Assembly (NCBI GenBank): GCA_038065615.1
Contig: JBBTQQ010000007.1
Span: forward strand, 12,473-76,472
DNA length: 64,000 nucleotides
Reading direction: 5' to 3'
From: Patescibacteria group bacterium
GTDB lineage: Bacteria > Patescibacteriota > Doudnabacteria > UBA920 > VMFF01
Shown here one piece after another: positions 1 to 64,000 of the stretch (positions are counted from its first letter, which is position 1; each line of letters opens with the position of its first letter). The notes beneath the pieces were generated by a model. It worked only from the letters and a program-made list of their open reading frames with translations. It was not told the DNA's origin and did no database searches. Position numbers and translations under genes: made by a program.

Positions 1-1020
1 GTTAACAATTCGGAATGTAACGTTTTTTGTTCCAACAGAAGCCAAGCAATCAAGGATGTATCTGTGGTTGAATATTATTTTTCCAGCATCACCTTTTACT
101 GAAGACGAAACATTAACCTTACTTTCTCCAATATCTCCAGATGAAGCACTTATCTCTAAATGGTCTGGTTCTGAAAACTCTAAAGTCACGTTGTTCCCAG
201 TTTGAGTAAATATTCCAGCTGTTCGCATTGCAGAACTTAAATCTTCAAGAGACAAATCAATTTCAGTGTTGAAGTTTGTTGGAACAATTGCTTTGTATTC
301 CGGGTATTGTCCGTCAATTAAGCGAGATGTTAATTCTGTGTCCTCGGTTTTAAACATCACCTGGTTTTGGGTGAAGTAAACAGAAATGGTTTGTGTATCT
401 GTGTTTGTCAAAATCTTTGCTAGTTCTTGTATAGTTTTGTTTGGAACAATAATGTTTTTCTGAACACTCCCCTTAACACTAATTTCTTTCTCGGCTAAAC
501 GATATCTGTCGGTTGCTACTAGTTTTAATTTAGCGTCATCAAAGGCGAATAGGACACCTGAAATTTCTGGTTGACTCTCGCTGTATGCTGCAGCAAAAAC
601 CGTCTGATATATACTGTTTTTAAGGTCTTTTCCATCTATCTCTACTGAATTCTGTTGATCTACTTGGGGAATTAAAGGGAACTCATCAGGACCAAGTCCT
701 TTAATTTTTGTCTTGTAATTGCTGGTTTCAATTAATAAATGATTGTCTTCAACGATCAAAGTGATGTTGTCGTTAGGAAGGTTGTTCACTAAATCGCTGA
801 TTGTTTTTGCCGGGACAGAAATACCACCCTCTTCCTCAACTTTACATCTAATCCACGTGTTAACACCCATCTCAAGGTTTGTTGAAGAAAGTTTTAGCCC
901 GCTCTGTTCTGTTTTTAAAAGTATATTATTTAAAACCGGGAGTGTTGTGCTTCCGTTTGAAACTCTTGATGTTATAGCTAATCCTTTTTTTAAATTTTCT
1001 TGTGTGCAAACTAATCGCAT
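1..1020 (-). CDS. dnaN: DNA polymerase III beta sliding clamp (partial; C-terminus beyond window start)
   Basis: Reverse-strand translation from the ATG at 1020 gives MRLVCTQENLKKGLAITSRVSNGSTTLPVLNNILLKTEQSGLKLSSTNLEM..., a typical DnaN N-terminus. It lies directly downstream of dnaA and runs open to position 1. Confidence 0.85.
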   Translation of the reverse strand, partial: MRLVCTQENLKKGLAITSRVSNGSTTLPVLNNILLKTEQSGLKLSSTNLEMGVNTWIRCKVEEEGGISVPAKTISDLVNNLPNDNITLIVEDNHLLIETSNYKTKIKGLGPDEFPLIPQVDQQNSVEIDGKDLKNSIYQTVFAAAYSESQPEISGVLFAFDDAKLKLVATDRYRLAEKEISVKGSVQKNIIVPNKTIQELAKILTNTDTQTISVYFTQNQVMFKTEDTELTSRLIDGQYPEYKAIVPTNFNTEIDLSLEDLSSAMRTAGIFTQTGNNVTLEFSEPDHLEISASSGDIGESKVNVSSSVKGDAGKIIFNHRYILDCLASVGTKNVTFRIVN

Positions 1021-1261
1021 ATATATTAATTTAATAGTTTAATAAATATAGTAGTAGTAATAAGGGGTGTGGATTCAGTGGAGAAGTTTTTTTATGTTAC
1101 TCTGTTTGTGTTTTGTTGAAGAAAGTTTGTAACTATTATTCGGATAACTTTGTGTACAACCTGCGTCTATTTTTCTAATAAAAATTCCATCTTTTTTTAA
1201 ACTTGAGTTGTGAACTTTTCTTGAACAACTATTGCATCCTTAGAGGAACAAGTTTGGAACA

Positions 1262-2623
1262 CTACATGTACAACTTATTCACAATTAAATCTATCTCTTG
1301 CTTTAATGATTCTTTTTCGCTCATCAATTTAGAAATTTTATCTACCGCGTGCATAACCGTTGTGTGGTCTCTCCCGCCGAAGTGATCACCAATACTTGGG
1401 AATGAATTTTCTAGTTGTTTGCGCATTAAAAACATTGCTATTTGTCTTGGTTTAACGAATTCTTTTCTTCTGGACTGTTTTAAAAGATCCTCTGTTGTGA
1501 TGTTGTAGAAATCAGAAACAACCTCCATTAGTTTTTTAACAGAAACAACTCTTTTCTTTGCTGAAGCAACACCAACTAAAACGCTTTTAACCTGCTCTAG
1601 TGTTGGTTTAGTGTTGTTTAGCTGACAGTAGACCATTAAACGGTTTAGAGCGCCCTCCAACTCTCTTATGTTGCTCTGGATGGTTTCTGCTATGTGGGTT
1701 AGAACCTCCGTGCTTACTTCATAGTGTTTTTCCCCGGCTTTTGAGCGTAAAATGGCTAGTCTGGTCTCAAAATCAGGGGCTTGGATATCAGCAATCATTC
1801 CCCATTCAAACCGAGAAACAAGCCTTTCTTCAATTGCTGGAATATCTTTTGGTAATCGGTCTGATGAAAGGATTATTTGCTTGTTATTTTGATGTAAGGT
1901 GTTAAAAGTATGGAAGAATTCTTCTTGAGTTTGTTCTTTTCCTGCTAGAAACTGGATGTCGTCAATCATTAACAGATCTACATTACGATACAGTTCTTTG
2001 AATTGAGCAACTTTCCCCAAACTTATTGCTTGGACAAATTCGTTTGTAAATTTTTCGCTTGTAACATACAAAACTTTTGCTTGTGGGTTGGTTTTTAAGA
2101 CCTCGTGTCCTACTGCTTGCATTAAGTGAGTCTTTCCAAGCCCTACTCCACCGTACAAAAAAAGAGGGTTGTAAACTTGCCCTGGATTTTTAGCAATCGC
2201 AGCACATGCCGCATGTGCAAGTTCATTCCCTTTTCCTGTGATGAAGGTTTCAAAAGCGTATTTTGGATTTAAACCATGGGTATTTTGTGTATTTGTTGGT
2301 CTTTGAGTTGTTTGCGCTTGTGTTGCTGAGACTGTTCTCTGGTTTGTTTCAGTAGTTGTCTTTGGAGAAGGTGTGTTTCCGCCAAGAACTTGGTATCTCA
2401 CTTCCTTTATTTCAGGAGCAATCATTTTTAGTGCTTTGGCGATCTCAATGTTGTACTTGTTTTGCAACCATTCTTTGGTAAATCCATTAGGTACGCTGAC
2501 TATTATATGGTCATCGTTTTTTTCTAGAATAGCTGTATTTTTAAACCAAGTTGTAAAATTGGCTTTGCTTAATGATACTTCGAGGTTACCTAAAATAGCC
2601 TGCCAAAGTTGTTGGTTGGTCAT
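1262..2623 (-). CDS. dnaA: Chromosomal replication initiator DnaA
   Basis: 453 aa with an AAA+ Walker A (GGVGLGKTHL) and a C-terminal DnaA box-binding domain. It has the conserved dnaA-dnaN synteny. Confidence 0.95.
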   Translation of the reverse strand: MTNQQLWQAILGNLEVSLSKANFTTWFKNTAILEKNDDHIIVSVPNGFTKEWLQNKYNIEIAKALKMIAPEIKEVRYQVLGGNTPSPKTTTETNQRTVSATQAQTTQRPTNTQNTHGLNPKYAFETFITGKGNELAHAACAAIAKNPGQVYNPLFLYGGVGLGKTHLMQAVGHEVLKTNPQAKVLYVTSEKFTNEFVQAISLGKVAQFKELYRNVDLLMIDDIQFLAGKEQTQEEFFHTFNTLHQNNKQIILSSDRLPKDIPAIEERLVSRFEWGMIADIQAPDFETRLAILRSKAGEKHYEVSTEVLTHIAETIQSNIRELEGALNRLMVYCQLNNTKPTLEQVKSVLVGVASAKKRVVSVKKLMEVVSDFYNITTEDLLKQSRRKEFVKPRQIAMFLMRKQLENSFPSIGDHFGGRDHTTVMHAVDKISKLMSEKESLKQEIDLIVNKLYM

Positions 2624-2801
2624 AGAAGAGAGGTCTCCAAATTCACACGTTTTATTTCAATACCAGCATTCTAACAAGTAGTTATCAACATGTAAAATAT
2701 TTGGAAACTCTTTAAAATATGGAGAAAAATAACGGGATTGTTAATATCATGTGTATATCCTGATGATATTTATTCGAAGCATTTTTAGTGTTAAGAGGAC
2801 T

Positions 2802-2829
2802 TGAAAAAAAGCTGAATTAAAAGTATAAT
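2802..2829 (+). promoter_or_regulatory. sigma70-like promoter (TTGAAA, 16-nt spacer, TATAAT) upstream of rpmH-rnpA
   Basis: TTGAAA at about 2802-2807 and TATAAT at about 2824-2829, roughly 30 nt upstream of the rpmH ATG. Confidence 0.5.
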
Positions 2830-2857
2830 ACAGAGGTCAATATTAATCTTTTTAAAG

Positions 2858-2992
2858 ATGAAACGAACTTATCAGCCAAAGAAAATCAAGAGAAAGCGCA
2901 AACACGGTTTTAGAAAGCGTATGCGCACCACTAAGGGTAGAAATGTTTTGGCAAGACGACGTGCGAAAAAGAGAAAAAAGCTTACAGTTTAA
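2858..2992 (+). CDS. rpmH: 50S ribosomal protein L34
   Basis: Translation [44 protein letters not shown] is canonical L34. It was missed by the ORF track because of its size. Confidence 0.95.
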
Positions 2993-3009
2993 CGCTCTCA
3001 ACAATTTGC

Positions 3010-3345
3010 ATGCTTAAGAAAGCAAACAGGATAAACAAAACCAGGGAATTACAAAAGGTGTACCGCACAGGATTAACCATGCATACATCCGCCCTGGTTA
3101 TTAAATTTGTTGCCTCCCCTAAAACTAGGACTGCTTTTGTTGTGTCCAAGAAAATTTCTAAGCTTTCTGTTGAAAGAAATAGAGTTAAAAGGGTTTTGAG
3201 AGAACAGATGAGACTAGCATTACCAAATTTAGTTACCGGTGATTATATGTTGGTTGCTAAACCAAAAGCAGCAAGCTACGAGAATAAAGAACTTGTTGAA
3301 CAATTAAAGTATACTTTGACAAGAAGCAAGGTTTTAAAGACATAG
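3010..3345 (+). CDS. rnpA: RNase P protein component
   Basis: 111 aa basic protein following rpmH, with RnpA-like sequence (VVSKKISKLSVERNRVKRVLRE). Confidence 0.85.
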   Translation: MLKKANRINKTRELQKVYRTGLTMHTSALVIKFVASPKTRTAFVVSKKISKLSVERNRVKRVLREQMRLALPNLVTGDYMLVAKPKAASYENKELVEQLKYTLTRSKVLKT

Positions 3346-3346
3346 T

Positions 3347-3574
3347 ATGAAAAGAATTATCGTTGGATTAATAACTGTATATCAGAAAACCATTTCTCCA
3401 GATCACGGGGTTTTTAAGCATAGACACCCGAACGGTTTTTGTAAGTACTACCCCTCTTGTTCTGAATATACTAAGCAATCCGTTGAAAAACACGGTATTT
3501 TAGGGCTTTTTAAAGGGATTTATAGAATATTAAGATGCAATTCTTGGTCACAAGGTGGCATAGATTTAGCTTAA
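3347..3574 (+). CDS. yidD: Membrane protein insertion efficiency factor YidD
   Basis: 75 aa with the YPSCSEY motif of the YidD/DUF37 family, in the rnpA-yidD-yidC arrangement. Confidence 0.85.
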   Translation: MKRIIVGLITVYQKTISPDHGVFKHRHPNGFCKYYPSCSEYTKQSVEKHGILGLFKGIYRILRCNSWSQGGIDLA

Positions 3575-3577
3575 AAT

Positions 3578-4288
3578 ATGGGTCATTTATTCCAGATAAT
3601 TTTAGTTGATCCGCTGATTAACCTGATGGTCCTTGGGTACCAATATATACCAGATATTGGTGTTGTTATTATTTTGATAACCATTGTTGTTCGTTTGTTG
3701 TTGCTCCCCTCTTTTCACAAGTCTTTGAAAGCACAACGAGCAATGACTGAGCTGCAACCAAAGCTGAACGATCTTCGTGAAAAACACAAAGAGGATAAGG
3801 TTGCGCAAAGCCAAGCAATCATGGCTTTGTATCAAGAACACAAAGTTAGTCCATTGGGTTCTTGTTTGCCTTTGTTGATTCAGTTGCCTTTGTTGATTGC
3901 TTTGTATAAAGTTTTTATTTTAGGACTCGGTGGTTCTGAATTACAAACTTATTTATATCCATGGGTTCATAATCCAGGTATTTTAGATCCAACGTTTTTT
4001 AACCTTGTAGACTTGTCTAAGCCAAGCATAATCTTTGGTGTTGTTGCTGGTATAGCTCAGTTTGTTCAATCAAAGATGATGGTTTCTTCACAAAGCGGAG
4101 CTACAATGGATACAACTCAAAAAGCTTTGCAGATTCAGACAGTTTATGTTTTCCCAATCCTAACCGTGCTTTTGTCTATTAAACTTCCTGCTGGTTTACC
4201 TCTGTACTGGATTGTTACTACCCTGTTTGCTATAGGGCAGCAATATTATATAATGAAGGGCAATAAACCAAAGGTAGAGGTTGTATGA
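3578..4288 (+). CDS. yidC: Membrane protein insertase YidC (short form)
   Basis: 236 aa multi-TM protein with a YidC/Oxa1 core, in conserved synteny after yidD. Confidence 0.85.
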   Translation: MGHLFQIILVDPLINLMVLGYQYIPDIGVVIILITIVVRLLLLPSFHKSLKAQRAMTELQPKLNDLREKHKEDKVAQSQAIMALYQEHKVSPLGSCLPLLIQLPLLIALYKVFILGLGGSELQTYLYPWVHNPGILDPTFFNLVDLSKPSIIFGVVAGIAQFVQSKMMVSSQSGATMDTTQKALQIQTVYVFPILTVLLSIKLPAGLPLYWIVTTLFAIGQQYYIMKGNKPKVEVV

Positions 4289-4785
4289 ACTTAGACGATA
4301 ATCAAGAAAATCAAGGTCCAGTTCAAGAAATTAAAACCGCGGAAATCGCGGCTTTAATTAAAGAAGCGCTTGAAAAGATGAGCGTAGATTCAAGCGTAAG
4401 TGTAGAACAAAATGTTCAAGGTTTTACTTTTAACATTTCATCCCCTGATTCTAACTTGTTGATTGGTCAACGCGGGGCTAATCTTCATGCCTTGCAAACC
4501 TTGATTCACAATATTGCTTACAAGAAATATGGACCAACCGACCGCTTTATTCTAGATGTAGACGATTACAAAAAGAAAAGAGAGTGGTATTTAAGAGAAA
4601 CAGCAAAGAAAGCAGTAGAACAACTTAAGAGAACTGGACGTCCTGTTGCTCTAGAACCAATGCCACCACACGACCGAAGAGTAATACACGCATTTTTGTC
4701 AGCAGACTTTGATTTTGAAACAGAGAGTATTGGAGAAGAACCAAACAGAAGGATAGTAATAAAGCCAAAAGAAAAAGGATTTTAA
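4285..4785 (+). CDS. jag: RNA-binding protein Jag/KhpB (KH + R3H domains)
   Basis: 166 aa with a KH-like LIGQRGANLHALQ segment and an R3H-like C-terminus, overlapping the yidC stop by 4 nt. Confidence 0.8.
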   Translation: MNLDDNQENQGPVQEIKTAEIAALIKEALEKMSVDSSVSVEQNVQGFTFNISSPDSNLLIGQRGANLHALQTLIHNIAYKKYGPTDRFILDVDDYKKKREWYLRETAKKAVEQLKRTGRPVALEPMPPHDRRVIHAFLSADFDFETESIGEEPNRRIVIKPKEKGF

Positions 4786-4796
4786 AAGAATAATTA

Positions 4797-4827
4797 AAAG
4801 ACCCCGGAACATACCGGGGTCTTTTAA
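4797..4827 (+). terminator. Rho-independent terminator after jag
   Basis: GACCCCGGAACATACCGGGGTC hairpin followed by a T-run. Confidence 0.7.
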
Positions 4828-4844
4828 TTTAGTTCTTGTGCTCC

Positions 4845-4873
4845 TTGACATTTCTTTGGCGAAAGATTATAGT
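4845..4873 (+). promoter_or_regulatory. sigma70-like promoter (TTGACA, 17-nt spacer, TATAGT)
   Basis: TTGACA at about 4845-4850 and TATAGT at about 4868-4873. Confidence 0.55.
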
Positions 4874-4879
4874 TTGGAC

Positions 4880-4957
4880 ATGCAAAATCAACCTCAAAAT
4901 TTCAGCTATTACTTCAGCTACTGTAAACAGGGTTGGCATTTGCAATTGCTTAAGTAA
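4880..4957 (+). CDS. Putative attenuator leader peptide MQNQPQNFSYYFSYCKQGWHLQLLK (Phe/Tyr-rich)
   Basis: A 25-codon ORF begins about 7 nt after the -10 element. It has a run of 5 Phe/Tyr codons in 7 positions (F-S-Y-Y-F-S-Y). It is followed by a terminator hairpin, then the tyrA-pheA fusion gene. Confidence 0.45.
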   Translation: MQNQPQNFSYYFSYCKQGWHLQLLK

Positions 4958-4980
4958 GTAGATTTAGAAAGTAATTCAGC

Positions 4981-5012
4981 AACCCTTCGCTTCGTGCCAA
5001 GGGTTGTTTTTT
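4981..5012 (+). terminator. Candidate attenuator terminator upstream of tyrA-pheA
   Basis: AACCCTT-CGCTTCGTGCC-AAGGGTT hairpin followed by GTTTTTTT, 13 nt before the RBS/ATG of the downstream gene. Confidence 0.55.
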
Positions 5013-5024
5013 TAAAGGAAACAT

Positions 5025-6311
5025 ATGGAAACAGTCAGTATTATCGGTCATGGTAGGTTCGGTAAAGTTCTTGAAAAGATTTTAAGGACTGATTTTAACG
5101 TGCTTATTCATGATAGGTATTCGCCTAAATCAGTTACTGCTGAAAAAGCATGGCAAGCAAAAATAATTTTCATGGCAGTTCCGATTTCTAAATTTGAGGA
5201 GTCCCTTAAAGGCAATCTTAAATACTTAAGAACTGGACAAACTATAATTGATACCCTTTCTGTTAAAAGTCATCCAGACAAGATTTTGAAAAAATATTTG
5301 AAAGGAAAAGGAATAAACGTAATATTATCGCATCCGCTTTTCGGTCCGGACAGCTTTAGTGCTAAATCAAAAGGATTGTCCATTGTGATGTGGCCAAGTC
5401 TGGGATCAAAAAAAGAATACAAATTTTGGAAGGATTTTTTCCAGGTAAAAGGTTTTACGGTGGTAGAGCTAAGCCCCAAAAATCATGACCGTCTTGCAGC
5501 ATATTCTCAGGGATTAACTCACTTTGTAGGCAGGTTGCTGGAAGCTATTCATTTTAAGCCAACCGCAATTGACACATTGGGGGCAAAAAAACTTCATGAA
5601 ATAATGCAGCAAACTTGTAATGATTCCTGGAAACTTTTCCAGGATCTTCAAACCTACAATCCATACACCAAGCAAATGCGCCTAGATTTAGGAGTTGCGT
5701 ACAAAAAGATTTACGGACAGTTGTTACCTTCCAATCTAGGACTTCCCATATACGGAATACAAGGTGGCAAAGGTAGTTTTAGTGAACAAGCGCTAACAAG
5801 TTACACTCAAGCTGAAAACATCAAACACTTTAAAATCAAATACCTTTTCACCTCTGAAAAGGTATTGAATGAGCTAAATAAAGGGGGAATAGATTTTGGA
5901 GTATTCGCAATAGCGAATGGCACAGGAGGTCTGGTTGAGGAGTCAATGCAGGCAATAGCAAAATATAGCTTTGAGGTTGAAAACAATATTCCAATTTTTG
6001 TCAGGCATTGCTTAATGCGACGCAAAGATGCCAAAGGATCAATAAAAACAATTATGGCTCACGAACAGGTTTTCATGCAATGTAAAAATACTCTACGCAG
6101 AAAATATCCGAGAACAAAATTAGCAACCGGAGTTGGCGCAATGATTGATACGGCAAAAGTAGCTGAAACTTTAAGATCAGGCAAACTAAGCAAAAATGTC
6201 GCCATTCTAGGCCCCAAGATTTTAGCTGAAATGTATGACTTTGAGATATTAGACCAAGACCTCCAAGATAACAAAAAAAATACTACTACATTCTTAATAG
6301 TACGACGATGA
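5025..6311 (+). CDS. Bifunctional prephenate dehydrogenase (TyrA-like N-terminus) / prephenate dehydratase (PheA-like C-terminus) fusion, no ACT domain
   Basis: The N-terminus has a GHGRFG NAD-binding loop, SHPLFGP and NHDRLAAYSQGLTHF TyrA motifs. The C-terminal half has a PDT domain (IYGIQGGKGSFSEQA ... NTTTFLIV, matching the TRF motif). The protein ends right after the PDT domain. Confidence 0.75.
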   Translation: METVSIIGHGRFGKVLEKILRTDFNVLIHDRYSPKSVTAEKAWQAKIIFMAVPISKFEESLKGNLKYLRTGQTIIDTLSVKSHPDKILKKYLKGKGINVILSHPLFGPDSFSAKSKGLSIVMWPSLGSKKEYKFWKDFFQVKGFTVVELSPKNHDRLAAYSQGLTHFVGRLLEAIHFKPTAIDTLGAKKLHEIMQQTCNDSWKLFQDLQTYNPYTKQMRLDLGVAYKKIYGQLLPSNLGLPIYGIQGGKGSFSEQALTSYTQAENIKHFKIKYLFTSEKVLNELNKGGIDFGVFAIANGTGGLVEESMQAIAKYSFEVENNIPIFVRHCLMRRKDAKGSIKTIMAHEQVFMQCKNTLRRKYPRTKLATGVGAMIDTAKVAETLRSGKLSKNVAILGPKILAEMYDFEILDQDLQDNKKNTTTFLIVRR

Positions 6312-6390
6312 AAAAGCTCTATACACAATCTTTTTACTTTTATTTTATGCCTGGCTGAAGCTAGGGATTTTGAGTTGAAAAAATCGACTC

Positions 6391-6424
6391 AAGCTTCCTG
6401 GTTTTGGCCAGGAAGCTTTTTGGT
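6391..6424 (+). terminator. Rho-independent terminator after tyrA-pheA
   Basis: Perfect 11-bp stem AAGCTTCCTGG-TTTTGG-CCAGGAAGCTT followed by TTTTGG. Confidence 0.75.
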
Positions 6425-6473
6425 TCTTTAACAACCTTACCATGTCACCTTGTCACCCTTTTGGAGAAACACC

Positions 6474-7334
6474 ATGACACGAAAGATGCGTTACGAGAAA
6501 GTAATCCCTGTTATGAAGCACCAAAATTTGGTTAAGATCGGACATATGCACCTTGGTGGATGCGATTTTAAAACGGAGAAGTGCAGACCGTTTGTGATCG
6601 CCGGTCCATGCTCAGTAGAAGGGCTGGAGACGATGGAACAAACCGCTCGTTCTGTGCAGAGTTCTGGGGCAACAGCCCTGCGTGGTGGCGCTTTCAAACC
6701 TAGAACATCTCCGTATGAATTCCGGGGAATGCAGGAGGAAGGGCTAAAGATTCTGCGCGAGGTCAGTAATCAAACCAACATGCCGGTAGTGACTGAAGCA
6801 ATGGATACCAGACATGTTGATCTGGTTGCTTCCTATGCTGACGCCATCCAAATCGGCGCGCGAAACATGCAAAACTTCGCATTGCTTGAAGCATCTGGGG
6901 CAACAGGGAAACCTGTCCTGCTGAAGCGGGGGCCTTCGGCGACAATCAAGGAATTCTTGCTCGCCGCAGAATATATCATGAACGCAGGATCCCACGACCA
7001 GGTAATTCTGTGCGAGCGCGGGTTACGCAGCTTTGATAGCTACACCAGGAACCTTCTCGATATATCGGCTGTACCCGTGTTGCAATCAATGACTGATTTG
7101 CCTGTGATCGTTGATCCGAGCCATGCTGCCGGACGCAGTGATATTGTTCCCGCTTTATGCTATGCGGCTATTGCAGCAGGTGCGAACGGGCTAATTGTGG
7201 AAGTGCATCCCAACCCCAGAAAAGCGTTAACTGACGGTGATCAATCGCTCAACCTGTTTCAGTTTAGATACATGATGTACAAATTGGAATTGATTTCGGC
7301 CTGTACGCGGAGCAATGAAGGGGGTTACTCATGA
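6474..7334 (+). CDS. aroF: 3-deoxy-7-phosphoheptulonate (DAHP) synthase, class I-beta-like
   Basis: GPCSVEG ... [16 protein letters not shown] core. ATG at 6474 has a GGAGA RBS; the track gives a TTG start at 6450. Local GC is about 50% against a ~35% background. Confidence 0.8.
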
Positions 7335-7855
7335 ACGACTCTGGACATCGGCTTCTAAGTCTGCGAAGCAAAATTAAGAAAATTGATCTGCAAGTTCTTA
7401 AGCTAATTGCCCAAAGGATGGCGGTTGCAGAACAGATCGGGAGAACGAAGGCAGAATTTAGAATTCCGATTGAGAACGCTGAACAAGAAAGGGCCGTAAT
7501 GAACACCATATTGGTTGCTGCGGAGCAGGCTGCTCTCCCAGCAGACGATGTGACAGAAATCTTTTTGCTAATAATCTCTCTCAGCAAGAAGATGCAGGGT
7601 GCAATCATGAAGAAAAAGGAGGTCAAATCCGGCGTCGTCAAAGAAGAGATAATCCATGGCTTGGGTTATTGGACCAGACACGGATTTACGTCGGTGCCAG
7701 ACGAGAAATTCACCGAAGCGGAGATTATTGCCGCAAATGGGGGTAGCAGAGTTGGCGCGGGATACACAAATCTCGCCGGTGAAAACTGTGAGCTTCCAAG
7801 CTATTACCGTAGATGGAGCAAGTGGTGTAAAACAACAACTGAACCGGAGGAATAA
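7331..7855 (+). CDS. Chorismate mutase (AroQ class) with an uncharacterised ~75-aa C-terminal extension
   Basis: The N-terminal ~95 aa ([33 protein letters not shown]...) matches the AroQ helical chorismate mutase domain. ATGA start/stop overlap with DAHP synthase. Confidence 0.7.
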
Positions 7856-7928
7856 TTAGGCCAACAAAATCATGGCAGATACACGGTAAGGGTTCCAATT
7901 CACTGCAAAGTGGATTGAGAACCCCCTG

Positions 7929-7961
7929 CCCTTAACACATCAATTGTTGGTGTCTTGAGGA
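7929..7961 (+). repeat. 33-bp repeat copy A (CCCTTAACACATCAATTGTTGGTGTCTTGAGGA)
   Basis: Matches 41090-41122 at 30 of 33 positions. Both copies sit at the right edge of a GC-rich segment. Confidence 0.7.
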
Positions 7962-8110
7962 CAGACCATCTAAATTTCGTTCCCAAGTAAACTGTCTAAA
8001 AGCTTTTTATAACATTATTACCAATGGTGTTTGATTCGTTGACGCCAAATTGACAAGACGAATCAAACATAATATTCTGATTTTGGTAAGCTGATATTCT
8101 ACCTGTCAGG

Positions 8111-8145
8111 AAAAGCCCCGCATTTAGCGGGGCTTTGTTTTTTTA
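8111..8145. terminator. Bidirectional rho-independent terminator
   Basis: AAAAGCCCCGCATTTAGCGGGGCTTT with flanking A/T runs, lying between convergent genes. Confidence 0.7.
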
Positions 8146-9303
8146 CAAACTAAGTAATATCCAGAATATTAACGCGAGATCATTTTTGAAATATGGAGCA
8201 TCAGCAAATCCATGGAAATATATTGCTGTTAGAAAGAGAATTGTTGATATAGCTAACAATCCTTTTTGCTTTATGGCTTTTGATATAAAGAATATTGTTA
8301 ATCCTAAGAAAGAAATTAATCCAAGGAGTCCTGTTTCAACCCAGAAGTTTAAGAAAATGTTGTGTGGGTAGTTTATTGATGGAAGGTTTGGATCACTGTT
8401 GTATTTATCATAATTAGTTTTGAAACCATAAAGTCCTTTTCCTAAGATCGGTGAATCTTTAATCATTTTGTTTGCTGTATTCCAGAGAGAAAATCTGCTA
8501 ACCGTTGATTTCTCACCCATAAAAGGAAGGATGATTCGGTATCTTAAGTTTGGTGTTGCTAGAACAATTAAAGCTGCAACAAAAAAGCCTATTAAAGCAG
8601 TAATGCGTTCTTTTTTGGTTGCAAAGAAGATTATATATACACCAGCTGCTGCTACAAAACCTACCCAACCTCCCCTAGAAAGTGTTAGTAAAAGGGCGAT
8701 TATTCCAAGGGCGTAGGATATTTTGTATGCTTGGTTTTTTAAAGAATCTTGTTTAACAAAGGGGAGAAGAAATGCGAGTAAAGGTGCTAGGTACAACGCA
8801 AAAGCATTTGGATATTCAAAGACACTTAAGATTCTTTTTGGTTCATTAGCATTCCCCCACCATTCTGTTGGTAATCCAATTAAGGTGAAATATTGAATTA
8901 TGCCATAAGCAGAAATCAACCCGACTGTTATGAAAAGAAGTTTAACAAAACGTATTTTGTTAATTGGGTTTGCAAGGATGAAGGATGAAGGAAAATATAC
9001 TAAAAGAGGCATTAAGAACAAAACTAAAAACTGTCCTGCTGCTCTGTGCCAATCAGGAGAAACAAATGCTGAGATTAAACCTGATATGAAGAAAAGAAAA
9101 AAAAGTTTCTTTAAAGTCTTTGGTTGAGATTTTATGAATGCAGTAAATTCTTTTGTTGTTTTGTTTTTGATGGTCCAGATTACGAAGGAAACTAAAAATA
9201 TTGCAACTAGTATTTCAAGAAAGTTGCTTGGGATTCCGAATATTGAAAATCGGATGACATAAGTAGGAGCAAGAATAAACAGAAGACTTAGAAGGTAGAA
9301 CAT
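8143..9303 (-). CDS. O-antigen ligase (WaaL/Wzy_C) family membrane protein
   Basis: 386 aa polytopic membrane protein with an LSRGGWVGF..-type O-antigen ligase domain segment. Confidence 0.65.
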   Translation of the reverse strand: MFYLLSLLFILAPTYVIRFSIFGIPSNFLEILVAIFLVSFVIWTIKNKTTKEFTAFIKSQPKTLKKLFFLFFISGLISAFVSPDWHRAAGQFLVLFLMPLLVYFPSSFILANPINKIRFVKLLFITVGLISAYGIIQYFTLIGLPTEWWGNANEPKRILSVFEYPNAFALYLAPLLAFLLPFVKQDSLKNQAYKISYALGIIALLLTLSRGGWVGFVAAAGVYIIFFATKKERITALIGFFVAALIVLATPNLRYRIILPFMGEKSTVSRFSLWNTANKMIKDSPILGKGLYGFKTNYDKYNSDPNLPSINYPHNIFLNFWVETGLLGLISFLGLTIFFISKAIKQKGLLAISTILFLTAIYFHGFADAPYFKNDLALIFWILLSL

Positions 9304-11823
9304 CTATTTAAATTTTAATTTGATGCTTGTGTCAGCAGTGTTCCCTTTGTCATCAACAGCGTGTAGTGCAAAAGTGTGGACGCCTGATGGAAGTTGTTGA
9401 GATATCTGGAAACTGTATGGTTCAGTGTCTATGCTCTGGACAAATGAACCGTCAATTAACAGATCAACTCTTGTTATTTTATTGTTCACGTCAGGAGAAA
9501 TATGTGTTTGTATTATGAAAGGTACTAGGTTTATGGTTGATCCATCAGGAGGAGAAATAACAGTGATTGTTGGTGGATTGCCAACGTCTAGTTGACCATT
9601 TGTTGGCTGACTTGGTGTTGGGGTTATTGGCATATCTCCTTTCGGAATGTATGAATAGCCGTGGTTTAAAGCCCATGTAGCAACAGGTTGTTCCCAGGAA
9701 ATATTGTCTGGTCTTTCAGAGTGGAGTGTTGTTACTCCACCGGCAAGGTGTAGGTCATCATATTCTTTTGGTACAGAAAAACTTGCAAAGATCTCTGTCT
9801 TTGTTGCAGTCGTGTATACCCCTGGAAGTTTTCCAGAGAGCGCATCAACAATAATGTTTTGAATACCATCAGGGACTGGGAATTGTTCTACTACTGTTCC
9901 TTTGAGTGCTTCGCTCATGAATTGTTTCCAAATTGGTGCAGCTGTCATGACAGCATCCATTTTCATTAATGTTCCATCGTTGTTTCCTGTCCAAACCCCT
10001 GCAACTAATGATGGAGTAAAACCAACGGCCCAGCCATCGTGGAAGTTCTGTGTTGTTCCTGTTTTTGCAGCAACAGGTCTGCCAGGAAGTGTTAGATAGA
10101 CTGAGCTAGAACCAAAAGTAAATTGTCTTGATTCATTGTCAGTCATGATACTTATTAATTCATATACGCTTTGAGGATCAAGAACTTCCTTGCTTTGATC
10201 TTTGTATTCTTCCAGAACATTTCCATTAGCATCTTCTATTTTTAAAATACCTGCGGTTTCGTGATGTACACCTTCGTTTGCAAATGTTGCATAGCCACTC
10301 ACATGATCAACCAGAGTTACTTCACATCCACCTAGAACTAAGGATAGACCACAATTTTTTAATGGACTTGTTATACCAACATCGCGCATTGTTTGAACTG
10401 CGTTGTCTACTCCAATTAGGTCTAGGGTTTTAACTGCTGGAATGTTTAGAGAACCTGCGAGTGCTTTCCTTATAGAAACAGGACCATGTACTTGCCCATT
10501 GTAGTTTTTTGGAATGTAATCTTTGTTACCATATTTACCAAAGTTTGTTTCTACATCTAATCTGAGTGTTGCTGGAGTTTGAGCAAATTCTGGTTTGAAT
10601 GCTGTGACATAGATATATGGTTTCATTGAAGAACCAGCTTGTCTTAATGCTGTTGCTACGTTTACTTCAGGTTCAAATGTGCAGTTTAAGCCTGGTTTAC
10701 ACCCGGTTGGGGTTGGGTCTGCAAAGAAGTCTTTAGAGCCCACCATTGCTAATATTTGCCCTGTTTTGGGGTCTATTGCCACCAAGGCGGCATTGTTACC
10801 ATTGTAGGCTTTAGCGTTTTTTATGACACCATCTTCAATTACTTTTTCCGCTATTTCTTGTAGCTTTAAATCAAGCGTTGTTGTTATTTTTAACCCGCCA
10901 CTTTCAAGGTTTGTGTCACCATATTTAGCAGCGACGTAGCTTTGAATGTATTGAACAAAGTGTGGTGCTGTAATTCTGTTTTTTATTTTTTGGAAAGCTA
11001 CTTGTTCGTTTTTTGCTTGGTTGTATTGTTCTTCTGTAATGTACCCTTGCTTTTTCATTTCTGAAAGAACAGTATTTTTTCTTGCATCAAGAGCATCTCT
11101 GTGGCTTCCGTTTGGTTGGTAGTATGTTGGTGATTGTGGAAGAGCAGCAAGGTATGCTGCTTCAGCTAGTGTTAAATCTTTTGCGTGTTTGTTAAAGTAT
11201 GTTTGCGCTGCAGCTTCAACACCATATGCATTGCTACCATACGGGATTTCGTTTAGGTAGAGTTTTAAAATATCGTCTTTTGTAAATCTCTCGTTTATTT
11301 CTATTGAAAGAATTATTTCTTTTACTTTTCTAGACCATGTTTTTTCTCTGGTTAAAACCGCGTTTTTAACAAACTGTTGTGTGATTGTACTGCCACCTTG
11401 TGTTTTGCTTCCTGAAATGAGGTTTACAAAAACAGATCGCATTATTCCCTTCAGGTTGATTCCACTTTCTTTGTAGAAGTTCTTATCTTCTATTGCAATG
11501 GTTGCATTTTTAATGTAGTCATTCATTTCTGAAAAAGGAATGAGGGTTCTTTTGTATTCACCATGTACTTCGTAAAGGAGGTCACCGTCTCTAGAAAGGA
11601 TTTTTGTTGATTGAGCAACTTGTCTAGTAAGTAAACGGTTTGGATCGGGAAGATCTTTTGAATACCAAATGAAAAGGAAAGCAATTGTTGCTAAACCTAG
11701 TGCTGTTAAACGTATGATCCAGCTCCAAAAACGCTTGGTTTTAATGAGGTTTATTAGTTTATTCCAGAAATTAACCCCCTTTTTTATGTACTTTTGGGGT
11801 CTGTAATAGTTTACTTTATTCAT
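9304..11823 (-). CDS. Class A penicillin-binding protein (transglycosylase + transpeptidase) with C-terminal Ig-like extension
   Basis: GT51 motif GGSTITQQ and transpeptidase motifs SSMKP, SLN and KTGT. It has an N-terminal TM anchor. Confidence 0.9.
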   Translation of the reverse strand: MNKVNYYRPQKYIKKGVNFWNKLINLIKTKRFWSWIIRLTALGLATIAFLFIWYSKDLPDPNRLLTRQVAQSTKILSRDGDLLYEVHGEYKRTLIPFSEMNDYIKNATIAIEDKNFYKESGINLKGIMRSVFVNLISGSKTQGGSTITQQFVKNAVLTREKTWSRKVKEIILSIEINERFTKDDILKLYLNEIPYGSNAYGVEAAAQTYFNKHAKDLTLAEAAYLAALPQSPTYYQPNGSHRDALDARKNTVLSEMKKQGYITEEQYNQAKNEQVAFQKIKNRITAPHFVQYIQSYVAAKYGDTNLESGGLKITTTLDLKLQEIAEKVIEDGVIKNAKAYNGNNAALVAIDPKTGQILAMVGSKDFFADPTPTGCKPGLNCTFEPEVNVATALRQAGSSMKPYIYVTAFKPEFAQTPATLRLDVETNFGKYGNKDYIPKNYNGQVHGPVSIRKALAGSLNIPAVKTLDLIGVDNAVQTMRDVGITSPLKNCGLSLVLGGCEVTLVDHVSGYATFANEGVHHETAGILKIEDANGNVLEEYKDQSKEVLDPQSVYELISIMTDNESRQFTFGSSSVYLTLPGRPVAAKTGTTQNFHDGWAVGFTPSLVAGVWTGNNDGTLMKMDAVMTAAPIWKQFMSEALKGTVVEQFPVPDGIQNIIVDALSGKLPGVYTTATKTEIFASFSVPKEYDDLHLAGGVTTLHSERPDNISWEQPVATWALNHGYSYIPKGDMPITPTPSQPTNGQLDVGNPPTITVISPPDGSTINLVPFIIQTHISPDVNNKITRVDLLIDGSFVQSIDTEPYSFQISQQLPSGVHTFALHAVDDKGNTADTSIKLKFK

Positions 11824-11841
11824 ATATGGATTATATCTTAG

Positions 11842-13041
11842 ATGCTTAAAAGTTGCTATAATATCAACATGAAAACAGATATAAACGAAATATTAATCAG
11901 GGGCGTTAATGAAATTATTGACCTGGTTAGTTTAAAGAAACGTCTTAGTGGTAAAAAGAAATTGCGTGTTAAATTAGGAATTGACCCAACAGCAAAATCT
12001 ATTCATATTGGAAGAGCTGTTGTTTTGTGGAAGTTAAGAGCTTTGCAAGATGCTGGTCACAAGATTGTTTTGATAATTGGTGATTTTACAGGATTGATTG
12101 GAGACACTTCAGACAAAGATAGTGAACGACCAATGCTTTCTACAAAAGAAGTTAAAGCAAATATGAAGAACTATATCTCTCAGTTTGGAAAGATTGTTGA
12201 TTTAAAGAAAGCAGAGATACATTACAACTCAAAGTGGTTGAAGAAGCTTGGATATCTAGAAATTGCTGAACAGGCTGATCAGTTTTCTTTGCATGAGTTT
12301 GAAGCTCGAGAAAATATTGCTCGTAGAACTAAAGAACAAAAGCGAGTTAGTTTAAGAGAGCTTCTCTATCCCCTTATGCAAGGTTATGATTCTGTTGCTA
12401 TTAAGTCTGATCTGGAAGTTGGTGGAACAGATCAACGTTTTAATTTGCTTGCAGGAAGAGTATTGCAACGTTTTTACAAGCAGACTCCGCAAGAAATTAT
12501 GACGTTTGATTTGTTAGAAGGAACCGATGGTAGAAAGATGAGTTCTTCTTGGGGTAATGTCATTAACATTACTGATTCTCCTTCTCAGATGTTTGGCAAG
12601 ACAATGTCTATTCTAGATCGTTTGATTGTTCCTTATTTTGTTATGTGTATTCCACATATTTCTGTTTCAGAGATTGAGGAAATTGAAAAAGGTTTGAAAG
12701 AAGGAAAGTTAAATCCAAGAGACGCGAAAGCTCACTTAGCTACTGAATTGGTTCGTTTGTATCATGGTAACAAAGCAGCTGAAGCAGCAATGGCTGGTTT
12801 TGATAGGGTGCATAAGGACAAGGGAACACCAACGAATTTAAAGGGTTTTAAGCTCGCAGAACGAAGTATTATTGAGGTTTTAATTGGTGCAGGACTAGCT
12901 CAAAGTAATAGTGAGGCAAGACGTTTGATTGATCAGGGAGGTGTAAGGATTAATAGTAAAACTTGTGAAAGCTATATCTCGATTGTTCCGAAAGACTCAA
13001 TTGTTCAGGTGGGTAAAAGAAATTTTGTAAAGATAATTTAA
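11842..13041 (+). CDS. tyrS: Tyrosyl-tRNA synthetase
   Basis: Class I HIGH-like (SIHIGRAV) and KMSKS (KMSSS) motifs, with a C-terminal S4-like domain. An alternative ATG lies at 11869. Confidence 0.85.
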   Translation: MLKSCYNINMKTDINEILIRGVNEIIDLVSLKKRLSGKKKLRVKLGIDPTAKSIHIGRAVVLWKLRALQDAGHKIVLIIGDFTGLIGDTSDKDSERPMLSTKEVKANMKNYISQFGKIVDLKKAEIHYNSKWLKKLGYLEIAEQADQFSLHEFEARENIARRTKEQKRVSLRELLYPLMQGYDSVAIKSDLEVGGTDQRFNLLAGRVLQRFYKQTPQEIMTFDLLEGTDGRKMSSSWGNVINITDSPSQMFGKTMSILDRLIVPYFVMCIPHISVSEIEEIEKGLKEGKLNPRDAKAHLATELVRLYHGNKAAEAAMAGFDRVHKDKGTPTNLKGFKLAERSIIEVLIGAGLAQSNSEARRLIDQGGVRINSKTCESYISIVPKDSIVQVGKRNFVKII

Positions 13042-13069
13042 AAAACAGGGCTTCAAGCCCTGTTTTTTT
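13041..13069. terminator. Bidirectional terminator between tyrS and the ABC transporter
   Basis: AAAAACAGGGCTTCAAGCCCTGTTTTTTT. Confidence 0.7.
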
Positions 13070-14828
13070 ATGCTTTGTTAAATCCTCCGGCTTGGATCTG
13101 CCAAAGTTTTTGGTAAGTTCCTTTGTTTGCTTTGAGAAGCTCTTTGTGTTTTCCTTCCTCAGTTATTTCTCCATTTTCAATGACAATGATTCTGTCCATG
13201 TTCATGATTGTTGAAAGTCTGTGAGCAATGACGATTGTTGTTTTCCCATGCATGAGGTTTATCATCGCATCTTGAATTAGTTTTTCAGACTCAGAATCAA
13301 GAGATGAGGTTGCTTCATCAAGAACAAGGATAGGAGCATTTTTTAGTATTGCTCTTGCTATTGCGATTCTTTGTCTTTCACCACCTGAAAGTTTAACTCC
13401 CCTTTCTCCAACGTAGGTGTTGTATTGATCTGGGAATTTATTTATGAACTCATCACAGTGTGCAAGTTTTGCAGCTACTTTAACTTCATCATCTGTGGCA
13501 TTTAGTTTTCCGTAACGGATGTTTTCCATTAAAGATCTATGGAAAAGAATTGGTTCTTGAGGAACAAGTGAAATGCCTTCTCTTAAGCTTGTTTGAGTAA
13601 CTTTAGAAATGTCTTGGTTATCAATGTATACTTTTCCTTTTTGTAGATCAAAGAATCTGAAGATTATTCTTGTAATTGTTGATTTACCACCACCAGAGGG
13701 ACCAATTAAAGCAACTTTCTCCCCTGCTCGTATATCAAGATTAAACTTTTTTAGAATGGATCCTGTTTTTTGATATCCGAATTCAACATTTTTAAAGCTT
13801 ATTGTTCCTTCAGTTACAGTTAAATCTTTTGCTCCTTTGATGTCTGCTACCTCATGAGGTGTTAGTAAGATGTCAGTCATTTCTTGAGCATCTGACATTG
13901 CTTCATAGTATTTACGAATGTTTTTACCAAAGTTCCAAAGATGATCAAACAACCCAATTATATATATTTGAATTAATACAAAGTCACCAACTGTTAGATG
14001 TGCGCTTTCCCTGTATTTTATGGCAAAGTAAAAGACGCCAAATTCTAGTAGCACCATAAATAGTGACTGAATCATTTCAGCAACGCCTGCCAGGGTCCAG
14101 CTAAAATGCTGTATCTTGTACCATTTTTGTTGAAGGGCGTTGAATGCTTTGATTTCAAAGTTGAGAGTTCCAAACAGCTTTATATTGATGTTGTTTGTTA
14201 TCGTATCTGCTAGTTGACCAGTTAGTTGACTGTCGATTTTTGATCTTTCAACATCATATTTTAGTTTGTATTCTGAAAAGAAGAATTGAAAACCAATGTA
14301 TGCAAAAGCCCAGACTAAGACCACTGCTCCAACGACCCATTGTCGTGTGGACAGAATAACAACAATTATTATGATTCTAAGAAGTGTTTGGGAAATGTTC
14401 CAGTAAGCAATGTCCACGATCGTTTCAAATGATCTAGAGAATTTGTTTACTTTCCTTACTAAGCTTCCTGCAAAGTTGTTGTTGAAGAAATTGTATGAGT
14501 GCTCTTGTAGATATTTGAAACAAGTGTTGGTTAAGTCCTTTATGACTCTGAGTTCAAAGAATTGGTTTAGAAAAGTTGCGCTTCTCCAGAAAACCCATGA
14601 CGTTAAAGCAGCGAGTAACATGTATACAAGGATGGTAAATAGCCTTGTTGTCATTCCTGGTTGGTTTAGCGCAATCTCATTGAACAACATTTTGTAGAGG
14701 AATGGTCTGAAAAGATCAGCAGATACAGCACAAATCATTGTTAAAACCATTATGAAAAATATCCAGGGATATTTTTTTGAATGATCCCAGAATATTCGAA
14801 TTGTTTCTTTTGTTAGGTGTTTGTTCAT
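13068..14828 (-). CDS. ABC transporter, fused permease/ATP-binding (MsbA-like exporter)
   Basis: Six TM helices followed by an ABC domain (Walker A GPSGGGKST, signature LSGGERQR, Walker B ILVLDEATS). Confidence 0.9.
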   Translation of the reverse strand: MNKHLTKETIRIFWDHSKKYPWIFFIMVLTMICAVSADLFRPFLYKMLFNEIALNQPGMTTRLFTILVYMLLAALTSWVFWRSATFLNQFFELRVIKDLTNTCFKYLQEHSYNFFNNNFAGSLVRKVNKFSRSFETIVDIAYWNISQTLLRIIIIVVILSTRQWVVGAVVLVWAFAYIGFQFFFSEYKLKYDVERSKIDSQLTGQLADTITNNINIKLFGTLNFEIKAFNALQQKWYKIQHFSWTLAGVAEMIQSLFMVLLEFGVFYFAIKYRESAHLTVGDFVLIQIYIIGLFDHLWNFGKNIRKYYEAMSDAQEMTDILLTPHEVADIKGAKDLTVTEGTISFKNVEFGYQKTGSILKKFNLDIRAGEKVALIGPSGGGKSTITRIIFRFFDLQKGKVYIDNQDISKVTQTSLREGISLVPQEPILFHRSLMENIRYGKLNATDDEVKVAAKLAHCDEFINKFPDQYNTYVGERGVKLSGGERQRIAIARAILKNAPILVLDEATSSLDSESEKLIQDAMINLMHGKTTIVIAHRLSTIMNMDRIIVIENGEITEEGKHKELLKANKGTYQKLWQIQAGGFNKA

Positions 14829-15298
14829 ATTTTTTTAAATCCTGCACAAAGTGCTATGGCTAAAGCATCCGCTGCATCATCAGGCTTAGGAAGTGTTTTT
14901 AGGTTAAATGTTTTTTGAACCATTAATTGGACCTGTTTTTTTTCTGCTTTACCGTAGCCGCAGATGATTGATTTAACTTGTAGTGGTGTAAATTCCTGGA
15001 GCTTTATCTTTTTTTGTTGAAGCGTTAGTAGTACCACACCTCTTGCTTGGGAAACAGTCATTGCAGTTTTGGCATTGTTTTCAAAGTATAGTTTTTCAAC
15101 TCCCGCAACTTCTGGTTTATATTTAGCTATTATTCTAATCAGGTCTTTTTGAACCTCAACTAATCTTTCAGAGTCGGTTTTGGTTTTTTTGGTTGAGATG
15201 ACTCCAAAATCAAGTATTTCAAAGCTGTTGTTTTTAAGTTTTTTGATTAAAGCATAGCCTGTTGTTGCTGTGCCTGGATCTATTCCGAGTATGATCAT
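14825..15298 (-). CDS. ruvC: Holliday junction resolvase RuvC
   Basis: MIILGIDPGTATTGYALI N-terminus and 157 aa length. Confidence 0.9.
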   Translation of the reverse strand: MIILGIDPGTATTGYALIKKLKNNSFEILDFGVISTKKTKTDSERLVEVQKDLIRIIAKYKPEVAGVEKLYFENNAKTAMTVSQARGVVLLTLQQKKIKLQEFTPLQVKSIICGYGKAEKKQVQLMVQKTFNLKTLPKPDDAADALAIALCAGFKKI

Positions 15299-15308
15299 AG
15301 TTTGTAGG

Positions 15309-16019
15309 TTAAAGGTTTCCTGATGTGTGTACTGCTACCACATCTTCATCATCTGAAAGCGCATCGAAGAGTTTTTGAACTGATGTGGTTTGTTCTGCGT
15401 TAAGAGCAACCCCCTGTGATGATTCCATTATTATTTCTGCTTGCGCTATTTTTGCACCAACTGTTGTTATATTGTTTTTAATTTTTTCTAAGTCTTCTGG
15501 TTTTGTGTATATTTCTAGACCTTCTGTTGATTCTCTTACATCATCAGCACCAGCATCAATGGCTGAAAGCTCGATCTCTGAAAGGTTCTCTGCTCTTTCA
15601 ACAAGGATTTGTCCTTTGGTTAGAAATTGCCATGCAACTGATCCGGGTTGGCCAATGTTTCCGCCATTTTTAGCGAATATTGTTCTGATGTTTTGGAATG
15701 TTCTGTTTGGATTATCACTAGCTGCTTCAACAATGAACGCTGTTCCTGCTGGACCATAGCCTTCATATTGTAAGGTGTGCATGTTGCTTGCGTCTGTACC
15801 AGATGCTTTTTTTATTGCTCTTTCAATATTGTCATTAGGCATTGCGTTTTCTCTTGCTTTTTGGATTGCTAAACGCAACTTAAAGTTAGTGTCAGGACTT
15901 GAACCGTCTTTTGCAGCTATAGTTATTTGTTTTGAAAGCTTTGAGAAGAGAGCTCCTTTTTTAACATCGGCTGCTCCTTTAGACCTTTTTATTTGTGCCC
16001 ATTTTGAGTGTCCTGACAT
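15309..16019 (-). CDS. yebC: YebC/PmpR family DNA-binding regulator
   Basis: MSGHSKWAQIKRSKGAADVKKGALFSKL is the hallmark YebC N-terminus. Confidence 0.9.
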   Translation of the reverse strand: MSGHSKWAQIKRSKGAADVKKGALFSKLSKQITIAAKDGSSPDTNFKLRLAIQKARENAMPNDNIERAIKKASGTDASNMHTLQYEGYGPAGTAFIVEAASDNPNRTFQNIRTIFAKNGGNIGQPGSVAWQFLTKGQILVERAENLSEIELSAIDAGADDVRESTEGLEIYTKPEDLEKIKNNITTVGAKIAQAEIIMESSQGVALNAEQTTSVQKLFDALSDDEDVVAVHTSGNL

Positions 16020-16020
16020 G

Positions 16021-16686
16021 TTATTTAAAGCTTACTAGTACAGTTATCTCCCCTTTTACACTGCCCCTTGCTTCTAGTTTGTTTAGAACTTCTGTTGCTG
16101 TTCCTCTAATGAATTCTTCGTGCATTTTTGTAAGTTCTCTTGCAACAACCACTTTTGAGTTTGGCCAGGTGTTTGCAATGAAGCCAACGCTTTTAATGAT
16201 TCTATGTGGGGATTCATAGAAAATTATGGTTGCTTCTAGTTCTTCCGCGCTTTTTAATTCATTGGTAAATTTAATTTCTGTTTTAGGTACAAAGCCAAGG
16301 AAGATGAATTTGTCAGTAGGTAAACCTGATGCACATAATGCGGTTATTGCAGCATTTGGTCCAGGGATAGGCACAACTTGTATTTCCTTTGCAATTGCTG
16401 CTCTAACAATTCTAAAGCCCGGGTCTGATATTCCGGGAGTTCCCGCATCACTTAGAAGCACTGCATTTTTGTTCGCTATTTCTTTTAATACTATTGGTAG
16501 TTTTTCTTGTTCATTGTGTTCTGCAAACTGAATGAATCTTTTTGCAGGAATGTTTAAGTGCTCAAAAAGACGTTTTGAGTAAGATGGGTTTTCAGCAATA
16601 ACTAGATCACAATCTGCGAGAGTTTGTTTTGCTCTGTCAGAAAGATCAGAAAGGTTCCCTATTGGAGTTGATAGTACGTACAACAT
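16021..16686 (-). CDS. rsmI: 16S rRNA (cytidine1402-2'-O)-methyltransferase RsmI
   Basis: Tetrapyrrole-methylase fold with LYVLSTPIGNLSDLS N-terminus. Confidence 0.8.
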   Translation of the reverse strand: MLYVLSTPIGNLSDLSDRAKQTLADCDLVIAENPSYSKRLFEHLNIPAKRFIQFAEHNEQEKLPIVLKEIANKNAVLLSDAGTPGISDPGFRIVRAAIAKEIQVVPIPGPNAAITALCASGLPTDKFIFLGFVPKTEIKFTNELKSAEELEATIIFYESPHRIIKSVGFIANTWPNSKVVVARELTKMHEEFIRGTATEVLNKLEARGSVKGEITVLVSFK

Positions 16687-17315
16687 TATTTTGAGTAGTG
16701 GGTTAATTTTAATCCGTGTTCAATGCATTTGTCTTTTCTTGCAGTGCAGTATTTTCTTCCAAGCCAGATTAGTTGATCGGCGAATTTGATCCAATCTTTC
16801 TCTGGAACTATTTGCATTAACTCCCCCTCTATTTTAGCAGGATCTGTGTGTTTAGTCAGACCAAGACGCTTAGCTACTCTTTTAACATGTGTATCAACAA
16901 CAAAACCTGATGTAATACCAAACGCGTGTCCTAAAACTACGTTTGCTGTTTTGCTTGCTACCCCTGGAAGTTTAATGAGTAGTTTCTTTTCTCTTGGTAT
17001 CTTGTCTTTGTATTCTTCGTGGATTATTCTGCTTGTTTTCTGGATCATTTTAGCTTTGTTTCTGTAGAAAGTAACTGGGTATATGTCTTTTGTTAGTTGA
17101 TTGATGTTTGCGTTTGCAAAGGCTTTTGGTGTTTTGTATTTCTTGAAAAGCGGTTTTGTTATTTTGTTTACAAGAGTATCAGTGCATTGTGCTGAGAGAA
17201 TTGTTGCGATTAGTAGCTGAAAAGGAGTCTTGTATATTAAAGAGGTTGTTGTTTTTGGAAACAATCTGTCTAGTTCTTTCTTTATGTTTTTGACCCTGAT
17301 TTTTAGGTTTTGCAT
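16686..17315 (-). CDS. nth: Endonuclease III (HhH-GPD DNA glycosylase)
   Basis: LPGVASKTANVVLGHAFG HhH-GPD motif and C-terminal Cys cluster. Confidence 0.85.
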   Translation of the reverse strand: MQNLKIRVKNIKKELDRLFPKTTTSLIYKTPFQLLIATILSAQCTDTLVNKITKPLFKKYKTPKAFANANINQLTKDIYPVTFYRNKAKMIQKTSRIIHEEYKDKIPREKKLLIKLPGVASKTANVVLGHAFGITSGFVVDTHVKRVAKRLGLTKHTDPAKIEGELMQIVPEKDWIKFADQLIWLGRKYCTARKDKCIEHGLKLTHYSK

Positions 17316-17612
17316 GAGGTTATCATAACATGGGGGGTTGTTTACAAAAACAAAACTCTCCCGAAAGGAGAGTTTTGCTGAAAAGTTCCACTAAAGAGCT
17401 ATTTAACCATTGCAATGTATTTATCGCAATTATAATGTTAGTGAACCTAACACTTTGTTTTTGTATTCAATTGTATTTTATTTTTGTTTCAATTCACCTC
17501 ACGGCGAATTTGAACTTTTCTAAATCTATTATATCAGAAAAAACGACTTTGGTCAATGGTTTGTTGAGTTTGGATATATGCGATATACTGTTTTTAGAAT
17601 TAAATTTGAAGA

Positions 17613-18551
17613 ATGAATCCACAAAATATTTTGAGTGTTAGATTTTTGTTAGGGAGATCTTGGGAAATATACAAAACAAAGTTTGCTCTTTTGTTTGGCA
17701 TATTATCAGCACCTTTGGTTGTTATGGTTTTGTCGTATCTTTTATCAGAGCTTTTGCCTCCGCTTTCTTTTGTGTTGCTCATCTTGGCAGGGTTGCTTGG
17801 TTGGGCAAGTCAGCTTGCTATGATTTATGCATTAAAGACACCAGGAGTTGGTGTTTTGGAAGCATACAAGTTAGGGTTGTCTAAAATATTGTCAGTTATA
17901 TGGATCGGAATATTGATTGTTGGTAATTTAGCTTCTGCTATTGCTCTGCCTTTGATTCTTGCCTTTGTTGCTTTGTCTATCAAAGAAGCTGGGATGCTTG
18001 AATCATCAAAGACTCTGTTCTTTACAGTTTCAGGAGCTGGTATATTGTTAGCTGTCTTAGGCGTTATTTTTGCGATATATTTGAGTATTCTTTTTCAGTT
18101 TTCTACATATTCCTTGATTATTGACGATCATAAAGGTGTTAATGCTCTTTCTGCAAGCACTAGCTTAGTTAAGGGAAGATGGTTTATGGTTTTTGTGAGA
18201 ATCCTCGCAATGGTGGTTATCTTTACTATCCCGGTTGTTATACTAGATATGTTTATGCAGGATCAACAAGGTTTGTTTAATTTAATTCAGTCAGCCTTTG
18301 GATATATCATTGCTCCGTTTATTGTTGCATATATGTACAGTTTGTTTGTTGGTATGAAAGAAGAGAAAGTGGTTAATGTAGAAGAAAATGTTAATCAAAG
18401 GGATTGGGTTGTTGGACGTGCTGCCTTTGGTTTTGCAACAATTCTTGCTTTGCTCTTGTTTTTGATTGTTGTTCAGAAGACAACGTATTTTCCGGGTTTG
18501 AAAGAAAAGCTTGGCGTTATGAAGGCGCAGAGTAGTATATACACTAAGTAA
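17613..18551 (+). CDS. Hypothetical polytopic membrane protein
   Basis: 312 aa with multiple TM helices. Architecture is similar to the ORF at 58191. Confidence 0.5.
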   Translation: MNPQNILSVRFLLGRSWEIYKTKFALLFGILSAPLVVMVLSYLLSELLPPLSFVLLILAGLLGWASQLAMIYALKTPGVGVLEAYKLGLSKILSVIWIGILIVGNLASAIALPLILAFVALSIKEAGMLESSKTLFFTVSGAGILLAVLGVIFAIYLSILFQFSTYSLIIDDHKGVNALSASTSLVKGRWFMVFVRILAMVVIFTIPVVILDMFMQDQQGLFNLIQSAFGYIIAPFIVAYMYSLFVGMKEEKVVNVEENVNQRDWVVGRAAFGFATILALLLFLIVVQKTTYFPGLKEKLGVMKAQSSIYTK

Positions 18552-18555
18552 TTAA

Positions 18556-18586
18556 AAAATCCCCGACACTGTTCGGGGATTTTTTC
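18556..18586. terminator. Rho-independent terminator
   Basis: AAAAAATCCCCGACACTGTTCGGGGATTTTTT. Confidence 0.7.
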
Positions 18587-18662
18587 TGGTGGGCATGCCA
18601 GGACTCGAACCTGGGACCAATTGTGTATAAGACAATCGCTCTACCAACTGAGCTACATGCCC
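18587..18662 (-). tRNA. tRNA-Ile (anticodon UAU)
   Basis: Manual cloverleaf GGGCATG/TA/GCTC..GAGC/G/ATTGT-CTTATAC-ACAAT/TGGTC/CCAGG-TTCGAGT-CCTGG/CATGCCC/A/CCA. CCA is encoded. Confidence 0.7.
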
Positions 18663-18674
18663 TTAAGCTGCCTA

Positions 18675-21116
18675 TTATATTACAGCACTTGAGGCAACTT
18701 TGTCACCATCATCAAGACGCATGACTCTAACTCCTTGGGTTGCACGACCTAAGGTTGAGATGGTGTTGAGTTTGGTTCTTAGAGCTTGTCCGTTTCTTGA
18801 AAATAGCACGAGATCATGTTCTTCGCTTCCTGTAACAATGTGCATTGAGATGATCTTGCCTGTCTTGTCAGTTACTTTCAGCGTCTTTATACCAGAACCA
18901 CCTCGCTTCTGTATTTTGTAGAAAGAAAGGTCTGTCTTTTTGCCTAATCCATTTTCAGTAACTATTAAGACTTGGAGATCTTTAACATTGTCTTCTTTTG
19001 GAATTATATCCATGCTCATCAGAAGGTCTTTTCCTTTCAAACGCATACCACGAACTCCAGATGCTCCTCTGCCCATTGGACGAATATCTTTTTCTGAGAA
19101 ACGAATTGCTTGTCCTAGTTCTGTTGAAAGCATTATTTGGTCATCGCCATTTGAAAGGTTAACCCATTTTAGTTCATCATCACCTTTCAGCTTTATAGCG
19201 ATCATTCCGCTTCTGCGCACTTTAGTAAATGAATCTGATTCAACTTTTTTGATTAAACCTTTTTTGGTTGTCATTACCAGGTATTTTGCTGGCGATTTTT
19301 TTGCTTGGCAAAGGATTGCTGTTGCATATTCTCCAGAACCAAGTTGCAGGAAGTTAACTAATGCTTGTCCTTTTGCAACTCTGGAGCTCTCTGGAATTTC
19401 ATAGACTTTTGTTTGGAATATGCGTCCTTTGTTAGTAAAGAACATCATGTCATCATGTGTGTTTGCGGAAATGACAACATCAACAACATCCTCTTCTTTT
19501 GTAGTCATGCCAATGACGCCTTTTCCGCCTCTTCCTTGTGTTTTGTATGTGTCAGGAGCTAATCGCTTGATGTATCCAGACTTGGTTGTTGTTATGATTA
19601 CGTTTTCTTCTGCTATTAAGTCCTCAGCCTTGAACTCTCCAATTGGAGTTTTAACAACTTGAGTTCTTCTTTCATCACCAAATTTTTCTTTAAGTTCAAA
19701 AACTTCTTTTTTGATTATTGCAAGAATCTTTTTTGGTGAACGAAGTATGTCTTCTAATTCAGCAATGAGTTTTTTCTTTTCTGCTAGTTCTTCATCAATT
19801 TTTTTTCTTTCTAATCCAGCAAGTGTTTGTAAGCGCATCTCTAAGATTGCGCGAGTTTGAATTTCTGAGAGTTTGAATTTCTTAACTAGGTTTTCAAAAG
19901 CTTCTTCTTTTGTTGGAGATTTCTTTATGACTGCAATTACTTCATCAATGTGATCTAAAGCTTTTTTTAATCCCTCAAGGACATGTGCTCTTTCTTTTGC
20001 TTTGCTTAGATCAAACTCTGTTTTTCTTTTAACAACAATTTGTCTGTGTTCAAGGTATTTTTCAAGAACTGTTTTTAGGTTTAAGATCATTGGTTCAATA
20101 CCACCAACCAATGCCAGCATGTTCATGTGGAATGTTTCTTGAAGTTGGCTGTATTTAAAGAGTTGGTTTAGAATTTTGTTTGCTAAAGCATCTTTTTTCA
20201 AATCAACAACAATGCGAACACCATCTTTGTCTGATTCGTCTCTTAAGTCTTTGATACCCTCAACTCTTTTTTCTTTTACTAGGTCTGCGAATTTTTGTAG
20301 TAGTGTTGCTTTGTTAACTCTGTAAGGAATTTCTGTGATGAGGATTTGGTATGCGCCGGTTTTTGTTTCTACTATGTCTGTTTTAGCGCGCATTACAATA
20401 CTGCCTTTTCCTGTCGCATACGCCTCTTTTATGGCATTGATGTCATAGATAATTCCGCCAGTTGGGAAATCCGGGCCTTTGATGAATTGAAGTAGATCTT
20501 CGGTTGTTGCTTTAGGGTCATCTATTAACGTAGTTATCGCATCGCAGATTTCTGTAAGGTTGTGTGGTGGGATGTCTGTTGCCATGCCAACAGCAATACC
20601 TAAGGTTCCATTAAGGAGCAAGTTAGGTAGTTTTGCAGGTAAAACAACTGGTTCTTTTTTGGTTGCGTCAAAATTGTCTCTGTAATCAACTGTTTCTTTT
20701 TCAATATCAGTAAGCAGTTCTTCAGCCATTTGGCTCATTCTTGCCTCTGTGTATCTGTAAGCAGCTGCTCCGTCCCCGTCCATTGAACCAAAGTTTCCTT
20801 GACCATCAATGATTGGGTAGCGCATAGCAAAGTCTTGAGCCATGTGTACCATTGAGTCATATACCGCAACGTCGCCATGTGGGTGATATTTTGCAAGAAC
20901 GTCTCCAACAACTGATGCTGATTTTCTGAATTTCGCGTTATGTCTTAAACCTTGTTCGTGCATTGAATACAAGATACGTCTGTGTACAGGTTTTAATCCA
21001 TCTCTTACATCAGGAAGAGCACGATCAACAATTACGCTCATCGCGTAATCAAGGAAGCTCTCTTGCATTTCTGATTCTATTGTACGTTGGCGTAAAACGC
21101 CGATTTCGTCTGACAT
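18675..21116 (-). CDS. gyrA: DNA gyrase subunit A
   Basis: 813 aa with GyrA N-terminal signature ([20 protein letters not shown]) and C-terminal beta-pinwheel repeats. Confidence 0.95.
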
Positions 21117-21117
21117 A

Positions 21118-21348
21118 TTATTTACTTTGTTCTGAAGGTAGTGTTAATTGCGATTTATCAAGTTTGAAATTCTTTATTCCGTTTTCTATTGTTTTGAAGA
21201 GGTCTAGATTTTTGTTTGCTCCGTTTTTGTAGTTCCCTATTAAGATCCAAATGCCGATTAGAACAACCACTGCTATTACCGTAGTCATCCAAAGCAGCCG
21301 TATTTTTTCTTCTTTGGGTTTAGCTCTTAGTTTTTCTAACCACCCCAT
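21118..21348 (-). CDS. Small hypothetical membrane protein
   Basis: 76 aa with a single TM helix, tightly packed between gyrA and the MBL gene. Confidence 0.4.
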
Positions 21349-21980
21349 TATCTTAATGGCTCCAGCATAATTATTTTCATTGGTTGTTCAACAAGAAGGT
21401 CTTTTTTCTTTAATACAAGCTTTTCCATTTTTTCAAATTTGTTTCCAAATTCTTTTAGGAACTTTTCTTCAGAGTCAGCGTGGATTTTTAAGCCAGGCAT
21501 TTTGAAATGCATAGGAATGACAAATTTTGGTTCTATGAAGTTTACTGCTTTTGCTGCGTCATCAGATGTTAAGACGCCATTTCCACCAACTGGGACAAGC
21601 ATGACATCAACGTCTCCAATATCTTCAAGCTCATCTTCGCTCAAAGAGAGTTTTTCAATATGCGCCATGTCTAAGATTTTAATACCCTCAACTTCAATGA
21701 GATATATTGTTACAATACGTCCGTTTTTGTCTTTTACGGGGATTCCTGTGATGGTGTGTTCTTTAACATCGTATTCTCCTGGTCCATCTACAATGAATGG
21801 TTCTCCGGAAATGCCTGATGTCCAAGAATACATCTCATTTTCTTTCTCTGAAAGGATGATTAAATCAGCTGCTCCGCGAGGTGGGGTCAGTCCTGAATCC
21901 TTGCCAAAAGGGTCGATTATTGAGGTTGTTTCTTTACCTGTTATCTTGAATGAACTTAGTCCGAAATATGAGATTTGCAT
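21348..21980 (-). CDS. MBL-fold metallo-hydrolase (UPF0173-like)
   Basis: 210 aa beta-lactamase fold (..DPFG.. and HxD-like segments). Confidence 0.6.
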   Translation of the reverse strand: MQISYFGLSSFKITGKETTSIIDPFGKDSGLTPPRGAADLIILSEKENEMYSWTSGISGEPFIVDGPGEYDVKEHTITGIPVKDKNGRIVTIYLIEVEGIKILDMAHIEKLSLSEDELEDIGDVDVMLVPVGGNGVLTSDDAAKAVNFIEPKFVIPMHFKMPGLKIHADSEEKFLKEFGNKFEKMEKLVLKKKDLLVEQPMKIIMLEPLR

Positions 21981-22052
21981 GTGTATATTTTACCAAAAAA
22001 TGAGCAATTTTGGAAGCCTAAAAAGGGTCTGAAAAACACCAAGCCCTGAGGG

Positions 22053-22778
22053 TTAGTCAGGGCTGGTTTTGGTGTGAGGTGGGAAGTGGAGACCACAGAC
22101 CGAGCAATACCCGGTAGCGCGAGCTTCTACTGCGGTCTTGTGGACGTCAGGGCAACGATGCTCCTCTTCTGCAGCCGCGCTGTGACCATAGAATACCTGG
22201 AACAGTTCATCGCAGAAGTCCGGGTTCCTGATGCCACAGCTGGCGCAGTACTTACCGTAACGCACCTGCTGATCTCCGCATTTCTTGCATGGAATTGTAA
22301 ACCCTTCTTCGTAGATGAGTCCTAAGGCATCGTCCATGTCTACTGTCTTAGTTGGACAGACGGTTTCGATGGAAGTAAGGATCTCTGCGATCAACTCTTC
22401 ACGTAGCCTTCTTGCTTGTTTTTCTGAGACCCTCAGGGTTTTCTTGATCTCTTGGATGTGGTTCTCCTCCATCCAGATTAGGTACACGATCAGATAGCCA
22501 GTGTTGCTAATCCTCTTTGCGAGAGGACTGCAAGCTGCTGTGAGTTCTTCTTCTGTTGCGACTTCGAGATCTGAAGAAACATCGTCCTCTTCGTCGTCCA
22601 GATCATCTGCTTGATCAGCAGTCATTCCAGGCTGCCAGGTTGATACCGTGTCTCCATATGGTCCTTGTGGGGCGTGTACTTCGCCCCTCCAGGATTCGTC
22701 GTCAGGCAGCTCGAAGGAGCTGTCTTCTTCCCATTGTGTCATGGCTCCTCCGGTTCGTGTTTTCTCGTATGACGGCAT
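22053..22778 (-). CDS. Hypothetical acidic/Zn-ribbon protein in a GC-rich island
   Basis: 241 aa with an acidic N-terminus (DDLDDEEDDVSSD), a helical middle (KQARRLREELIAEI) and C-terminal paired CxxC motifs (CKKCGD..CASCG; CSVCG). GC is about 52% against ~35% neighbours. Confidence 0.55.
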   Translation of the reverse strand: MPSYEKTRTGGAMTQWEEDSSFELPDDESWRGEVHAPQGPYGDTVSTWQPGMTADQADDLDDEEDDVSSDLEVATEEELTAACSPLAKRISNTGYLIVYLIWMEENHIQEIKKTLRVSEKQARRLREELIAEILTSIETVCPTKTVDMDDALGLIYEEGFTIPCKKCGDQQVRYGKYCASCGIRNPDFCDELFQVFYGHSAAAEEEHRCPDVHKTAVEARATGYCSVCGLHFPPHTKTSPD

Positions 22779-22978
22779 CTTACACTAGAGGCTTTGGGTC
22801 TTGCAATAACCGGGGGGATTTAGTATACTTTCAGAGCTTAATGAGTTCGCACGTTTATTAAATAATTAACAAGTCATTAGGCCTTAGAAGAAACGTGCTA
22901 TTAAGAATTAACTAATAGAATAGATTTGCGGGTTAACCGCATCAATTCTCAAGTTAGTTCTTGGGATTTTTTATTTAC

Positions 22979-24136
22979 ATGTCAGAGAAAACAGCTACAG
23001 CAAATGCTCAGACAATGAATGACCTGATTCAATCAGGCCTTGAAATCAAGGTTTTGAAACCAGGAGAAGTTGTTGCGGGAAAAATTTTGTCCGTAGGAAA
23101 AAATGAAGTATATGTAGACATCGAAGGTTATGGTTTAGGCGTTGTTCGCGGCCGTGAACTTTATGATGATGAAGCAACTCTCTCTTCTTTAAAACCAGGA
23201 GATGAAGTTTTTGCTTCCGTGGTAGATATTGAAAACAAAGACGGTAACATTGAACTTTCTTTCCGCCAAGCAGGACAGGAAAGAGTTTGGTCTACCTTGC
23301 AAGAAAAGATGCAGACCAAAGAAATTGTTCGCACCAAGATTTTGGAAGCAAACAAAGGTGGTTTGATGGTTGAGATTAACAATGTCATGGGATTCTTGCC
23401 TGTTTCTCAGTTATCAACCGAACACTACCCAAGAGTAGAAGACGGTGACAAGAACAAGATATTGTCTGTTTTGAACCAGTTTGTTGGTACAATGTTTGAC
23501 GTTCAGATTATCACAGCAGATCAGAACGAAGAGAAATTGATTGTTTCTGAAAAATCAGTCTTTGAAAAAGATTTGCAAGATCGTATAAGTAAGTTAAAGA
23601 TTGGTGATATTGTTACAGGAACTGTTTCTGGTATTGTTGACTTCGGAGTCTTCGTTAAGTTCGGAGAACTTGAAGGTTTGGTACATATTTCAGAATTAGC
23701 ATGGCAGCGTATTGAACATCCAAAGGATATTGTTAAGGTTGGACAAGAAGTAAAAGCAGTTGTTATTGGTTTAGACAAAGGCAGGATTTCATTATCCATG
23801 AAGCAGTTGGAAAAAGATCCATGGCAGGACAGTGTTAAGAAGTACCAGATTGGCCAGGTTGTTAAAGGAAAAGTTTCTAAGATTATGCCTTTTGGTGTAT
23901 TTGTAGAACTTGATGACCAGATTCAAGGCCTTGCTCACTTAATGGAGTTATCACACGAAGAAGTTAAGAGTGCTGAAGATGTTTTGAAGGTTGGAGATGA
24001 GAAAGAATTTAAAATAATCTCTATTGAACCACAGGAACATCGCTTGGGTTTGTCGATTAAAGCTTTAACCGAAAAACCAGAAGAGAAAAAAGAAGAAAAA
24101 GTAGAGGCAACAGAAGAAGCAGAAAAGGAAGTTTAA
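22979..24136 (+). CDS. rpsA: 30S ribosomal protein S1 (four S1 domains)
   Basis: Repeated S1 domains and an MSEKTATANAQTMNDL N-terminus at the ATG at 22979. The track gives an upstream TTG at 22961. Confidence 0.9.
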   Translation: MSEKTATANAQTMNDLIQSGLEIKVLKPGEVVAGKILSVGKNEVYVDIEGYGLGVVRGRELYDDEATLSSLKPGDEVFASVVDIENKDGNIELSFRQAGQERVWSTLQEKMQTKEIVRTKILEANKGGLMVEINNVMGFLPVSQLSTEHYPRVEDGDKNKILSVLNQFVGTMFDVQIITADQNEEKLIVSEKSVFEKDLQDRISKLKIGDIVTGTVSGIVDFGVFVKFGELEGLVHISELAWQRIEHPKDIVKVGQEVKAVVIGLDKGRISLSMKQLEKDPWQDSVKKYQIGQVVKGKVSKIMPFGVFVELDDQIQGLAHLMELSHEEVKSAEDVLKVGDEKEFKIISIEPQEHRLGLSIKALTEKPEEKKEEKVEATEEAEKEV

Positions 24137-24148
24137 TACAGGGATTTA

Positions 24149-24177
24149 AAAAAACCGGCGTTTGCCGGTTTTTTTAT
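24149..24177. terminator. Bidirectional terminator after rpsA
   Basis: AAAAACCGGCGTTTGCCGGTTTTTTT. Confidence 0.7.
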
Positions 24178-24584
24178 TCTTCGCTTGTTTGAGACTCTTC
24201 ACTATTTCTGACTCGTTCTGTTTTAAGCCGATCAACTGCTGTTGATACAGCTGCGAGTGCTTCTGGTTTTAAGTCTAATGAAATATTGTATCTAGATGGT
24301 GCTTCTGTGTTTGCAAGAACTCCGGTTAACTGCAGACCTCTTATTTTTCCTTTAAAGCTTTGGGCTAAGAGTGAAAAGTTTGCCATTGTTTCTTCCCAGG
24401 CAGCTGCGTTTATTAAAAGTTTTACGATTCTGCCATCTTCAGTGACAATACCCAGGATTCTTCTGCTACCTTCTATTTCCGGTGTAGCATTGAATGCCGC
24501 ATCAAAAGTATCCCTTAACAGCTCATAGTTTCTGTGTGGGAGATCTTGGGTCTCAGATTGTCTGATGTCGCGACCTGGTTCCAT
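24174..24584 (-). CDS. Hypothetical protein
   Basis: 136 aa ORF with no family recognisable by eye. Confidence 0.4.
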   Translation of the reverse strand: MEPGRDIRQSETQDLPHRNYELLRDTFDAAFNATPEIEGSRRILGIVTEDGRIVKLLINAAAWEETMANFSLLAQSFKGKIRGLQLTGVLANTEAPSRYNISLDLKPEALAAVSTAVDRLKTERVRNSEESQTSEE

Positions 24585-24589
24585 TCTAG

Positions 24590-24889
24590 TTATTTTCCGC
24601 TAAGTATTTTTACAATTGCATCAAAGTTATCTTCAGCACTTGTCTTGTTGTCTTTTTCAACGCCGCATTTTTCACAGCGATGGGTAATGACGTATTGTCC
24701 ATTTTTTAAATGAACGGCAATCGGACGCATTAATCCTTGGCAACTTGCTTGTCTATCCCCCGGATTCGCATCAACGTGTTTACTGTAGAGACAGTTAAAG
24801 CAATGGTTAGTGTAACCATTGCCTTTGTTTTTTTGACCGCAATGTTCGCAAACAAAGTCTTCAATTTTTCTTGTAAAATGTTTGCTCAT
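24590..24889 (-). CDS. RNHCP-domain zinc-ribbon protein
   Basis: CEHCGQ..NHCFNC..CEKCG pattern, consistent with the RNHCP family. Confidence 0.55.
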   Translation of the reverse strand: MSKHFTRKIEDFVCEHCGQKNKGNGYTNHCFNCLYSKHVDANPGDRQASCQGLMRPIAVHLKNGQYVITHRCEKCGVEKDNKTSAEDNFDAIVKILSGK

Positions 24890-24973
24890 TTTATTCTGGT
24901 GTATTTATTTGGCTAGCCTGATTTTACTTTTTCTTTCGTGGCAAATTCTTTTTTAATTCAAAAGGAAACTCAA

Positions 24974-25321
24974 TTATATCAAAAAAGATATGGTCGCACC
25001 TATAATAATCAATATCCCGATAAAAAATGGTACAGCAGGATTTCTAGAAACAATGAAACTTCCAGGCTCAAATATACTCGCAATTAATAATGCAGGCAAC
25101 CACATAAATACACCAGCCCACCAAGCTACAAATACGAAACCAAGTATAACTTCAGCTATAAACAATCCGATAGCAATAATTGGAATAATTATTTTCGCAG
25201 CTGTCGAAGAAAACCAAAGTGGTGCATCTAAAATGCTGACACCGCCTGGGCCAGGTTGTCTTATGAACGCACCTTGAATCAATCCTGCACCAAAACAAAA
25301 AATAAGATATTGAATTAACAT
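24974..25321 (-). CDS. Hypothetical membrane protein (3-4 TM)
   Basis: 115 aa hydrophobic ORF. Confidence 0.4.
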   Translation of the reverse strand: MLIQYLIFCFGAGLIQGAFIRQPGPGGVSILDAPLWFSSTAAKIIIPIIAIGLFIAEVILGFVFVAWWAGVFMWLPALLIASIFEPGSFIVSRNPAVPFFIGILIIIGATISFLI

Positions 25322-25381
25322 AAAGATACAAAAATTAAATTATCCCGTTCGTCAACTGATTTTTCGCTTTTGATTGTTTAT

Positions 25382-25470
25382 TGGTGCCGATGGTGGGACT
25401 CGAACCCACAAGCCCTTACGAGCAAGAGATTTTAAGTCTCTCGTGTATACCAGTTCCACCACATCGGCTC
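25382..25470 (-). tRNA. tRNA-Leu (anticodon UAA)
   Basis: Manual fold with anticodon stem AGAGA/TCTCT, loop CTTAAAA and a long variable arm. CCA is encoded. Confidence 0.75.
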
Positions 25471-25498
25471 GTTAGATATATTAAGTTATTTGTTCTTA

Positions 25499-25573
25499 TG
25501 GAGGCCACGACCGGAATCGAACCGGTGAATGAAGATTTTGCAGATCTTCGCCTTCCCACTTGGCTACGTGGCC
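25499..25573 (-). tRNA. tRNA-Cys (anticodon GCA)
   Basis: GGCCACG/TA/GCC..; anticodon loop CTGCAAA; T-arm GGTTCGATTCC; ends TCCA. Confidence 0.75.
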
Positions 25574-25578
25574 AGTTT

Positions 25579-26268
25579 TTACTCTTTAACTTTCCAATTA
25601 TCGCATTTTTTTAGTGCTTTAGTAAAGACCCTTTTCTTTCGTGTAAGATACAGCTTTGTACGGGGTGGATACATATATTTGTATATTTTTAAAGCGTCAT
25701 TCGTCGAATATGATAGCTGGTAGCTGCGTCTGCTGTTATATATCTTTGTTTGTCTTAGTGCCAGTTTGTTCTTTAGCTTTAAACACAAGGTTTCCAAAAA
25801 TTTGTGGCTACCACTTGTAAATATTATTCTTAATCGTTTTTGTTTTTCTACATATACGCAGCCATCGCCATCAAAGTACCCTCTTACAAAATCAGATAGA
25901 TATCGATCCTCAATTGTAGGGAACCTCATCGTCAGTGATTTCCTTGGATATATTCCTAGTTTTGTAACAGAATCGTATAATTCTTTGTCGCCTATCCTCA
26001 ATCTGTATTTTATTTTATGTTTTTTTGATTCCGGCGGGATGATTTCTATTTTATGTTCAGCGCGCAACTCTTTTTTTAGCCGACTAATTAATTCATAGTC
26101 GGTGCTAATAGCTTTCAAGTAATGAGCTCTGAATGATTGCCAGTATTCTACGCTGCCATCAGCAAATAGATAGCCTAAAGTATACGCCATTCTCTTTGAC
26201 CACTTATTAAAATATTTTTCGTTTACTTTGTATTTAATCCCCATATTTTTGTATTGTAAGTTTAACAA
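25579..26268 (-). CDS. LAGLIDADG homing endonuclease, double-motif, free-standing
   Basis: Two LAGLIDADG motifs, LGYLFADGS and VRGYFDGDGCV, with the second ~100 aa after the first. Confidence 0.8.
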   Translation of the reverse strand: MLNLQYKNMGIKYKVNEKYFNKWSKRMAYTLGYLFADGSVEYWQSFRAHYLKAISTDYELISRLKKELRAEHKIEIIPPESKKHKIKYRLRIGDKELYDSVTKLGIYPRKSLTMRFPTIEDRYLSDFVRGYFDGDGCVYVEKQKRLRIIFTSGSHKFLETLCLKLKNKLALRQTKIYNSRRSYQLSYSTNDALKIYKYMYPPRTKLYLTRKKRVFTKALKKCDNWKVKE

Positions 26269-26338
26269 AATGGGAATGAAAAAATTCTAAAATAAAACCC
26301 CGCCGGTTAAGGCGGGATTCTATTTTCGCTTGCATTTT

Positions 26339-26941
26339 TTAAGCTGACTCTGTTTCTACCTGTTGTTCTATCTCAACTAAGTCGTTGTAGATTTGAGTAG
26401 TTGCTGCATACCAGTTGGAGCTTCTTGGATAAACGTAGATTCCGTTCATCTGTTTAAGTGTCCAACCTTTGTATCTTCTGTCAATCAACTTTTGTAAGTC
26501 AACAATCCAGTCAGCGGTAGAGTCGTATCTTTTTAGACCGGCGTAACCTTTCCCAAATTGTCCGTAAATTCCGCTACAGTTATTGTAATAACAGCGTTTA
26601 CCTAAGGAGCTTTCTGCATTTGAGATTGCAATGATTGTTTTCCAATCATCCTGTGCCAGTAATATTTCGGTGTAATCCGCTAAAGGAGCGCCTTTACTTT
26701 CCAAATATTCTCTGACTAAAGTTACCTTTTTGTCGATCTTCGCGTATTTCTCATGGTCCATCGTAATTAATGAACCAGGGTTTTGAGTTTTGATTTCAAA
26801 AACTATGCTTTTTTCTGAACCAACAGCCTGGGCGTGAGCCACCAAGGAACCAGGATGAATCCCAGTTACCAAGGAAACAAGAGCGGCTAAAACTGCAATC
26901 TTGTTTTTGGCAGACTGAAGGGCCTTCAAAGAAGCGTTCAT
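26339..26941 (-). CDS. Hypothetical secreted protein (signal peptide)
   Basis: N-terminal signal peptide (MNASLKALQSAKNKIAVLAALVSLVTG). It has a terminator hairpin downstream. Confidence 0.5.
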   Translation of the reverse strand: MNASLKALQSAKNKIAVLAALVSLVTGIHPGSLVAHAQAVGSEKSIVFEIKTQNPGSLITMDHEKYAKIDKKVTLVREYLESKGAPLADYTEILLAQDDWKTIIAISNAESSLGKRCYYNNCSGIYGQFGKGYAGLKRYDSTADWIVDLQKLIDRRYKGWTLKQMNGIYVYPRSSNWYAATTQIYNDLVEIEQQVETESA

Positions 26942-27156
26942 TTTATATGATCAATTCCTTTCTTCCCTTAAATATTTAGATTTCAAAGTTCTAAAGCCTT
27001 TTATGGCTTGTGGACCTTTACTTGGACGGTTTTCACCGTACAAGAAAGCATTGTATCATACATTACCCCATCTGTCAAGGCATATGTCAAGGTGACTTTT
27101 TAGGGTAAAAATGGTCTAAAAAAGCCCATATTATTGGGCTTTTAGTAAGTATGTAG

Positions 27157-27570
27157 TTATACACCTAGCTCTTTTAGCTTTTGCTTGTACTTCTCGTAGT
27201 CTTCAATGTAGTCTTCCCTGTTTGGGTTGTAGTTTGTTGAGCTAACAGCTAAAAGCACTGCGTCTGGGCTAAAATCCTTAAACCCATGCCAGATATAGTT
27301 TCCGATGTACATAGCGCTTTGAGGAGAGTTCATTGGTATGTCCTCTAATCCTTGCCCCTTGTCTATGACTGCGGTGCAAGATCCGGAAACCATGACAAAC
27401 AATTCCTCTTCTTTTAGATGGCAGTGTTGTCCAGTGTTTCCTGTTGGGTGTGATATGAAATATACCCGCTTAACTTCAAAATCAACATATTCTTTGAGTT
27501 CTAGTGGGCTCATTGCAAAGTTAGGTGCTTGGATTTTTTTTACTTCAAATTGTTTGAATTGAAGTTGCAT
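27157..27570 (-). CDS. WxcM/FdtA-like cupin (dTDP-sugar 3,4-ketoisomerase family)
   Basis: KRVYFISHPTGNTGQHCHLKEEELFVMVSG matches the FdtA/WxcM C-terminal-domain signature. It is adjacent to rfbB. Confidence 0.65.
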   Translation of the reverse strand: MQLQFKQFEVKKIQAPNFAMSPLELKEYVDFEVKRVYFISHPTGNTGQHCHLKEEELFVMVSGSCTAVIDKGQGLEDIPMNSPQSAMYIGNYIWHGFKDFSPDAVLLAVSSTNYNPNREDYIEDYEKYKQKLKELGV

Positions 27571-27582
27571 TTTTGTTTCAGG

Positions 27583-28590
27583 CTATTTAATGTGCTCGTT
27601 TATATCAGCGTTTCTTTGTTTAATCTTAGCGATCCATTCCTGGTTATGCAAATACCACTCAATTGTTTTAGGGATTGCTTCTTCAAAACGATGTTCTGGG
27701 TACCAACCAAGCTCATTCATGATTTTTGTTGCATCAATTGCGTATCTTCTGTCATGTCCTGGTCTATCAGGAACAAATTTAATCGTTGACTCTGGTAAAC
27801 CAAAGTATTGGAGAATTAATTTTGCAATTTCCAAGTTGCTTTTTTCGTTGTTACCACCAATGTTGTAAACTTCGCCAGCAATTCCTTTGTGTAGCATTAA
27901 ATCAATTGCTTTGACGTGATCTAGTACAAACAACCAGTCGCGAATGTATCTTCCATCTCCATAGATTGGAAATTGTTCCCTATTTAGCGCTTTTGTTATT
28001 AAGTATGGAATTAGTTTTTCTGGGAATTGATATGGTCCGTAGTTATTTGAGCAGTGGCTGACAATTACTGGGACGCCGAAAGTATTGTAGTAAGCGCGGC
28101 AAAGCATGTCTCCTCCTGCTTTTGCAGCAGCATAAGGAACATTTGGTTCAAATGCTGTTTCTTCTGTAAACATTCTTTGTTCACCAAGTTCTAGGGAGCC
28201 ATATACTTCATCTGTTGAGATGTTAACGAATTTGAATAGGTTGTGTCTTCTTGTTGCATCTAAGAGTGTTTGCACACCAACAGTGTTGGTCATGACGAAT
28301 TCTCTTGAACCAATGTGGATGCTTCGATCAACGTGTGTTTCAGCTGCAAAGTTAACGATTGAGTCTATTTTTTCTTTAACGATTATTTCATCGATAAATT
28401 TTTGATCAACAATATCTCCTTGATAGAAAACATAGTTTGGACGATTTTCAATGTCTATCAGGTTATCAATGTTTCCTGCGTATGTTAATTTGTCTATGTT
28501 AACTATTTTGTAATGCGGGTATTTAGTAACCATGTGGCGAACAAAGTTGCTGCCAATGAATCCAGCACCACCACAAACTAAAACATTCAT
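27583..28590 (-). CDS. rfbB: dTDP-glucose 4,6-dehydratase
   Basis: MNVLVCGGAGFIGSNFV Rossmann start and SDR-extended YxxxK. The ORF is open upstream to 28887 (a 99-aa extension of unknown validity). Confidence 0.85.
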   Translation of the reverse strand: MNVLVCGGAGFIGSNFVRHMVTKYPHYKIVNIDKLTYAGNIDNLIDIENRPNYVFYQGDIVDQKFIDEIIVKEKIDSIVNFAAETHVDRSIHIGSREFVMTNTVGVQTLLDATRRHNLFKFVNISTDEVYGSLELGEQRMFTEETAFEPNVPYAAAKAGGDMLCRAYYNTFGVPVIVSHCSNNYGPYQFPEKLIPYLITKALNREQFPIYGDGRYIRDWLFVLDHVKAIDLMLHKGIAGEVYNIGGNNEKSNLEIAKLILQYFGLPESTIKFVPDRPGHDRRYAIDATKIMNELGWYPEHRFEEAIPKTIEWYLHNQEWIAKIKQRNADINEHIK

Positions 28591-29029
28591 CTGTCTAACT
28601 TCTAAGTTCATTCCTTTTAACACAGACGCAAAAATCTCAGCAGTAAGTCCTGAGATTTTTATGGCATCATGTATTTCAATTTCTCTTTTTTTGTAAAGTT
28701 TAACAGCCAAGCGAGTGCGCTCAGATGTTGTCATCTGATTTAATATTTCTTCACTGTATGCTTCTGTTCCTGTATTGTTTCCACCATTGTTTGGATCTAA
28801 GTGTGGTGGAAATGGAGGAGTAAATTCCATGTAAGTTGTTTTAAAAGGTTTACATCGTAGATTACCAGAATACACCTTGTTTGTCAAAGGCAGAGCCTAC
28901 TAAAGAGATAAGGAGTCACGGAGAGTAGCTTCTGCATTAGTGTCCTTTTAGATCACTGGAAATTTTTTCATAGATGTAATATAATTAGCGAGATTTAAAG
29001 ATTCGTATCTTTTCTTTTTAATTACCCGC

Positions 29030-29116
29030 GCCCGGGTGGCGAAACTGGCAGACGCACTACCTTGAGGTGGTAGCGGGAGCAATCCCATGGGAGTTCGAAT
29101 CTCCCCTCGGGCACCA
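29030..29116 (+). tRNA. tRNA-Leu (anticodon GAG)
   Basis: GCCCGGG acceptor, anticodon loop TTGAGGT, long variable arm. CCA is encoded. Confidence 0.75.
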
Positions 29117-29133
29117 ATGGTTTTTAAAGCACG

Positions 29134-29210
<77 letters not shown>

Positions 29211-29215
29211 AAATA

Positions 29216-29508
29216 TGCCTCGGTAGCTCAGTGGTAGAGCGCAGCCCTAAAAATCTTTGGGGCCATGAGTAGTAATATTCATTGAGAAAAATTGGGTGAA
29301 TTCGGGGAAAACCGTTTATTAAGTTAAGCGACAATCCCGAGCCAAGCCAAGAAGGGTTTAAGTTTCTTGGAAGGTGTAGAGACTAGCAAGTGAGTCCCAA
29401 CAATAATCTTGCACTAGCGCCCAACTCCTCTTTTAGAGGATGATGAGATAGTCCAAATAGCCTTGGAAGAGGCTGGCGTCGTCAGTTCGATTCTGACCCG
29501 AGGCACCA
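29216..29508 (+). tRNA. tRNA-Phe (anticodon GAA) interrupted by a group I intron in the anticodon loop
   Basis: The 5' exon GCCTCGG/TA/GCTCAGTGGTAGAGC/G/CAGCC/CU ends at 29247. The 3' exon GAAGA/GGCTG/GCGTC/GTCAG-TTCGATT-CTGAC/CCGAGGC/A/CCA starts at 29466. Together they fold into a canonical cloverleaf. The Phe assignment depends on splice-site placement. Confidence 0.7.
29248..29465 (+). ncRNA. Group I self-splicing intron (~218 nt) in the tRNA anticodon loop
   Basis: P1 is exon ..GCCCU paired with intron GGGGC (U.G at the splice site). P10 is intron UCUUU paired with 3' exon GAAGA. The intron ends in G. Core segments CAATCCCGAGCCAAGCCAAG and GGAAGGTGTAGAGACTAGC resemble the cyanobacterial tRNA-Leu group I intron core, as recalled from memory. 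Confidence 0.7.
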
Positions 29509-29557
29509 TAAATAACTTGTTCTTTTAAAACTGAACGGTCCGTGCTATGCTTATAGC

Positions 29558-30253
29558 ATGAGAAAAGAAAAAGAGAAGGCTTTTAAATTGCGATTGGCTG
29601 GTAACAGCTACGCAGAAATAACGAAAAAGTTAAATGTGCCAAAAAGTACACTATCTTTTTGGTTCTCTGAAATGCCATTGTCTGAAAAAGCCAGGAAGCG
29701 AATAAGTTTAAGAGTGCAAGCAGGTTCTTTTAAGGGTTTGCTGAAAAGAAACCAATTACAAACACATTTAGCGAGACAGAGGGCAAAGGAAACAAGATCA
29801 GTTTCAAAATTGGATGTTGGAACATTAAGTAAACGAGAGCTTTTTATCTTGGGGGTGGGTTTGTATTGGGCCGAGGGCTACAAACGTCAAATATACAAAG
29901 ATGGTAAGGCAAAAACCTACCACCCTGTAAGTTTAAGTAATTCTGATCCAAACCTTGTTAAAATCTTTTTAAGATTTTTGCGAGAAGTATGTGGTGCATC
30001 TTCAGAGAAGATAACAGCACATTTAAGGATATATGAACATCAGAATGAGAAGGAGCTCTTAAAATTCTGGAGCCAGGTGACTAAAATTGCGCCAAGCAGG
30101 TTTTCTAAATTTTATTATGGCGTTAGCAAATCAAGTCAACACAAAAGACCTTTTAATATCTTGCCGTACGGAACAATTCAGATTAGAATAAATGATACTA
30201 AACTTTACCATCAAATTATGGGATGGATTGAAGGTTTAGAAGAGCAAAAATAA
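29558..30253 (+). CDS. HTH + single-motif LAGLIDADG-like putative homing endonuclease
   Basis: N-terminal HTH (NSYAEITKKLNVPKSTLSFW). A LAGLIDADG-like motif (FILGVGLYWAEGYK, compare GLWIGDG of PI-SceI) lies ~100 aa in. It starts 50 nt after the intron-containing tRNA. Confidence 0.5.
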   Translation: MRKEKEKAFKLRLAGNSYAEITKKLNVPKSTLSFWFSEMPLSEKARKRISLRVQAGSFKGLLKRNQLQTHLARQRAKETRSVSKLDVGTLSKRELFILGVGLYWAEGYKRQIYKDGKAKTYHPVSLSNSDPNLVKIFLRFLREVCGASSEKITAHLRIYEHQNEKELLKFWSQVTKIAPSRFSKFYYGVSKSSQHKRPFNILPYGTIQIRINDTKLYHQIMGWIEGLEEQK

Positions 30254-30258
30254 TTTAA

Positions 30259-30332
30259 GCGGCTATGGTTCAATGGTAGAACTCTTCCTTGCCAAGGAAG
30301 TGACACGGGTTCGATTCCCGTTAGCCGCTCCA
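30259..30332 (+). tRNA. tRNA-Gly (anticodon GCC)
   Basis: GCGGCTA/TG/GTTC..; anticodon loop TTGCCAA; ends TCCA. Confidence 0.75.
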
Positions 30333-30368
30333 AAAAAGAACCCCACTTTTTAGTGGGGTTCTTTTTAT
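30333..30368. terminator. Bidirectional terminator
   Basis: AAAAAAGAACCCCACTTTTTAGTGGGGTTCTTTTTATTT. Confidence 0.7.
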
Positions 30369-31330
30369 TTCTCGTCTATTCTCCAGCTTCCGTCTTGTTG
30401 TTTTATTATCTTTCCTGGTATTTCAAAACCTGATGCTAGTTTGTGTCCCCCGCCTCCGAAAAGATTTGCAAGGAAAGAAACATCCATGTTTTTGTTTTCT
30501 TCGCTTCTTAAGCTTCCTTTTACTTGGTTGTCGTCTTGTCTAAGGAAGAGCGCGAATTTAATTCCCGGTATTTTGTTTAGTGTTTCAACGAATCCTTCAA
30601 AAGTATCATTTGATACTTCTCCAAGTTGATCTAAGTCTTCTTGTGTTACAACGCTTATCGCAACCTTGTCATCATTTAGTAGTCTTGTGTTTTCAATTGC
30701 TTTAGCCCAGGCTTTTAGAGAGTTTAAGTCTTTGCTTTGATATGTTGATTCATATATTTTGTCGATTCTTGCTCCATATTTCATTAACTCACCAGCAGCA
30801 ATCAAGGTTGAAGGCTGAGTGTTTGAATGCATGAAAGAACCTGTGTCTGTAAACATTCCGGTTAAAAGACATTTTGCAATATCACTGTTGAATTTGATGT
30901 CTAGGTATTTGAAAAAGTCATAAACTAATTCTGCGACTGAAGATTTTTGCGCGTCTACTAAATTAACTGTTCCATACATTTGATTGTCTGGGTGGTGATC
31001 AATGTTTAGTATTGGTAGGGTTGAGTTAATTATGGCATCGAAGCCAGCTCTTGTTTTTTTACCACATCCGAAAAGGATTATTCCGTCATAGAATTCGTTT
31101 GTTACTGGATTTGGGAGTTCTGAAAGGATTAAGTTTTGTCTTGGAAGAAATTGAAGTCCTGAAGGAACTCCGCCATCTGCAACTAGTGTTGCTTGTTTGT
31201 TCATTGATTCTAAGACAACAGACATTGCAAGCATTGAACCTCCGTCATCTCCGTCTGTTCTTGCGTGAGATGCCATTAGGAAACGATTTTTGTCTGTTAT
31301 GAATTTTTTTGCTTGTTCAAAGTTATTCAT
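30365..31330 (-). CDS. nrnA: DHH/DHHA1 phosphoesterase NrnA-like (oligoribonuclease/pAp phosphatase)
   Basis: DHH motif region (ASHARTDGDDGGS) and DHHA1 GGGGH motif. The track ORF extends to 31387; the internal Met (MNNFEQAKKF) is the likelier start. Confidence 0.75.
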   Translation of the reverse strand: MNNFEQAKKFITDKNRFLMASHARTDGDDGGSMLAMSVVLESMNKQATLVADGGVPSGLQFLPRQNLILSELPNPVTNEFYDGIILFGCGKKTRAGFDAIINSTLPILNIDHHPDNQMYGTVNLVDAQKSSVAELVYDFFKYLDIKFNSDIAKCLLTGMFTDTGSFMHSNTQPSTLIAAGELMKYGARIDKIYESTYQSKDLNSLKAWAKAIENTRLLNDDKVAISVVTQEDLDQLGEVSNDTFEGFVETLNKIPGIKFALFLRQDDNQVKGSLRSEENKNMDVSFLANLFGGGGHKLASGFEIPGKIIKQQDGSWRIDEK

Positions 31331-31694
31331 TGGTTTCTTCTCTTTCTTTTTCAATCTCGTGGAAGATGTTGCTGATGTGTTCTGCATATCTTGCGCTTGT
31401 GTCTAGATGAAATGATATTCTAGGGACAATCTTAGTTTCAACGTGTCTGTTTAGTTCACCTTGTATATCGTAAAGATTTTTCTTTAGTAGTTCTAATATA
31501 TGTTTATCGTTTCCATTTATTATTGTGATCCATATTTTTGCCCAGCGCATATCTCTGGAAGTCTGAACTTTTGATATTGTGACTATGCTTTTGCTGTTTT
31601 TAAAGTAAGGTAAAAGTATTACTCCTAATAATCTTTGGATTAAGGAGTTTATCTTTTCTATACGGTTAGTCTTTTTTTTGGGTGGGAATTGCAT
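31323..31694 (-). CDS. rbfA: Ribosome-binding factor A
   Basis: 123 aa in the conserved position downstream of infB, with RbfA-like KH-fold sequence. Confidence 0.75.
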   Translation of the reverse strand: MQFPPKKKTNRIEKINSLIQRLLGVILLPYFKNSKSIVTISKVQTSRDMRWAKIWITIINGNDKHILELLKKNLYDIQGELNRHVETKIVPRISFHLDTSARYAEHISNIFHEIEKEREETNE

Positions 31695-31722
31695 GGGTTT
31701 TTAAAAGTCCTGCAAGCAGGAC

Positions 31723-33663
31723 TTATTTATTAGAAATGAATTCTTTTGCTTTGAGTTTTTCTTCGAAGGACTCAATGACATCTCCTTCAACGATCTTTGT
31801 TCCGGAGAGTTTAACCTTCATCCCGAATTCATCCCCGCTATTTACTTCTTTCGCGGCTGTTTTGCTCTGTTGTAACTCAAGGATTTCACCACGTCCTGCT
31901 TCTTCCCCGTTTCTTATGACTGCGATTTCTCCTGATTTTTTAAGCATGCCTTGTTCAACACGGCCTCCAACTATCATAGTGTTTTTTTCTGTCATGAAGA
32001 CTTTGAGAATCTTTGCTTTTCCAAATGTTGTTTTTATTAATTCAGGAGAAAGCATTTTAACAACAGCAGTTGTTACGTTTTCAATTAATTCATAGATGAT
32101 ATCGTACATATCAATGGTTACTTTTTGTTGTTTTGCAAGACCAAGCGCTTTGCTGTTTGCTTTGGTGTTAAAACCAATGATTGTTGCTTTTGATGTTGAT
32201 GCTAATGTAACGTCGTTTTCGTTTATTTCCCCAGCTCCTTCTGCAATGACGTTTAGTGTTACTTCGTCGTTTTTAAGTTTGTCTAACGATTGTTTGATTG
32301 CTTCTAAAGAACCCAAGACATCTGTTTTTATAATTAGGTTTAAGGTTTTGCTTCCTGCTTCCACTTTTATTCTCTGGTTTTGAGTTATTCTTCTAACTCT
32401 TTCTTTTCTTTGAATTTGGTAAGCAATTTGTTTTGCTTCTTCTAGTGTTTCTCTTGTTGAAAGAATGTCTCCGGTTTGAGGAACATCTGAAAGCCCTGAA
32501 ATCTGAACAGGAGTTGAAGGTAATACTTCTTTGATCTTTTTGCCGTGCTCGTCTTCTAATGCCCTTACTCTTCCGAAAGTTCCACCAATTGTGACAATGT
32601 CCCCTATCTTTAGTTGTCCGTTTTGAATGATGACTGTTGCAACAGGTCCTTTTCCTTGTGAAAGGTGTGATTCAATAACTGTGCCCAGGGTTTTTCCATT
32701 TGGGTTTGCTCTGAAGTTTTCAACTTCAGCGGTTAGCAAAACCATTTCTAAGAGTTCATCAATTCCTTGGCCTGTTTTTGCAGAGATTGGTACTGCGATT
32801 GTTTTACCACCCCAGTCTTCAGTTAAAACACCGTGCTCAGCTAGCTCTTGTTTAGCTCGCATTATGTTTGCCCCCTCTTTATCAATCTTGTTGATAGCAA
32901 CAATTAAAGGAGTGTTTGTGAATTTTGCTCTGTTTATGACTTCAATGGTTTGAGGTTTAACTCCGTCATCAGCCGCTATTACTAAGATGATGATATCTGT
33001 AACGTTTGCTCCTCTAGCACGCATTTCTGAGAAGGCTTCGTGTCCTGGAGTATCTAGTATTGTTATTGGTTTGTTGTTTTTTTTAACTTGATACGCACCA
33101 ATATGCTGTGTGATTGCTCCTGCCTCTCCTGCGACAACGTCAGTTTTTCTTATGTAGTCAATTAAAGAAGTTTTACCATGGTCAACGTGTCCCATGATTG
33201 CAATGATTGGTGCTCTTGGTTTTAATGACGCTTCGTCTTCTTTTTTTAGCATGTCAGCAAGAGAACTTGCTCCTAGGTCAGCATCAGTTTGAGTTTTTTC
33301 TTCTTCAGGATTGAATCCAAGTTCTTCTGCAACGATTGCTGCTGTGTCGTAATCTATCTCTTCATTGATGTTTGCCATGACTCCGTTTTTTAGTAGGGCT
33401 TTTATTACTTCTTGAACAGACAAACCCAAAAGATCAACGTAGTCTTTTACTTTGATGAATGTCGGTAGTTTTATATCTTTCCTTACTTTGGGAGTTGTAT
33501 CAACTATTTTCTGTTTTGGAAGTAGTGCATCTAAGATTTGTCGAGCTAAGTAGTTGTCTATTTTTCTTGCTCTTGGAGACAATCTAATACCTGCTTCGGC
33601 AACTTTTTGGCGAAGCTCTTTTTCTTTCAGATTTAGTTGTTGTGAGATTGAACTTAAATCCAT
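31723..33663 (-). CDS. infB: Translation initiation factor IF-2
   Basis: GTPase motifs (GHVDHGKTSL, DTPGH, NKID) and a C-terminal beta-barrel domain. Confidence 0.95.
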   Translation of the reverse strand: MDLSSISQQLNLKEKELRQKVAEAGIRLSPRARKIDNYLARQILDALLPKQKIVDTTPKVRKDIKLPTFIKVKDYVDLLGLSVQEVIKALLKNGVMANINEEIDYDTAAIVAEELGFNPEEEKTQTDADLGASSLADMLKKEDEASLKPRAPIIAIMGHVDHGKTSLIDYIRKTDVVAGEAGAITQHIGAYQVKKNNKPITILDTPGHEAFSEMRARGANVTDIIILVIAADDGVKPQTIEVINRAKFTNTPLIVAINKIDKEGANIMRAKQELAEHGVLTEDWGGKTIAVPISAKTGQGIDELLEMVLLTAEVENFRANPNGKTLGTVIESHLSQGKGPVATVIIQNGQLKIGDIVTIGGTFGRVRALEDEHGKKIKEVLPSTPVQISGLSDVPQTGDILSTRETLEEAKQIAYQIQRKERVRRITQNQRIKVEAGSKTLNLIIKTDVLGSLEAIKQSLDKLKNDEVTLNVIAEGAGEINENDVTLASTSKATIIGFNTKANSKALGLAKQQKVTIDMYDIIYELIENVTTAVVKMLSPELIKTTFGKAKILKVFMTEKNTMIVGGRVEQGMLKKSGEIAVIRNGEEAGRGEILELQQSKTAAKEVNSGDEFGMKVKLSGTKIVEGDVIESFEEKLKAKEFISNK

Positions 33664-33795
33664 AACTTGTGTAGTATACGGATTTTCTGAGGAAAAATCA
33701 AGTTCGCGATATTTAAGATGCTCTTTTGAAGGAGGATGAAAACTTTGGTATGTTCAGAAATTTTGCTCAAAAACAAAAGACGACATTTTTGTATA

Positions 33796-34641
33796 TTAAA
33801 ACGTTCTGTTTTTGCCAACAATCATTCTTAGTTTTTGTGCAGTAATTGTAACTCCAGATGGAATTCTTGCGACTTCATTTCCGTCCACCGTTATTTTGTA
33901 TCCTTTTGGTTCTAAGAATTCAATCTGTTGGCAGCGGATTGCGGTTGCTCCTGGAATTTTTTCGTAGCACCCGCTTTCTATTTCTTGTTTGTATCTTGCT
34001 GCTGTGAATCTTGATAGTTTTTCTATCATCACAATATCTAAATTACCATCTTGTGGGTTTCCTATTGGACCACCAGCGCACATTTCTGTTCCCCTTGTGT
34101 TTATAATCAGAGCCCCCATTATCTTTGAGCTTATGTTGTATGAATCATCTATGCGCATTTTTAAGTCTATAGTGCTTCCCGCGAATAGTCTCATTGAAGC
34201 CATGAATCCCATTGGTTTGTTTGTTTGTTCCCCTACTCCTAATTCGAGATAGCTTAGGAAGTAACTGTCATTAATTTTTGCTAGATCTAGTTTTTCTATA
34301 CGTCTGCTGGCAATTGTTTTAACGCAGGTATGAAGATCTGTCATTCCTAGAATTCTTCCTAGTTGTGTATCTTTTGAAAAAGGAATGAAACCCAAAGTAA
34401 AATCACGATCCTTGGTTGCGACAAGCATCTGGCTAAATGTTTCATCTGTTCCGCAAGCAACAAGAGTCTTTACTCCTCGACTTGCTGCAGTATCAACTAA
34501 ATCTTGCATTAAACGTAGTGGAGTGATTCTCGCCATTTCACCACTGACATTGAATTCTGTTAGTAAGCTTTGTAGTTCAGCTTGTTGACGTTCAAAGTTT
34601 TTTTGCGGAATGTTATGTGGATCAAGAATGTAATAGTACAT
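33796..34641 (-). CDS. Diacylglycerol kinase catalytic-domain (DAGK_cat/YegS-like) lipid kinase
   Basis: GGDGT-like VACGTDETF segment and the overall NAD-kinase/DAGK fold pattern. Confidence 0.55.
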   Translation of the reverse strand: MYYYILDPHNIPQKNFERQQAELQSLLTEFNVSGEMARITPLRLMQDLVDTAASRGVKTLVACGTDETFSQMLVATKDRDFTLGFIPFSKDTQLGRILGMTDLHTCVKTIASRRIEKLDLAKINDSYFLSYLELGVGEQTNKPMGFMASMRLFAGSTIDLKMRIDDSYNISSKIMGALIINTRGTEMCAGGPIGNPQDGNLDIVMIEKLSRFTAARYKQEIESGCYEKIPGATAIRCQQIEFLEPKGYKITVDGNEVARIPSGVTITAQKLRMIVGKNRTF

Positions 34642-34656
34642 CTAGTTAACAGTCCG

Positions 34657-35046
34657 TTATTTTTTCTTTGTTGCGTTCTCCTCGATTGGTTCAATGATGC
34701 CGCCGTTAGCGTCTTTCATTGTGCATTTACCTGCAAAGTAAGCGCCTTCTTCTACTTGTAGTGTTCCGCAGGACATATCTCCTACTAAACGACCGGTTTT
34801 ACCTAATACCAAAGCTCCTGAAACCTTAACGTTTCCTTGGACAACCCCTGATATTATTGCGTTTTCTGCTTCTACATCAGCAGAGATTTTTGCACTTTCT
34901 CCGACAAAAAGGTTTTGGGAAGTTTTTACTTTTCCAGTAACAGTTCCGTCGATTCTTAGGTTGCCCTGGCTTTTTAAGTCTCCATCAATCTTCACTGATG
35001 GTCCGACTATGCTCTCTCCGTTTTGTAATCCTTCTTTTTTATCCAT
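34657..35046 (-). CDS. Bactofilin
   Basis: Repetitive beta-helix signature (GxVxGxV repeats, e.g. GDLKSQGNLRIDGTVTGKV). Confidence 0.75.
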   Translation of the reverse strand: MDKKEGLQNGESIVGPSVKIDGDLKSQGNLRIDGTVTGKVKTSQNLFVGESAKISADVEAENAIISGVVQGNVKVSGALVLGKTGRLVGDMSCGTLQVEEGAYFAGKCTMKDANGGIIEPIEENATKKK

Positions 35047-35053
35047 ATGTTTT

Positions 35054-35560
35054 CTAGTTAATTATTTTGGATTCTTTTATTGCTTGTTCTTCTTCTTTTG
35101 TGAGCGTAAACTCACTTTTGCTTTTTATTATTGGTTTTGCGTAAATTCTGTTTGCTTCTCTGCCGTGCATTGAGGTTATCACAACTCCATTGTTGTGATC
35201 ATCAAGCAGTGCCATTGAAAAGCTTAGGTTGCCTCCGTCATCAGCAAAAGGGTTGTACCTTACCATTCCAATTTTTTGGATTGAGTATTTTTGCTGTTTA
35301 CGTAAGTCAGCAATTGCTTCCTCTAGTATGTCACTTTGTTTTGTCAGCTCATTTATTTTCTTACTCTGAGCAATTATGAACTGCTCAAGGTTCGAAGCTT
35401 CTTTGCCTGTAAAAAAAGCTTTTGCAGTTTTTCTGAAACGCAAAAGCATAACAATAGCAAATATTGCTGCGATTAAACTTCCCCCAGCGACAATGAGGCT
35501 TACTAGCTCCAAATTATTCATAGGCAAAGTCATAATACAATGAATATGCTCTTGCCGCAA
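35054..35560 (-). CDS. DUF4446-family membrane-anchored protein
   Basis: N-terminal TM and conserved C-terminal block GMVRYNPFADDGGNLSFSMALLD..GVVITSMHGREANRIYAK. Confidence 0.6.
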   Translation of the reverse strand: MRQEHIHCIMTLPMNNLELVSLIVAGGSLIAAIFAIVMLLRFRKTAKAFFTGKEASNLEQFIIAQSKKINELTKQSDILEEAIADLRKQQKYSIQKIGMVRYNPFADDGGNLSFSMALLDDHNNGVVITSMHGREANRIYAKPIIKSKSEFTLTKEEEQAIKESKIIN

Positions 35561-35748
35561 ACCCAGTCCCCCGTGCTATACTTTATGCATATGCAAGAAC
35601 AAGAATACGAATTAATAAAAAAAGATTTGTACAAAGTGTTGATTTTGAATGCTTTGTATTTAGGCGCTATTTTGGTTCTGTATTTTACAGACCAAAAAAC
35701 TCATTATCTGCAAAACTGGTTTGCTAAAATTTTGCACTTCTAGTTTTT

Positions 35749-37011
35749 ATGGGAGTTGTAAAAGAAATTAAATGCCAGGATTGCGGGCCAGTACCAATTC
35801 ATCATGGTCTTTCTAAGGCCATTTTGATTATTGACTGGTTTTCAACACCATTTAACAAGTTTTCAATTGGATTAACTCGTTTAATCTCAAAGGTTTTTAA
35901 TGGTTTTGGGATTGATGATATTGGGTATATTTTTTGGTTGTTAAGTAAAGTTGGCTTAGCAAAGGTTAAGTATGAGCCGGATGATTTGAATTCTGACCGG
36001 GCAAAGTGTATTTGGGAGGCTGCAAACAAAAGAGGTATTAAGGTTAAAGAAATACGGGCTTTTGGAAGAACTTTAGAACTTTTTGTTGCTGAATATGATG
36101 GTAAAAAGCTTCTCTTTGAAGCATTGCCAAGGTCAAAGGGTCCTCGTTCTAAAGGGTATTATTGGATGGACAACAAGGCAAAAATGAGAACTGAGTTTAT
36201 GAAAGCTGGGATTCCGGTTGCTTTTGGAGATGTTGCTTTTACATTTAAAGGAGCAAAAAAAGTTTTAGATCGCGTTAAGTCTTTGCATGACGAAGCGCTT
36301 GTTTCAGGAAAACCATCTGGCAGTGGTTTTGTTATTACTAAGCCACATATTGGTTCTAGAAGCAGACATACAAATATTCACTTATTAACTGATCAGGAAT
36401 TAATGAGAGGATTTAAGATTGCAAAAAAACTCTCCCCTTTTGTTATTGTAGAGCAAGAGTTAAGTGGTATGGTTCATCGAGCGGCTGTTTTAGGAGGAAA
36501 GCTGGTTGCTGTTTTGCGTCGTGAACCACCGTATGTAATTGGAGATGGAGTTAGAAATGTTAAAGAGTTGATTGAGGAAGAAAACAGGAATCCAAAAAGA
36601 CAAGGTCCATATTTCCATCAAATTCCAATTGACGAACAAACAGAAGCAGAGCTTGCTCGTTTAGGTTTGTCTTATACAACCATTCCTGCTTCAGGAGATA
36701 TGGTCATTGTTAGAAACAATATTGGTAGAAGTTCAGGTGGGTCTAATTCTGATGTTACTGATTTAGTGCATCCTGACAACAAAGTTTTGTTTGAAAAGGT
36801 TGCTGTAGTAATTGGAGACTCCATCATTGGTATTGATTTTATAATCGAAGACATATCAAAGTCATGGAAAGAACAATATCCTTGCGGAGTTATTGAGTGT
36901 AACAGCGTGCCGTTTTTAGATTTGCATCACTTCCCTCTTCGAGGAAATGTTGTTGATACGTCTGGTGCTTTGTGGGATATTGTTTGGCCAGAAGCTAAAG
37001 TAGTTCTTTAG
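35749..37011 (+). CDS. Cyanophycin synthetase N-terminal-half-like ATP-grasp ligase (no Mur-ligase domain)
   Basis: RREPPYVIGDGVRNVKELIEEEN...SGGSNSDVTDLVHPDN...IGIDFI...IECNSVP closely matches the CphA ATP-grasp (G-domain) consensus blocks, from memory. The ORF ends after the ATP-grasp domain. Confidence 0.6.
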   Translation: MGVVKEIKCQDCGPVPIHHGLSKAILIIDWFSTPFNKFSIGLTRLISKVFNGFGIDDIGYIFWLLSKVGLAKVKYEPDDLNSDRAKCIWEAANKRGIKVKEIRAFGRTLELFVAEYDGKKLLFEALPRSKGPRSKGYYWMDNKAKMRTEFMKAGIPVAFGDVAFTFKGAKKVLDRVKSLHDEALVSGKPSGSGFVITKPHIGSRSRHTNIHLLTDQELMRGFKIAKKLSPFVIVEQELSGMVHRAAVLGGKLVAVLRREPPYVIGDGVRNVKELIEEENRNPKRQGPYFHQIPIDEQTEAELARLGLSYTTIPASGDMVIVRNNIGRSSGGSNSDVTDLVHPDNKVLFEKVAVVIGDSIIGIDFIIEDISKSWKEQYPCGVIECNSVPFLDLHHFPLRGNVVDTSGALWDIVWPEAKVVL

Positions 37012-37583
37012 TTGTTGAAACTTTTTTCAAAGGTTTCAGGATCAATGTATAGTTTTGTTTTTATGCCCAGGTTTACAGCAACTTGGGTGTTTTCAATTTC
37101 ATCGTCCCAGAATTCAATGTTTTCTGGTTCTATGTTTAACTTTTTTATTATTTCTTCAAAGAATTCTTGCTCTGCTTTTACATATCCAAGATCACAAGAG
37201 AAAAACATTCCATCGAAATGACCTTGTAATACGTCTGTGATGTATTTTGCTCTGTATTTTTCTTGATCAGCGGTCAGATAGCATTTGAAGCCCTTTTTGC
37301 GTAAATGATCAATGATATCAAGGATTTTTGTGTTTTTAATTACATCTGATGTAAACCAAAGGTTGAGGAAATCTTCGACAGTCCCATCCCATTTCCATTT
37401 CGGTAAGTATGGTTTTAATTGTTCTTTGAGATCAGCTTTCCCTGTTCGGCAGATTCTAAAATCATTGATGAAGAATTCTGTAATATTTTTTAAAGGCACT
37501 CCGTATTTTTCAGAGTACATTTCACTGAAGTATTTTGGTCTTGTTATTACAAGACCGTCTGCGTCAATTAAAAGTGTTTTCAT
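37008..37583 (-). CDS. HAD-superfamily hydrolase
   Basis: N-terminal DxD motif (LLIDADGLV) and HAD motif III near the C-terminus. Confidence 0.65.
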   Translation of the reverse strand: MKTLLIDADGLVITRPKYFSEMYSEKYGVPLKNITEFFINDFRICRTGKADLKEQLKPYLPKWKWDGTVEDFLNLWFTSDVIKNTKILDIIDHLRKKGFKCYLTADQEKYRAKYITDVLQGHFDGMFFSCDLGYVKAEQEFFEEIIKKLNIEPENIEFWDDEIENTQVAVNLGIKTKLYIDPETFEKSFNN

Positions 37584-37588
37584 ATATT

Positions 37589-37662
37589 TGGTGGACCTAG
37601 GCGGAATTGAACCGCCGTCTGAGCAATGCGAATGCCCTGTTCTACCACTGAACCATAGGCCC
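37589..37662 (-). tRNA. tRNA-Ala (anticodon CGC)
   Basis: GGGCCTA acceptor with a G3.U70 Ala identity pair and anticodon loop TTCGCAT. CCA is encoded. Confidence 0.7.
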
Positions 37663-38948
37663 TAGTCTGAGGTTTGTCCTAGAATCATACCAATCAAAAG
37701 CCATAACAACAACTGGGTTTGTTGGAGTGTGTAGAAATAATGGTCAAAGAACATTAAGAAAATCATTGCTACGAACGCTGAAGTTAAAGCAATGCTGTAT
37801 ATTAATTGTTCGCCTTCTGTTTTTTCGATTTGATGCATCCCCTTTTTCAATATTGAGGCGAAAAGAACAGAGATTAGTATTAAACCAACAATTCCTGTTT
37901 CACATGCAACCTCAAGGAAGAAATTATGCGGAGGTTGAACTTGCCATGACTCAGTGGAATTAAGCTGTTTGCTCATTTCCGGGATCATATTCCCTATTCC
38001 AACTCCAAAGATTGGATGTTCAGAGAAGATTTTTAATCCAGTTGTATTGTAAAGAGTTCTGTTGTACACAGTTGGCGCTGTATTTGTGCGAGCATTAAGG
38101 AATGGAAAAAGAATAACTATTGATAAGATAGTTGTTGTTAAGATGATAGTTAGTAGTTTTTTGTATTCTAGCTTTGCTTTTTTGATTAGGAGAAAAAGTA
38201 TTAGAGTAAGGGATATGTATAGAGTGAGGAGGCCTGATCTTGAAAACGTTAGGTAATTCCCTATGATCATTATCGCTACGGCAAATCCATAAAAAATCTT
38301 TTGTTTATTTTTATTTTCTTGGACAAACAAATATATGGCTGTTGCACATGTAACAATCAAGAAAGCAGACAACTGGTTTGGATGAGCAAAGGTTCCGTAA
38401 GCTCTAATGAACTTTTCTCCATCAAGATCTATTTTCGCAACTCCGTCTATATATTTCCCTATTATCTGTTCTCCAAAGATCCTTAATCCAAGTGAGTGTT
38501 GTACGAGAAACTGACCAAGAGCTATTAAGCTTTGGAACACCCCTGCTATTACCAATGATATGCTGATAAGCCGTCTGTAGTTTGCTTCACGTGATACATT
38601 TAAGGCAAAAATGGCTAAGATAAGCCATTCTAGGGTTTTTAAACCCCAATACCAGTCATTTACACCACGTGGTGAGATTATCAAAAGTGAAAAGAGGGTA
38701 TTGAGGGCTATTAACCCAAAAACCCAGTATTTATTGAGGTTTTTTGAGATTTTGCCAGTAAATATGGACCAAAACAGGGTAATTACAAGAAGAATATCAG
38801 ATACATATAGGGCTATTGCCAGGTACTCGGAGAACTGGCTATTCAAGGTTGGAGAGAGATCAAAGAAAATATGCCTTTTTTGAAAGGGGAGTGTAAAAAT
38901 CAGAAGAAACAAGAGGGTTTTAAGGATTTTGTCTGATGTTAGTTTCAT
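37662..38948 (-). CDS. O-antigen ligase (Wzy_C) family membrane protein, second copy
   Basis: 428 aa polytopic protein with LTFSRSGLLT..-type O-antigen ligase motif. Confidence 0.65.
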   Translation of the reverse strand: MKLTSDKILKTLLFLLIFTLPFQKRHIFFDLSPTLNSQFSEYLAIALYVSDILLVITLFWSIFTGKISKNLNKYWVFGLIALNTLFSLLIISPRGVNDWYWGLKTLEWLILAIFALNVSREANYRRLISISLVIAGVFQSLIALGQFLVQHSLGLRIFGEQIIGKYIDGVAKIDLDGEKFIRAYGTFAHPNQLSAFLIVTCATAIYLFVQENKNKQKIFYGFAVAIMIIGNYLTFSRSGLLTLYISLTLILFLLIKKAKLEYKKLLTIILTTTILSIVILFPFLNARTNTAPTVYNRTLYNTTGLKIFSEHPIFGVGIGNMIPEMSKQLNSTESWQVQPPHNFFLEVACETGIVGLILISVLFASILKKGMHQIEKTEGEQLIYSIALTSAFVAMIFLMFFDHYFYTLQQTQLLLWLLIGMILGQTSD

Positions 38949-39092
38949 GTGTAACGAAATACTTGATTTATTGATGATTTTATTGTCTAATACTTGATTT
39001 ATACATCAATCTGTGTTCTTTTCATAATTATATGTTAGCTAGACGCAATAACCAAATACAGATAATATACCTAGGTAAATAGCGCGTTTTTT

Positions 39093-39169
39093 GCCCTCGT
39101 AGCTCAGTGGATTAGAGCGGTTCCGTCCTAAGGAAAAGGCCGTAGGTTCGATTCCTACCGAGGGCACCA
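39093..39169 (+). tRNA. tRNA-Arg (anticodon CCU)
   Basis: GCCCTCG/TA/GCTCAGTGGATTAGAGC..; anticodon loop GTCCTAA; ends ACCA. Confidence 0.65.
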
Positions 39170-39176
39170 TAATTTA

Positions 39177-39250
39177 GGGCCCATAGTTCAGTGGTAGAAC
39201 GCGTCCATGGCATGGATGAGGTCGGAGTCCGATTCTCCGTGGGTCCACCA
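39177..39250 (+). tRNA. tRNA-Ala (anticodon GGC)
   Basis: GGGCCCA acceptor with G3.U70 and anticodon loop ATGGCAT. CCA is encoded. Confidence 0.7.
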
Positions 39251-39266
39251 GAAGGAAAGAAAATAT

Positions 39267-39929
39267 ATGAAAATTTCAAAATTCTTACATTCTTGCATTC
39301 TATTAGAACAAGGGGATTCAAAGATCCTTTTTGATCCAGGAACTTATTGTTTTATGGAAGGGAAAGTTAAAGCAGAAGATTTCAAAAACATTTCTGGAAT
39401 TTTTATTACGCATGCTCATCCAGACCATTTTGATATAGAAGCGCTGAAAATAATTATAAAAAATAATCCTCAGTGCAAGATTTACACTAACTCTGATATG
39501 GGACAAGTACTAAGTGAAAATGGAATTTCGTTTGAACAGTTTGAGGATGGTGAAATAGAATTAAGACCGTTTAAAATACAGGCATTTTTTGCAGCTCATG
39601 CGCCTATTCTAAAAAGACAAATGGTAAAAAATACTGCATTTTTTGTTAACGAAAAGTTTTTACACCCCGGGGATTCGTACGCAGAGTCAGTTATGCAATT
39701 AAGTCCGGAAATTTTAGCATTACCAGTTGCTGGTCCATGGATGGATATGAATGCTGGCGCGAATTTTACATATAAGTGTCATGCAAAAACTGTTTTGCCA
39801 ATTCATGATGAGCATATTAAACAATTTTTTTCGACGAATATGTATAAAATATGGGAAACTGGCTTAGCAGATCAGGGTGTTAAGTTTGTTTCTATGTTAA
39901 ACGCTGGAGATTCGATAACTATTGATTAG
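39267..39929 (+). CDS. MBL-fold metallo-hydrolase
   Basis: ITHAHPDHF motif and a GAAGGAAAG RBS before the ATG at 39267. The upstream part of track ORF 39207 overlaps a tRNA and is rejected. Confidence 0.7.
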   Translation: MKISKFLHSCILLEQGDSKILFDPGTYCFMEGKVKAEDFKNISGIFITHAHPDHFDIEALKIIIKNNPQCKIYTNSDMGQVLSENGISFEQFEDGEIELRPFKIQAFFAAHAPILKRQMVKNTAFFVNEKFLHPGDSYAESVMQLSPEILALPVAGPWMDMNAGANFTYKCHAKTVLPIHDEHIKQFFSTNMYKIWETGLADQGVKFVSMLNAGDSITID

Positions 39930-39938
39930 AACTAGTAA

Positions 39939-40015
39939 CAGGATGTGGCTCAATTGGCTAGAGCACTCGCTTCGGGTGCGAGAGATTCTCAGTTCAAGTC
40001 CGAGCATCCCGACCA
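39939..40015 (+). tRNA. tRNA-Pro (anticodon CGG)
   Basis: C1-G72 acceptor, anticodon loop TTCGGGT and T-loop TTCAAGT. There is one A2.C71 mismatch. Confidence 0.6.
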
Positions 40016-40023
40016 AAAAAATA

Positions 40024-40677
40024 ATGCAATTTCCAACATACAAAAGAGAAGAAGAGAAAATTCAAAATGGCTTTGATTTCATTATTGGTTGTGATGAAGT
40101 TGGCGCAGGGCCATTGGCAGGACCTGTTGTAGCAGCAGCGTGTATATTAAAGAGTGAAACAATAGGGGACAGAAGAACTTCTGACAAATGGTACTACAGA
40201 GTTCGTGATTCAAAGACAGTAAGTGAAAAAGAAAGAGAAGAGTTAGCTGTGGTTATAAAACAAAACTGTTTGTGTTATGCGGTTTCAGAGGTTCATCCTG
40301 CTGAAATAGATGATATAAACATACACAACGCAAGTCTATTAGCGATGCATAGAGCAGTTTCCAGTCTTTTAGAACAACTAAATATTAAAGATCTTAAAAA
40401 GATATTTGTTTTTATTGATGGAAAGTTTAGAATAAAAGAACTGTCTTTAGAACAAGAACCTGTGATCTCAGGGGATTCAGAAATACTATCAATTGCAGCA
40501 GCATCGATAATCGCAAAGGTTCATAGAGACGGTTTGTTAAGAAATATAGATAAAGTTTTCCCAAACTACGGATTTGCAAGACATAAGGGCTATGGAACAA
40601 AAGAACATATTCAAGCAATACAAAAGAATGGGGTATTGGATATTCACAGAAAATCGTTTTTAAAGAACATCATTTAA
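40024..40677 (+). CDS. rnhB: Ribonuclease HII
   Basis: DEVGAGPLAGPVV catalytic motif. Start at MQFPTY; the upstream part of the track ORF overlaps tRNA-Pro. Confidence 0.85.
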   Translation: MQFPTYKREEEKIQNGFDFIIGCDEVGAGPLAGPVVAAACILKSETIGDRRTSDKWYYRVRDSKTVSEKEREELAVVIKQNCLCYAVSEVHPAEIDDINIHNASLLAMHRAVSSLLEQLNIKDLKKIFVFIDGKFRIKELSLEQEPVISGDSEILSIAAASIIAKVHRDGLLRNIDKVFPNYGFARHKGYGTKEHIQAIQKNGVLDIHRKSFLKNII

Positions 40678-40682
40678 TACGT

Positions 40683-40773
40683 GGAAGAGTGGCCGAGTGG
40701 TTGAAGGCGCAGCTCTCGAAAAGCTGTATGGGTCAAAAGCTCATCGTGGGTTCGAATCCCACCTCTTCCGCCA
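40683..40773 (+). tRNA. tRNA-Ser (anticodon CGA)
   Basis: GGAAGAG acceptor, anticodon loop CTCGAAA and a long variable arm. CCA is encoded. Confidence 0.75.
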
Positions 40774-41089
40774 AAGATAATCGCCCTAGAGGCGGTTTTT
40801 TGTTATATTATCAGCAAGAGGTCATGTTTCACATCTTTCATCGAGGTAGATCATGTGCTGGAGAGATGATGTTCCCATGTCGCGGGTGTGCATACGTTGT
40901 GGCCAGCAATACTACGGCGACCTCGGGCACCGAGGATGTCCAGGCTGGCGGAAGAAAGATGAGCCAGCAAGCTCATCAATCGTGAGCCCCACGGTAAATA
41001 CTCCGGGAGCAGAACAACCAAAATAAGGAGGGTAGCTGAGCTATTTACTCAAGAACCCGGATCCGCTCTCAATCAACTGAGAGCGCCTT

Positions 41090-41122
41090 CCCTTAACACG
41101 TCACTTGTTGGTGTTTTGAGGA
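41090..41122 (+). repeat. 33-bp repeat copy B (CCCTTAACACGTCACTTGTTGGTGTTTTGAGGA)
   Basis: Second copy of the 7929-7961 element, at the right edge of a GC-rich noncoding segment following tRNA-Ser. Confidence 0.7.
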
Positions 41123-41180
41123 AAGAAAAATAGTTCTAACATCCTCCACGATGCCCCGCCAAGAAATCAATAATTAACAT

Positions 41181-41528
41181 ATGTCATCTAATATGATCCC
41201 TATTACTTCAATACGCAATTACGGCCAGCTATATTTCCTGTCAGGACAAATAGGTCTTAAAGATGGAGTCTTGGTTTCAGAAGATATCAAGGAACAATTA
41301 ATTCAGACAGTAGAAAATATAAAAACAATATTAAAAGAAGTTAATTTAAGTTTAAATAATGTTGTAAGTGTTACAGCATATTTAATAGAGCAATCAGATT
41401 ACGCAGTATTTAATGAAATATATGCTGAGTTGTTTCAGTCGCCTTATCCAACGCGAACAACAGTAACAGTAAAATCTTTACCCTTGAATGCAAAAGTTGA
41501 GCTTCAGGTTATAGCTTCAAAGGAGTAG
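41181..41528 (+). CDS. ridA: RidA/YjgF family reactive-intermediate deaminase
   Basis: 115 aa with a typical YjgF fold sequence (GQLYFLSGQIG...TVTVKSLPLNAKVEL). Confidence 0.75.
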   Translation: MSSNMIPITSIRNYGQLYFLSGQIGLKDGVLVSEDIKEQLIQTVENIKTILKEVNLSLNNVVSVTAYLIEQSDYAVFNEIYAELFQSPYPTRTTVTVKSLPLNAKVELQVIASKE

Positions 41529-41538
41529 AGTAATTGAG

Positions 41539-42624
41539 ATGAAACAAATTTTAATAATCTACACATCCATAGGGCTGGGTCATAAAAAGATCGCTGAAAA
41601 CATTGGCGCTTCTTTAAAAGAAGACCTTAACAACAGCGTTGAACTATTAGATCTGTATGATGTTGAATCTGGGGGCTTAAAAAAATACGGAGAAAAGCTC
41701 TACTATATCCTCCTAAAACACTCTCCATGGATTTGGGAATTTTTTTACACAAACAAAGTGTTCATAGAAGTAACTCTTCCATTTAGAACATTTGTTGCTA
41801 GTTTCAATGCTAGTAAATTAGAGCAAGTATTAAAGAATAAACATTACGATATTGTAATTAGCACACATGCCAATTCATCTGCAATCATTTCATATTTAAA
41901 GAAAAAAGGAATATATACTGGAAAGTTTGTAATTGCTTTCTCTGATTATCACTTACATAGATATTGGCTATACGACAATGCGAATTTGTACCTTGCTAAT
42001 ATAAATGAGCAGAAGAAGGAGATGGTTTCCCGTGGAATTGATCCTGAAAAGATTGCTGTTTGTGGTATTACATTACAAAAACAAGAGTCCTTGGTTGATA
42101 AACAAAAGGTGAGAAACAATCTTGGGTTAAAAGAAAATGATAAGATAGTCATTGTTTTTGCTGGTAGTAGAGGCTTTGGTATGAATTCAGATATCATAGA
42201 TCAGCTTGTAAAAATAAACGCAGCGATCCTCGTAGTTTGTGGAACAAGCGTTGAGATAAAAGAACGCCTAACACAGAAATATCTTCAAACCACTAACGTT
42301 AAAGTTCTTGGATATTCAAATTTCCGCGAACTCATTTCCATCGCGGACATAGTTGTTTCAAAGCCGGGTGGTCTGACAGTTGCTGAATCCTTAGAGCAAA
42401 ATGTTCCAATCCTTGTCTCGCATTTTCTCCCAGGTCAAGAACGTTTAAATATAGACTACTTAAAAGAGCACAACCTCGTAATGCCATTGTCTCTTGATTT
42501 CTATGAGGCTGTTAAAGATGAAATACAGACAGGAAATTTCAGATCCTCACTAAAAGACAGCCCTGATTTAAAACGTATAGTCCAATATGGGGAAGTAGTT
42601 CGTGAAGCAATTTCAAAGCTTTAG
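41539..42624 (+). CDS. GT28-family glycosyltransferase (MGDG synthase/UgtP-like)
   Basis: N-terminal ILIIYTSIGLGHKKIAENI resembles the MGDG-synthase domain. The C-terminal half is glycosyltransferase 28-like. Confidence 0.65.
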   Translation: MKQILIIYTSIGLGHKKIAENIGASLKEDLNNSVELLDLYDVESGGLKKYGEKLYYILLKHSPWIWEFFYTNKVFIEVTLPFRTFVASFNASKLEQVLKNKHYDIVISTHANSSAIISYLKKKGIYTGKFVIAFSDYHLHRYWLYDNANLYLANINEQKKEMVSRGIDPEKIAVCGITLQKQESLVDKQKVRNNLGLKENDKIVIVFAGSRGFGMNSDIIDQLVKINAAILVVCGTSVEIKERLTQKYLQTTNVKVLGYSNFRELISIADIVVSKPGGLTVAESLEQNVPILVSHFLPGQERLNIDYLKEHNLVMPLSLDFYEAVKDEIQTGNFRSSLKDSPDLKRIVQYGEVVREAISKL

Positions 42625-42692
42625 AACTGTTGACCAGAACCATTAATTTTAGTAGTATAGAAACACGAATATAACAGAGTGAAACAATAAAT

Positions 42693-43235
42693 ATGGCTAA
42701 AGAAAAAAGATCATTTTTCGGGAAAATAATGGGTGGGGATGAACCAGCTCAGCAGGTAAACGTAAGCACAGAGCAATATGTGCAGCCTTTGCAGACTGTT
42801 CAAGATATAGAAGAGGAACAAGTTTTAGCAGAAGTTGATGATTCACAGGGCTTGGAGATAGACGCTCCTTCTCAAGCAAACGCTGATGAAGAATGGATGT
42901 CTGATTACGAAGGGACTTTAAATATTGACCTGTATCAAACCAGAGACAATGTTATTATCAAATCAACAATTGCTGGTGTTAAGTCTGAAAATCTAGACAT
43001 TACAATTGCAAATGACATGGTTACCATTAAAGGTGAACGTGTTAAAGAAGAAAAGATCCCCGCAGAAGACTACTTCTATCAAGAGTGCTACTGGGGTGGT
43101 TTTTCAAGAAGCGTTATTCTACCGGTTGATATTGATAGCGAGCATGTAGAGGCTGACTTAAAAGACGGTATTCTAACAGTAATTCTACCTAAAGCAGCAA
43201 AAGCAAAGACCAAGAAGATTAAGGTAAACGGCTAA
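42693..43235 (+). CDS. Hsp20/alpha-crystallin small heat-shock protein
   Basis: ACD domain with C-terminal GILTVILPK motif. Confidence 0.8.
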   Translation: MAKEKRSFFGKIMGGDEPAQQVNVSTEQYVQPLQTVQDIEEEQVLAEVDDSQGLEIDAPSQANADEEWMSDYEGTLNIDLYQTRDNVIIKSTIAGVKSENLDITIANDMVTIKGERVKEEKIPAEDYFYQECYWGGFSRSVILPVDIDSEHVEADLKDGILTVILPKAAKAKTKKIKVNG

Positions 43236-43244
43236 CAGTGATTT

Positions 43245-43279
43245 CAAATGCCTCTGGGCTAACCCAGAGGCATTTTTTA
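43245..43279 (+). terminator. Rho-independent terminator after hsp20
   Basis: AAATGCCTCTGGGCTAACCCAGAGGCATTTTTT. Confidence 0.75.
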
Positions 43280-43295
43280 TGTTAAAATATTACAT

Positions 43296-45506
43296 ATGGC
43301 AAGACCTAGGAAACACAAAGAACACCTCATTCCAAAACCAAGCTTAAACTTAAGCCCTGAGACCAAAAAAGGGCTTGCAGTAGTGTTGTTTGTAGCCCTT
43401 TTTCTTATAACTTTGCTTTCACTTTTTGGTAAGGCCGGTGTAGTGGGTGAATACATCTCTAATGGTTTTGTTTTTGGTTTTGGGTATATCGCATACCTGG
43501 TTCCAGTAATTTTTCTTTTGATAGGTATTGCTTTGTATAAACAAAGCGTTGATGAAGGTGATGGGCAGCACTTCTATTTCCGAACATACCTTGGAGCCTT
43601 TATTCTCGCAGGTTCATTAGCAGGGTTGATTCATATTTTTTACATGCGCGATGGTAGTACTGCATTAGATTTAGTTTCAAAAACAATTGGTGGTGGATAC
43701 CTTGGAGCATTGTTTGGTTACCCATTCTTTTCCCTAACTGGTTTCTGGGCTGCCTTGGTTATTCTAATAGGTATCATGATTACGGGTTTGTTAATAACCT
43801 TTGATGTTTCACTATCGAAATTAATTCCAAGCAAAACAGATTCAGATGAAGAAAATGGAAGGAAAGTTAATTTTGATGTTGGACCGATAAGAATAAACAG
43901 TATGGGTAAGAATGGTTTTGTCTCCGAGAAAGTTTCTTCAAAGAATAGAATGACGGGGGATAGTGATGAAGAAAAAGCAAAGTTAAAAACAAGGTCAATG
44001 GAACCAATAATTTCCGCACCTTCCCAGGACAGAAAAACAGATATGCCGGCAATCATTCTTGATGACAGAAAAGACTGGAAACTGCCGCCGTTTGATTTGT
44101 TGGAGGACTCTACAAACACAGTTGACAGCGGAAACATAGAAGTAAATGTTTCAATAATTCAGAAAACACTCTCAGATTTTGGCATAGAAGTTGAGATGGG
44201 AGAGGTAAATGTTGGACCGACGGTTACTCAATATACTCTAAGACCAGCAGTCGGAGTTAAGCTTTCTCAAATAGCTGGGTTGCAAAATGATTTGGCACTC
44301 GCACTTTCCGCGCACTCAATTAGAATGGAACTGCCAATACCGGGTAAAGCTTTAGTGGGTATTGAAATACCAAATGTTACTAAGGCAATTGTTAGATTAA
44401 GAGAGGTTTTGCAAACAGAGAACTTTGTTAAACACCCATCCAATTTGGCTTTTGCTTTAGGTAGAGATGTTTCAGGTCATCCAATGGTCGCAGATCTTGC
44501 GAGAATGCCGCATTTGATGATTGCTGGGGCGACTGGTTCAGGAAAGTCTATAGCGTTAAATTCTTTTTTGATATCCTTGCTTTACAAAAACACACCCCAA
44601 GATGTTAAGTTCATTATTATTGATCCAAAACGCGTTGAAATGACTTTGTACAATGGAATTCCTCATTTGATGACACCTGTTGTCATAGATCACGAAAAAG
44701 CAATTAATGCCCTACGATGGGCGGTTGCTGAAATGGACCGAAGATACAAAGTTTTGGCTGAAGCAGGGAATAGGAATATATTAGAATACAATGCTAACGC
44801 AGCTCTAAAATTAAACTACCTTGTAATTGTTGTTGATGAACTCGCTGACTTAATGGCAGTTGCTAAAAATGACGTTGAAGCAGCTATAGTGCGTCTTTCT
44901 CAGATGGCAAGAGCTGTTGGTATCCACTTAGTTCTTGCAACTCAGAGGCCTTCAGTTGAAGTTATAACTGGTTTAATTAAAGCAAACATTACTTCAAGGA
45001 TGGCTTTTGCCGTTGCTTCTCAAATTGATAGCAGAACAATAATAGACTCAATGGGAGCTGAATCACTTCTTGGAAACGGAGACATGCTTTTTGTGACAGC
45101 GGAAGTTCAAAAACCAAGACGTATTCAAGGAGCATTCATCGGAGAACAAGAAGTGCATAGGGTTGTTGATTTCTTTAAAAAACAAACTGGTGCTGTCATA
45201 TACAATGAAGAGATATTAGAAAAACCAAAACATAAAATGTCCATACCAGGACTTTCTAACGATGATGGTGGTGACGAGTTGCTTGCTGAGGCAGAAGAAG
45301 TAGTAAAACAAGCAGGCAAGGCTTCAGCTTCGCTGTTACAGCGAAGATTAAGGGTAGGCTATGCTCGTGCCGCTCGTTTGTTAGATCTTCTTGAAGATCG
45401 AGGAATAATAGGCCCAGGAGACGGAGCAAAACCACGTGAGGTTTATGTTTCAAGAGAAATGGGTTCTGTTGCAGATGAGGAGTATGGCGATGACTCAAAT
45501 ATTTGA
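43296..45506 (+). CDS. ftsK: DNA translocase FtsK/SpoIIIE
   Basis: N-terminal TM helices. Motor domain with Walker A GATGSGKS and Walker B VVDELADLM, plus a C-terminal gamma winged-helix. Confidence 0.9.
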   Translation: MARPRKHKEHLIPKPSLNLSPETKKGLAVVLFVALFLITLLSLFGKAGVVGEYISNGFVFGFGYIAYLVPVIFLLIGIALYKQSVDEGDGQHFYFRTYLGAFILAGSLAGLIHIFYMRDGSTALDLVSKTIGGGYLGALFGYPFFSLTGFWAALVILIGIMITGLLITFDVSLSKLIPSKTDSDEENGRKVNFDVGPIRINSMGKNGFVSEKVSSKNRMTGDSDEEKAKLKTRSMEPIISAPSQDRKTDMPAIILDDRKDWKLPPFDLLEDSTNTVDSGNIEVNVSIIQKTLSDFGIEVEMGEVNVGPTVTQYTLRPAVGVKLSQIAGLQNDLALALSAHSIRMELPIPGKALVGIEIPNVTKAIVRLREVLQTENFVKHPSNLAFALGRDVSGHPMVADLARMPHLMIAGATGSGKSIALNSFLISLLYKNTPQDVKFIIIDPKRVEMTLYNGIPHLMTPVVIDHEKAINALRWAVAEMDRRYKVLAEAGNRNILEYNANAALKLNYLVIVVDELADLMAVAKNDVEAAIVRLSQMARAVGIHLVLATQRPSVEVITGLIKANITSRMAFAVASQIDSRTIIDSMGAESLLGNGDMLFVTAEVQKPRRIQGAFIGEQEVHRVVDFFKKQTGAVIYNEEILEKPKHKMSIPGLSNDDGGDELLAEAEEVVKQAGKASASLLQRRLRVGYARAARLLDLLEDRGIIGPGDGAKPREVYVSREMGSVADEEYGDDSNI

Positions 45507-46434
45507 AACAAAGAAAATACAAATGGAAACTCTCCCCGAATACCTTAAAGCGGCTCGGGAGAGTTTTTCATATGATCTAAAACATGTTGCTAAGATAACT
45601 AACATTTCTCCAAAGTTCATTGAAAATCTAGAACAAGGTTATTACCACCGTTTGCCTGCTGATGTGTATGTTCATGGTTTCTTAAGAAAACTCGCAGAAC
45701 TATACAGAACAAAAGCAGATGTTTTAATTGAACAGTACAAGAAAGAAAGAGGAGTGCATGATCAGATTACAAAGAAAGCAGAAGTATCATACAAAAGCTA
45801 CACTGATTCAAAATTTGAAATTACTCCAAAGACCTTAACGTTTGCTGGTCTTGGTTTGTTTGTTCTTTTCATCTTTGGTTATCTTTTCTATCAAGTGCAT
45901 GCATTAAATCAACCGCCTAGAATAACTATATCTCAACCACAAGACGGCGCTAGAATAACGACATCATCAGTTATTGTTCAAGGGCATGTTGATGTTGGTT
46001 CAACTTTAACCATGAATGATCAACAGATTTTTGTTGATTCAGAGGGCAATTTTAAACAACCAATTAGTATTTCTCCTGGTGAAAAGGTTTTGCTTTTCTC
46101 AGCTAAAAATAACTTTGGGAAACAAAGCACAAAACAGCTAGTGGTAATAGGTGACTTTGGGGTGAATCAAGCCCCAGTAATTAACGCGGTTAACTTAGTA
46201 ATAACTGGGGGACCGAATTCAACATGGATTACAGTTCAAATTGATAATGGGGCAGCCCAGAATGATAACATATCTAGCGGTGTTACTAAGTCATATTTTG
46301 CAAAGAACAAAATAGTATTAAGCACAGGTAATGGTGGCAGTACATCAGTTAATTTAAATGGGAAAAACCTAGGAAAAGTAGGTAAAGAGGGTGAGGTTGT
46401 TAGAGATATTCCTTTCACCGCAGAGGGGAAATAA
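45484..46434 (+). CDS. RodZ-like XRE-family HTH protein with C-terminal DUF4115-like domain
   Basis: HTH (LKHVAKITNISPKFIENLEQG), central TM and a C-terminal beta-rich domain. Candidate starts are 45484 (overlaps the ftsK end) or 45523. Confidence 0.6.
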   Translation: MAMTQIFETKKIQMETLPEYLKAARESFSYDLKHVAKITNISPKFIENLEQGYYHRLPADVYVHGFLRKLAELYRTKADVLIEQYKKERGVHDQITKKAEVSYKSYTDSKFEITPKTLTFAGLGLFVLFIFGYLFYQVHALNQPPRITISQPQDGARITTSSVIVQGHVDVGSTLTMNDQQIFVDSEGNFKQPISISPGEKVLLFSAKNNFGKQSTKQLVVIGDFGVNQAPVINAVNLVITGGPNSTWITVQIDNGAAQNDNISSGVTKSYFAKNKIVLSTGNGGSTSVNLNGKNLGKVGKEGEVVRDIPFTAEGK

Positions 46435-46493
46435 TAGTTAATTATTTTTTAATCTAAGTGTGTTAATATATATCTATCATTAAAGAAAAAAGC

Positions 46494-47537
46494 ATGGCTA
46501 AATTACAGAAAAAATCTACAAACAGTGAAACACGAAATAAAGCAGTGGCAGCAGCATTGTCACAGATTCGAGAAAAGTTCGGAGAAGGTTCAATAATGAC
46601 CTTGGCTCAAAACCATTCAATGGAAGTTGAAAGCATCCCAACAGGATCAATTTCTCTAGACTTAGCATTAGGCATTGGTGGCGTTCCAAAAGGAAGAGTC
46701 ATAGAAATATATGGTCCTGAATCATCAGGAAAAACTACACTCGCACAACACATAGTTGCAGAAGTTCAGAAAAAAGGCGGGGTTGCGGCATTTGTAGACG
46801 CAGAACATGCGATGGATCCTGAGTATGCTTCTAAAATAGGGGTTAAACTAGACGAGCTATTAATCTCCCAACCAGACACAGGAGAGCAAGCACTGGATAT
46901 TGTTGAGACTTTGGTTAGAAGTAATGCCGTTGATGTCATAGTTATTGATTCAGTTGCTGCTTTAACACCACGAGCTGAAATTGAAGGAGACATGGGTGAC
47001 AGTCATATGGGATTACAAGCAAGATTAATGTCTCAAGCACTAAGAAAACTGACAGCAATAATTTCTAAATCTAAAAGCACAGTCATCTTCATCAATCAGA
47101 TTCGTATGAAAATTGGAGTCATGTTTGGGAATCCTGAAACAACAACTGGTGGAAATGCTTTAAAGTTCTACGCTTCTTTAAGATTAGAAGTTAGAAAAGC
47201 AGCCCAGATTAAATCAGGCGAAAAGATTATAGGCTCAAGAATTAAAGTTAAAGTTGTGAAGAACAAGGTTGCAGCCCCTTTCAAAACAGCTGAGTTTGAT
47301 ATCATGTACAATGAAGGTATCTCTAAAGCAGGGGATTTGCTAGATACAGGCGTTGCATATGGGGTCATATCAAAAAGCGGCAATTCTTACACCTATGCTG
47401 AAACAAAGCTTGGTGTGGGTCGTGAAAACGCAAAGACCTTCCTTAAAGCAAACGATGATGTCATGACCGCAGTAGACAAGGCTGTCAGAGAGAAATTTGA
47501 GGCTGGGGAAGTTCCAGTAAGTTCAGACGAAGAATAA
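46494..47537 (+). CDS. recA: Recombinase RecA
   Basis: [11 protein letters not shown] Walker A and the canonical RecA core. Confidence 0.95.
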
Positions 47538-47578
47538 CAGGATTTTTCTTTTAAATAAATAGTTTGATATAATACAAA

Positions 47579-47600
47579 CAAGGGCAATCGCCCTTTTTGT
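47579..47600 (+). terminator. Rho-independent terminator after recA
   Basis: AAGGGCAATCGCCCTTTTT. Confidence 0.65.
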
Positions 47601-47604
47601 ATTT

Positions 47605-49920
47605 ATGGTCAAGAAACAACAAAAATTTAATACAAGTAAGTCTACAGTTTTTTGTAGCTTAGATATTGAAACCTCTGGGTTTGATCCTTCAGAGAGTGAA
47701 GTTTTAGAATTGGGCATGGTTTTTTTCGAGATTGAAAACAAGAGTATAAAAATACTGAGTGAGTGGCAATCTGTTTTCAAACCAATAAAAGAAGTTCCAC
47801 CAAGAATTCTCGCGCTAACAGGGATTAGTCAAGAAGAATTAGATGAAGCAGAATTTTTCAGAGACAAATACGATCAGATTCAAAGTCTTGTTAAAGATTG
47901 TGTCATAGTAGGACACAATATTAGTTTTGATATTAAATTCTTAGAGGGATTTGGTATTAAGTTTTCCGGAAAACAAATCGATACTCTTGATCTAGCTCAG
48001 ATGTTTTTGCCAAACAATCAATCATACAACCTTGAGGCATTAATGAATTTCTTAGAGGTTGATCACAAAGATGCCCACAGAGCACTGGCTGATGCAAAAG
48101 CAGTATTGGTTGTCATTGAAAGACTCTTGCAATATTTTGCAACTTTCTCTGAGAAACTTAAAAAAGAACTAAGAGATTTCTTTCCTTCTAAAAAGTTTCC
48201 TGAGTTTTCTAAATTTTTAGAAACCGATTTTAAACCAAGAGAGATAAAGGTTAGAGAAAGAAACTTAGAGATACGCGAAAGCAAAGAAATAACTAAAGCT
48301 TTAGAAGACGACCAAAAGATAGTGACCTTCCCTTTAGGATTTGAATATCAGTCATATATTTACGGTGCTTTAAAGAAAACAAAAGAAAAAATTCTTCTAG
48401 TCGTAGAGAACAAAAATATTGTGTATCAGCTTTGGAAACAAGGAGTTGCGTATCCTCTTTTTGCAAACAGAGACATTTTAAACAAGAGTGCTTTTGAAAA
48501 GTCCTTTAAGTCTAAAATGCCACTAGATCAGCGTTTTTTCTTAGCAAAAATGATGGTTTGGAAAGAAGCTAATTGGCAATCAGAATCACTTGTAGACCTT
48601 AATTTTTCATACACAGGCAATCAATTTAGAAGCCTGATATCTTATTCTGATGAGGAAGAATTAAAGTGGAGAATAGACGAAAAATCAAAGGTTATCGCAG
48701 TTGATTACACTGACTTTATTAATCTGAAAGATACTTCTAAGTTTTCAAAAAGAAAGTTAGTTATTCTTGATCTAAATGCTTTTGAACAGGCATTAACATT
48801 TGTTACAAGCAAAAAAGTCTCCTGGAATGATTTTCTATATTCATTCAAACAAATTTATGATCCCGAAACACAAAGAGGGAACAATCAATATGAAGATTTA
48901 GTTCGTGAATCTTTGGCAGAGGTTGATTTGTTCTTTGGTCTTGCTTCAATGAACTGGAAAAAAATAGATAGTGAGTCATATCAGTTTTTGGTTAATGAAA
49001 AAACAGAGGCTAATACTAACTACGAAGCAATCCAAATAGCGGCACAAAACTTCATAGCAAAGATTAAAAAGATAAACAAAACATTTAAGTCAGATCGTAT
49101 TGATCGTAATTTAGAATACTTGGAGAATTTTTTTGAAAGTGATCCAACGCAGATCCGTTGGATAGAGATTGGAGACAAAAGATTGGTTTTTTCTCTTGCA
49201 CCACTAAGTCTTGAAACAATCGCAACCGAGTTATTCAGTAATTACAAAAAAATACTATTTACAGCATCTCTTGGTTCAGAGAAATTAGTTCAATATTTTG
49301 AACATCGTTTGAATTTAAAAAACTTTGATTTAAAAAAAGTTGGACAGCAAGAATTAAGAAAAAGATTTGAAGTAATAATTTCAGCACAGAACTCTACTCC
49401 ACAAATTGACAGCGAGGGTTTAATGCGATTGTTGGAGAAATTAAACTATCCGGCTGCTTTGTTAATGCCAAGCTCTTCTGCATTAAGAACATTCTACGAA
49501 GCAAATTTCAAAAAACTTCAGGAAAAATACAAGGTTGCTGCTCAAAGTTACTCTGGTGGTTCAAACAAACTTCTAGAAAACTTTAGTATTCATTCAAATG
49601 GACTGTTAATAGCCACAGACAACTTCATTCTCAAGCAGAGTGCAAAGAGAATTAAGGTTAGAGACGTAGTTATGACCAGACTTCCTTTTGAACAGTTTAA
49701 GCACCCGCTTTTTGCAGCCCAAGCAGAAAAATACCCAAACCAATTCATCGATTTTAACATTCCAAGAGCATTACATAACTTCCACAGCATAATTCGTTTC
49801 TTTTTCAGCTCTGATCTTGAGAGGATATACATCTTAGATCAGAAAATACACAAGGATTATGGTAAATACTTCATTGAGTACTTAAAATCACTGCCTTTTG
49901 TAGATATCAAGTATGAATAG
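47605..49920 (+). CDS. DinG-family protein: N-terminal DEDD 3'-5' exonuclease fused to a helicase-like domain without a recognisable Walker A
   Basis: Exo motifs (FCSLDIETSGFD; VGHNISFDIKFL; HRALADA). C-terminal DinG-like block GLLIATDNF...VVMTRLPFEQFKHPLFAAQ. No GxGKT/S motif was found by eye. Confidence 0.6.
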   Translation: MVKKQQKFNTSKSTVFCSLDIETSGFDPSESEVLELGMVFFEIENKSIKILSEWQSVFKPIKEVPPRILALTGISQEELDEAEFFRDKYDQIQSLVKDCVIVGHNISFDIKFLEGFGIKFSGKQIDTLDLAQMFLPNNQSYNLEALMNFLEVDHKDAHRALADAKAVLVVIERLLQYFATFSEKLKKELRDFFPSKKFPEFSKFLETDFKPREIKVRERNLEIRESKEITKALEDDQKIVTFPLGFEYQSYIYGALKKTKEKILLVVENKNIVYQLWKQGVAYPLFANRDILNKSAFEKSFKSKMPLDQRFFLAKMMVWKEANWQSESLVDLNFSYTGNQFRSLISYSDEEELKWRIDEKSKVIAVDYTDFINLKDTSKFSKRKLVILDLNAFEQALTFVTSKKVSWNDFLYSFKQIYDPETQRGNNQYEDLVRESLAEVDLFFGLASMNWKKIDSESYQFLVNEKTEANTNYEAIQIAAQNFIAKIKKINKTFKSDRIDRNLEYLENFFESDPTQIRWIEIGDKRLVFSLAPLSLETIATELFSNYKKILFTASLGSEKLVQYFEHRLNLKNFDLKKVGQQELRKRFEVIISAQNSTPQIDSEGLMRLLEKLNYPAALLMPSSSALRTFYEANFKKLQEKYKVAAQSYSGGSNKLLENFSIHSNGLLIATDNFILKQSAKRIKVRDVVMTRLPFEQFKHPLFAAQAEKYPNQFIDFNIPRALHNFHSIIRFFFSSDLERIYILDQKIHKDYGKYFIEYLKSLPFVDIKYE

Positions 49921-50559
49921 GTGTGTATAACACAGGATATTAACAAGATATTTACACCCTTTTTGGCTCTTTTTTCTTCATTTGTTGGCTTTAGTTAGCC
50001 AAAATAGCACCAGAGAATTGACATTGGGTCAATTTCTGTGGTAATATATATGCGTAACGTTTTCCACAGCACCTTAACAAATACAAACTACAGACAGGGA
50101 CTTGTTCCTAAGCAATTTGGGGCCAATTCTCTTGTTACTTCTCGTCATAGCCTATTTAAGTCGTAGGCTGATTGAAAACAAAAACAAAATGAAGAGGTTT
50201 TTCCTTACCTTAAAAGGACAAAAATATAAAACACATACAAACAAAAAGTTTCGTTTAGGTCTACGGACCACAAGAGAAGTACAAGGTCTATAGTTTGTAA
50301 CTCGACTTAGTTACAGGCGTTAAAGTTGGTTTCTATGCATGTATTTCCTCCTGCATTAGGTTTAGGGCTTAAAAGGTTTAAGCCCTGCATCTAATGTGGG
50401 GAGAAGTCGCCGAAATCGACTATAAAGGCCCTCGGGGCTTAAAATTTATTTTATGAGCTCGCCGCAGGGCCTTTTTGCATTTTTAAGTGGATTTATCTAG
50501 AGCTTGTCAGGCTCTTTTTTTAATATATAATAACTATGTAATTAAACGTTACGAAAAAA

Positions 50560-50868
50560 ATGCCCTCCAAAGAATTTGTGGAAAAAATGAAAGAAAGATT
50601 GTTAGAGGAAAAAGAACGTCTTTCAGAAGAATTAAGCGAACTATCATCACATACTGAGATGGGTGATGAAGATGATGAGAATGCTCAAGAAGTTGGTAAT
50701 GATGAGGTTAGTCAAGATATTGCCGCAACCCTAAAAGCAGATCTTGGAAAGATTGAGTCAGCTTTAAAGAGAATCGAAGATGGAAGTTATGGTATGACTG
50801 CTGAAGGACAGGAAATTCCAGAAGCAAGATTAGAAGTTTTGCCTTGGGCAGATTCAATAGTTGAATAA
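50560..50868 (+). CDS. DksA/TraR-like coiled-coil protein (no Zn finger)
   Basis: 102 aa acidic coiled-coil with a DksA-like layout. Cys residues are absent. This is a low-specificity call. Confidence 0.4.
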   Translation: MPSKEFVEKMKERLLEEKERLSEELSELSSHTEMGDEDDENAQEVGNDEVSQDIAATLKADLGKIESALKRIEDGSYGMTAEGQEIPEARLEVLPWADSIVE

Positions 50869-51286
50869 CAAAATGAAAAACATTAAGGAAAAGATAGCAT
50901 ACTCCTTACTGTTTTTTTTATTCTTTTTTCTTGATCAAACAACAAAGCACTTTGTTTTTAAAAAGCATAGTGCTTTAATATTTGAAAACGAAAACTTTGT
51001 TTTTAGTTTAAAAGTTCCGACTCCTTTGATGTATTTAACATACATCATTCTTTTAGGACTGCTTTTAAACTGGTTTTCAAAAAAACAAAACAAAAATACT
51101 CTAGACAAACTTGGTTTTGTCTTAATCTTTTCAGGAGCTGTTTCAAATATTTCAGAACGTTTGTTTAATGGTTTTGTGATTGATTTCGTTCACATATATA
51201 ATGGGGTTTTTAATGTTGCAGATTTTTTTATAATTTTAGGAATTATTCTCTTGTTCTTCTCAAAAGACGAGTTAATGAAAAATTAA
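50861..51286 (+). CDS. lspA: Lipoprotein signal peptidase (signal peptidase II)
   Basis: Four TM helices with SGAVSNISERL and FNVADFFI motifs. Confidence 0.75.
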   Translation: MNNKMKNIKEKIAYSLLFFLFFFLDQTTKHFVFKKHSALIFENENFVFSLKVPTPLMYLTYIILLGLLLNWFSKKQNKNTLDKLGFVLIFSGAVSNISERLFNGFVIDFVHIYNGVFNVADFFIILGIILLFFSKDELMKN

Positions 51287-51568
51287 CGAATATTTAATCT
51301 TTTTTGCGTATAGTATATGACAGCAAAATCATTAACTATTCTTTCCGTGAAGCGAAAACGCATCTTCGGGATTAGAGAGGTCTCTTTCTTGCAGACGCTT
51401 CAAAAAAGAAATCAAAGAGCGGATCAGAGCATGTCTCCGCACCCTCCGCTTTACAGAATCCGTTTCAACGGATTTCCTCGGATTAAAGTTAATGATTTTG
51501 CTGTTTTCTTTTAGAGTTAAACATCAGAATATGCTAGAATTGTTTTGTAAGTAACCTTTAGAAACAAA

Positions 51569-52885
51569 ATGGACAAAACAAAGATATATTGGGCTGTTGG
51601 AGGAGTAGGAGCTATATTACTTGTAATCTTCCTTGGCTGGTTCTTCTTTTTTAGGGGTTCAAGCTCACCAAGCGGCGGAAATACTAGTCAGAAACTGATC
51701 TTAAACATTTGGGGAGTCTTTGAAACATCAGAAGGAATGAACACTTTCATTACTGAATTCAACAAGAATAACCCTAATGTTGAAGTTACGTATTCTCAGC
51801 GCAATGTTGATACTTACGAAGACGATTTAATCAACGCCTTAGCTATCAACCAAGGTCCTGATATTTTTGTAATACATAATGACTGGTTACCTAAATACCA
51901 GAACAAACTTTTACCAGCCCCGGATAATCTAGTTTCATTAAGAGATTACAAGAATAATTTTGTTGACACAGTGTATTCTGATTTTGTTTCTGAAAACAAA
52001 ATCTGGGCAGCTCCAATTGCAATAGACAGTTTAGCTTTGTATTACAACAAAGATATTCTAGGAAGCGCGAGCATCGCGGTTCCTGCGACAACATGGCAAG
52101 AGCTAAAGAACCAAAGTCAGAGAATAACAAACAGAGGAGCAGGATCATTCTTTAACAGATCAGGTGTTGCTCTTGGTACAAACGCAAATATTAATCGCAC
52201 TGTTGATATTTTATACTTGTTAATGTTACAAGACAGAGTTGAACCATACAGCAGTGATTTTTCACAACCAACATTTGATCAAGCAATAACTCAAAAAGAT
52301 GGAAGCTCGTTCTTCCCAGCCGCTGATGCTTTAAATTTCTACACTAGCTTTTCAAATCCAACATCTGATAACTATACATGGAATAGCCGTTCAAACTATT
52401 CAATTGATGCTTTTGCAAATGGCGAGCTCGGATATATGTATGGGTATTACTATGCTCGTGATTTAATTGCGCAGAAAGCTCCAAATTTAAATTATGATAT
52501 TACGCCAGTACCACAGCCTGATAACATCCAGACTCTTGTTAACTTCGCAAACTACTGGGGCTTTGCAGTTTCAAAGCAAACAAAAAATCCAAACACTGCT
52601 TGGAACTTTATAAAAGCAATGACCAGCAAAAGCGCTCTTAAAAAATATTACGAGGTAAACAAAATGCCCTCACCAAGAAAAGACATCATAAACGAACAGA
52701 TTGGTGATCCTGAAATTGGTGTTTTTGCTTCAGCAAACCTAACTGCCAAATCTTTCTACAAAAAAGACCAAGTTAAGGCTGATGGCATCTTCCAAACAAT
52801 GATAGATGACATCATTTTAAGGGGAAGAACCATTGAAAATGCGATCTCAACAGCAGCGCAGAAGATATCAGGACTTGGACAATAG
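51569..52885 (+). CDS. Extracellular solute-binding protein (ABC family 1), membrane-anchored
   Basis: N-terminal TM anchor followed by an SBP_bac_1-like domain. No cognate permease or ATPase is in the window. Confidence 0.65.
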   Translation: MDKTKIYWAVGGVGAILLVIFLGWFFFFRGSSSPSGGNTSQKLILNIWGVFETSEGMNTFITEFNKNNPNVEVTYSQRNVDTYEDDLINALAINQGPDIFVIHNDWLPKYQNKLLPAPDNLVSLRDYKNNFVDTVYSDFVSENKIWAAPIAIDSLALYYNKDILGSASIAVPATTWQELKNQSQRITNRGAGSFFNRSGVALGTNANINRTVDILYLLMLQDRVEPYSSDFSQPTFDQAITQKDGSSFFPAADALNFYTSFSNPTSDNYTWNSRSNYSIDAFANGELGYMYGYYYARDLIAQKAPNLNYDITPVPQPDNIQTLVNFANYWGFAVSKQTKNPNTAWNFIKAMTSKSALKKYYEVNKMPSPRKDIINEQIGDPEIGVFASANLTAKSFYKKDQVKADGIFQTMIDDIILRGRTIENAISTAAQKISGLGQ

Positions 52886-52931
52886 CTAAAAAGATAGTTA
52901 TTTGTGATATAATAAAGGAAAGAGATCGCAA

Positions 52932-53459
52932 ATGAACTCAAAAACAAAAATCAAGATTTTCGCGATATTAATGGGTATAAACCTTTTTAGCGTTGCTTCA
53001 GTTTTTGCTGCTAATCCAAAAGGATCTGGTTTAACTGTTTGCGGTAATTCAACCACAGCACAGATTCAAACATATCAGGATTGGTTAATACAGCATCCCA
53101 AAAACGGTGTTGAGTACCAAGCCAAACAGGATCAGTGGTACATAGATGAACAGAAACAGCGTGATTTAGCAGGAATGTGTGCACCTAAAGATATATACAA
53201 ACAGATTGGTAGGATTATAAACTTCCTGGTTGGTATATCTACTGCATACTTGGTTTTCAAACTTGCTTTTGCCGGATATATTATGGCAGTGTTTAAAGGT
53301 AATGAAACAGCCTTAACAGAAGCGAAAACTCAGATCGGTCATAGCATTACTGGAATGGTTTTAATTTTTGGAGCATACTTAACAGTAATGACTTTCTTTG
53401 GAGACATTTTTGGTGTAAACATACGTTTGCCATTAGGGATAAACTTGTTTGAAAAATAA
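52932..53459 (+). CDS. Pilin-like secreted two-helix protein, paralog 1 (VirB2/TrbC-like architecture)
   Basis: Signal peptide and a Cys-containing ectodomain. C-terminus is TM-KGNETALTEAKTQ-TM. Confidence 0.55.
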   Translation: MNSKTKIKIFAILMGINLFSVASVFAANPKGSGLTVCGNSTTAQIQTYQDWLIQHPKNGVEYQAKQDQWYIDEQKQRDLAGMCAPKDIYKQIGRIINFLVGISTAYLVFKLAFAGYIMAVFKGNETALTEAKTQIGHSITGMVLIFGAYLTVMTFFGDIFGVNIRLPLGINLFEK

Positions 53460-54237
53460 TATGATAAAAAACAAACTCGTTAAATTTTTAGCATCTATTG
53501 TATTAGCGTTCTCAGTTTTGTTAATGCCGATGCTTATTTTTGCAGCGCAGCCAAAAGTAGATTTTTCTACTGTGTTTTTTGATGGCACTCAACAAAAACC
53601 ATTAGTGGATGTGACTCCAGTAGTTGGTGATAGGATAATTTTTCATATAGCAATAAATAGCAATCCAGTATATTCATACTCAAATGTAAAAATTAAGATT
53701 AATGTAGACAAAACATATCTTGCGTTATCAAATACCTCTTTCGGAACAGGGTATACAGTTGGAGAAGTAAAAGCTAAAAGCACCCAAAGGCTTTTTGATC
53801 CAGAAGCAACTTTAATGAAGTTGGGCGATTTTAAAGTAACAGTAACAGTAACTGCAGACAATAGCGAAATAAATGCCCAAGAATATAATTTGAATTTCTC
53901 TGGTTCTTCTCGGCCAACTCAGCCTCTTAGGAGCAATGATGGAGGCTCATGTGTTATAGACGGATTTAATACATCAGATACTAAACTCTGCAACCCACTA
54001 CCTGACAAGAATCTAGGAGAGTTAGTATATAGGTTAATCAATTATATTTTGATAGGGATCTCATCAATGGCTATTGTTACGGTTGTTATAGCCGCGTTTA
54101 TAATCGTGAGTTCTCAAGGAAACGAAGAAGCCATTAAAGGGGCTAAAACATCCATTTCATGGGCTGTTGTGGGAATTGTTCTCGCTCTACTTGCGTATTC
54201 CATCGCATCAATTATTGAAAGTGCAGTAACAAGATAA
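53449..54237 (+). CDS. Pilin-like secreted two-helix protein, paralog 2
   Basis: Signal peptide and an ectodomain with Cys. C-terminus is TM-SSQGNEEAIKGAKTS-TM. Confidence 0.55.
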   Translation: MKNNMIKNKLVKFLASIVLAFSVLLMPMLIFAAQPKVDFSTVFFDGTQQKPLVDVTPVVGDRIIFHIAINSNPVYSYSNVKIKINVDKTYLALSNTSFGTGYTVGEVKAKSTQRLFDPEATLMKLGDFKVTVTVTADNSEINAQEYNLNFSGSSRPTQPLRSNDGGSCVIDGFNTSDTKLCNPLPDKNLGELVYRLINYILIGISSMAIVTVVIAAFIIVSSQGNEEAIKGAKTSISWAVVGIVLALLAYSIASIIESAVTR

Positions 54238-54239
54238 CT

Positions 54240-55097
54240 ATGAAAAAACTTTTTTCAATCATATTCTTCATCGCGATAGCAACAATGCCAATAATAGCTT
54301 TAGCATCTTTTGATCCACAATGTCCTGGAACAGAAAAGTCTTTGGGATTACTCGCCCCTCTTTTCCATACGAAAATTTGTAGCCTTAATGAACTGGCTTT
54401 ATTTGCAGTTAATTTTCTTTTAAGTATTATCGCTGTCATCTCAGTCCTCTTTGTTGTTATAGGAGGCTTTAGGTATGTTACTTCAAATGGAAATGAAGAA
54501 GCAGCCTCAAAAGGTAGAGCAACAATTACTAACGCCATAATTGGTTTAGTAATAGCAATGCTTTCATATACAATCATCCGGGTTTCGGTTAACACGTTTT
54601 CTGATAGCTTTAATCCAGGGGCTTCAAGTAAAACACAAAGTCAGCCTCAATCCCAATCTCAAACAACAAATCCAAATAATGCTGTTCAAGCATCATACTC
54701 TAACCTAGTTTCAGGGATTAATTTATCAGCAAAAGCAAATGGGGAATTAATAGTTAATGCAAGCGGATCAGTCAAAGATATCCAAGCAACCTGTCCTGAT
54801 TTTGTTGGAGCAACAGTGAAAGGATCGGCAATTGTTACACATTCTGTATTGGATGCGCATAACACAAAGCTTTTTGATATGAAACCTCAAATCGTAGATG
54901 ATATGTCTATAAACGGTGATTCTTTTTCAGCTGTTTTAAACTGGGCCGCTGGTTTCTCAGAACCATTGATACGTAATGGTGAGACTGACTCCTCAGTAGT
55001 TTTACACCTAGAATATGATCCAGGAGCAGGTTGTTCAAAGATAGAGATGGATAAAACATATAATTCAAGGGAATTAATCGGTTCAGGTGGTATTTAA
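54240..55097 (+). CDS. Pilin-like secreted two-helix protein, paralog 3
   Basis: Signal peptide, DPQCPGTEKS..KICSL Cys pair, central VIGGFRYVTSNGNEEAASKGRATITNAIIGLVIAML hairpin. This paralog has a ~170-aa extension after the second helix. Confidence 0.6.
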   Translation: MKKLFSIIFFIAIATMPIIALASFDPQCPGTEKSLGLLAPLFHTKICSLNELALFAVNFLLSIIAVISVLFVVIGGFRYVTSNGNEEAASKGRATITNAIIGLVIAMLSYTIIRVSVNTFSDSFNPGASSKTQSQPQSQSQTTNPNNAVQASYSNLVSGINLSAKANGELIVNASGSVKDIQATCPDFVGATVKGSAIVTHSVLDAHNTKLFDMKPQIVDDMSINGDSFSAVLNWAAGFSEPLIRNGETDSSVVLHLEYDPGAGCSKIEMDKTYNSRELIGSGGI

Positions 55098-55152
55098 CAA
55101 GACTGTTTTCCTTTTACTAATAATTATTGTATAATTTAAGACATGGAAGGGG

Positions 55153-55575
55153 GTGAGAAATTTGAAACTAAGCAAAATTAATTTCCTAAAAGTTGGCGAG
55201 GTAATATTAGCTTTAACATTGGTACTAGCACCAGTAGCTTTTTCTGTAGCCGCTACAATATATCAGCCAGATTGTAGCTCATTAGGTGGTGTTCGTTGTG
55301 ATTCTACAAATACAGGAATTAACGACATAATCATAAAGGTATTGAATATCTTGTTGGGAGTAGCTTTCTTGGTTGCCGTATTATTCTTAGTTATTGGCGG
55401 TTTCCGATACATCACCTCAGCAGGTAATGAAGAAGTCGCAGGTAAAGGAAGAGCAACAATCATTAATGCTTTAATCGGTGTTGTGGTAATTATTCTTTCA
55501 TACGTAATAGTCCAGGTGGTAGCAAGAACAGTTACAACTACAGGAAATACTACAGGAACCCCAACTCCTACCTAG
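55153..55575 (+). CDS. Pilin-like secreted two-helix protein, paralog 4
   Basis: Signal peptide, YQPDCSSLGGVRCDST, then VIGGFRYITSAGNEEVAGKGRATIINALIGVVVIIL, with a Thr/Gly-rich tail. Confidence 0.6.
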   Translation: MRNLKLSKINFLKVGEVILALTLVLAPVAFSVAATIYQPDCSSLGGVRCDSTNTGINDIIIKVLNILLGVAFLVAVLFLVIGGFRYITSAGNEEVAGKGRATIINALIGVVVIILSYVIVQVVARTVTTTGNTTGTPTPT

Positions 55576-55614
55576 TTAATTTAGATTATTCTTTTAAGAG
55601 AGTGAGGTGAAAAA

Positions 55615-56082
55615 ATGAAAAAAAAGATTTTAACATTAGCTTTCGCATTAATCTTGGGTGGAACAAGTCTTTTTGCTTTTTCACCTCTGATTCCAGAAGT
55701 CTCTGCAGCAGCATCTGACCCAAGCATTTGTGGAATGACGGGCAAAGGTGTTTTGCAAGAAGGGACTATTTTAGTACCCGATCCTAAAACTGGATTATGT
55801 ATTCCAATGAAAGCTGGGGATGTAAACAGACCTGACACTGTAAACACTTTGTTGATCAGGATCATAAACATAATCTTGTCAGTATCAGCAAGCTTCGCGA
55901 TCTTGTTCATTGTCATTGGTGGCTTTAGATACATTACTTCAGCAGGTAACGAAGAAGTAGCCGGCAAGGGCAGGCAAACATTGGTTAATGCAATTATAGG
56001 TTTAGTTATTGTAATCTTGGCGTATACGATCGTTCGTATTGCTGTTAATACCACAAGTAGTGGCGGATTCTTTGGCTTTTAA
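55615..56082 (+). CDS. Pilin-like secreted two-helix protein, paralog 5
   Basis: Signal peptide, DPSICGMTGKG..LCIPM, then VIGGFRYITSAGNEEVAGKGRQTLVNAIIGLVIVIL. Confidence 0.6.
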   Translation: MKKKILTLAFALILGGTSLFAFSPLIPEVSAAASDPSICGMTGKGVLQEGTILVPDPKTGLCIPMKAGDVNRPDTVNTLLIRIINIILSVSASFAILFIVIGGFRYITSAGNEEVAGKGRQTLVNAIIGLVIVILAYTIVRIAVNTTSSGGFFGF

Positions 56083-56092
56083 TGACCTAGTA

Positions 56093-56119
56093 AAAAAGCC
56101 CCTAAACAGGGGCTTTTTT
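56093..56119 (+). terminator. Rho-independent terminator after the pilin-like array
   Basis: AAAAAGCCCCTAAACAGGGGCTTTTTT. Confidence 0.75.
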
Positions 56120-56162
56120 AATTCCTCAACAAATGTTAATATTCATTAAGCTAAACACTTAA

Positions 56163-56249
56163 GCCGACGTGGCGGAATTGGCATACGCGCATGCCTTAGG
56201 AGCATGTTCCTTAACGGGAGTGAGAGTTCAAGTCTCTCCGTCGGCACCA
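56163..56249 (+). tRNA. tRNA-Leu (anticodon UAG)
   Basis: GCCGACG acceptor, anticodon loop CTTAGGA and a long variable arm. CCA is encoded. Confidence 0.7.
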
Positions 56250-56282
56250 AGAATAACAGATAAAATATATAAAAGAAGAAAT

Positions 56283-58175
56283 ATGAGCAAATTTTTTAAG
56301 AACGCAGGTATAGTAGTCTTGATTTTCGTTGGTATAGCGCTTGTTGCATCAAGCTTTAGCAGTGGCGTTAAAATCAAAGAAGTTGGATTAAGTGCGGTTG
56401 TAGAACAAGTAAACAAAGGGGAAGTTGTAAAGATAGAAATCAGCGAATCTGATACCAGTCTTTTAGTTTCTCTTAAAGATGGTACAAAAGAAATTACAAC
56501 TAAAGAAAAAAGCGTTTCCCTTTTCGATACTTTAAAAAATAGAGGCGTTGCTCAAGAGAAAATAAATGCAATAGATATAACTCCGCTTCAAAGAGGTCCT
56601 GTCTCTACAATATTTAGCGCAATCCTACCTTTCCTACTCCCTTTCTTGATTTTCATTGTCCTAATTTACTTCATGATGCGCAATGTACAGGGTGCTAACA
56701 ACAAAGCAATGTCCTTTGGACAGTCAGGAGCAAGATTACAAGATGATAGAAAGAAGAAAGTCTCCTTTAAAGATGTGGCTGGCGTAAAAGAAGCAAAAGA
56801 AGAGCTACAAGAAGTCGTTGAGTTTTTAAAATATCCACAAAAGTTTTTACAACTCGGCGCAAGAATTCCAAAAGGAGTTTTACTCCTAGGTTCTCCTGGT
56901 GTTGGTAAGACATTACTTGCAAGAGCAGTTGCCGGAGAAGCAAACGTTCCTTTCTTCCACATGTCAGGTTCTGAATTCGTTGAAATGTTTGTTGGTGTGG
57001 GTGCATCAAGAGTTAGAGACCTATTTAAAAAAGCAAAACGCCATGCACCATGCATTGTCTTCATTGATGAAATAGACGCAGTAGGTAGACAAAGAGGAGC
57101 GGGGTTGGGTGGTTCACACGATGAGCGCGAACAAACCTTAAATCAAATCTTGGTTGAAATGGATGGTTTTGATACAGACACAAACGTAATAGTTATAGCT
57201 GCAACAAACAGACCAGATGTCCTAGATCCAGCCCTGCTTCGTCCTGGTCGTTTTGATAGACAGGTTGTAATTGATCCCCCGGATATAAACGACAGGGAAC
57301 AGATATTAATAGTTCATTCTCTAGGAAAGCCTTTGGCTGCTGATGTTAATTTAAGAAAAATAGCTGAAAGGACAGCGGGTTTTTCAGGGGCAGATCTTTC
57401 TAATTTAATAAACGAAGCAGCAATATTAGCCGCTCGCTTAAACAACAAAGAAGTTACTGAAATGAATCTTAAGGAAGCAATAGAGAAAGTAATGCTAGGT
57501 CCTGAAAGAAAAAGCCATATTCTTTCAAAAAAAGAAAAAGAAATTACTGCATACCACGAAGGTGGACACGCATTAGTAGCTTCCGTGTTACCAAATGCTG
57601 ACATGGTGCATAAAGTTTCTGTTATTAGCAGGGGTAGAGCAGCAGGATACACAATGAAAGTTCCTTCTGAAGATAAGCACCTACACACCAAGAGTGAATT
57701 CTTAGAAGATATTGCTGTTTCATTAGCAGGACTTGCTGCAGAAAGACTAGTCTTCAATGAACAAACAACAGGCGCATCTAATGATTTAAAAGTTTCAACA
57801 GCTCTAGCTCGTCGTTTAGTTACAGTGTATGGTATGAGCGATGAAATGGGTCCAATGACCTTTGGTGATACACACGAAATGATTTTCTTAGGTAGAGATT
57901 TAGCAGAGCAAAGAAACTATTCAGAAGAGGTTGCTGCAAAGATAGATAAGGAGGTTGCAAAAATAATGAAGCAAGGCTACGAAGTAGCAACTGCTGTTCT
58001 AAACAAACATAGAGACAAACTTGATATCATTGCAAAGAAACTTGTTGAGCAAGAAACTTTGGAACAAGAACAGTTTGCAGAGTTAGTACGTGATATAATC
58101 CCAGCTCATAAACTTAAACATCCTGAAGAAATTGCTGTTGAACACGTTCATAAAGAAAAAGAAACTAAAAAATAA
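56283..58175 (+). CDS. ftsH: ATP-dependent zinc metalloprotease FtsH
   Basis: AAA+ Walker A ([11 protein letters not shown]), SRH and the HEGGHA zinc motif. Start at MSKFFKNAG; the upstream part of the track ORF overlaps the tRNA. Confidence 0.95.
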
Positions 58176-58190
58176 TAAGAGGAAGGTAAA

Positions 58191-59111
58191 ATGTTAAGCC
58201 TTTCTGAAATATTAACTAGAGCATACGTATACACAAAGAACCATAAGTCCTTATGGTTCTTTGGTTTTTTCCTAACAGGTTGGGGAGTTATGAATTTTGT
58301 TAGGAGAGTTAATTTAAACGCAGATCACTTAGATGTATATTACAGGTACATTTTAGATTACGCATTAAATCATCCTCTTCAATTAACGCTTTCAATCGTT
58401 TCTTTAATAGTGTTAATTGTTTTGGCTTCATTAGTAGGTGCCATTGCGAGGTCTTCCATTATTCACGCGGCTGATGAATTAGAGAAAGAAGAACCAATTA
58501 GTTTACGTTCTGTGCTAAAACAAGCAACTAAATCAGTTTGGCGAGTTTTTTTCGCAGGATTGTTTACAAATGCAGCTATAATATTCTTTTTTTCTTGGTT
58601 GGCTCTGCCTTTGTGGATGGTTTTTAAAAACGGTTTTGAGTTCAGAGGTTTTGTTTTAATTATTACCGCCCTTCTAATATTCATCCCCATAATCATTGTT
58701 TTGTCACTAGTTAATATATTTGCTTGCTGCTATATAGTTATATACAAATTAAAGCTTAGACAAGCATTTGCGAGCGCTTTTGATTTGCTAGCTGTTTTTT
58801 GGCAGCAGGTCATTGCTTTGTTTGTCATGCTTTTTGTTATATATTTCTTCCTCTTTTTCCTCTCCGCAACAATGGTTGGGTTCATTGGCGTCCTTGCATA
58901 CTTGCCTGCTATTCTGGTAAAATCATTATCACTGCAATGGTTTGCAGCGATCATTCTAGCTTTAATAATAATATTAAGTTTTGCGCTTCTTTTGGTAAAC
59001 GCAATATTAAATGTTTTTACCAATTTTGCTTGGACCATATTTTTCTTAGATATAGTTAAAGCAAAGTATATAAAGGACGCGAAACCCGTAGGACAACACG
59101 CGGGCGGTTAG
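58191..59111 (+). CDS. Hypothetical polytopic membrane protein
   Basis: 306 aa with multiple TM helices. Its stop overlaps the tRNA-Val start by a few nt. Confidence 0.5.
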   Translation: MLSLSEILTRAYVYTKNHKSLWFFGFFLTGWGVMNFVRRVNLNADHLDVYYRYILDYALNHPLQLTLSIVSLIVLIVLASLVGAIARSSIIHAADELEKEEPISLRSVLKQATKSVWRVFFAGLFTNAAIIFFFSWLALPLWMVFKNGFEFRGFVLIITALLIFIPIIIVLSLVNIFACCYIVIYKLKLRQAFASAFDLLAVFWQQVIALFVMLFVIYFFLFFLSATMVGFIGVLAYLPAILVKSLSLQWFAAIILALIIILSFALLLVNAILNVFTNFAWTIFFLDIVKAKYIKDAKPVGQHAGG

Positions 59112-59176
59112 CTCAGTGGTAGAGCATCTCTTTGACGTAGAGAGGGTCATAGGTTCAAATCCTATACCGCCCACCA
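59102..59176 (+). tRNA. tRNA-Val (anticodon GAC)
   Basis: GGGCGGT/TA/GCTCAGTGGTAGAGC/A/TCTCT-TTGACGT-AGAGA...ACCGCCC/A/CCA. Confidence 0.7.
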
Positions 59177-59183
59177 GAAATAT

Positions 59184-59867
59184 ATGGAAATACACGAACT
59201 AGAAAAAATTTTAAAAGTTAAATTCAATAACCCTGATCTCTTAATGACAGCGGTTACTCACCGTTCATACTTAAACGAGAACAGGGCTTTTCATTTACCC
59301 CACAACGAAAGATTAGAGTTTCTTGGAGACGCTGTTTTAGAGCTGATTTCAACAAGATATCTTTATGAAAACTACCCGCACCCAGAAGGAGAACTAACAA
59401 ACTTCCGTTCTGCGCTTGTTAACTACAGAATGCTTTCTGAGATAGCAAGAAAACTCAATGTAGAAGAGTATTTGTTAATGAGCAAGGGTGAAGCAAAAGA
59501 CACAGGTAGAGCCAGACAAGTTATTCTCGCAAACGCGCTAGAGGCAATAATCGGAGCAGTATATTTAGACCTTGGTTATGAAGCAGCAAAAGAGTTTGTT
59601 TTAAGAGACATTGTTGTGGAGCTTCCATCAATAATCAACGAAGGTTCATACATGGATCCAAAAAGTAAGCTTCAGGAAATAGTTCAGGAAAAGCAAGGCG
59701 TCACTCCTTCATACCAGGTTATCTCAGAACAAGGACCTGACCATGACAAAGTTTTCTTAGTAGGAGTATTCATCGGTAATACAAGAGTAGGTGAAGGAAA
59801 AGGTCCTTCAAAACAAGAAGCAGAAGTAGCAGCAGCTGAAAACGCATTGAAAGAAAATAGGTTCTAG
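59184..59867 (+). CDS. rnc: Ribonuclease III
   Basis: RNase III signature ERLEFLGDAVLEL plus a C-terminal dsRBD. Confidence 0.9.
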   Translation: MEIHELEKILKVKFNNPDLLMTAVTHRSYLNENRAFHLPHNERLEFLGDAVLELISTRYLYENYPHPEGELTNFRSALVNYRMLSEIARKLNVEEYLLMSKGEAKDTGRARQVILANALEAIIGAVYLDLGYEAAKEFVLRDIVVELPSIINEGSYMDPKSKLQEIVQEKQGVTPSYQVISEQGPDHDKVFLVGVFIGNTRVGEGKGPSKQEAEVAAAENALKENRF

Positions 59868-59880
59868 GAAAGAATAAATT

Positions 59881-59907
59881 AAAATCCGGAAATGTTTCCG
59901 GATTTTT
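59881..59907 (+). terminator. Rho-independent terminator after rnc
   Basis: AAAATCCGGAAATGTTTCCGGATTTTT. Confidence 0.75.
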
Positions 59908-59974
59908 GTTTGTATAAATGCGAAAGCCCCGGACTCTGACGAATGTCAAAGCCGGGGCAGACGCACACTTCTTC

Positions 59975-60475
59975 CTACAACCTGTGCCATTCCATGGTTC
60001 TCCTGGCTCCTTCTCTCCATGCTAGGAACCAGAAGCGCAGGAACGGAGCACCTGGGATGATAGCCAGCAGCATGTGGAAGTATCCAACCTCCACTTGTCC
60101 TTGTAGCACCTCTTGGAAGCCGATCGCGAAGATCGGGGCGGCGACAGCGACGGATACGAGGATTTGCCGCCAGTCGTCCTTCTTGCTCCAGAGGGCTTTC
60201 TTGATCGACTTGATTACCCACGGACCTGTTGCTCTGGCTAGCAGAAAGCAGACCAATCCAAGGAGCCCTATTGCTATCGTGACGAACGAGAGTCCATCGG
60301 TTTCGTTCGGAGGCTCACCATCCCAGATTGCGGCCTTGATCGTCAGTAGCACTACGATCAGACAGGACAGGAATGAAAGCATCCACATGCCGGTGGAGAC
60401 CAGGAAGAGCGGTAACACCACCACCATCCCAGTAATTCGCGCCATTGAAGCGAGGAGCCGACGAATCATGGTCAT
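59975..60475 (-). CDS. Hypothetical membrane protein in a GC-rich island
   Basis: 166 aa with 4-5 TM helices. Local GC is about 55% against ~35% flanks. A hairpin (GCCCCGG...CCGGGGC) lies downstream. Confidence 0.5.
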   Translation of the reverse strand: MTMIRRLLASMARITGMVVVLPLFLVSTGMWMLSFLSCLIVVLLTIKAAIWDGEPPNETDGLSFVTIAIGLLGLVCFLLARATGPWVIKSIKKALWSKKDDWRQILVSVAVAAPIFAIGFQEVLQGQVEVGYFHMLLAIIPGAPFLRFWFLAWREGARRTMEWHRL

Positions 60476-60650
60476 ATTAGTAAACCTCAGGTTGTGTAGT
60501 GTGCGATCCAGCGCGGGTGCTGATCGCTATGAAAGCAATCCAACACTATTTACAGCTGAACACAATACTTTAACATAAAAGGAGGACATTGTCAAGAAAG
60601 TGTTGTATGGTATAATTAAGTGGTAATTTGGGATACAGAAACACAAATAA

Positions 60651-63287
60651 ATGTATTTAAAAAGGTTAGAAATTCAGGGCTTCAAGTCTTTTGCAAACAA
60701 AACAACATTAGAGTTTGAAAAAGGCATTACTGCTGTTGTAGGACCAAACGGGTCTGGTAAATCAAACGTTGCTGATGCTATACGTTGGGTTTTGGGAGAG
60801 CAAAGCTTAAAACAACTTCGTGGCAAAAAAAGCGAAGACGTTATTTTTGCTGGCTCTGAAAAAAAACACAAAATGTCATTTGCAACAGTAACTGTTACTT
60901 TTGACAACAGTGACAAGCGTATTCCTTTAGACTACTCTGAAGTTTCAATTTCAAGAAGCATTGATAGAAGCGGAGAGAGTGATTATATGATAAACGGAAA
61001 CAAGGTCCGGTTATTAGACGTTATTGATCTTGTTTTAAAATCAAACATTGGAACATCCCGTCACACAGTTATTGGTCAGGGAACAATTGATCAAATGGTT
61101 TTAGCAGGACCTTCTGAGGTCAAAAATTTAATTGATGAAGCAAGTGGTGTAAAAACATACTACATCCGAAGGGAAAAGACTCTTAAGCGTTTAGATCAAA
61201 CAGCGCAGAACTTGATGCGTGTTCAAGACTTGTTAAAAGAAATTGAACCAAGATTAAAATCACTACGTAGACAAGCAAAGCGCATGGAGGAGAGAACAGA
61301 AATTGAATCAGAGTTGAAAATTTTTCAAGCAGAATTCTTTTCTGAGAAATATTGGCGTATACAAGAATCGTTGCAAGAACTTGTTTTAAAGATCAATGGT
61401 TTAGAAAAACAAAGAACAGAGTTGGAAAATGAAATATCAGGACATCGTTCAAACTTAGATAAAAACGAAGGTGACAACAAAGCAGAAATTTTGGCATACC
61501 AGCAGATACAGGGTGAAATAAAGAGGACGGTGGATAAGAAAAACAAGATCCTTGAAGATGTTGCAATGATTAGGGGAAAGCTTAATGCAGAAAAATCAGT
61601 AGGTGTTGCTTTGGATAGCAAAGCCTTGGGTCTTGAAAAGAACAACCTTGAACACCAAAAGAATACTTTAAATGCAGAAATAGAAAGGGCTACTTCAGAG
61701 AAAAAAGGGATTACAGCAGAGTTAGAAAAACATCATCAAATTTTTGATGAAATCTCTAAAAAGCTTTCAGATATTCAACAAACCATTGATAATCCAGAGA
61801 ACCTTAATTTCCACGAGCTTTCAGAGGACATAGAAATGTTAGATCGTAAGTTCGATGAGTTCTATCAAAACCTTGAGCGTGCTTCAGACGTTTCTTTAAT
61901 AATCTCTTTTGCTCAGGAATTTAAAAGTCATCTTTCTAAATTTAAACAAAAGACAACTCATTTTGCGCAAAACCCATTTGTTAATTTTGAAAAACAAAGA
62001 AAAATACTTTCAGATATATTAACTCAAAAAGATAGAATATCCCAGGAACTAAATAACTTTGAATTAAAGAAGTCAAAAGTAGGAATAACATTAGAATATT
62101 CAGAAGCAGAACTTTCTAAGGTTGAACAAAAACTTTTGCATCTAAACTTAGAACTTCAAAAAGCTGGTGCTACTAGCACAGATCAATACTTTGAACAGTT
62201 AATGTCCCAAGAAAAAGAGTTGAACACTGAGCTACTAAATCTTGGAAAAGAAATTTCTGTTTTAGAGCAGAAAATAACTAGCTACCATCAAAAAGAACAA
62301 AGCAAGAAATCAGAGATCTTAGACGAAGAACGTGCATTAAGAAGTAAACAAGATCATCTTTCAAAGTTAAGAGATCAGATTTCGCTCTTGCAGATTGAAA
62401 AAGCAAAGCTAGATACCCAAAAAGAGAATGTTGTTTCAGAAGCCAAGTTTGCATTAAATCCAGAAGGTTTTGCGGATATAGAAAAGAAAAAGATTCAATC
62501 AAGCACAAATAACTTAGAGGAAAAGATTCATAAGTTCCAGAATCAACTTAGTATGATTGGTGGAATAGACGAATTGACTTTGAAGGAATACGAAGAAACA
62601 GAACAGCGCTACGGTTTCTTAAGTGGACAAGTCCAGGACTTAGAAAAGGGAATTGCTGATTTAAGATCAGTAATAGAAGAGTTAGATGAATACATCAAAA
62701 AACAGTTTGATGATTCATTCAATAGAATCAATGAAAAGTTTGAGAGTTACTTCCGTATTCTTTTTAACGGTGGACGAGCATATCTAAGTATCATCCGTGC
62801 TAAAGAAGAGAAAGCAAATCAAGAAGCAGAGGAAGAAGCGATCTCTGAAGAAACTGGAGGTACAGAAGAAACAATAAAACTAAGACCTGAAGAAAAGTTG
62901 GTTGCTAAGTACGAGAAAGGATCAGATGATGTTGTTGGGATTGATATAAAAGCGACACCACCAGGAAAAAAACTTGCAAACATTTCTGCTCTTTCTGGAG
63001 GAGAGCGTTCTTTAACCTCAATAGCTTTGCTTTGCGCATTACTATCTTGTTTCCCATCACCATTTGTAATGCTTGATGAGGTAGACGCGGCTTTAGACGA
63101 AGCAAACACAATTCGTTTTGCTCAGATATTGGGGACACTTGCACACAGCACCCAATTTGTTACTGTTACTCATAACCGAGAAACAATGAAACAAGGACAC
63201 ACACTTTACGGTGTGACTATGGGGGATGACAGTGTATCAAAGATCCTCTCAATTAAAATCGAACAAGCAACAGTATTTGCTAAATAA
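60651..63287 (+). CDS. smc: SMC-family chromosome segregation ATPase (short, ~878 aa)
   Basis: N-terminal Walker A (GPNGSGKSNV), long coiled-coil, C-terminal signature LSGGERSLTSIAL and Walker B MLDEVDAALD. No obvious hinge GxxG block. Confidence 0.8.
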   Translation: MYLKRLEIQGFKSFANKTTLEFEKGITAVVGPNGSGKSNVADAIRWVLGEQSLKQLRGKKSEDVIFAGSEKKHKMSFATVTVTFDNSDKRIPLDYSEVSISRSIDRSGESDYMINGNKVRLLDVIDLVLKSNIGTSRHTVIGQGTIDQMVLAGPSEVKNLIDEASGVKTYYIRREKTLKRLDQTAQNLMRVQDLLKEIEPRLKSLRRQAKRMEERTEIESELKIFQAEFFSEKYWRIQESLQELVLKINGLEKQRTELENEISGHRSNLDKNEGDNKAEILAYQQIQGEIKRTVDKKNKILEDVAMIRGKLNAEKSVGVALDSKALGLEKNNLEHQKNTLNAEIERATSEKKGITAELEKHHQIFDEISKKLSDIQQTIDNPENLNFHELSEDIEMLDRKFDEFYQNLERASDVSLIISFAQEFKSHLSKFKQKTTHFAQNPFVNFEKQRKILSDILTQKDRISQELNNFELKKSKVGITLEYSEAELSKVEQKLLHLNLELQKAGATSTDQYFEQLMSQEKELNTELLNLGKEISVLEQKITSYHQKEQSKKSEILDEERALRSKQDHLSKLRDQISLLQIEKAKLDTQKENVVSEAKFALNPEGFADIEKKKIQSSTNNLEEKIHKFQNQLSMIGGIDELTLKEYEETEQRYGFLSGQVQDLEKGIADLRSVIEELDEYIKKQFDDSFNRINEKFESYFRILFNGGRAYLSIIRAKEEKANQEAEEEAISEETGGTEETIKLRPEEKLVAKYEKGSDDVVGIDIKATPPGKKLANISALSGGERSLTSIALLCALLSCFPSPFVMLDEVDAALDEANTIRFAQILGTLAHSTQFVTVTHNRETMKQGHTLYGVTMGDDSVSKILSIKIEQATVFAK

Positions 63288-63293
63288 CAAAAA

Positions 63294-63899
63294 ATGGAAC
63301 ATTTAATTCAAAGCATCACAGGGTTTGTTACTGACATAATCTCAGCAGGTGGGTATGTGGGTGTAGGTTTTTTGATGGCTTTAGAATCTTCCGCTATTCC
63401 AATTCCTTCTGAAATCATAATGCCGTTTGCAGGGTTTTTAGTTTCTGCAGGAACATTTACGCTTTTTGGTATTTCTTTTGCAGGAGCAGTAGGTTCTATG
63501 ATTGGTTCAGCTGTTTTGTATTACATAGGATATTATGGAGGTAGGCCAGTAATTGAAAAGTATGGCAAATATTTTTTGATAAACCACAAAGATCTGGATA
63601 TGGCTGAGAATTTTTTCCAAAGGCACGGTCAGCTCGCAAACTTTATTGGAAGACTCTTGCCCATAGTAAGAACATTCATTTCTTTTCCAGCTGGAGTTGC
63701 AAGAGTTAAAATAGCGCCGTTTCTTGCTCTTTCATTCATTGGTTCGTTTTTTTGGTCTTTGTTCTTGGGTTTCATTGGCTTAAAGCTTGGACAGAATTGG
63801 AACACAATCCACTCATATTTCACAGGCATTGATTATGTCATTGTTGGTCTTTTTATTTTAGGTCTCATATACTATGTCCGTAGACATTTAAAGCATTAA
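63294..63899 (+). CDS. DedA/SNARE-associated family membrane protein
   Basis: YVGVGFLMALESSAIPIPSEIIMPFAGFLV is the typical DedA re-entrant motif. Confidence 0.75.
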   Translation: MEHLIQSITGFVTDIISAGGYVGVGFLMALESSAIPIPSEIIMPFAGFLVSAGTFTLFGISFAGAVGSMIGSAVLYYIGYYGGRPVIEKYGKYFLINHKDLDMAENFFQRHGQLANFIGRLLPIVRTFISFPAGVARVKIAPFLALSFIGSFFWSLFLGFIGLKLGQNWNTIHSYFTGIDYVIVGLFILGLIYYVRRHLKH

Positions 63900-63910
63900 A
63901 AACAAAAATT

Positions 63911-64000
63911 ATGAATCAAGAACTATTAGATTATGTGACAACAGCAAGAGCAAAAGGTTCTGATGACGCGAAAATAACAGAAGAGCTATTAATTACGGGT
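63911..64000 (+). CDS. Hypothetical protein (5' partial, continues beyond window)
   Basis: ATG at 63911 with the ORF open to the window end. Confidence 0.3.
   Translation, partial: MNQELLDYVTTARAKGSDDAKITEELLITG

Follow-up and report, generated by a model that had tools for sequence, protein, structure and literature searches.

A short open reading frame rich in phenylalanine (Phe, F) and tyrosine (Tyr, Y) codons lies between a promoter-like site (4845-4873) and the start codon of a tyrA-pheA fusion gene (ATG 5025), on the same strand, in the 64-kb stretch of patescibacterial DNA analyzed here (the window). This raises the question of whether translation of the small frame controls the gene behind it. 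For this locus we computed sequence elements, their conservation and complementarity, and their recurrence in relatives. The results support, chiefly through the comparison of relatives, a putative ribosome-mediated attenuator, and we consider it probable that such a device ties expression of the fusion gene to the supply of charged tRNA-Phe and tRNA-Tyr. The identity of the downstream gene, as given in the initial annotation, is borne out by its Pfam domains. In the 428-aa product, an N-terminal PDH_N domain is joined to a C-terminal PDT domain; a precomputed TYRAAT1_C match is also recorded, and no family other than these three was reported for the product. Metagenomes in which the genome occurs include ERR3858138, SRR32696679, and SRR32696708.

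The hexamers TTGACA (4845-4850) and TATAGT (4868-4873), separated by 17 nt, are the top promoter match in the 4.5 kb scanned. Sites with 11 of 12 matching positions number six on both strands of the whole window, compared with 2.8 +/- 1.5 in shuffles, and the match taken alone is only mildly significant. From the promoter spacing, transcription is predicted to start at A4880 or an adjacent nucleotide. Six nucleotides separate the -10 box from the AUG of leader ORF 1 (the initial annotation had the promoter and the ORF right and the spacing at about 7 nt), a geometry that fits a leaderless mRNA, and no Shine-Dalgarno sequence was found upstream of ATG 4880. Given these two features, translation of leader 1 would have to be leaderless, and would probably proceed from an mRNA that begins at the predicted start site. 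This dependence on a predicted start and on leaderless initiation, in an uncultured lineage, counts against the attenuator. A tally of Shine-Dalgarno sequences over long ORFs (17/51) was set aside, as their start codons had been chosen crudely. The described composition of leader ORF 1 was confirmed, with five Phe/Tyr codons in seven consecutive positions and a single Trp codon at 4934-4936. The Trp codon falls within GGUUGG, a stem-forming segment, so that a structural role is more likely for it than a regulatory one. Ser residues break up the aromatic run, which at 5/7 is weaker than that of most relatives (6-7/7). When the 239-nt intergenic region was shuffled with dinucleotides preserved, 0.56% of the shuffles gave an ATG ORF with five or more Phe/Tyr codons in seven (P 0.0056). 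Of 684 small ATG ORFs across the window, just 7 contain such a run, two of them directly upstream of the window's two aromatic transcription units.

Table 1 Features of the two putative attenuators and of the genes behind them (all on the + strand)
Feature	Position	Strand	Remarks
Sigma-70-type promoter, TTGACA-17-TATAGT	4845-4873	+	11/12 match; hexamers the same in L001
Leader ORF 1, MQNQPQNFSYYFSYCKQGWHLQLLK*, 25 codons	4880-4957	+	No Shine-Dalgarno; presumed leaderless
Segment 1, UGCAAA-A-UCAACCU	4881-4894	+	Pairs with segment 2 in untranslated RNA; minimum-energy fold
Regulatory codons TTC AGC TAT TAC TTC AGC TAC (F S Y Y F S Y)	4901-4921	+
Segment 2	4929-4944	+	GGGUUGG-CA-UUUGCA (4930-4944) pairs with segment 1; AGGGUUG (4929-4935) pairs with segment 3 as antiterminator
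Segment 3, terminator 5' arm CAACCCUUCGC	4980-4990	+	First 7 nt double as antiterminator 3' strand
Segment 4, terminator 3' arm GCCAAGGGUUG and U7 tract	4996-5013	+	Arm 4996-5006; U7 5007-5013
Fusion of prephenate/arogenate dehydrogenase and prephenate dehydratase	5025-6311	+	Pfam PDH_N, PDT; Shine-Dalgarno AGGA 5016-5019
Leader ORF 2, MKKLYTQSFYFYFMPG*	6308-6358	+	Regulatory codons 6332-6346; ATG overlaps fusion-gene TGA (ATGA)
Attenuator 2 RNA	6357-6421	+	Antiterminator 6357-6367 with 6395-6405; terminator 6393-6402 with 6407-6416; T5 6417-6421
DAHP synthase	6474-7334	+	Pfam; called gene start; GGAG at 6463-6466; behind attenuator 2
ORF with chorismate mutase domain	7331-7855	+	Pfam; called gene start; behind attenuator 2

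The arms of the first terminator read CAACCCTTCGC (4980-4990) and GCCAAGGGTTG (4996-5006) in the DNA, followed by T7 (5007-5013), and form a 10-12 bp hairpin of about -13.6 to -16.6 kcal/mol that a simple terminator scan overlooked. The initial annotation had described a strong terminator ending 13 nt before the structural gene; the terminator is there, with its T-run ending 11 nt before ATG 5025. Folding revealed an alternative antiterminator. With a ribosome masked onto the aromatic codons, the nascent RNA has its lowest energy when AGGGUUG pairs with CAACCCU (4980-4986); this is true of the window and also of L001, a genome whose fusion protein is 86% identical. This antiterminator is only 7 bp long, the weakest among the set of leaders folded, and 5-13% of shuffled upstream sequences pair equally well. 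Folding of the full-length RNA at equilibrium gave no flip, the terminator winning despite the ribosome mask; the structure flips only as nascent RNA, before segment 4 emerges. The switch would therefore have to be kinetic, which is how the E. coli trp attenuator is usually described. A further weakness is that stalling at the final Tyr codon would leave part of segment 2 under the ribosome.

These elements suggest a model in which the position of the transcription start, initiation on a leaderless mRNA, ribosome stalling, and responsiveness to either amino acid are all inferred. Transcription from A4880 or an adjacent nucleotide would yield an RNA that begins with the AUG of the 25-codon leader, on which a ribosome would load without a Shine-Dalgarno sequence. 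When Phe and Tyr are plentiful, the ribosome would pass FSYYFSY and reach UAA 4955, leaving segment 2 within the ribosome or re-paired with segment 1. The hairpin 4980-5006 with its U7 tract would then form, and termination at about 5007-5013 would release a transcript of about 134 nt. When Phe or Tyr is scarce, stalling at codons 8-12 would mask segment 1, and the AGGGUUG of segment 2 would be free to pair with CAACCCU upon its emergence; with the antiterminator in place no terminator would form and RNA polymerase would enter the fusion gene. Attenuator 2 may act as a second checkpoint of the same kind, loaded via the ATGA by ribosomes that finish the fusion gene and gating the DAHP synthase and chorismate mutase genes.

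To look for comparable leaders, we searched related loci. A search immediately 5' of the fusion gene in 80 metagenome loci mostly failed since the gene usually lies deep within a long operon, and the leaders of relatives appeared only once operon starts were reached. Including the window and its two leaders, 23 mini-ORFs with Phe/Tyr runs were found in 15 distinct loci, at the head of aromatic operons and with a terminator behind each. The gene strand of 465 kb of related loci contains 26 mini-ORFs with an aromatic run; a terminator follows 18 of them, and 17 of these 18 are located upstream of aromatic genes. On the opposite strand a terminator follows 2 of 53. Among seven operon starts sampled on long contigs, six have Phe/Tyr leaders before the DAHP synthase or fusion gene, three of the six as a tandem pair. 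One sampled relative (L092) has no such leader. The initial annotation had regarded the device as unexpected in a Patescibacteria-like genome; these counts indicate instead that it is usual where an aromatic operon exists. Leader 1 resembles promoter-proximal leaders in relatives (MQKNPSRQFNFFFFYFF, MQNSSLNHNYFYFF, and MKNxxxxNFYFYF are examples), whose -10 boxes, read by eye, lie 6-12 nt before the ATG. The Phe/Tyr run begins at codon 7-11 of the ATG ORF in all leaders except L076b (codon 16), and the leaders are 95-155 nt long.

The same RNA topology recurs in these leaders. With a ribosome masked onto the aromatic codons, the terminator 5' arm pairs near the leader stop codon in 20 of 20 leaders and in L090 (21 tested), its partner lying -28 to +16 nt from that stop. 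In 18 of the 20, the antiterminator pairing was equalled by 0-2 of 200 shuffles. For several relatives and for attenuator 2, the full-length minimum-energy fold flips between the antiterminator (ribosome stalled) and the terminator (ribosome at the stop codon). While the topology is constant, the pairing sequences vary by locus (AGGGUUG/CAACCCU, AGCUGGGG/CCCCAGCU, GGCGGG/CCCGCC, and GGGAUUGU/ACAAUCCC, as well as CGGGAGG/CCUCCCG read from the fold of L052). In L090, where the fusion gene stands alone in the same layout as in the window and behind a strong aromatic codon run, an equivalent of segment 1 (CCCAGC) is located upstream of the run.

Comparison with L001 provides a second line of evidence. 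Positions 4880-5013 are identical at 125 of 134 sites, while the flanking genes reach 69% at third codon positions (binomial P about 1e-11); leader 1 itself is 94% identical, compared with about 69% at synonymous sites of the flanking genes. Both promoter hexamers and all 34 positions of the terminator (4980-5013) are unchanged. The aromatic run, which is also retained in the other aromatic-operon leaders, reads F G Y Y F S F in L001, with aromatic positions kept (Y to F) while other residues drift. Within leader 1, third codon positions are the most conserved, and all four changed codons are non-synonymous, with aromatics kept or added (Y to F, H to Y). This substitution pattern is what would be expected if the RNA and the regulatory codons, and not an encoded peptide, were under constraint.

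These data bear on an alternative in which the unit is a free-standing small gene whose product, an RNA of about 134 nt or a hydrophobic micropeptide, would work in trans, so that lying before tyrA-pheA would have no regulatory meaning. The unit is complete from promoter to terminator, the terminator is favoured at equilibrium so that mostly short RNA would be made, and attenuator-derived RNAs and peptides that act in trans are known from Sinorhizobium (PMC7298713, PMC7968998). However, the peptide is not conserved outside the aromatic run, every change between the window and L001 being non-synonymous; the units of relatives are always on the same strand as, and upstream of, aromatic biosynthesis genes; and the terminator 5' arm always has a partner near the leader stop, for which a plain small-RNA gene would have no need. 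We therefore regard a purely trans-acting gene as unlikely, and a role in trans could in any case coexist with attenuation.

Slightly less likely still is a relic, that is, a former attenuator that has lost its response and now serves as a constant partial terminator and sets a low basal level of tyrA-pheA. In favour of decay, leader 1 combines the weakest antiterminator with the most interrupted aromatic run of the set, and the locus is rearranged compared with the 10-11-gene aromatic operon of relatives, no shikimate-pathway genes beyond those in Table 1 being present in the 64-kb window. Decay is difficult to reconcile with a leader and terminator whose identity to L001 greatly exceeds that of neutral sites, with changes that turned one Tyr into Phe and a His into Tyr, and with L090, whose solo fusion gene retains the same layout and a strong aromatic run.

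A switch bound by a ligand, tRNA, or protein (riboswitch, T-box, or TRAP-like), with the ORF incidental, would share the alternative terminator and antiterminator that are common to all such systems. In one related locus (L089), a long leader (8343-8685) with GGUGGUACCG precedes an aminoacyl-tRNA synthetase gene; this leader was considered as a possible T-box and gave no Rfam match at the gathering threshold. At that threshold only tRNAs and a group I intron were found in the 15 related loci and the whole window, and no Rfam model of a T-box leader or known riboswitch matched. Beyond the hairpins, the sole feature common to all copies is the in-frame Phe/Tyr run, which is unexplained without translation, and a structured aptamer or T-box would require longer and less variable leaders. 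A switch of this kind is thus very unlikely. A chance meeting of a promoter-like site, an AT-rich ORF, and an unrelated terminator draws on the frequency of TTY/TAY codons at 36% GC and on a promoter match class only about twice its shuffle expectation, and is the least credible reading of all, being contradicted by the Phe/Tyr-run shuffles, the strand-biased recurrence, the operon-start leaders, the antiterminator pairing, and the conservation in L001.

The ribosome-mediated attenuator that we favour would extend an established mechanism to a new lineage, in a variant form. Leader-peptide attenuation is textbook knowledge and not new in principle. As in the pheL-pheA system of E. coli and other gamma-proteobacteria, a short leader ORF contains a run of end-product codons, a prephenate dehydratase gene follows closely behind an intrinsic terminator, and the terminator 5' arm takes part in an alternative pairing. 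The initial annotation's parallel with pheL/pheA is supported for attenuation itself by the antiterminator and the recurrence, and fails for initiation, as the leader here has no Shine-Dalgarno sequence and presumably a leaderless start. Two of the refuting observations named in that annotation, a missing antiterminator and loss of the aromatic run in relatives, did not materialize. Other differences are the mixed Phe and Tyr codons (pheL has Phe codons only), the regulated genes (a TyrA-PheA fusion in the window, an entire 10-11-gene aromatic operon in relatives), the frequent tandem arrangement, and the lack of sequence or structure homology to RF01859. This Phe_leader model had no + strand match at E <= 10 in 4700-5100 and reached 18.9 bits on the - strand, compared with a threshold of 55. 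A permissive Rfam scan of the same interval yielded sub-threshold matches only, including wrong-strand His_leader and Phe_leader, most of them driven by the upstream Jag terminator.

Multivalent attenuators are known from enteric bacteria, where the thr leader responds to Thr and Ile and the ilvGMEDA leader to Ile, Val, and Leu, and any shortage relieves termination. The leaders described here likewise mix codons for more than one amino acid in one peptide, and differ in the amino acids, the lineage, the initiation mode, and the near-strict alternation of Phe and Tyr in relatives (FYFYFY). T-box and TRAP systems detect their signal when a tRNA or a protein contacts the RNA, and they work without translation; in work attributed to Panina et al. 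in 2003, they are said to control aromatic genes in Firmicutes. Regulated termination before aromatic genes, with tRNA charging or amino acid level as the ultimate signal, is common to these systems and the proposed one, which would, in contrast, need translation and has no T-box model match. The pheL leader has been reported from gamma-proteobacteria, with few candidates outside the proteobacteria (PMC3082878). A precedent for initiation comes from Deinococcus deserti, for which excerpts of one report describe leader peptides predicted on leaderless mRNAs, the AUG being at or 1 nt from the mapped start and upstream of amino-acid biosynthesis or tRNA synthetase genes (PMC4007540). According to these excerpts, the starts in that different phylum were mapped experimentally, whereas those in the window derive from promoter spacing, and the leaders described there include no Phe/Tyr operon case.

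The window contains a second putative attenuator (6308-6421), start/stop-coupled to the fusion gene and located before the DAHP synthase gene, that was absent from the initial annotation. Its antiterminator spans an inner hairpin and is also the minimum-energy state without a ribosome. In masked folding the RNA changes from the antiterminator (ribosome on the Phe/Tyr codons) to the terminator (ribosome at the stop codon), and none of 200 shuffles equalled the pairing. Attenuator 2 is identical to L001 at 110 of 114 positions (97%, P about 2e-13). Leader ORF 2 is kept in L001 and is like the downstream leaders of relatives (...KFYFYFYPA/I) and L037. A scan of the window for mini-ORFs followed by terminators found no other convincing leader with an amino-acid run.

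A full-text literature search found no paper joining Patescibacteria, which belong to the candidate phyla, with leader peptides and attenuation. On balance, we lean toward an undescribed, phylum-wide family of bivalent (Phe and Tyr) attenuators that may control the patescibacterial aromatic super-operon through leaders that are leaderless or nearly so and often in tandem. In the window, its two copies would be separated by tyrA-pheA, the second an internal attenuator loaded by termination-reinitiation at the ATGA. Alternating Phe/Tyr codons, tandem copies, and a stop/start-coupled internal copy would then be design variants of the mechanism. If the model is correct, Patescibacteria would adjust aromatic amino acid synthesis to supply, the switch would require close coupling of ribosome and RNA polymerase, and ribosomes would have to initiate at a 5'-terminal AUG. 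Reduced, probably symbiotic bacteria would thus use tight transcription-translation coupling and 5'-end ribosome loading for one of the few pathways that they retain. A mini-ORF with a Phe/Tyr run may also show where the aromatic operon begins in metagenome-assembled genomes, in which gene calling passes over ORFs of this kind.

In six loci, the genes for chorismate synthase and chorismate mutase are separated by gaps of 130-220 nt; these aligned poorly, with a mean column identity of 44%, and the idea of a conserved element there was dropped. The segment of the window that carries the DAHP synthase and chorismate mutase genes (6474-7855) has a GC content of about 50%, compared with 36% in its surroundings.

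All the elements that the initial annotation had named around the tyrA-pheA fusion gene are present in the sequence: a promoter, a Phe/Tyr-rich ORF, a terminator, and the gene itself, the 428-aa product of which joins an N-terminal prephenate dehydrogenase domain to a C-terminal prephenate dehydratase domain. Two of the quoted distances are revised. The promoter does closely precede the ORF, with 6 nt rather than ~7 nt between the -10 box and the ATG, and the terminator does lie just before the structural gene, with 11 nt rather than 13 nt between its T-run and the ATG. The proposal that this region (attenuator 1) is a transcription attenuation leader for tyrA-pheA is supported by recurrence in relatives, by conservation and by a computed RNA switch, and it is from computation that we infer its function. 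A second leader region (attenuator 2, 6308-6421), beyond the coordinates first flagged, precedes the DAHP synthase gene.

Features of the two attenuator regions, with identity between the window and the close relative L001
Feature	Position	Sequence or remark	Identity to L001
yidC			68% (third codon positions)
Jag-like gene (R3H/KH domains)	4285-4785	upstream neighbour of the region	66% (third codon positions)
Two-way terminator of Jag-like gene	4792-4829		
Promoter	4845-4850, 4868-4873	TTGACA, 17-nt spacer, TATAGT	
Leader ORF 1	4880-4957	ATG at 4880; MQNQPQNFSYYFSYCKQGWHLQLLK, stop	73/78
Aromatic codons 8-14 of leader 1	4901-4921	TTC AGC TAT TAC TTC AGC TAC	
Spacer			18/22
Terminator hairpin 1	4980-4990 with 4996-5006	CAACCCTTCGC with GCCAAGGGTTG, then 7 T (5007-5013)	34/34
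Fusion gene start	5016-5019, 5025	AGGA, ATG; 428 aa	72% (third codon positions)
Leader ORF 2	6308-6358	MKKLYTQSFYFYFMPG, stop; ATG overlaps fusion-gene TGA (ATGA)	49/51
Terminator 2	6393-6416	with a strong hairpin system, 3' of leader ORF 2; then T5	
Attenuator 2 RNA			61/63
Genes after attenuator 2	6474	DAHP synthase (ATG), then ORF with chorismate mutase domain	

When the 239-nt intergenic region is dinucleotide-shuffled, 0.56% of the shuffles contain an ATG-initiated ORF with at least five Phe/Tyr in seven codons, and this density is reached by only 7 of the 684 small ATG ORFs on both strands of the whole window. Besides leader ORF 1, these seven include leader ORF 2. The two aromatic-pathway transcription units of the 64-kb window are thus each directly preceded by one of its seven most aromatic mini-ORFs, and in both cases a terminator follows the mini-ORF. 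Taken by itself, the match to the promoter consensus is weak evidence, as the window holds 6 promoter-like sites scoring at least 11/12 and shuffles hold 2.8 +/- 1.5.

The locus L001, from a metagenome-assembled bacterium in a species collection, encodes a fusion protein 86% identical to that of the window and has the leader MQNLPQNFGYYFSFCKQGWYLQLLK. With the neutral identity level set at 69.4%, attenuator 1 (125/134 identical, P ~1e-11) and attenuator 2 (110/114, P ~2e-13) are both strongly conserved, and the copy at attenuator 1 is clearly under selection. The best-conserved codon position of leader 1 is the third (25/26), and its four codon changes are all non-synonymous (Q to L, S to G, Y to F, and H to Y). 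This pattern is as would be expected for selection on RNA pairing and regulatory codons, not on the peptide product. The aromatic positions remain aromatic in L001, and Phe/Tyr runs recur at distant operon starts, so that the aromatic codon run is indeed kept in relatives. The two-way terminator of the Jag-like gene shows a compensatory pair change between the window (CCCCGG...CCGGGG) and L001 (CCCCAG...CTGGGG).

Fusion proteins at 46-55% identity are common among Patescibacteria metagenomes, with source names including Roizmanbacteria and Torokbacteria. For the majority of the 80 retrieved loci there is no leader directly upstream of the fusion gene, because that gene lies deep within an operon ordered DAHP synthase, DHQ synthase, EPSP synthase, shikimate kinase, shikimate dehydrogenase, dehydroquinase, chorismate synthase, chorismate mutase, with or without an aminotransferase, fusion gene, and in many cases a class Ib tRNA synthetase. 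Reachable operon starts carry a mini-ORF with a Phe/Tyr run, then a GC-rich hairpin and T-run. Leader peptides include MIKTSKFYFYFFYPAKGGLGCSEFY (L018), MRKINTINFYFFYYPQKAA and MDNRIKTNFFYFYYPAEAG (L025), MKNTTAQNFYFYNDPPCGGSCNC and MNIKLVLKFYFYFYPA (L085), MKNSVNKNFYFYFYSACGGGECDC and MGIKTRPSLFYFYFYPI (L088), and MQKNPSRQFNFFFFYFFRFRKLGFSKFKN in L090, where the fusion gene stands alone as in the window. Of the seven operon starts that long contigs made accessible, six have leaders, three of them two in tandem; the seventh, L092, is without a Phe/Tyr leader. At 4181-4217 of L092, a distance of 38 nt separates the operon start from a divergently oriented tRNA synthetase gene, and at 14145-21290 of that locus a Trp_repressor-family gene has as neighbours an entire trp operon and a DAHP synthase gene, on the other strand. 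A uniform scan of 465 kb of related loci, in which L025, L026, and L027 represent a single sequence, found a terminator after 18 of 26 aromatic-run mini-ORFs on the gene strand (17 of the 18 upstream of aromatic genes) and after 2 of 53 on the opposite strand.

Leader 1 resembles the promoter-proximal type of these relatives (M-Q/K-N-x3-4-N-F-Y...) and leader 2 the downstream type (...FYFYF-Y/M-P-A/I/G); by eye, leader 2 RNA is recognisably akin to that of L037. One reading, which is only inference, is that the window arrangement derives from a tandem pair since split by the fusion gene. Six loci (L014, L020, L034, L054, L067, and L068) have gaps of 130-220 nt before the chorismate mutase gene, following a gene of ~360 aa where complete, the size of chorismate synthase in annotated relatives. 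These gaps contain hairpins and T-runs and no aromatic leader; L020 and L067 have a conserved stretch in common, and all six align poorly overall.

In untranslated leader 1 RNA, UGCAAA-A-UCAACCU (4881-4894, segment 1) pairs with GGGUUGG-CA-UUUGCA (4930-4944) and the terminator also forms (-34.8 kcal/mol, z = -3.2). A stalled ribosome was modelled by masking the aromatic codons, with 12 nt assumed on each side of the P/A sites (the conventional figure), and by folding only the RNA that has emerged ahead of the terminator 3' arm. The minimum-energy fold then contains an alternative antiterminator, AGGGUUG (4929-4935) with CAACCCU (4980-4986), plus an inner hairpin (-14.8 kcal/mol), and the same pairing is obtained in L001. 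In 20 of 20 ribosome-masked leaders the terminator 5' arm pairs with a segment -28 to +16 nt from the end of the stop codon, and L090 folds likewise. For 18 of the 20, shuffling the upstream part gives an equally good pairing in 0-2 of 200 trials; the figures are 10-27 of 200 for window leader 1 and 6-21 of 200 for its L001 twin. The pairing sequences vary between loci while the layout is constant, which would amount to family-level covariation. Even the full-length equilibrium fold flips in L018, L025a/b, L040a, L076b, L052, and attenuator 2: a ribosome placed on the aromatic codons gives the antiterminator, and one placed at the stop codon gives the terminator. In attenuator 1, the weakest example of its family, the terminator still wins at equilibrium, so the choice would have to be kinetic, made as the RNA is transcribed. 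Attenuator 2 is without segment 1, and its ribosome-free minimum-energy fold is a long antiterminator hairpin (-47 kcal/mol, z = -6.7); termination should therefore require a ribosome arriving at the stop codon (6356-6358).

Nothing resembling a Shine-Dalgarno sequence precedes the ATG of leader 1. By the sigma-70 spacing rule, the position of the -10 box predicts the transcription start site, and since the box ends at 4873, transcription is expected to start at or beside the A of this ATG. The promoter-proximal leaders of relatives likewise have, by eye, a -10 box that precedes the ATG by 6-12 nt and no Shine-Dalgarno sequence (TTGACA-17-TAGTAT-8-ATG in L076; TTGACA-16-TATAAT-9-ATG in L085), which implies 5' untranslated regions of ~0-6 nt. 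A study of Deinococcus deserti proposes leaderless leader peptides from mapped start sites (PMC4007540). The second leaders of the tandem attenuators in L025, L040, L076, L085, L087, and L088 lack both a promoter and a clear Shine-Dalgarno sequence. In the window, the ATGA overlap would give ribosomes a route onto leader 2.

The logic of attenuator 1 is that of pheL-pheA, as had been claimed, and is shared by the leaders of relatives. The thr and ilv leaders are multivalent, with mixed codons, a trait they share with the Phe/Tyr leaders. Attenuator 1 is not a member of the Rfam Phe_leader family, and no other Rfam family matches it. pheL is documented in gamma-proteobacteria, with few candidates outside proteobacteria (PMC3082878), and comparative work on Actinobacteria detected no regulatory RNA structure ahead of the Phe or Tyr operons (PMC1262725). 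Full-text searches, which covered few subscription journals and leave novelty unproven, gave no match in which leader peptide and attenuation occur together with Patescibacteria or the Candidate Phyla Radiation. Judging from sequence, the Phe/Tyr attenuator appears to be an established mechanism that occurs here in a new lineage and combines features in a distinct way, namely alternating Phe/Tyr codons, presumed leaderless initiation, tandem copies, and a stop/start-coupled internal copy. At 8343-8685 of L089, a promoter-like TTGACA...TATAAT and a ~340-nt leader with GGUGGUACCG precede a tRNA-synt_1b gene that also encodes an editing domain; this leader looks like a T-box but has no Rfam match at the gathering threshold.

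The relatives carry all shikimate-pathway genes in a single operon with the fusion gene. A tblastn search of the 64-kb window with operon proteins from one relative did not find DHQ synthase, EPSP synthase, shikimate kinase, shikimate dehydrogenase, dehydroquinase or chorismate synthase. The GC content rises from ~36% to ~50% at 6440-8000, across the DAHP synthase and chorismate mutase genes, and the DAHP synthase, only 27% identical to that of the L085 operon, has the look of a replacement gained by horizontal transfer. A tRNA match at 29135-29208 is followed, ~30 nt further on, by a match to a group I intron (78 bits, 29239-29475).

Follow-up and report, generated by a model that had tools for sequence, protein, structure and literature searches.

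Type I-beta DAHP synthases (DAHPS) that are fused to, or complexed with, an AroQ chorismate mutase (CM) form a known regulatory assembly, in which the CM is C-terminal in Prevotella nigrescens and Porphyromonas gingivalis and N-terminal in Bacillus, Geobacillus and Listeria, and the complex of M. tuberculosis is non-covalent (PMC8408635, PMC7762937). Ribosome-mediated leader attenuators such as pheL (RF01859) and trpL are likewise established, with actinobacterial examples (PMC1262725) and a survey of pheL (PMC3082878). In addition, Archaeoglobus fulgidus carries a four-domain TyrA-AroQ-PheA-ACT fusion, and the 2005 census of TyrA fusions lists no two-domain TyrA-PheA form (PMC1173090).

Here, we examined a 64-kb stretch of DNA (the window) from a groundwater Patescibacteria bacterium, in which a GC-rich island with DAHPS and CM genes adjoins an AT-rich tyrA-pheA fusion. 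We propose that a 1.5-kb foreign cassette (DAHPS, CM-X and a 3′ hairpin) probably now occupies the start of the native aro operon, behind a native Phe/Tyr attenuator. The features of the locus are as follows:

4845-4873, + strand: promoter-like site heading the unit, TTGACA-17-TATAGT, in agreement with the consensus at 11 of 12 positions
4880-4957, + strand: predicted leader peptide A ORF, MQNQPQNFSYYFSYCKQGWHLQLLK followed by a stop, read from the sequence and by comparison with a sibling species
4980-5013, + strand: predicted terminator of attenuator A, stem CAACCCTT / AAGGGTTG and then T7, from folding of full and truncated leaders
5025-6311, + strand: native tyrA-pheA fusion, prephenate/arogenate dehydrogenase plus prephenate dehydratase, no ACT domain (Pfam PDH_N, PDT)
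6308-6358, + strand: predicted leader peptide B ORF, MKKLYTQSFYFYFMPG followed by a stop, with a F/Y run; its ATG overlaps the tyrA-pheA stop
6358-6423, + strand: predicted attenuator B, either an antiterminator (6358-6404) or a hairpin (6371-6389) plus an intrinsic terminator (6391-6418) with a T-run, from a terminator scan and folding
6474-7334, + strand: putatively foreign type I-beta DAHP synthase, core barrel only (PF00793 and NCBIfam)
7331-7855, + strand: CM-X, a putatively foreign AroQ CM (residues about 5-95; PF01817) fused to orphan domain X (residues about 103-174)
7890-7924, + strand: variable hairpin downstream of CM-X, from the sequence and a consensus fold
7925-7965, + strand: conserved hairpin of 40 nt that closes the GC-rich DNA on its 3′ side, from its second and third copies and the fold

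The initial annotation had described an abrupt GC-rich island inside AT-rich DNA, and 300-nt windows, a change-point fit and third-position GC (GC3) all confirmed it. Over 6450-7970 the GC content was about 49%, against a background of 37%; in 300-nt windows it was 0.49-0.53 over 6451-7350 and 0.44-0.49 onward to about 7950, with flanks at 0.33-0.40. The best two-change-point fit delimited 6535-7930 (GC 0.493 inside vs 0.375/0.373 outside; log-likelihood gain 32.8), and the GC content of a segment of this size was 5.3 SD above all other positions in the 64 kb. The GC3 values of DAHPS (0.52) and CM (0.49) exceeded the window mean of about 0.31-0.32, and in codon usage the two genes lay 5-6.5 SD from native ones (CAI-like index vs 50 native genes, z = -6.5 for DAHPS and -5.1 for CM). 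Under vertical inheritance, the high GC would have to come from the amino-acid composition of DAHPS and CM or from local selection. In line with this reading, GC1 (0.54) and GC2 (0.44) of the island genes were somewhat raised too; however, the strongest outliers of the island were GC3 and synonymous codon choice, and the GC excess is not due to amino-acid composition alone.

Such a change of composition might also be produced by an assembly chimera or a binning contaminant, for which we found nothing beyond the abruptness of the change itself. Both island junctions were identical in independent assemblies from at least six sequencing runs, and a sibling species from other studies (assemblies GCA_021824425.1, DAIEPO01) showed the same architecture, with 82-83% identity across a collinear 16.7 kb. 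Moreover, the leader B ORF overlaps the native stop codon and is then followed by the foreign gene. A chimera is thus excluded by the junctions, and we give an artefact of this kind practically no chance. No integrase, transposase, flanking direct repeat or tRNA was found at the DAHPS-CM island, nor were phage or plasmid relatives of it. DAHPS, CM-X and tyrA-pheA were all under purifying selection, as judged from a dN/dS of 0.11-0.15 between the sibling species.

The assignment of the island genes to DAHP synthase and chorismate mutase was upheld by matches to PF00793 and PF01817. The 286-aa DAHPS scored 260.7 bits against PF00793 (E 1e-77; cut-off 25.5), 385 against NF006421 (cut-off 335) and 345.8 against TIGR01361 (cut-off 267.75), while KDO8PS models reached 77-120 bits, far under their cut-offs. 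It matched PDB entries 1VS1, 1RZM and 1ZCO at E 1e-76 to 1e-81. The CSVE, KPRTS, DPSH, EVH and D.Q motifs were present, and in alignments to 1VS1 and 3PG8 the metal-ligand and KPRT(S) stretches were kept, including LTDGDQSL; we take the metal-binding (Cys, His, Glu, Asp) and phosphate-binding roles of these residues to be the same as in the enzymes from T. maritima and P. furiosus. With curated cut-offs passed and all metal and substrate motifs kept, the DAHPS is predicted to be intact. The alignment to NF006421 began at profile position 78 of 338, and the protein had no PF18152 match, whereas most of its top matches have one. Neither an N- nor a C-terminal regulatory module (FXD/ACT-like or CM) was found in it, and we therefore place it in the core-only type I-beta subclass. 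The enzyme was 59-61% identical to canonical type I-beta enzymes, some of them from genomes of 65-67% GC; its nearest relatives that have no regulatory domain also came from genomes of 65-67% GC, and the bacterial homologues nearest by sequence mostly bear an FXD domain. Because its sequence groups among these FXD-bearing homologues, the foreign DAHPS probably once had an FXD domain that has since been lost. In the sibling comparison, DAHPS had a dN/dS of 0.108 and a lower synonymous divergence (dS 0.40 vs about 1.0). A sharply bounded recombination block was considered as the source of this low dS and was not borne out.

The CM scored 64.6 bits against PF01817 (E 1e-17, residues 11-89; cut-off 27). 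It reached none of the NCBIfam equivalog cut-offs, its best match there being TIGR01791 with 58.3 bits, under the cut-off of 66.95. Residues R12, R29, K40, E53, S85 and Q89 correspond to R11, R28, K39, E52, S84 and Q88 of the E. coli CM; N stands at the position of E. coli D48 (as in 24 of 130 homologues) and Q at that of R51 (as in 16 of the 130). The ATGA overlap of DAHPS stop and CM start that had been pointed out is present at 7331-7334; in the sibling species, the two genes are separated by 19 nt with no overlap. The only matches to domain X, about 70 aa, were in the sibling and in P0243, a stand-alone protein of 72 aa. The domain had no match in Pfam, PDB, PHROGs or plasmids, a metagenome scan using the X-domain alignment returned nothing, and its AlphaFold model was unusable (pLDDT 42). 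Within CM-X, dN/dS was 0.13 in the CM part and 0.17 in domain X. We saw no special similarity of the CM to DAHPS-linked CMs; by analogy with the known DAHPS-CM assemblies, DAHPS and CM-X may act together.

The adjoining AT-rich ORF at 5025-6311 is indeed a tyrA-pheA fusion (GC3 0.325; dN/dS 0.115), in which the match to PDT spans only positions 8-183 of the 284 in the profile. Its full-length homologues numbered more than 120, with 50-55% identity, and those with a name were all Patescibacteria. In three related Patescibacteria with the same TyrA-PheA fusion (L013, L014 and L015), we found a complete AT-rich aro operon, with the six core shikimate genes between DAHPS and CM and tyrA-pheA at the operon end. 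Their native DAHPS and CM genes had GC contents of 0.36-0.39 and 0.24-0.34, respectively, and GC3 of 0.26-0.39, so that these genes are not normally GC-rich in the three relatives, which removes one of the two objections to a foreign origin that the initial annotation had raised. The relatives' DAHPS was only 21-28% identical to the foreign DAHPS, and their CM is of a different AroQ subtype, with W/A/E at the E52/S84/Q88 positions. Here, unlike in the relatives, tyrA-pheA lies upstream of leader B. Since its position differs, a simple in-place swap is not enough to explain the arrangement. No remnants of native aro genes were found in the spacers of the locus.

These relatives also bear on vertical inheritance. 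One other patescibacterium does have a canonical type I-beta DAHPS with 59% identity, as a vertically inherited gene would suggest, but that gene has a GC content of 0.40 and a GC3 of 0.33, and the relatives that share both the TyrA-PheA fusion and a FYFYF leader use a different, AT-rich DAHPS and CM. The question of vertical descent raised in the initial annotation was settled in part: the pair is not that of the clade's aro operon, whereas its placement in a neighbour-joining (NJ) tree was loose, with a bootstrap of only 35-40% for the sister group of the DAHPS, which in 35% of bootstraps included an AT-rich patescibacterial DAHPS (P0018). Vertical inheritance is already contradicted, and we consider it very improbable.

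The DAHPS-CM island was present only here and in the one sibling species. A search of 5.8 billion proteins with DAHPS gave only the sibling above 66% identity, the next nearest being at about 60%. A scan of genome contigs, steered by query-specific peptides, returned mostly Selenomonadaceae at 48-57% identity, the sibling again being the only close match. The two top non-sibling DAHPS matches (P0003 and P0004) were rejected as relatives, being misassemblies with internal duplications. The sibling's island is also GC-rich and has decayed further (GC3 0.43 vs 0.52); third-position GC/AT differences between the two copies number 38 vs 14, the sibling's GC3 being the lower. Taken together, composition, codon usage, narrow distribution and the different native genes of the relatives argue for a foreign origin of the DAHPS-CM pair, which we regard as well supported by sequence comparison.

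Two predicted attenuators, which the initial annotation had missed, were found in the unit. The promoter-like site at its head is conserved in the sibling, and the relatives have TTGACA-17-TATAAT at the same position before a leader peptide. Leader A (MQNQPQNFSYYFSYCK...), upstream of tyrA-pheA, has a F/Y cluster, FSYYFSY; in the sibling it reads MQNLPQNFGYYFSFCKQGWYLQLLK, and the aromatic positions remain aromatic. The leader A region is 95% identical between the siblings, compared with an average of about 83%. In folding, the 5′ arm of terminator A can be taken up by pairing with 4928-4936 (CAGGGTTGG), which would act as an antiterminator, and 4888-4894 can in turn pair with 4928-4936. Leader B alone carries a F/Y run of at least four among 592 short ATG ORFs in the window. 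Its peptide is identical in the sibling, with both nucleotide differences synonymous. Across the two leaders, nucleotide identity between the siblings is 94-95%, compared with about 83% for the flanks. The leader of attenuator B folds with z = -6.1 into alternatives that are mutually exclusive in silico; where the sibling differs, the differences either lie in loops or still allow wobble pairing. When the full leader is folded naked, its energy minimum is reached by a long alternative hairpin and not by the terminator, and the model therefore depends on ribosome occupancy. No Rfam family reached its gathering score for the leaders; Phe_leader matched at 23 bits vs a threshold of 55, and this match was not counted as evidence. 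No mention of a Phe/Tyr leader attenuator in Patescibacteria was found in the literature searched.

FYFYF leaders homologous to leader B, each with a terminator, lie directly 5′ of the native DAHPS in all three relatives (MKN..TQKFYFYFDPP..; L014 has a second, tandem leader with KFYFYFYPA). Given that these leaders precede the native DAHPS in the relatives, the foreign pair would occupy the native DAHPS start, under native Phe/Tyr control. Leaders A and B are thus predicted ribosome-mediated transcription attenuators, and on the basis of both, the foreign genes appear to be integrated in a native regulatory unit instead of forming a loose island.

Our preferred reading, which we hold to be probable, is that the cassette was gained before the split of the two sibling species and that the foreign pair has functionally replaced the native DAHPS and CM. 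The unit would run from the promoter through leader A and its terminator, tyrA-pheA, and leader B and its terminator to DAHPS and CM-X. When charged Phe- or Tyr-tRNA is scarce, ribosomes would stall in the leaders and antiterminators would form, allowing read-through into tyrA-pheA and onward into DAHPS and CM-X; when these tRNAs are plentiful, terminators would form. Entry into the pathway would in this case be controlled at transcription, with DAHPS and TyrA-PheA both predicted to have no allosteric domain.

The remark that no shikimate genes from aroB to aroC lie in the window also held: aroB, aroA, aroK, aroE, aroD and aroC were not detected in the 64 kb by tblastn with CPR aro proteins, nor by Pfam scans and gene tables covering most window ORFs. 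With these six core genes missing from the 64 kb, the pathway could be interrupted. A possible, though unlikely, alternative is that aroB-aroC have been lost, that CM and TyrA-PheA convert scavenged chorismate or prephenate, and that DAHPS is kept for some other use or is being lost. Patescibacteria are usually described as metabolically minimal and partner-dependent, with generally reduced genomes, which would suit such a loss, as would the fact that no core shikimate gene occurs in the 64 kb, in 3.5 kb on the dnaA side or in about 6 kb past the far end, while the relatives hold these genes between DAHPS and CM at the same locus. However, of the genes at this locus, DAHPS shows the highest conservation between the siblings (amino acid identity 0.92, dN/dS 0.11) and keeps all its catalytic motifs, two predicted Phe/Tyr-sensing attenuators are maintained, and the pathway gap applies to the window only, about 70 kb of the genome having been inspected. 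We infer that the genome encodes the other shikimate genes outside the DNA inspected.

The 3′ edge of the island carries a further element. The hairpin at 7929-7961 recurs at 41090-41122, with zero copies expected by chance, where it ends a second, unrelated GC-rich island next to a tRNA-Ser; a repeat at the 3′ end of this tRNA-Ser was not significant (p about 0.13). A third copy follows a homologous CM + X gene pair on an unrelated AT-rich contig (L091). GC returns to background about 10-40 nt downstream of the hairpin, and its stem is well kept, with 96.9% of cells paired, one pair with compensatory changes, and wobble changes that also preserve pairing. A single metagenome match (L096), obtained with a pattern-forced search, was most likely due to chance; in our own reading, it is the terminator of a T-box-type-looking leader before a threonyl-tRNA synthetase gene in an AT-rich genome.

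These findings could mean that the GC-rich islands are mobile gene cassettes, that the 40-nt hairpin is a recombination site (attC-like or similar to an IS200/IS605 end), and that DAHPS-CM arrived in this way. The recurrence of the hairpin at the ends of two unrelated islands and after the CM + X pair, the drop of GC just past it and the maintained stem would all fit. In contrast, no integrase or recombinase was present among the window ORFs scanned or in the gene tables, the islands share no 5′ element at their starts, and two other GC-rich islands have no such motif. Sites of the attC type have R′′/L′′...L′/R′ core sites (RYYYAAC...GTTRRRY) and belong to a cassette array served by an IntI integrase; by inspection, the arms CCTTAAC...TTGAGG do not fit this core consensus, and the copies are dispersed and not in an array. 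Moreover, a covariance model of the hairpin found no further copies in the window or the fetched loci, a scan of viral contigs gave no matches, and that of metagenome contigs no further true ones. These data would also be accounted for by a repeat brought along from a single, shared donor genome, and we regard the mobile-cassette reading as doubtful, somewhat more so than the loss of aroB-aroC. Least likely of these three is the broader idea that the islands are cassettes of an undescribed gene-shuttling system marked by the 40-nt hairpin, bringing metabolic modules that are captured by ancestral attenuators. If it were true, the system would bring ready-made metabolic modules to the reduced genomes of Patescibacteria.

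For the preferred reading, in which a foreign cassette came under a native attenuator, the implications are more immediate. In one clade of Patescibacteria, a complete operon for aromatic amino acids stands under a conserved, predicted Phe/Tyr leader attenuator, and here the entry and branch-point enzymes would have been swapped for foreign ones with the native RNA switch kept, a regulatory element outliving its genes. It can now be asked whether organisms of this kind synthesize their own Phe and Tyr or do no more than process host-supplied intermediates. Orphan domain X and the hairpin shared by island ends are leads for new biology.

In comparison with known systems, the DAHPS resembles the unregulated core-only type I-beta enzymes of Pyrococcus furiosus (1ZCO) and Aeropyrum pernix (1VS1) in consisting of one (beta/alpha)8 barrel with a short hairpin at the N-terminus, in having no FXD/ACT or CM domain and in keeping all metal and substrate motifs; it differs in its coupled CM gene, its placement behind a predicted attenuator and its nearest homologues being FXD-bearing and bacterial. 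The locus shares the order DAHPS, then AroQ CM, with the C-terminal DAH7PS-CM fusions, here with overlapping stop and start codons; unlike in those assemblies, two separate polypeptides are encoded, and the CM has an extra orphan domain. The TyrA-PheA fusion has TyrA and PheA on one polypeptide, as in A. fulgidus, but as a two-domain form with neither AroQ nor ACT. With pheL and trpL, the predicted attenuators have in common a short ORF in which regulatory codons follow one another, alternative pairing among four segments, and an intrinsic terminator, all upstream of the cognate biosynthetic genes; in contrast, they mix Phe and Tyr codons (FYFYF, FSYYFSY) and occur in Patescibacteria, and attenuator B is operon-internal, its start codon overlapping the upstream stop. 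Finally, the island has the atypical GC and codon usage, the narrow distribution and the apparent replacement of a native function that characterize xenologous displacement and genomic islands. Unlike typical genomic islands, however, it spans 1.5 kb only, has no mobility genes, repeats or tRNA target, and appears to be placed under a pre-existing native cis-regulatory element.

The initial annotation had proposed a GC-rich island of probable foreign origin, with DAHP synthase and chorismate mutase genes, at 6440-7990 of an AT-rich genome. GC averaged ~37% across the window; in 300-nt windows it rose to 0.49-0.53 at 6451-7350, was 0.44-0.49 to ~7950, and then fell to 0.33-0.39. A two-change-point fit confirmed the island and set its edges at 6535 and 7930 (GC 0.493 within, 0.375/0.373 outside), and an island-sized window stood 5.3 SD above the remainder of the 64 kb in GC. 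The locus comprises the following features:

4845-4873 (+): promoter-like site at the head of attenuator A
4880-4957 (+): leader A ORF, encoding MQNQPQNFSYYFSYCKQGWHLQLLK
4888-4894, 4928-4936, 4980-4987 and 4999-5006 (+): pairing segments 1, 2, 3 and 4 of attenuator A, then T7
5025-6311 (+): prephenate dehydrogenase / prephenate dehydratase fusion gene (tyrA-pheA), without an ACT domain
6308-6358 (+): leader B ORF, encoding MKKLYTQSFYFYFMPG; its ATG overlaps the tyrA-pheA stop codon
6391-6418 (+): strong intrinsic terminator and T-run of attenuator B, downstream of leader B
6474-7334 (+): DAHP synthase gene (DAHPS; PF00793, E 1e-77)
7331-7855 (+): CM-X, an AroQ chorismate mutase (CM; PF01817) fused to an orphan domain X
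7890-7924 (+): variable hairpin at the end of the GC-rich DNA, before the conserved hairpin
7925-7965 (+): conserved 40-nt hairpin at the 3' end of the GC-rich DNA

GC3 was 0.52 for DAHPS and 0.49 for CM-X against a window mean of 0.32, and a CAI-like index with the 50 native genes as reference placed the two genes 6.5 and 5.1 SD low, with tyrA-pheA (z = -1.6) inside the native range. Therefore, the GC excess lies largely at synonymous sites, and protein composition does not explain it. Both island junctions were seen again in independent assemblies of at least six sequencing runs, and a sibling species, collinear over 16.7 kb at 82-83% identity, carries the same island, likewise GC-rich (0.46-0.52). 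Assembly chimerism is thus excluded, and the island was acquired before the two species split. By annotation, the proteins belong to a groundwater Patescibacteria MAG, and dnaA adjoins the window start.

The sibling DAHPS has decayed further towards AT (GC3 0.43 vs 0.52 here; directional third-position differences 38 vs 14). In native flanking genes these differences were roughly symmetric, except in wzy (79:51) and the TP_methylase gene (39:26), where they ran in the opposite direction. TyrA-PheA, DAHPS and CM-X are all under purifying selection, with dN/dS against the sibling of 0.115, 0.108 and 0.151 (CM part 0.13, X 0.17); CM-X was among the fastest-evolving in protein sequence of the genes compared. 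We also observed that the foreign DAHPS (6474-7334 vs L008 10001-10837 in the sibling) has the lowest synonymous divergence among 15 compared genes (dS 0.40; yidD 0.46, other flanking genes 0.7-1.8), and no sharply bounded recombination block surrounded it in this comparison.

Both enzyme identities held. DAHPS scores above the curated NCBIfam cut-offs for NF006421 and TIGR01361. Against type I-beta enzymes of solved structure (1VS1, 1RZM and 1ZCO) it gives E values of 1e-76 to 1e-81, and its Cys/His/Glu/Asp metal ligands and KPRTS motif align to theirs. Since the profile alignment begins at position 78/338, DAHPS is without the ferredoxin-like regulatory domain, which is present in nearly all of its closest homologues. 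The CM-X ORF overlaps it through the ATGA noticed at the outset. In the CM part (residues ~5-95), R12, R29, K40, E53, S85 and Q89 correspond to active-site residues of E. coli CM; D48 to N and R51 to Q are minority variants, found in 24/130 and 16/130 homologues respectively. When X (residues ~103-174) was searched with HMMER against 1.84 billion representatives, it matched only the sibling and one stand-alone 72-aa protein (P0243, 60% identity). The latter is encoded on a 920-nt metagenome contig (L091), where X and a CM-like protein have their own ATGA-coupled genes, so the CM-X fusion is specific to the window's lineage.

For the neighbouring tyrA-pheA fusion, as first annotated, full-length homologues number more than 120 (50-55% identity), the named ones all Patescibacteria (Roizmanbacteria, Torokbacteria and others). 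On long contigs of three relatives (L013, L014 and L015), it is the final gene of a complete operon of class IV aminotransferase, DAHPS, aroB, aroA, aroK, aroE, aroD, aroC, CM (78-80 aa) and tyrA-pheA, with a class Ib aminoacyl-tRNA synthetase gene next. The relatives' operon genes are all AT-rich (DAHPS GC 0.36-0.39, CM 0.24-0.34). Their DAHPS, which barely matches family models, is 21-28% identical to that of the window, and in their CM the E52, S84 and Q88 positions are occupied by W, A and E. The clade's own genes are thus neither GC-rich nor vertical counterparts of DAHPS and CM-X, and the foreign origin, by horizontal transfer, stands. With the relatives' aro proteins, tblastn recovered tyrA-pheA from the window and, beyond it, nothing but a weak match to DAHPS (27% identity); no aro gene appeared in the Pfam scans and gene tables, which took in most window ORFs, in agreement with the reported lack of aroB through aroC. 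The six core genes between DAHPS and CM in the relatives are gone from this locus. The gene order also differs from that of the relatives, tyrA-pheA lying here between leaders A and B, which indicates that at least one rearrangement accompanied the replacement.

Among 5.8 billion proteins, the best DAHPS matches outside the sibling reached 59-61% identity over aligned columns and up to 66% in local alignments; the named ones belong to Gemmatimonadota, Longimicrobiales, Actinobacteria and one Patescibacterium. Two close relatives without an FXD domain match are encoded in genomes with 65% and 67% GC, one of them 294 aa long and in a DAHPS-PDT-CM(AroH) cluster, the other 343 aa. In NJ bootstrapping on barrel columns, the sister group was P0108, from the 67%-GC genome, or a trio including P0018, an AT-rich patescibacterial DAHPS (35-40% each). 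From composition alone, we infer a moderately to highly GC-rich donor lineage. P0003 (L089, 8001-9293) and P0004 were rejected as nearest non-sibling DAHPS, their top scores being inflated by internal tandem duplications of barrel segments that look like assembly artefacts.

Among the window's 592 short ATG ORFs, only leader B carries an F/Y run of at least 4. The sibling peptide is identical, both nucleotide differences being synonymous, and the 162-nt tyrA-pheA/DAHPS spacer is 94% identical, above the coding flanks. In predicted folding, the leader B transcript cut before the terminator 3' arm forms a hairpin at 6358-6404 that sequesters the 5' arm; the terminator forms once the 5' part is covered, for instance by a ribosome at the stop codon. 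For attenuator A, 1:2 and 3:4 pairings are predicted against an alternative 2:3 pairing, and in the sibling, where conservation of this region is 95%, aromatic positions remain aromatic. Homologous leaders lie between a consensus promoter and the native DAHPS in 3/3 relatives, each followed by a terminator and heading a complete 10-gene aro operon:

L013 1168-1300: promoter, FYFYF leader (MKNAVTQKFYFYFDPPCGGCNC) and terminator
L014 1559-1800: the same, with two tandem attenuators (leaders MKNTTAQNFYFYNDPPCGGSCNC and, second, MNIKLVLKFYFYFYPA)
L015 1217-1350: promoter, FYFYF leader (MKNVATQKFYFYFDPPCGGGCSC) and terminator

The attenuators are native, and the foreign DAHPS starts ~55 nt past one, where the relatives' native DAHPS starts. 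No Rfam family reached its gathering score on the attenuator regions, and no paper in the searchable literature linked leader peptides with Patescibacteria. We propose that upon Phe/Tyr starvation ribosomes would stall in the leaders and antiterminators would form, allowing transcription into tyrA-pheA and onward into the two foreign genes. As neither DAHPS nor TyrA-PheA carries an allosteric domain, regulation is probably mostly at the level of transcription. Given the strong constraint on DAHPS and the conservation of both attenuators, the pathway probably still operates, and the missing core genes probably lie elsewhere in the genome.

The DAHPS-CM-X island has no integrase, transposase, direct repeat or tRNA, and searches for phage or plasmid relatives found none. 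A 33-nt core of the conserved hairpin recurs at 41090-41122 (0 expected by chance), a variant follows the CM and X pair on L091, and the stem has kept its pairing through wobble substitutions and one compensatory change. The hairpin may mark a site of cassette recombination, or it may have come as a repeat from a shared donor. A covariance model found no further copies in the window or 21 other fetched loci, except a weak match on L096 (605-647, -). We rejected this single match from the collection scans as likely due to chance, a product of the search pattern; it is the terminator of an apparent T-box-type leader before a threonyl-tRNA synthetase gene, as we take both to be from reading this unrelated AT-rich metagenome contig.

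Other GC-rich islands were also observed. One at 40790-41131 (GC up to 0.60), directly 3' of tRNA-Ser(CGA) (40683-40773), holds a Cys-rich ORF of ~57 aa as well as a hairpin, and is closed by the same conserved 40-nt hairpin as the DAHPS-CM-X island. Another, at 22053-22778 (-; GC 0.52, GC3 0.54, codon-usage z = -4.8), lacks the hairpin motif and encodes an acidic protein of 229-241 aa with CxxC pairs resembling zinc ribbons, which had no Pfam/NCBIfam match and only a weak PHROG match (phrog_19315, E 3e-6). The fourth island, 59975-60475 (-; GC ~0.53, z = -9.6), encodes a 166-aa membrane-like protein without a family match; public gene calls give an opposite-strand ORF there (59943-60578), whose composition (GC2 0.55) suggests the wrong strand. 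Elsewhere, a group I intron (29239-29475, +; Rfam 78 bits) lies 28 nt 3' of tRNA-Val(TAC), apparently not within a tRNA or rRNA gene, and is followed by a 231-aa protein (29558-30253) that weakly matches HTH_23. An ORF resembling a free-standing LAGLIDADG homing endonuclease (25579-26268, -) adjoins tRNA-Cys and tRNA-Leu, and three genes in a row at 52932-55097 (+) have T4SS-pilin-like domains (PF18895).

Plain horizontal transfer here is ordinary; of more interest are the capture of a foreign enzyme pair by an ancestral attenuator and the attenuator family itself, apparently undescribed in Patescibacteria. The TyrA-PheA fusion in its two-domain form, which lacks both AroQ and ACT, occurs widely among Patescibacteria (>120 clusters, P0123-P0242); a 2005 census of TyrA fusions listed only the four-domain Archaeoglobus form (PMC1173090). 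DAHPS followed by an AroQ CM with overlapping codons resembles described fusions of type I-beta DAHPS with CM, as well as the non-covalent DAHPS-CM complex of mycobacteria (PMC8408635, PMC7762937), and by this analogy it is plausible that DAHPS and CM-X interact, perhaps involving X.
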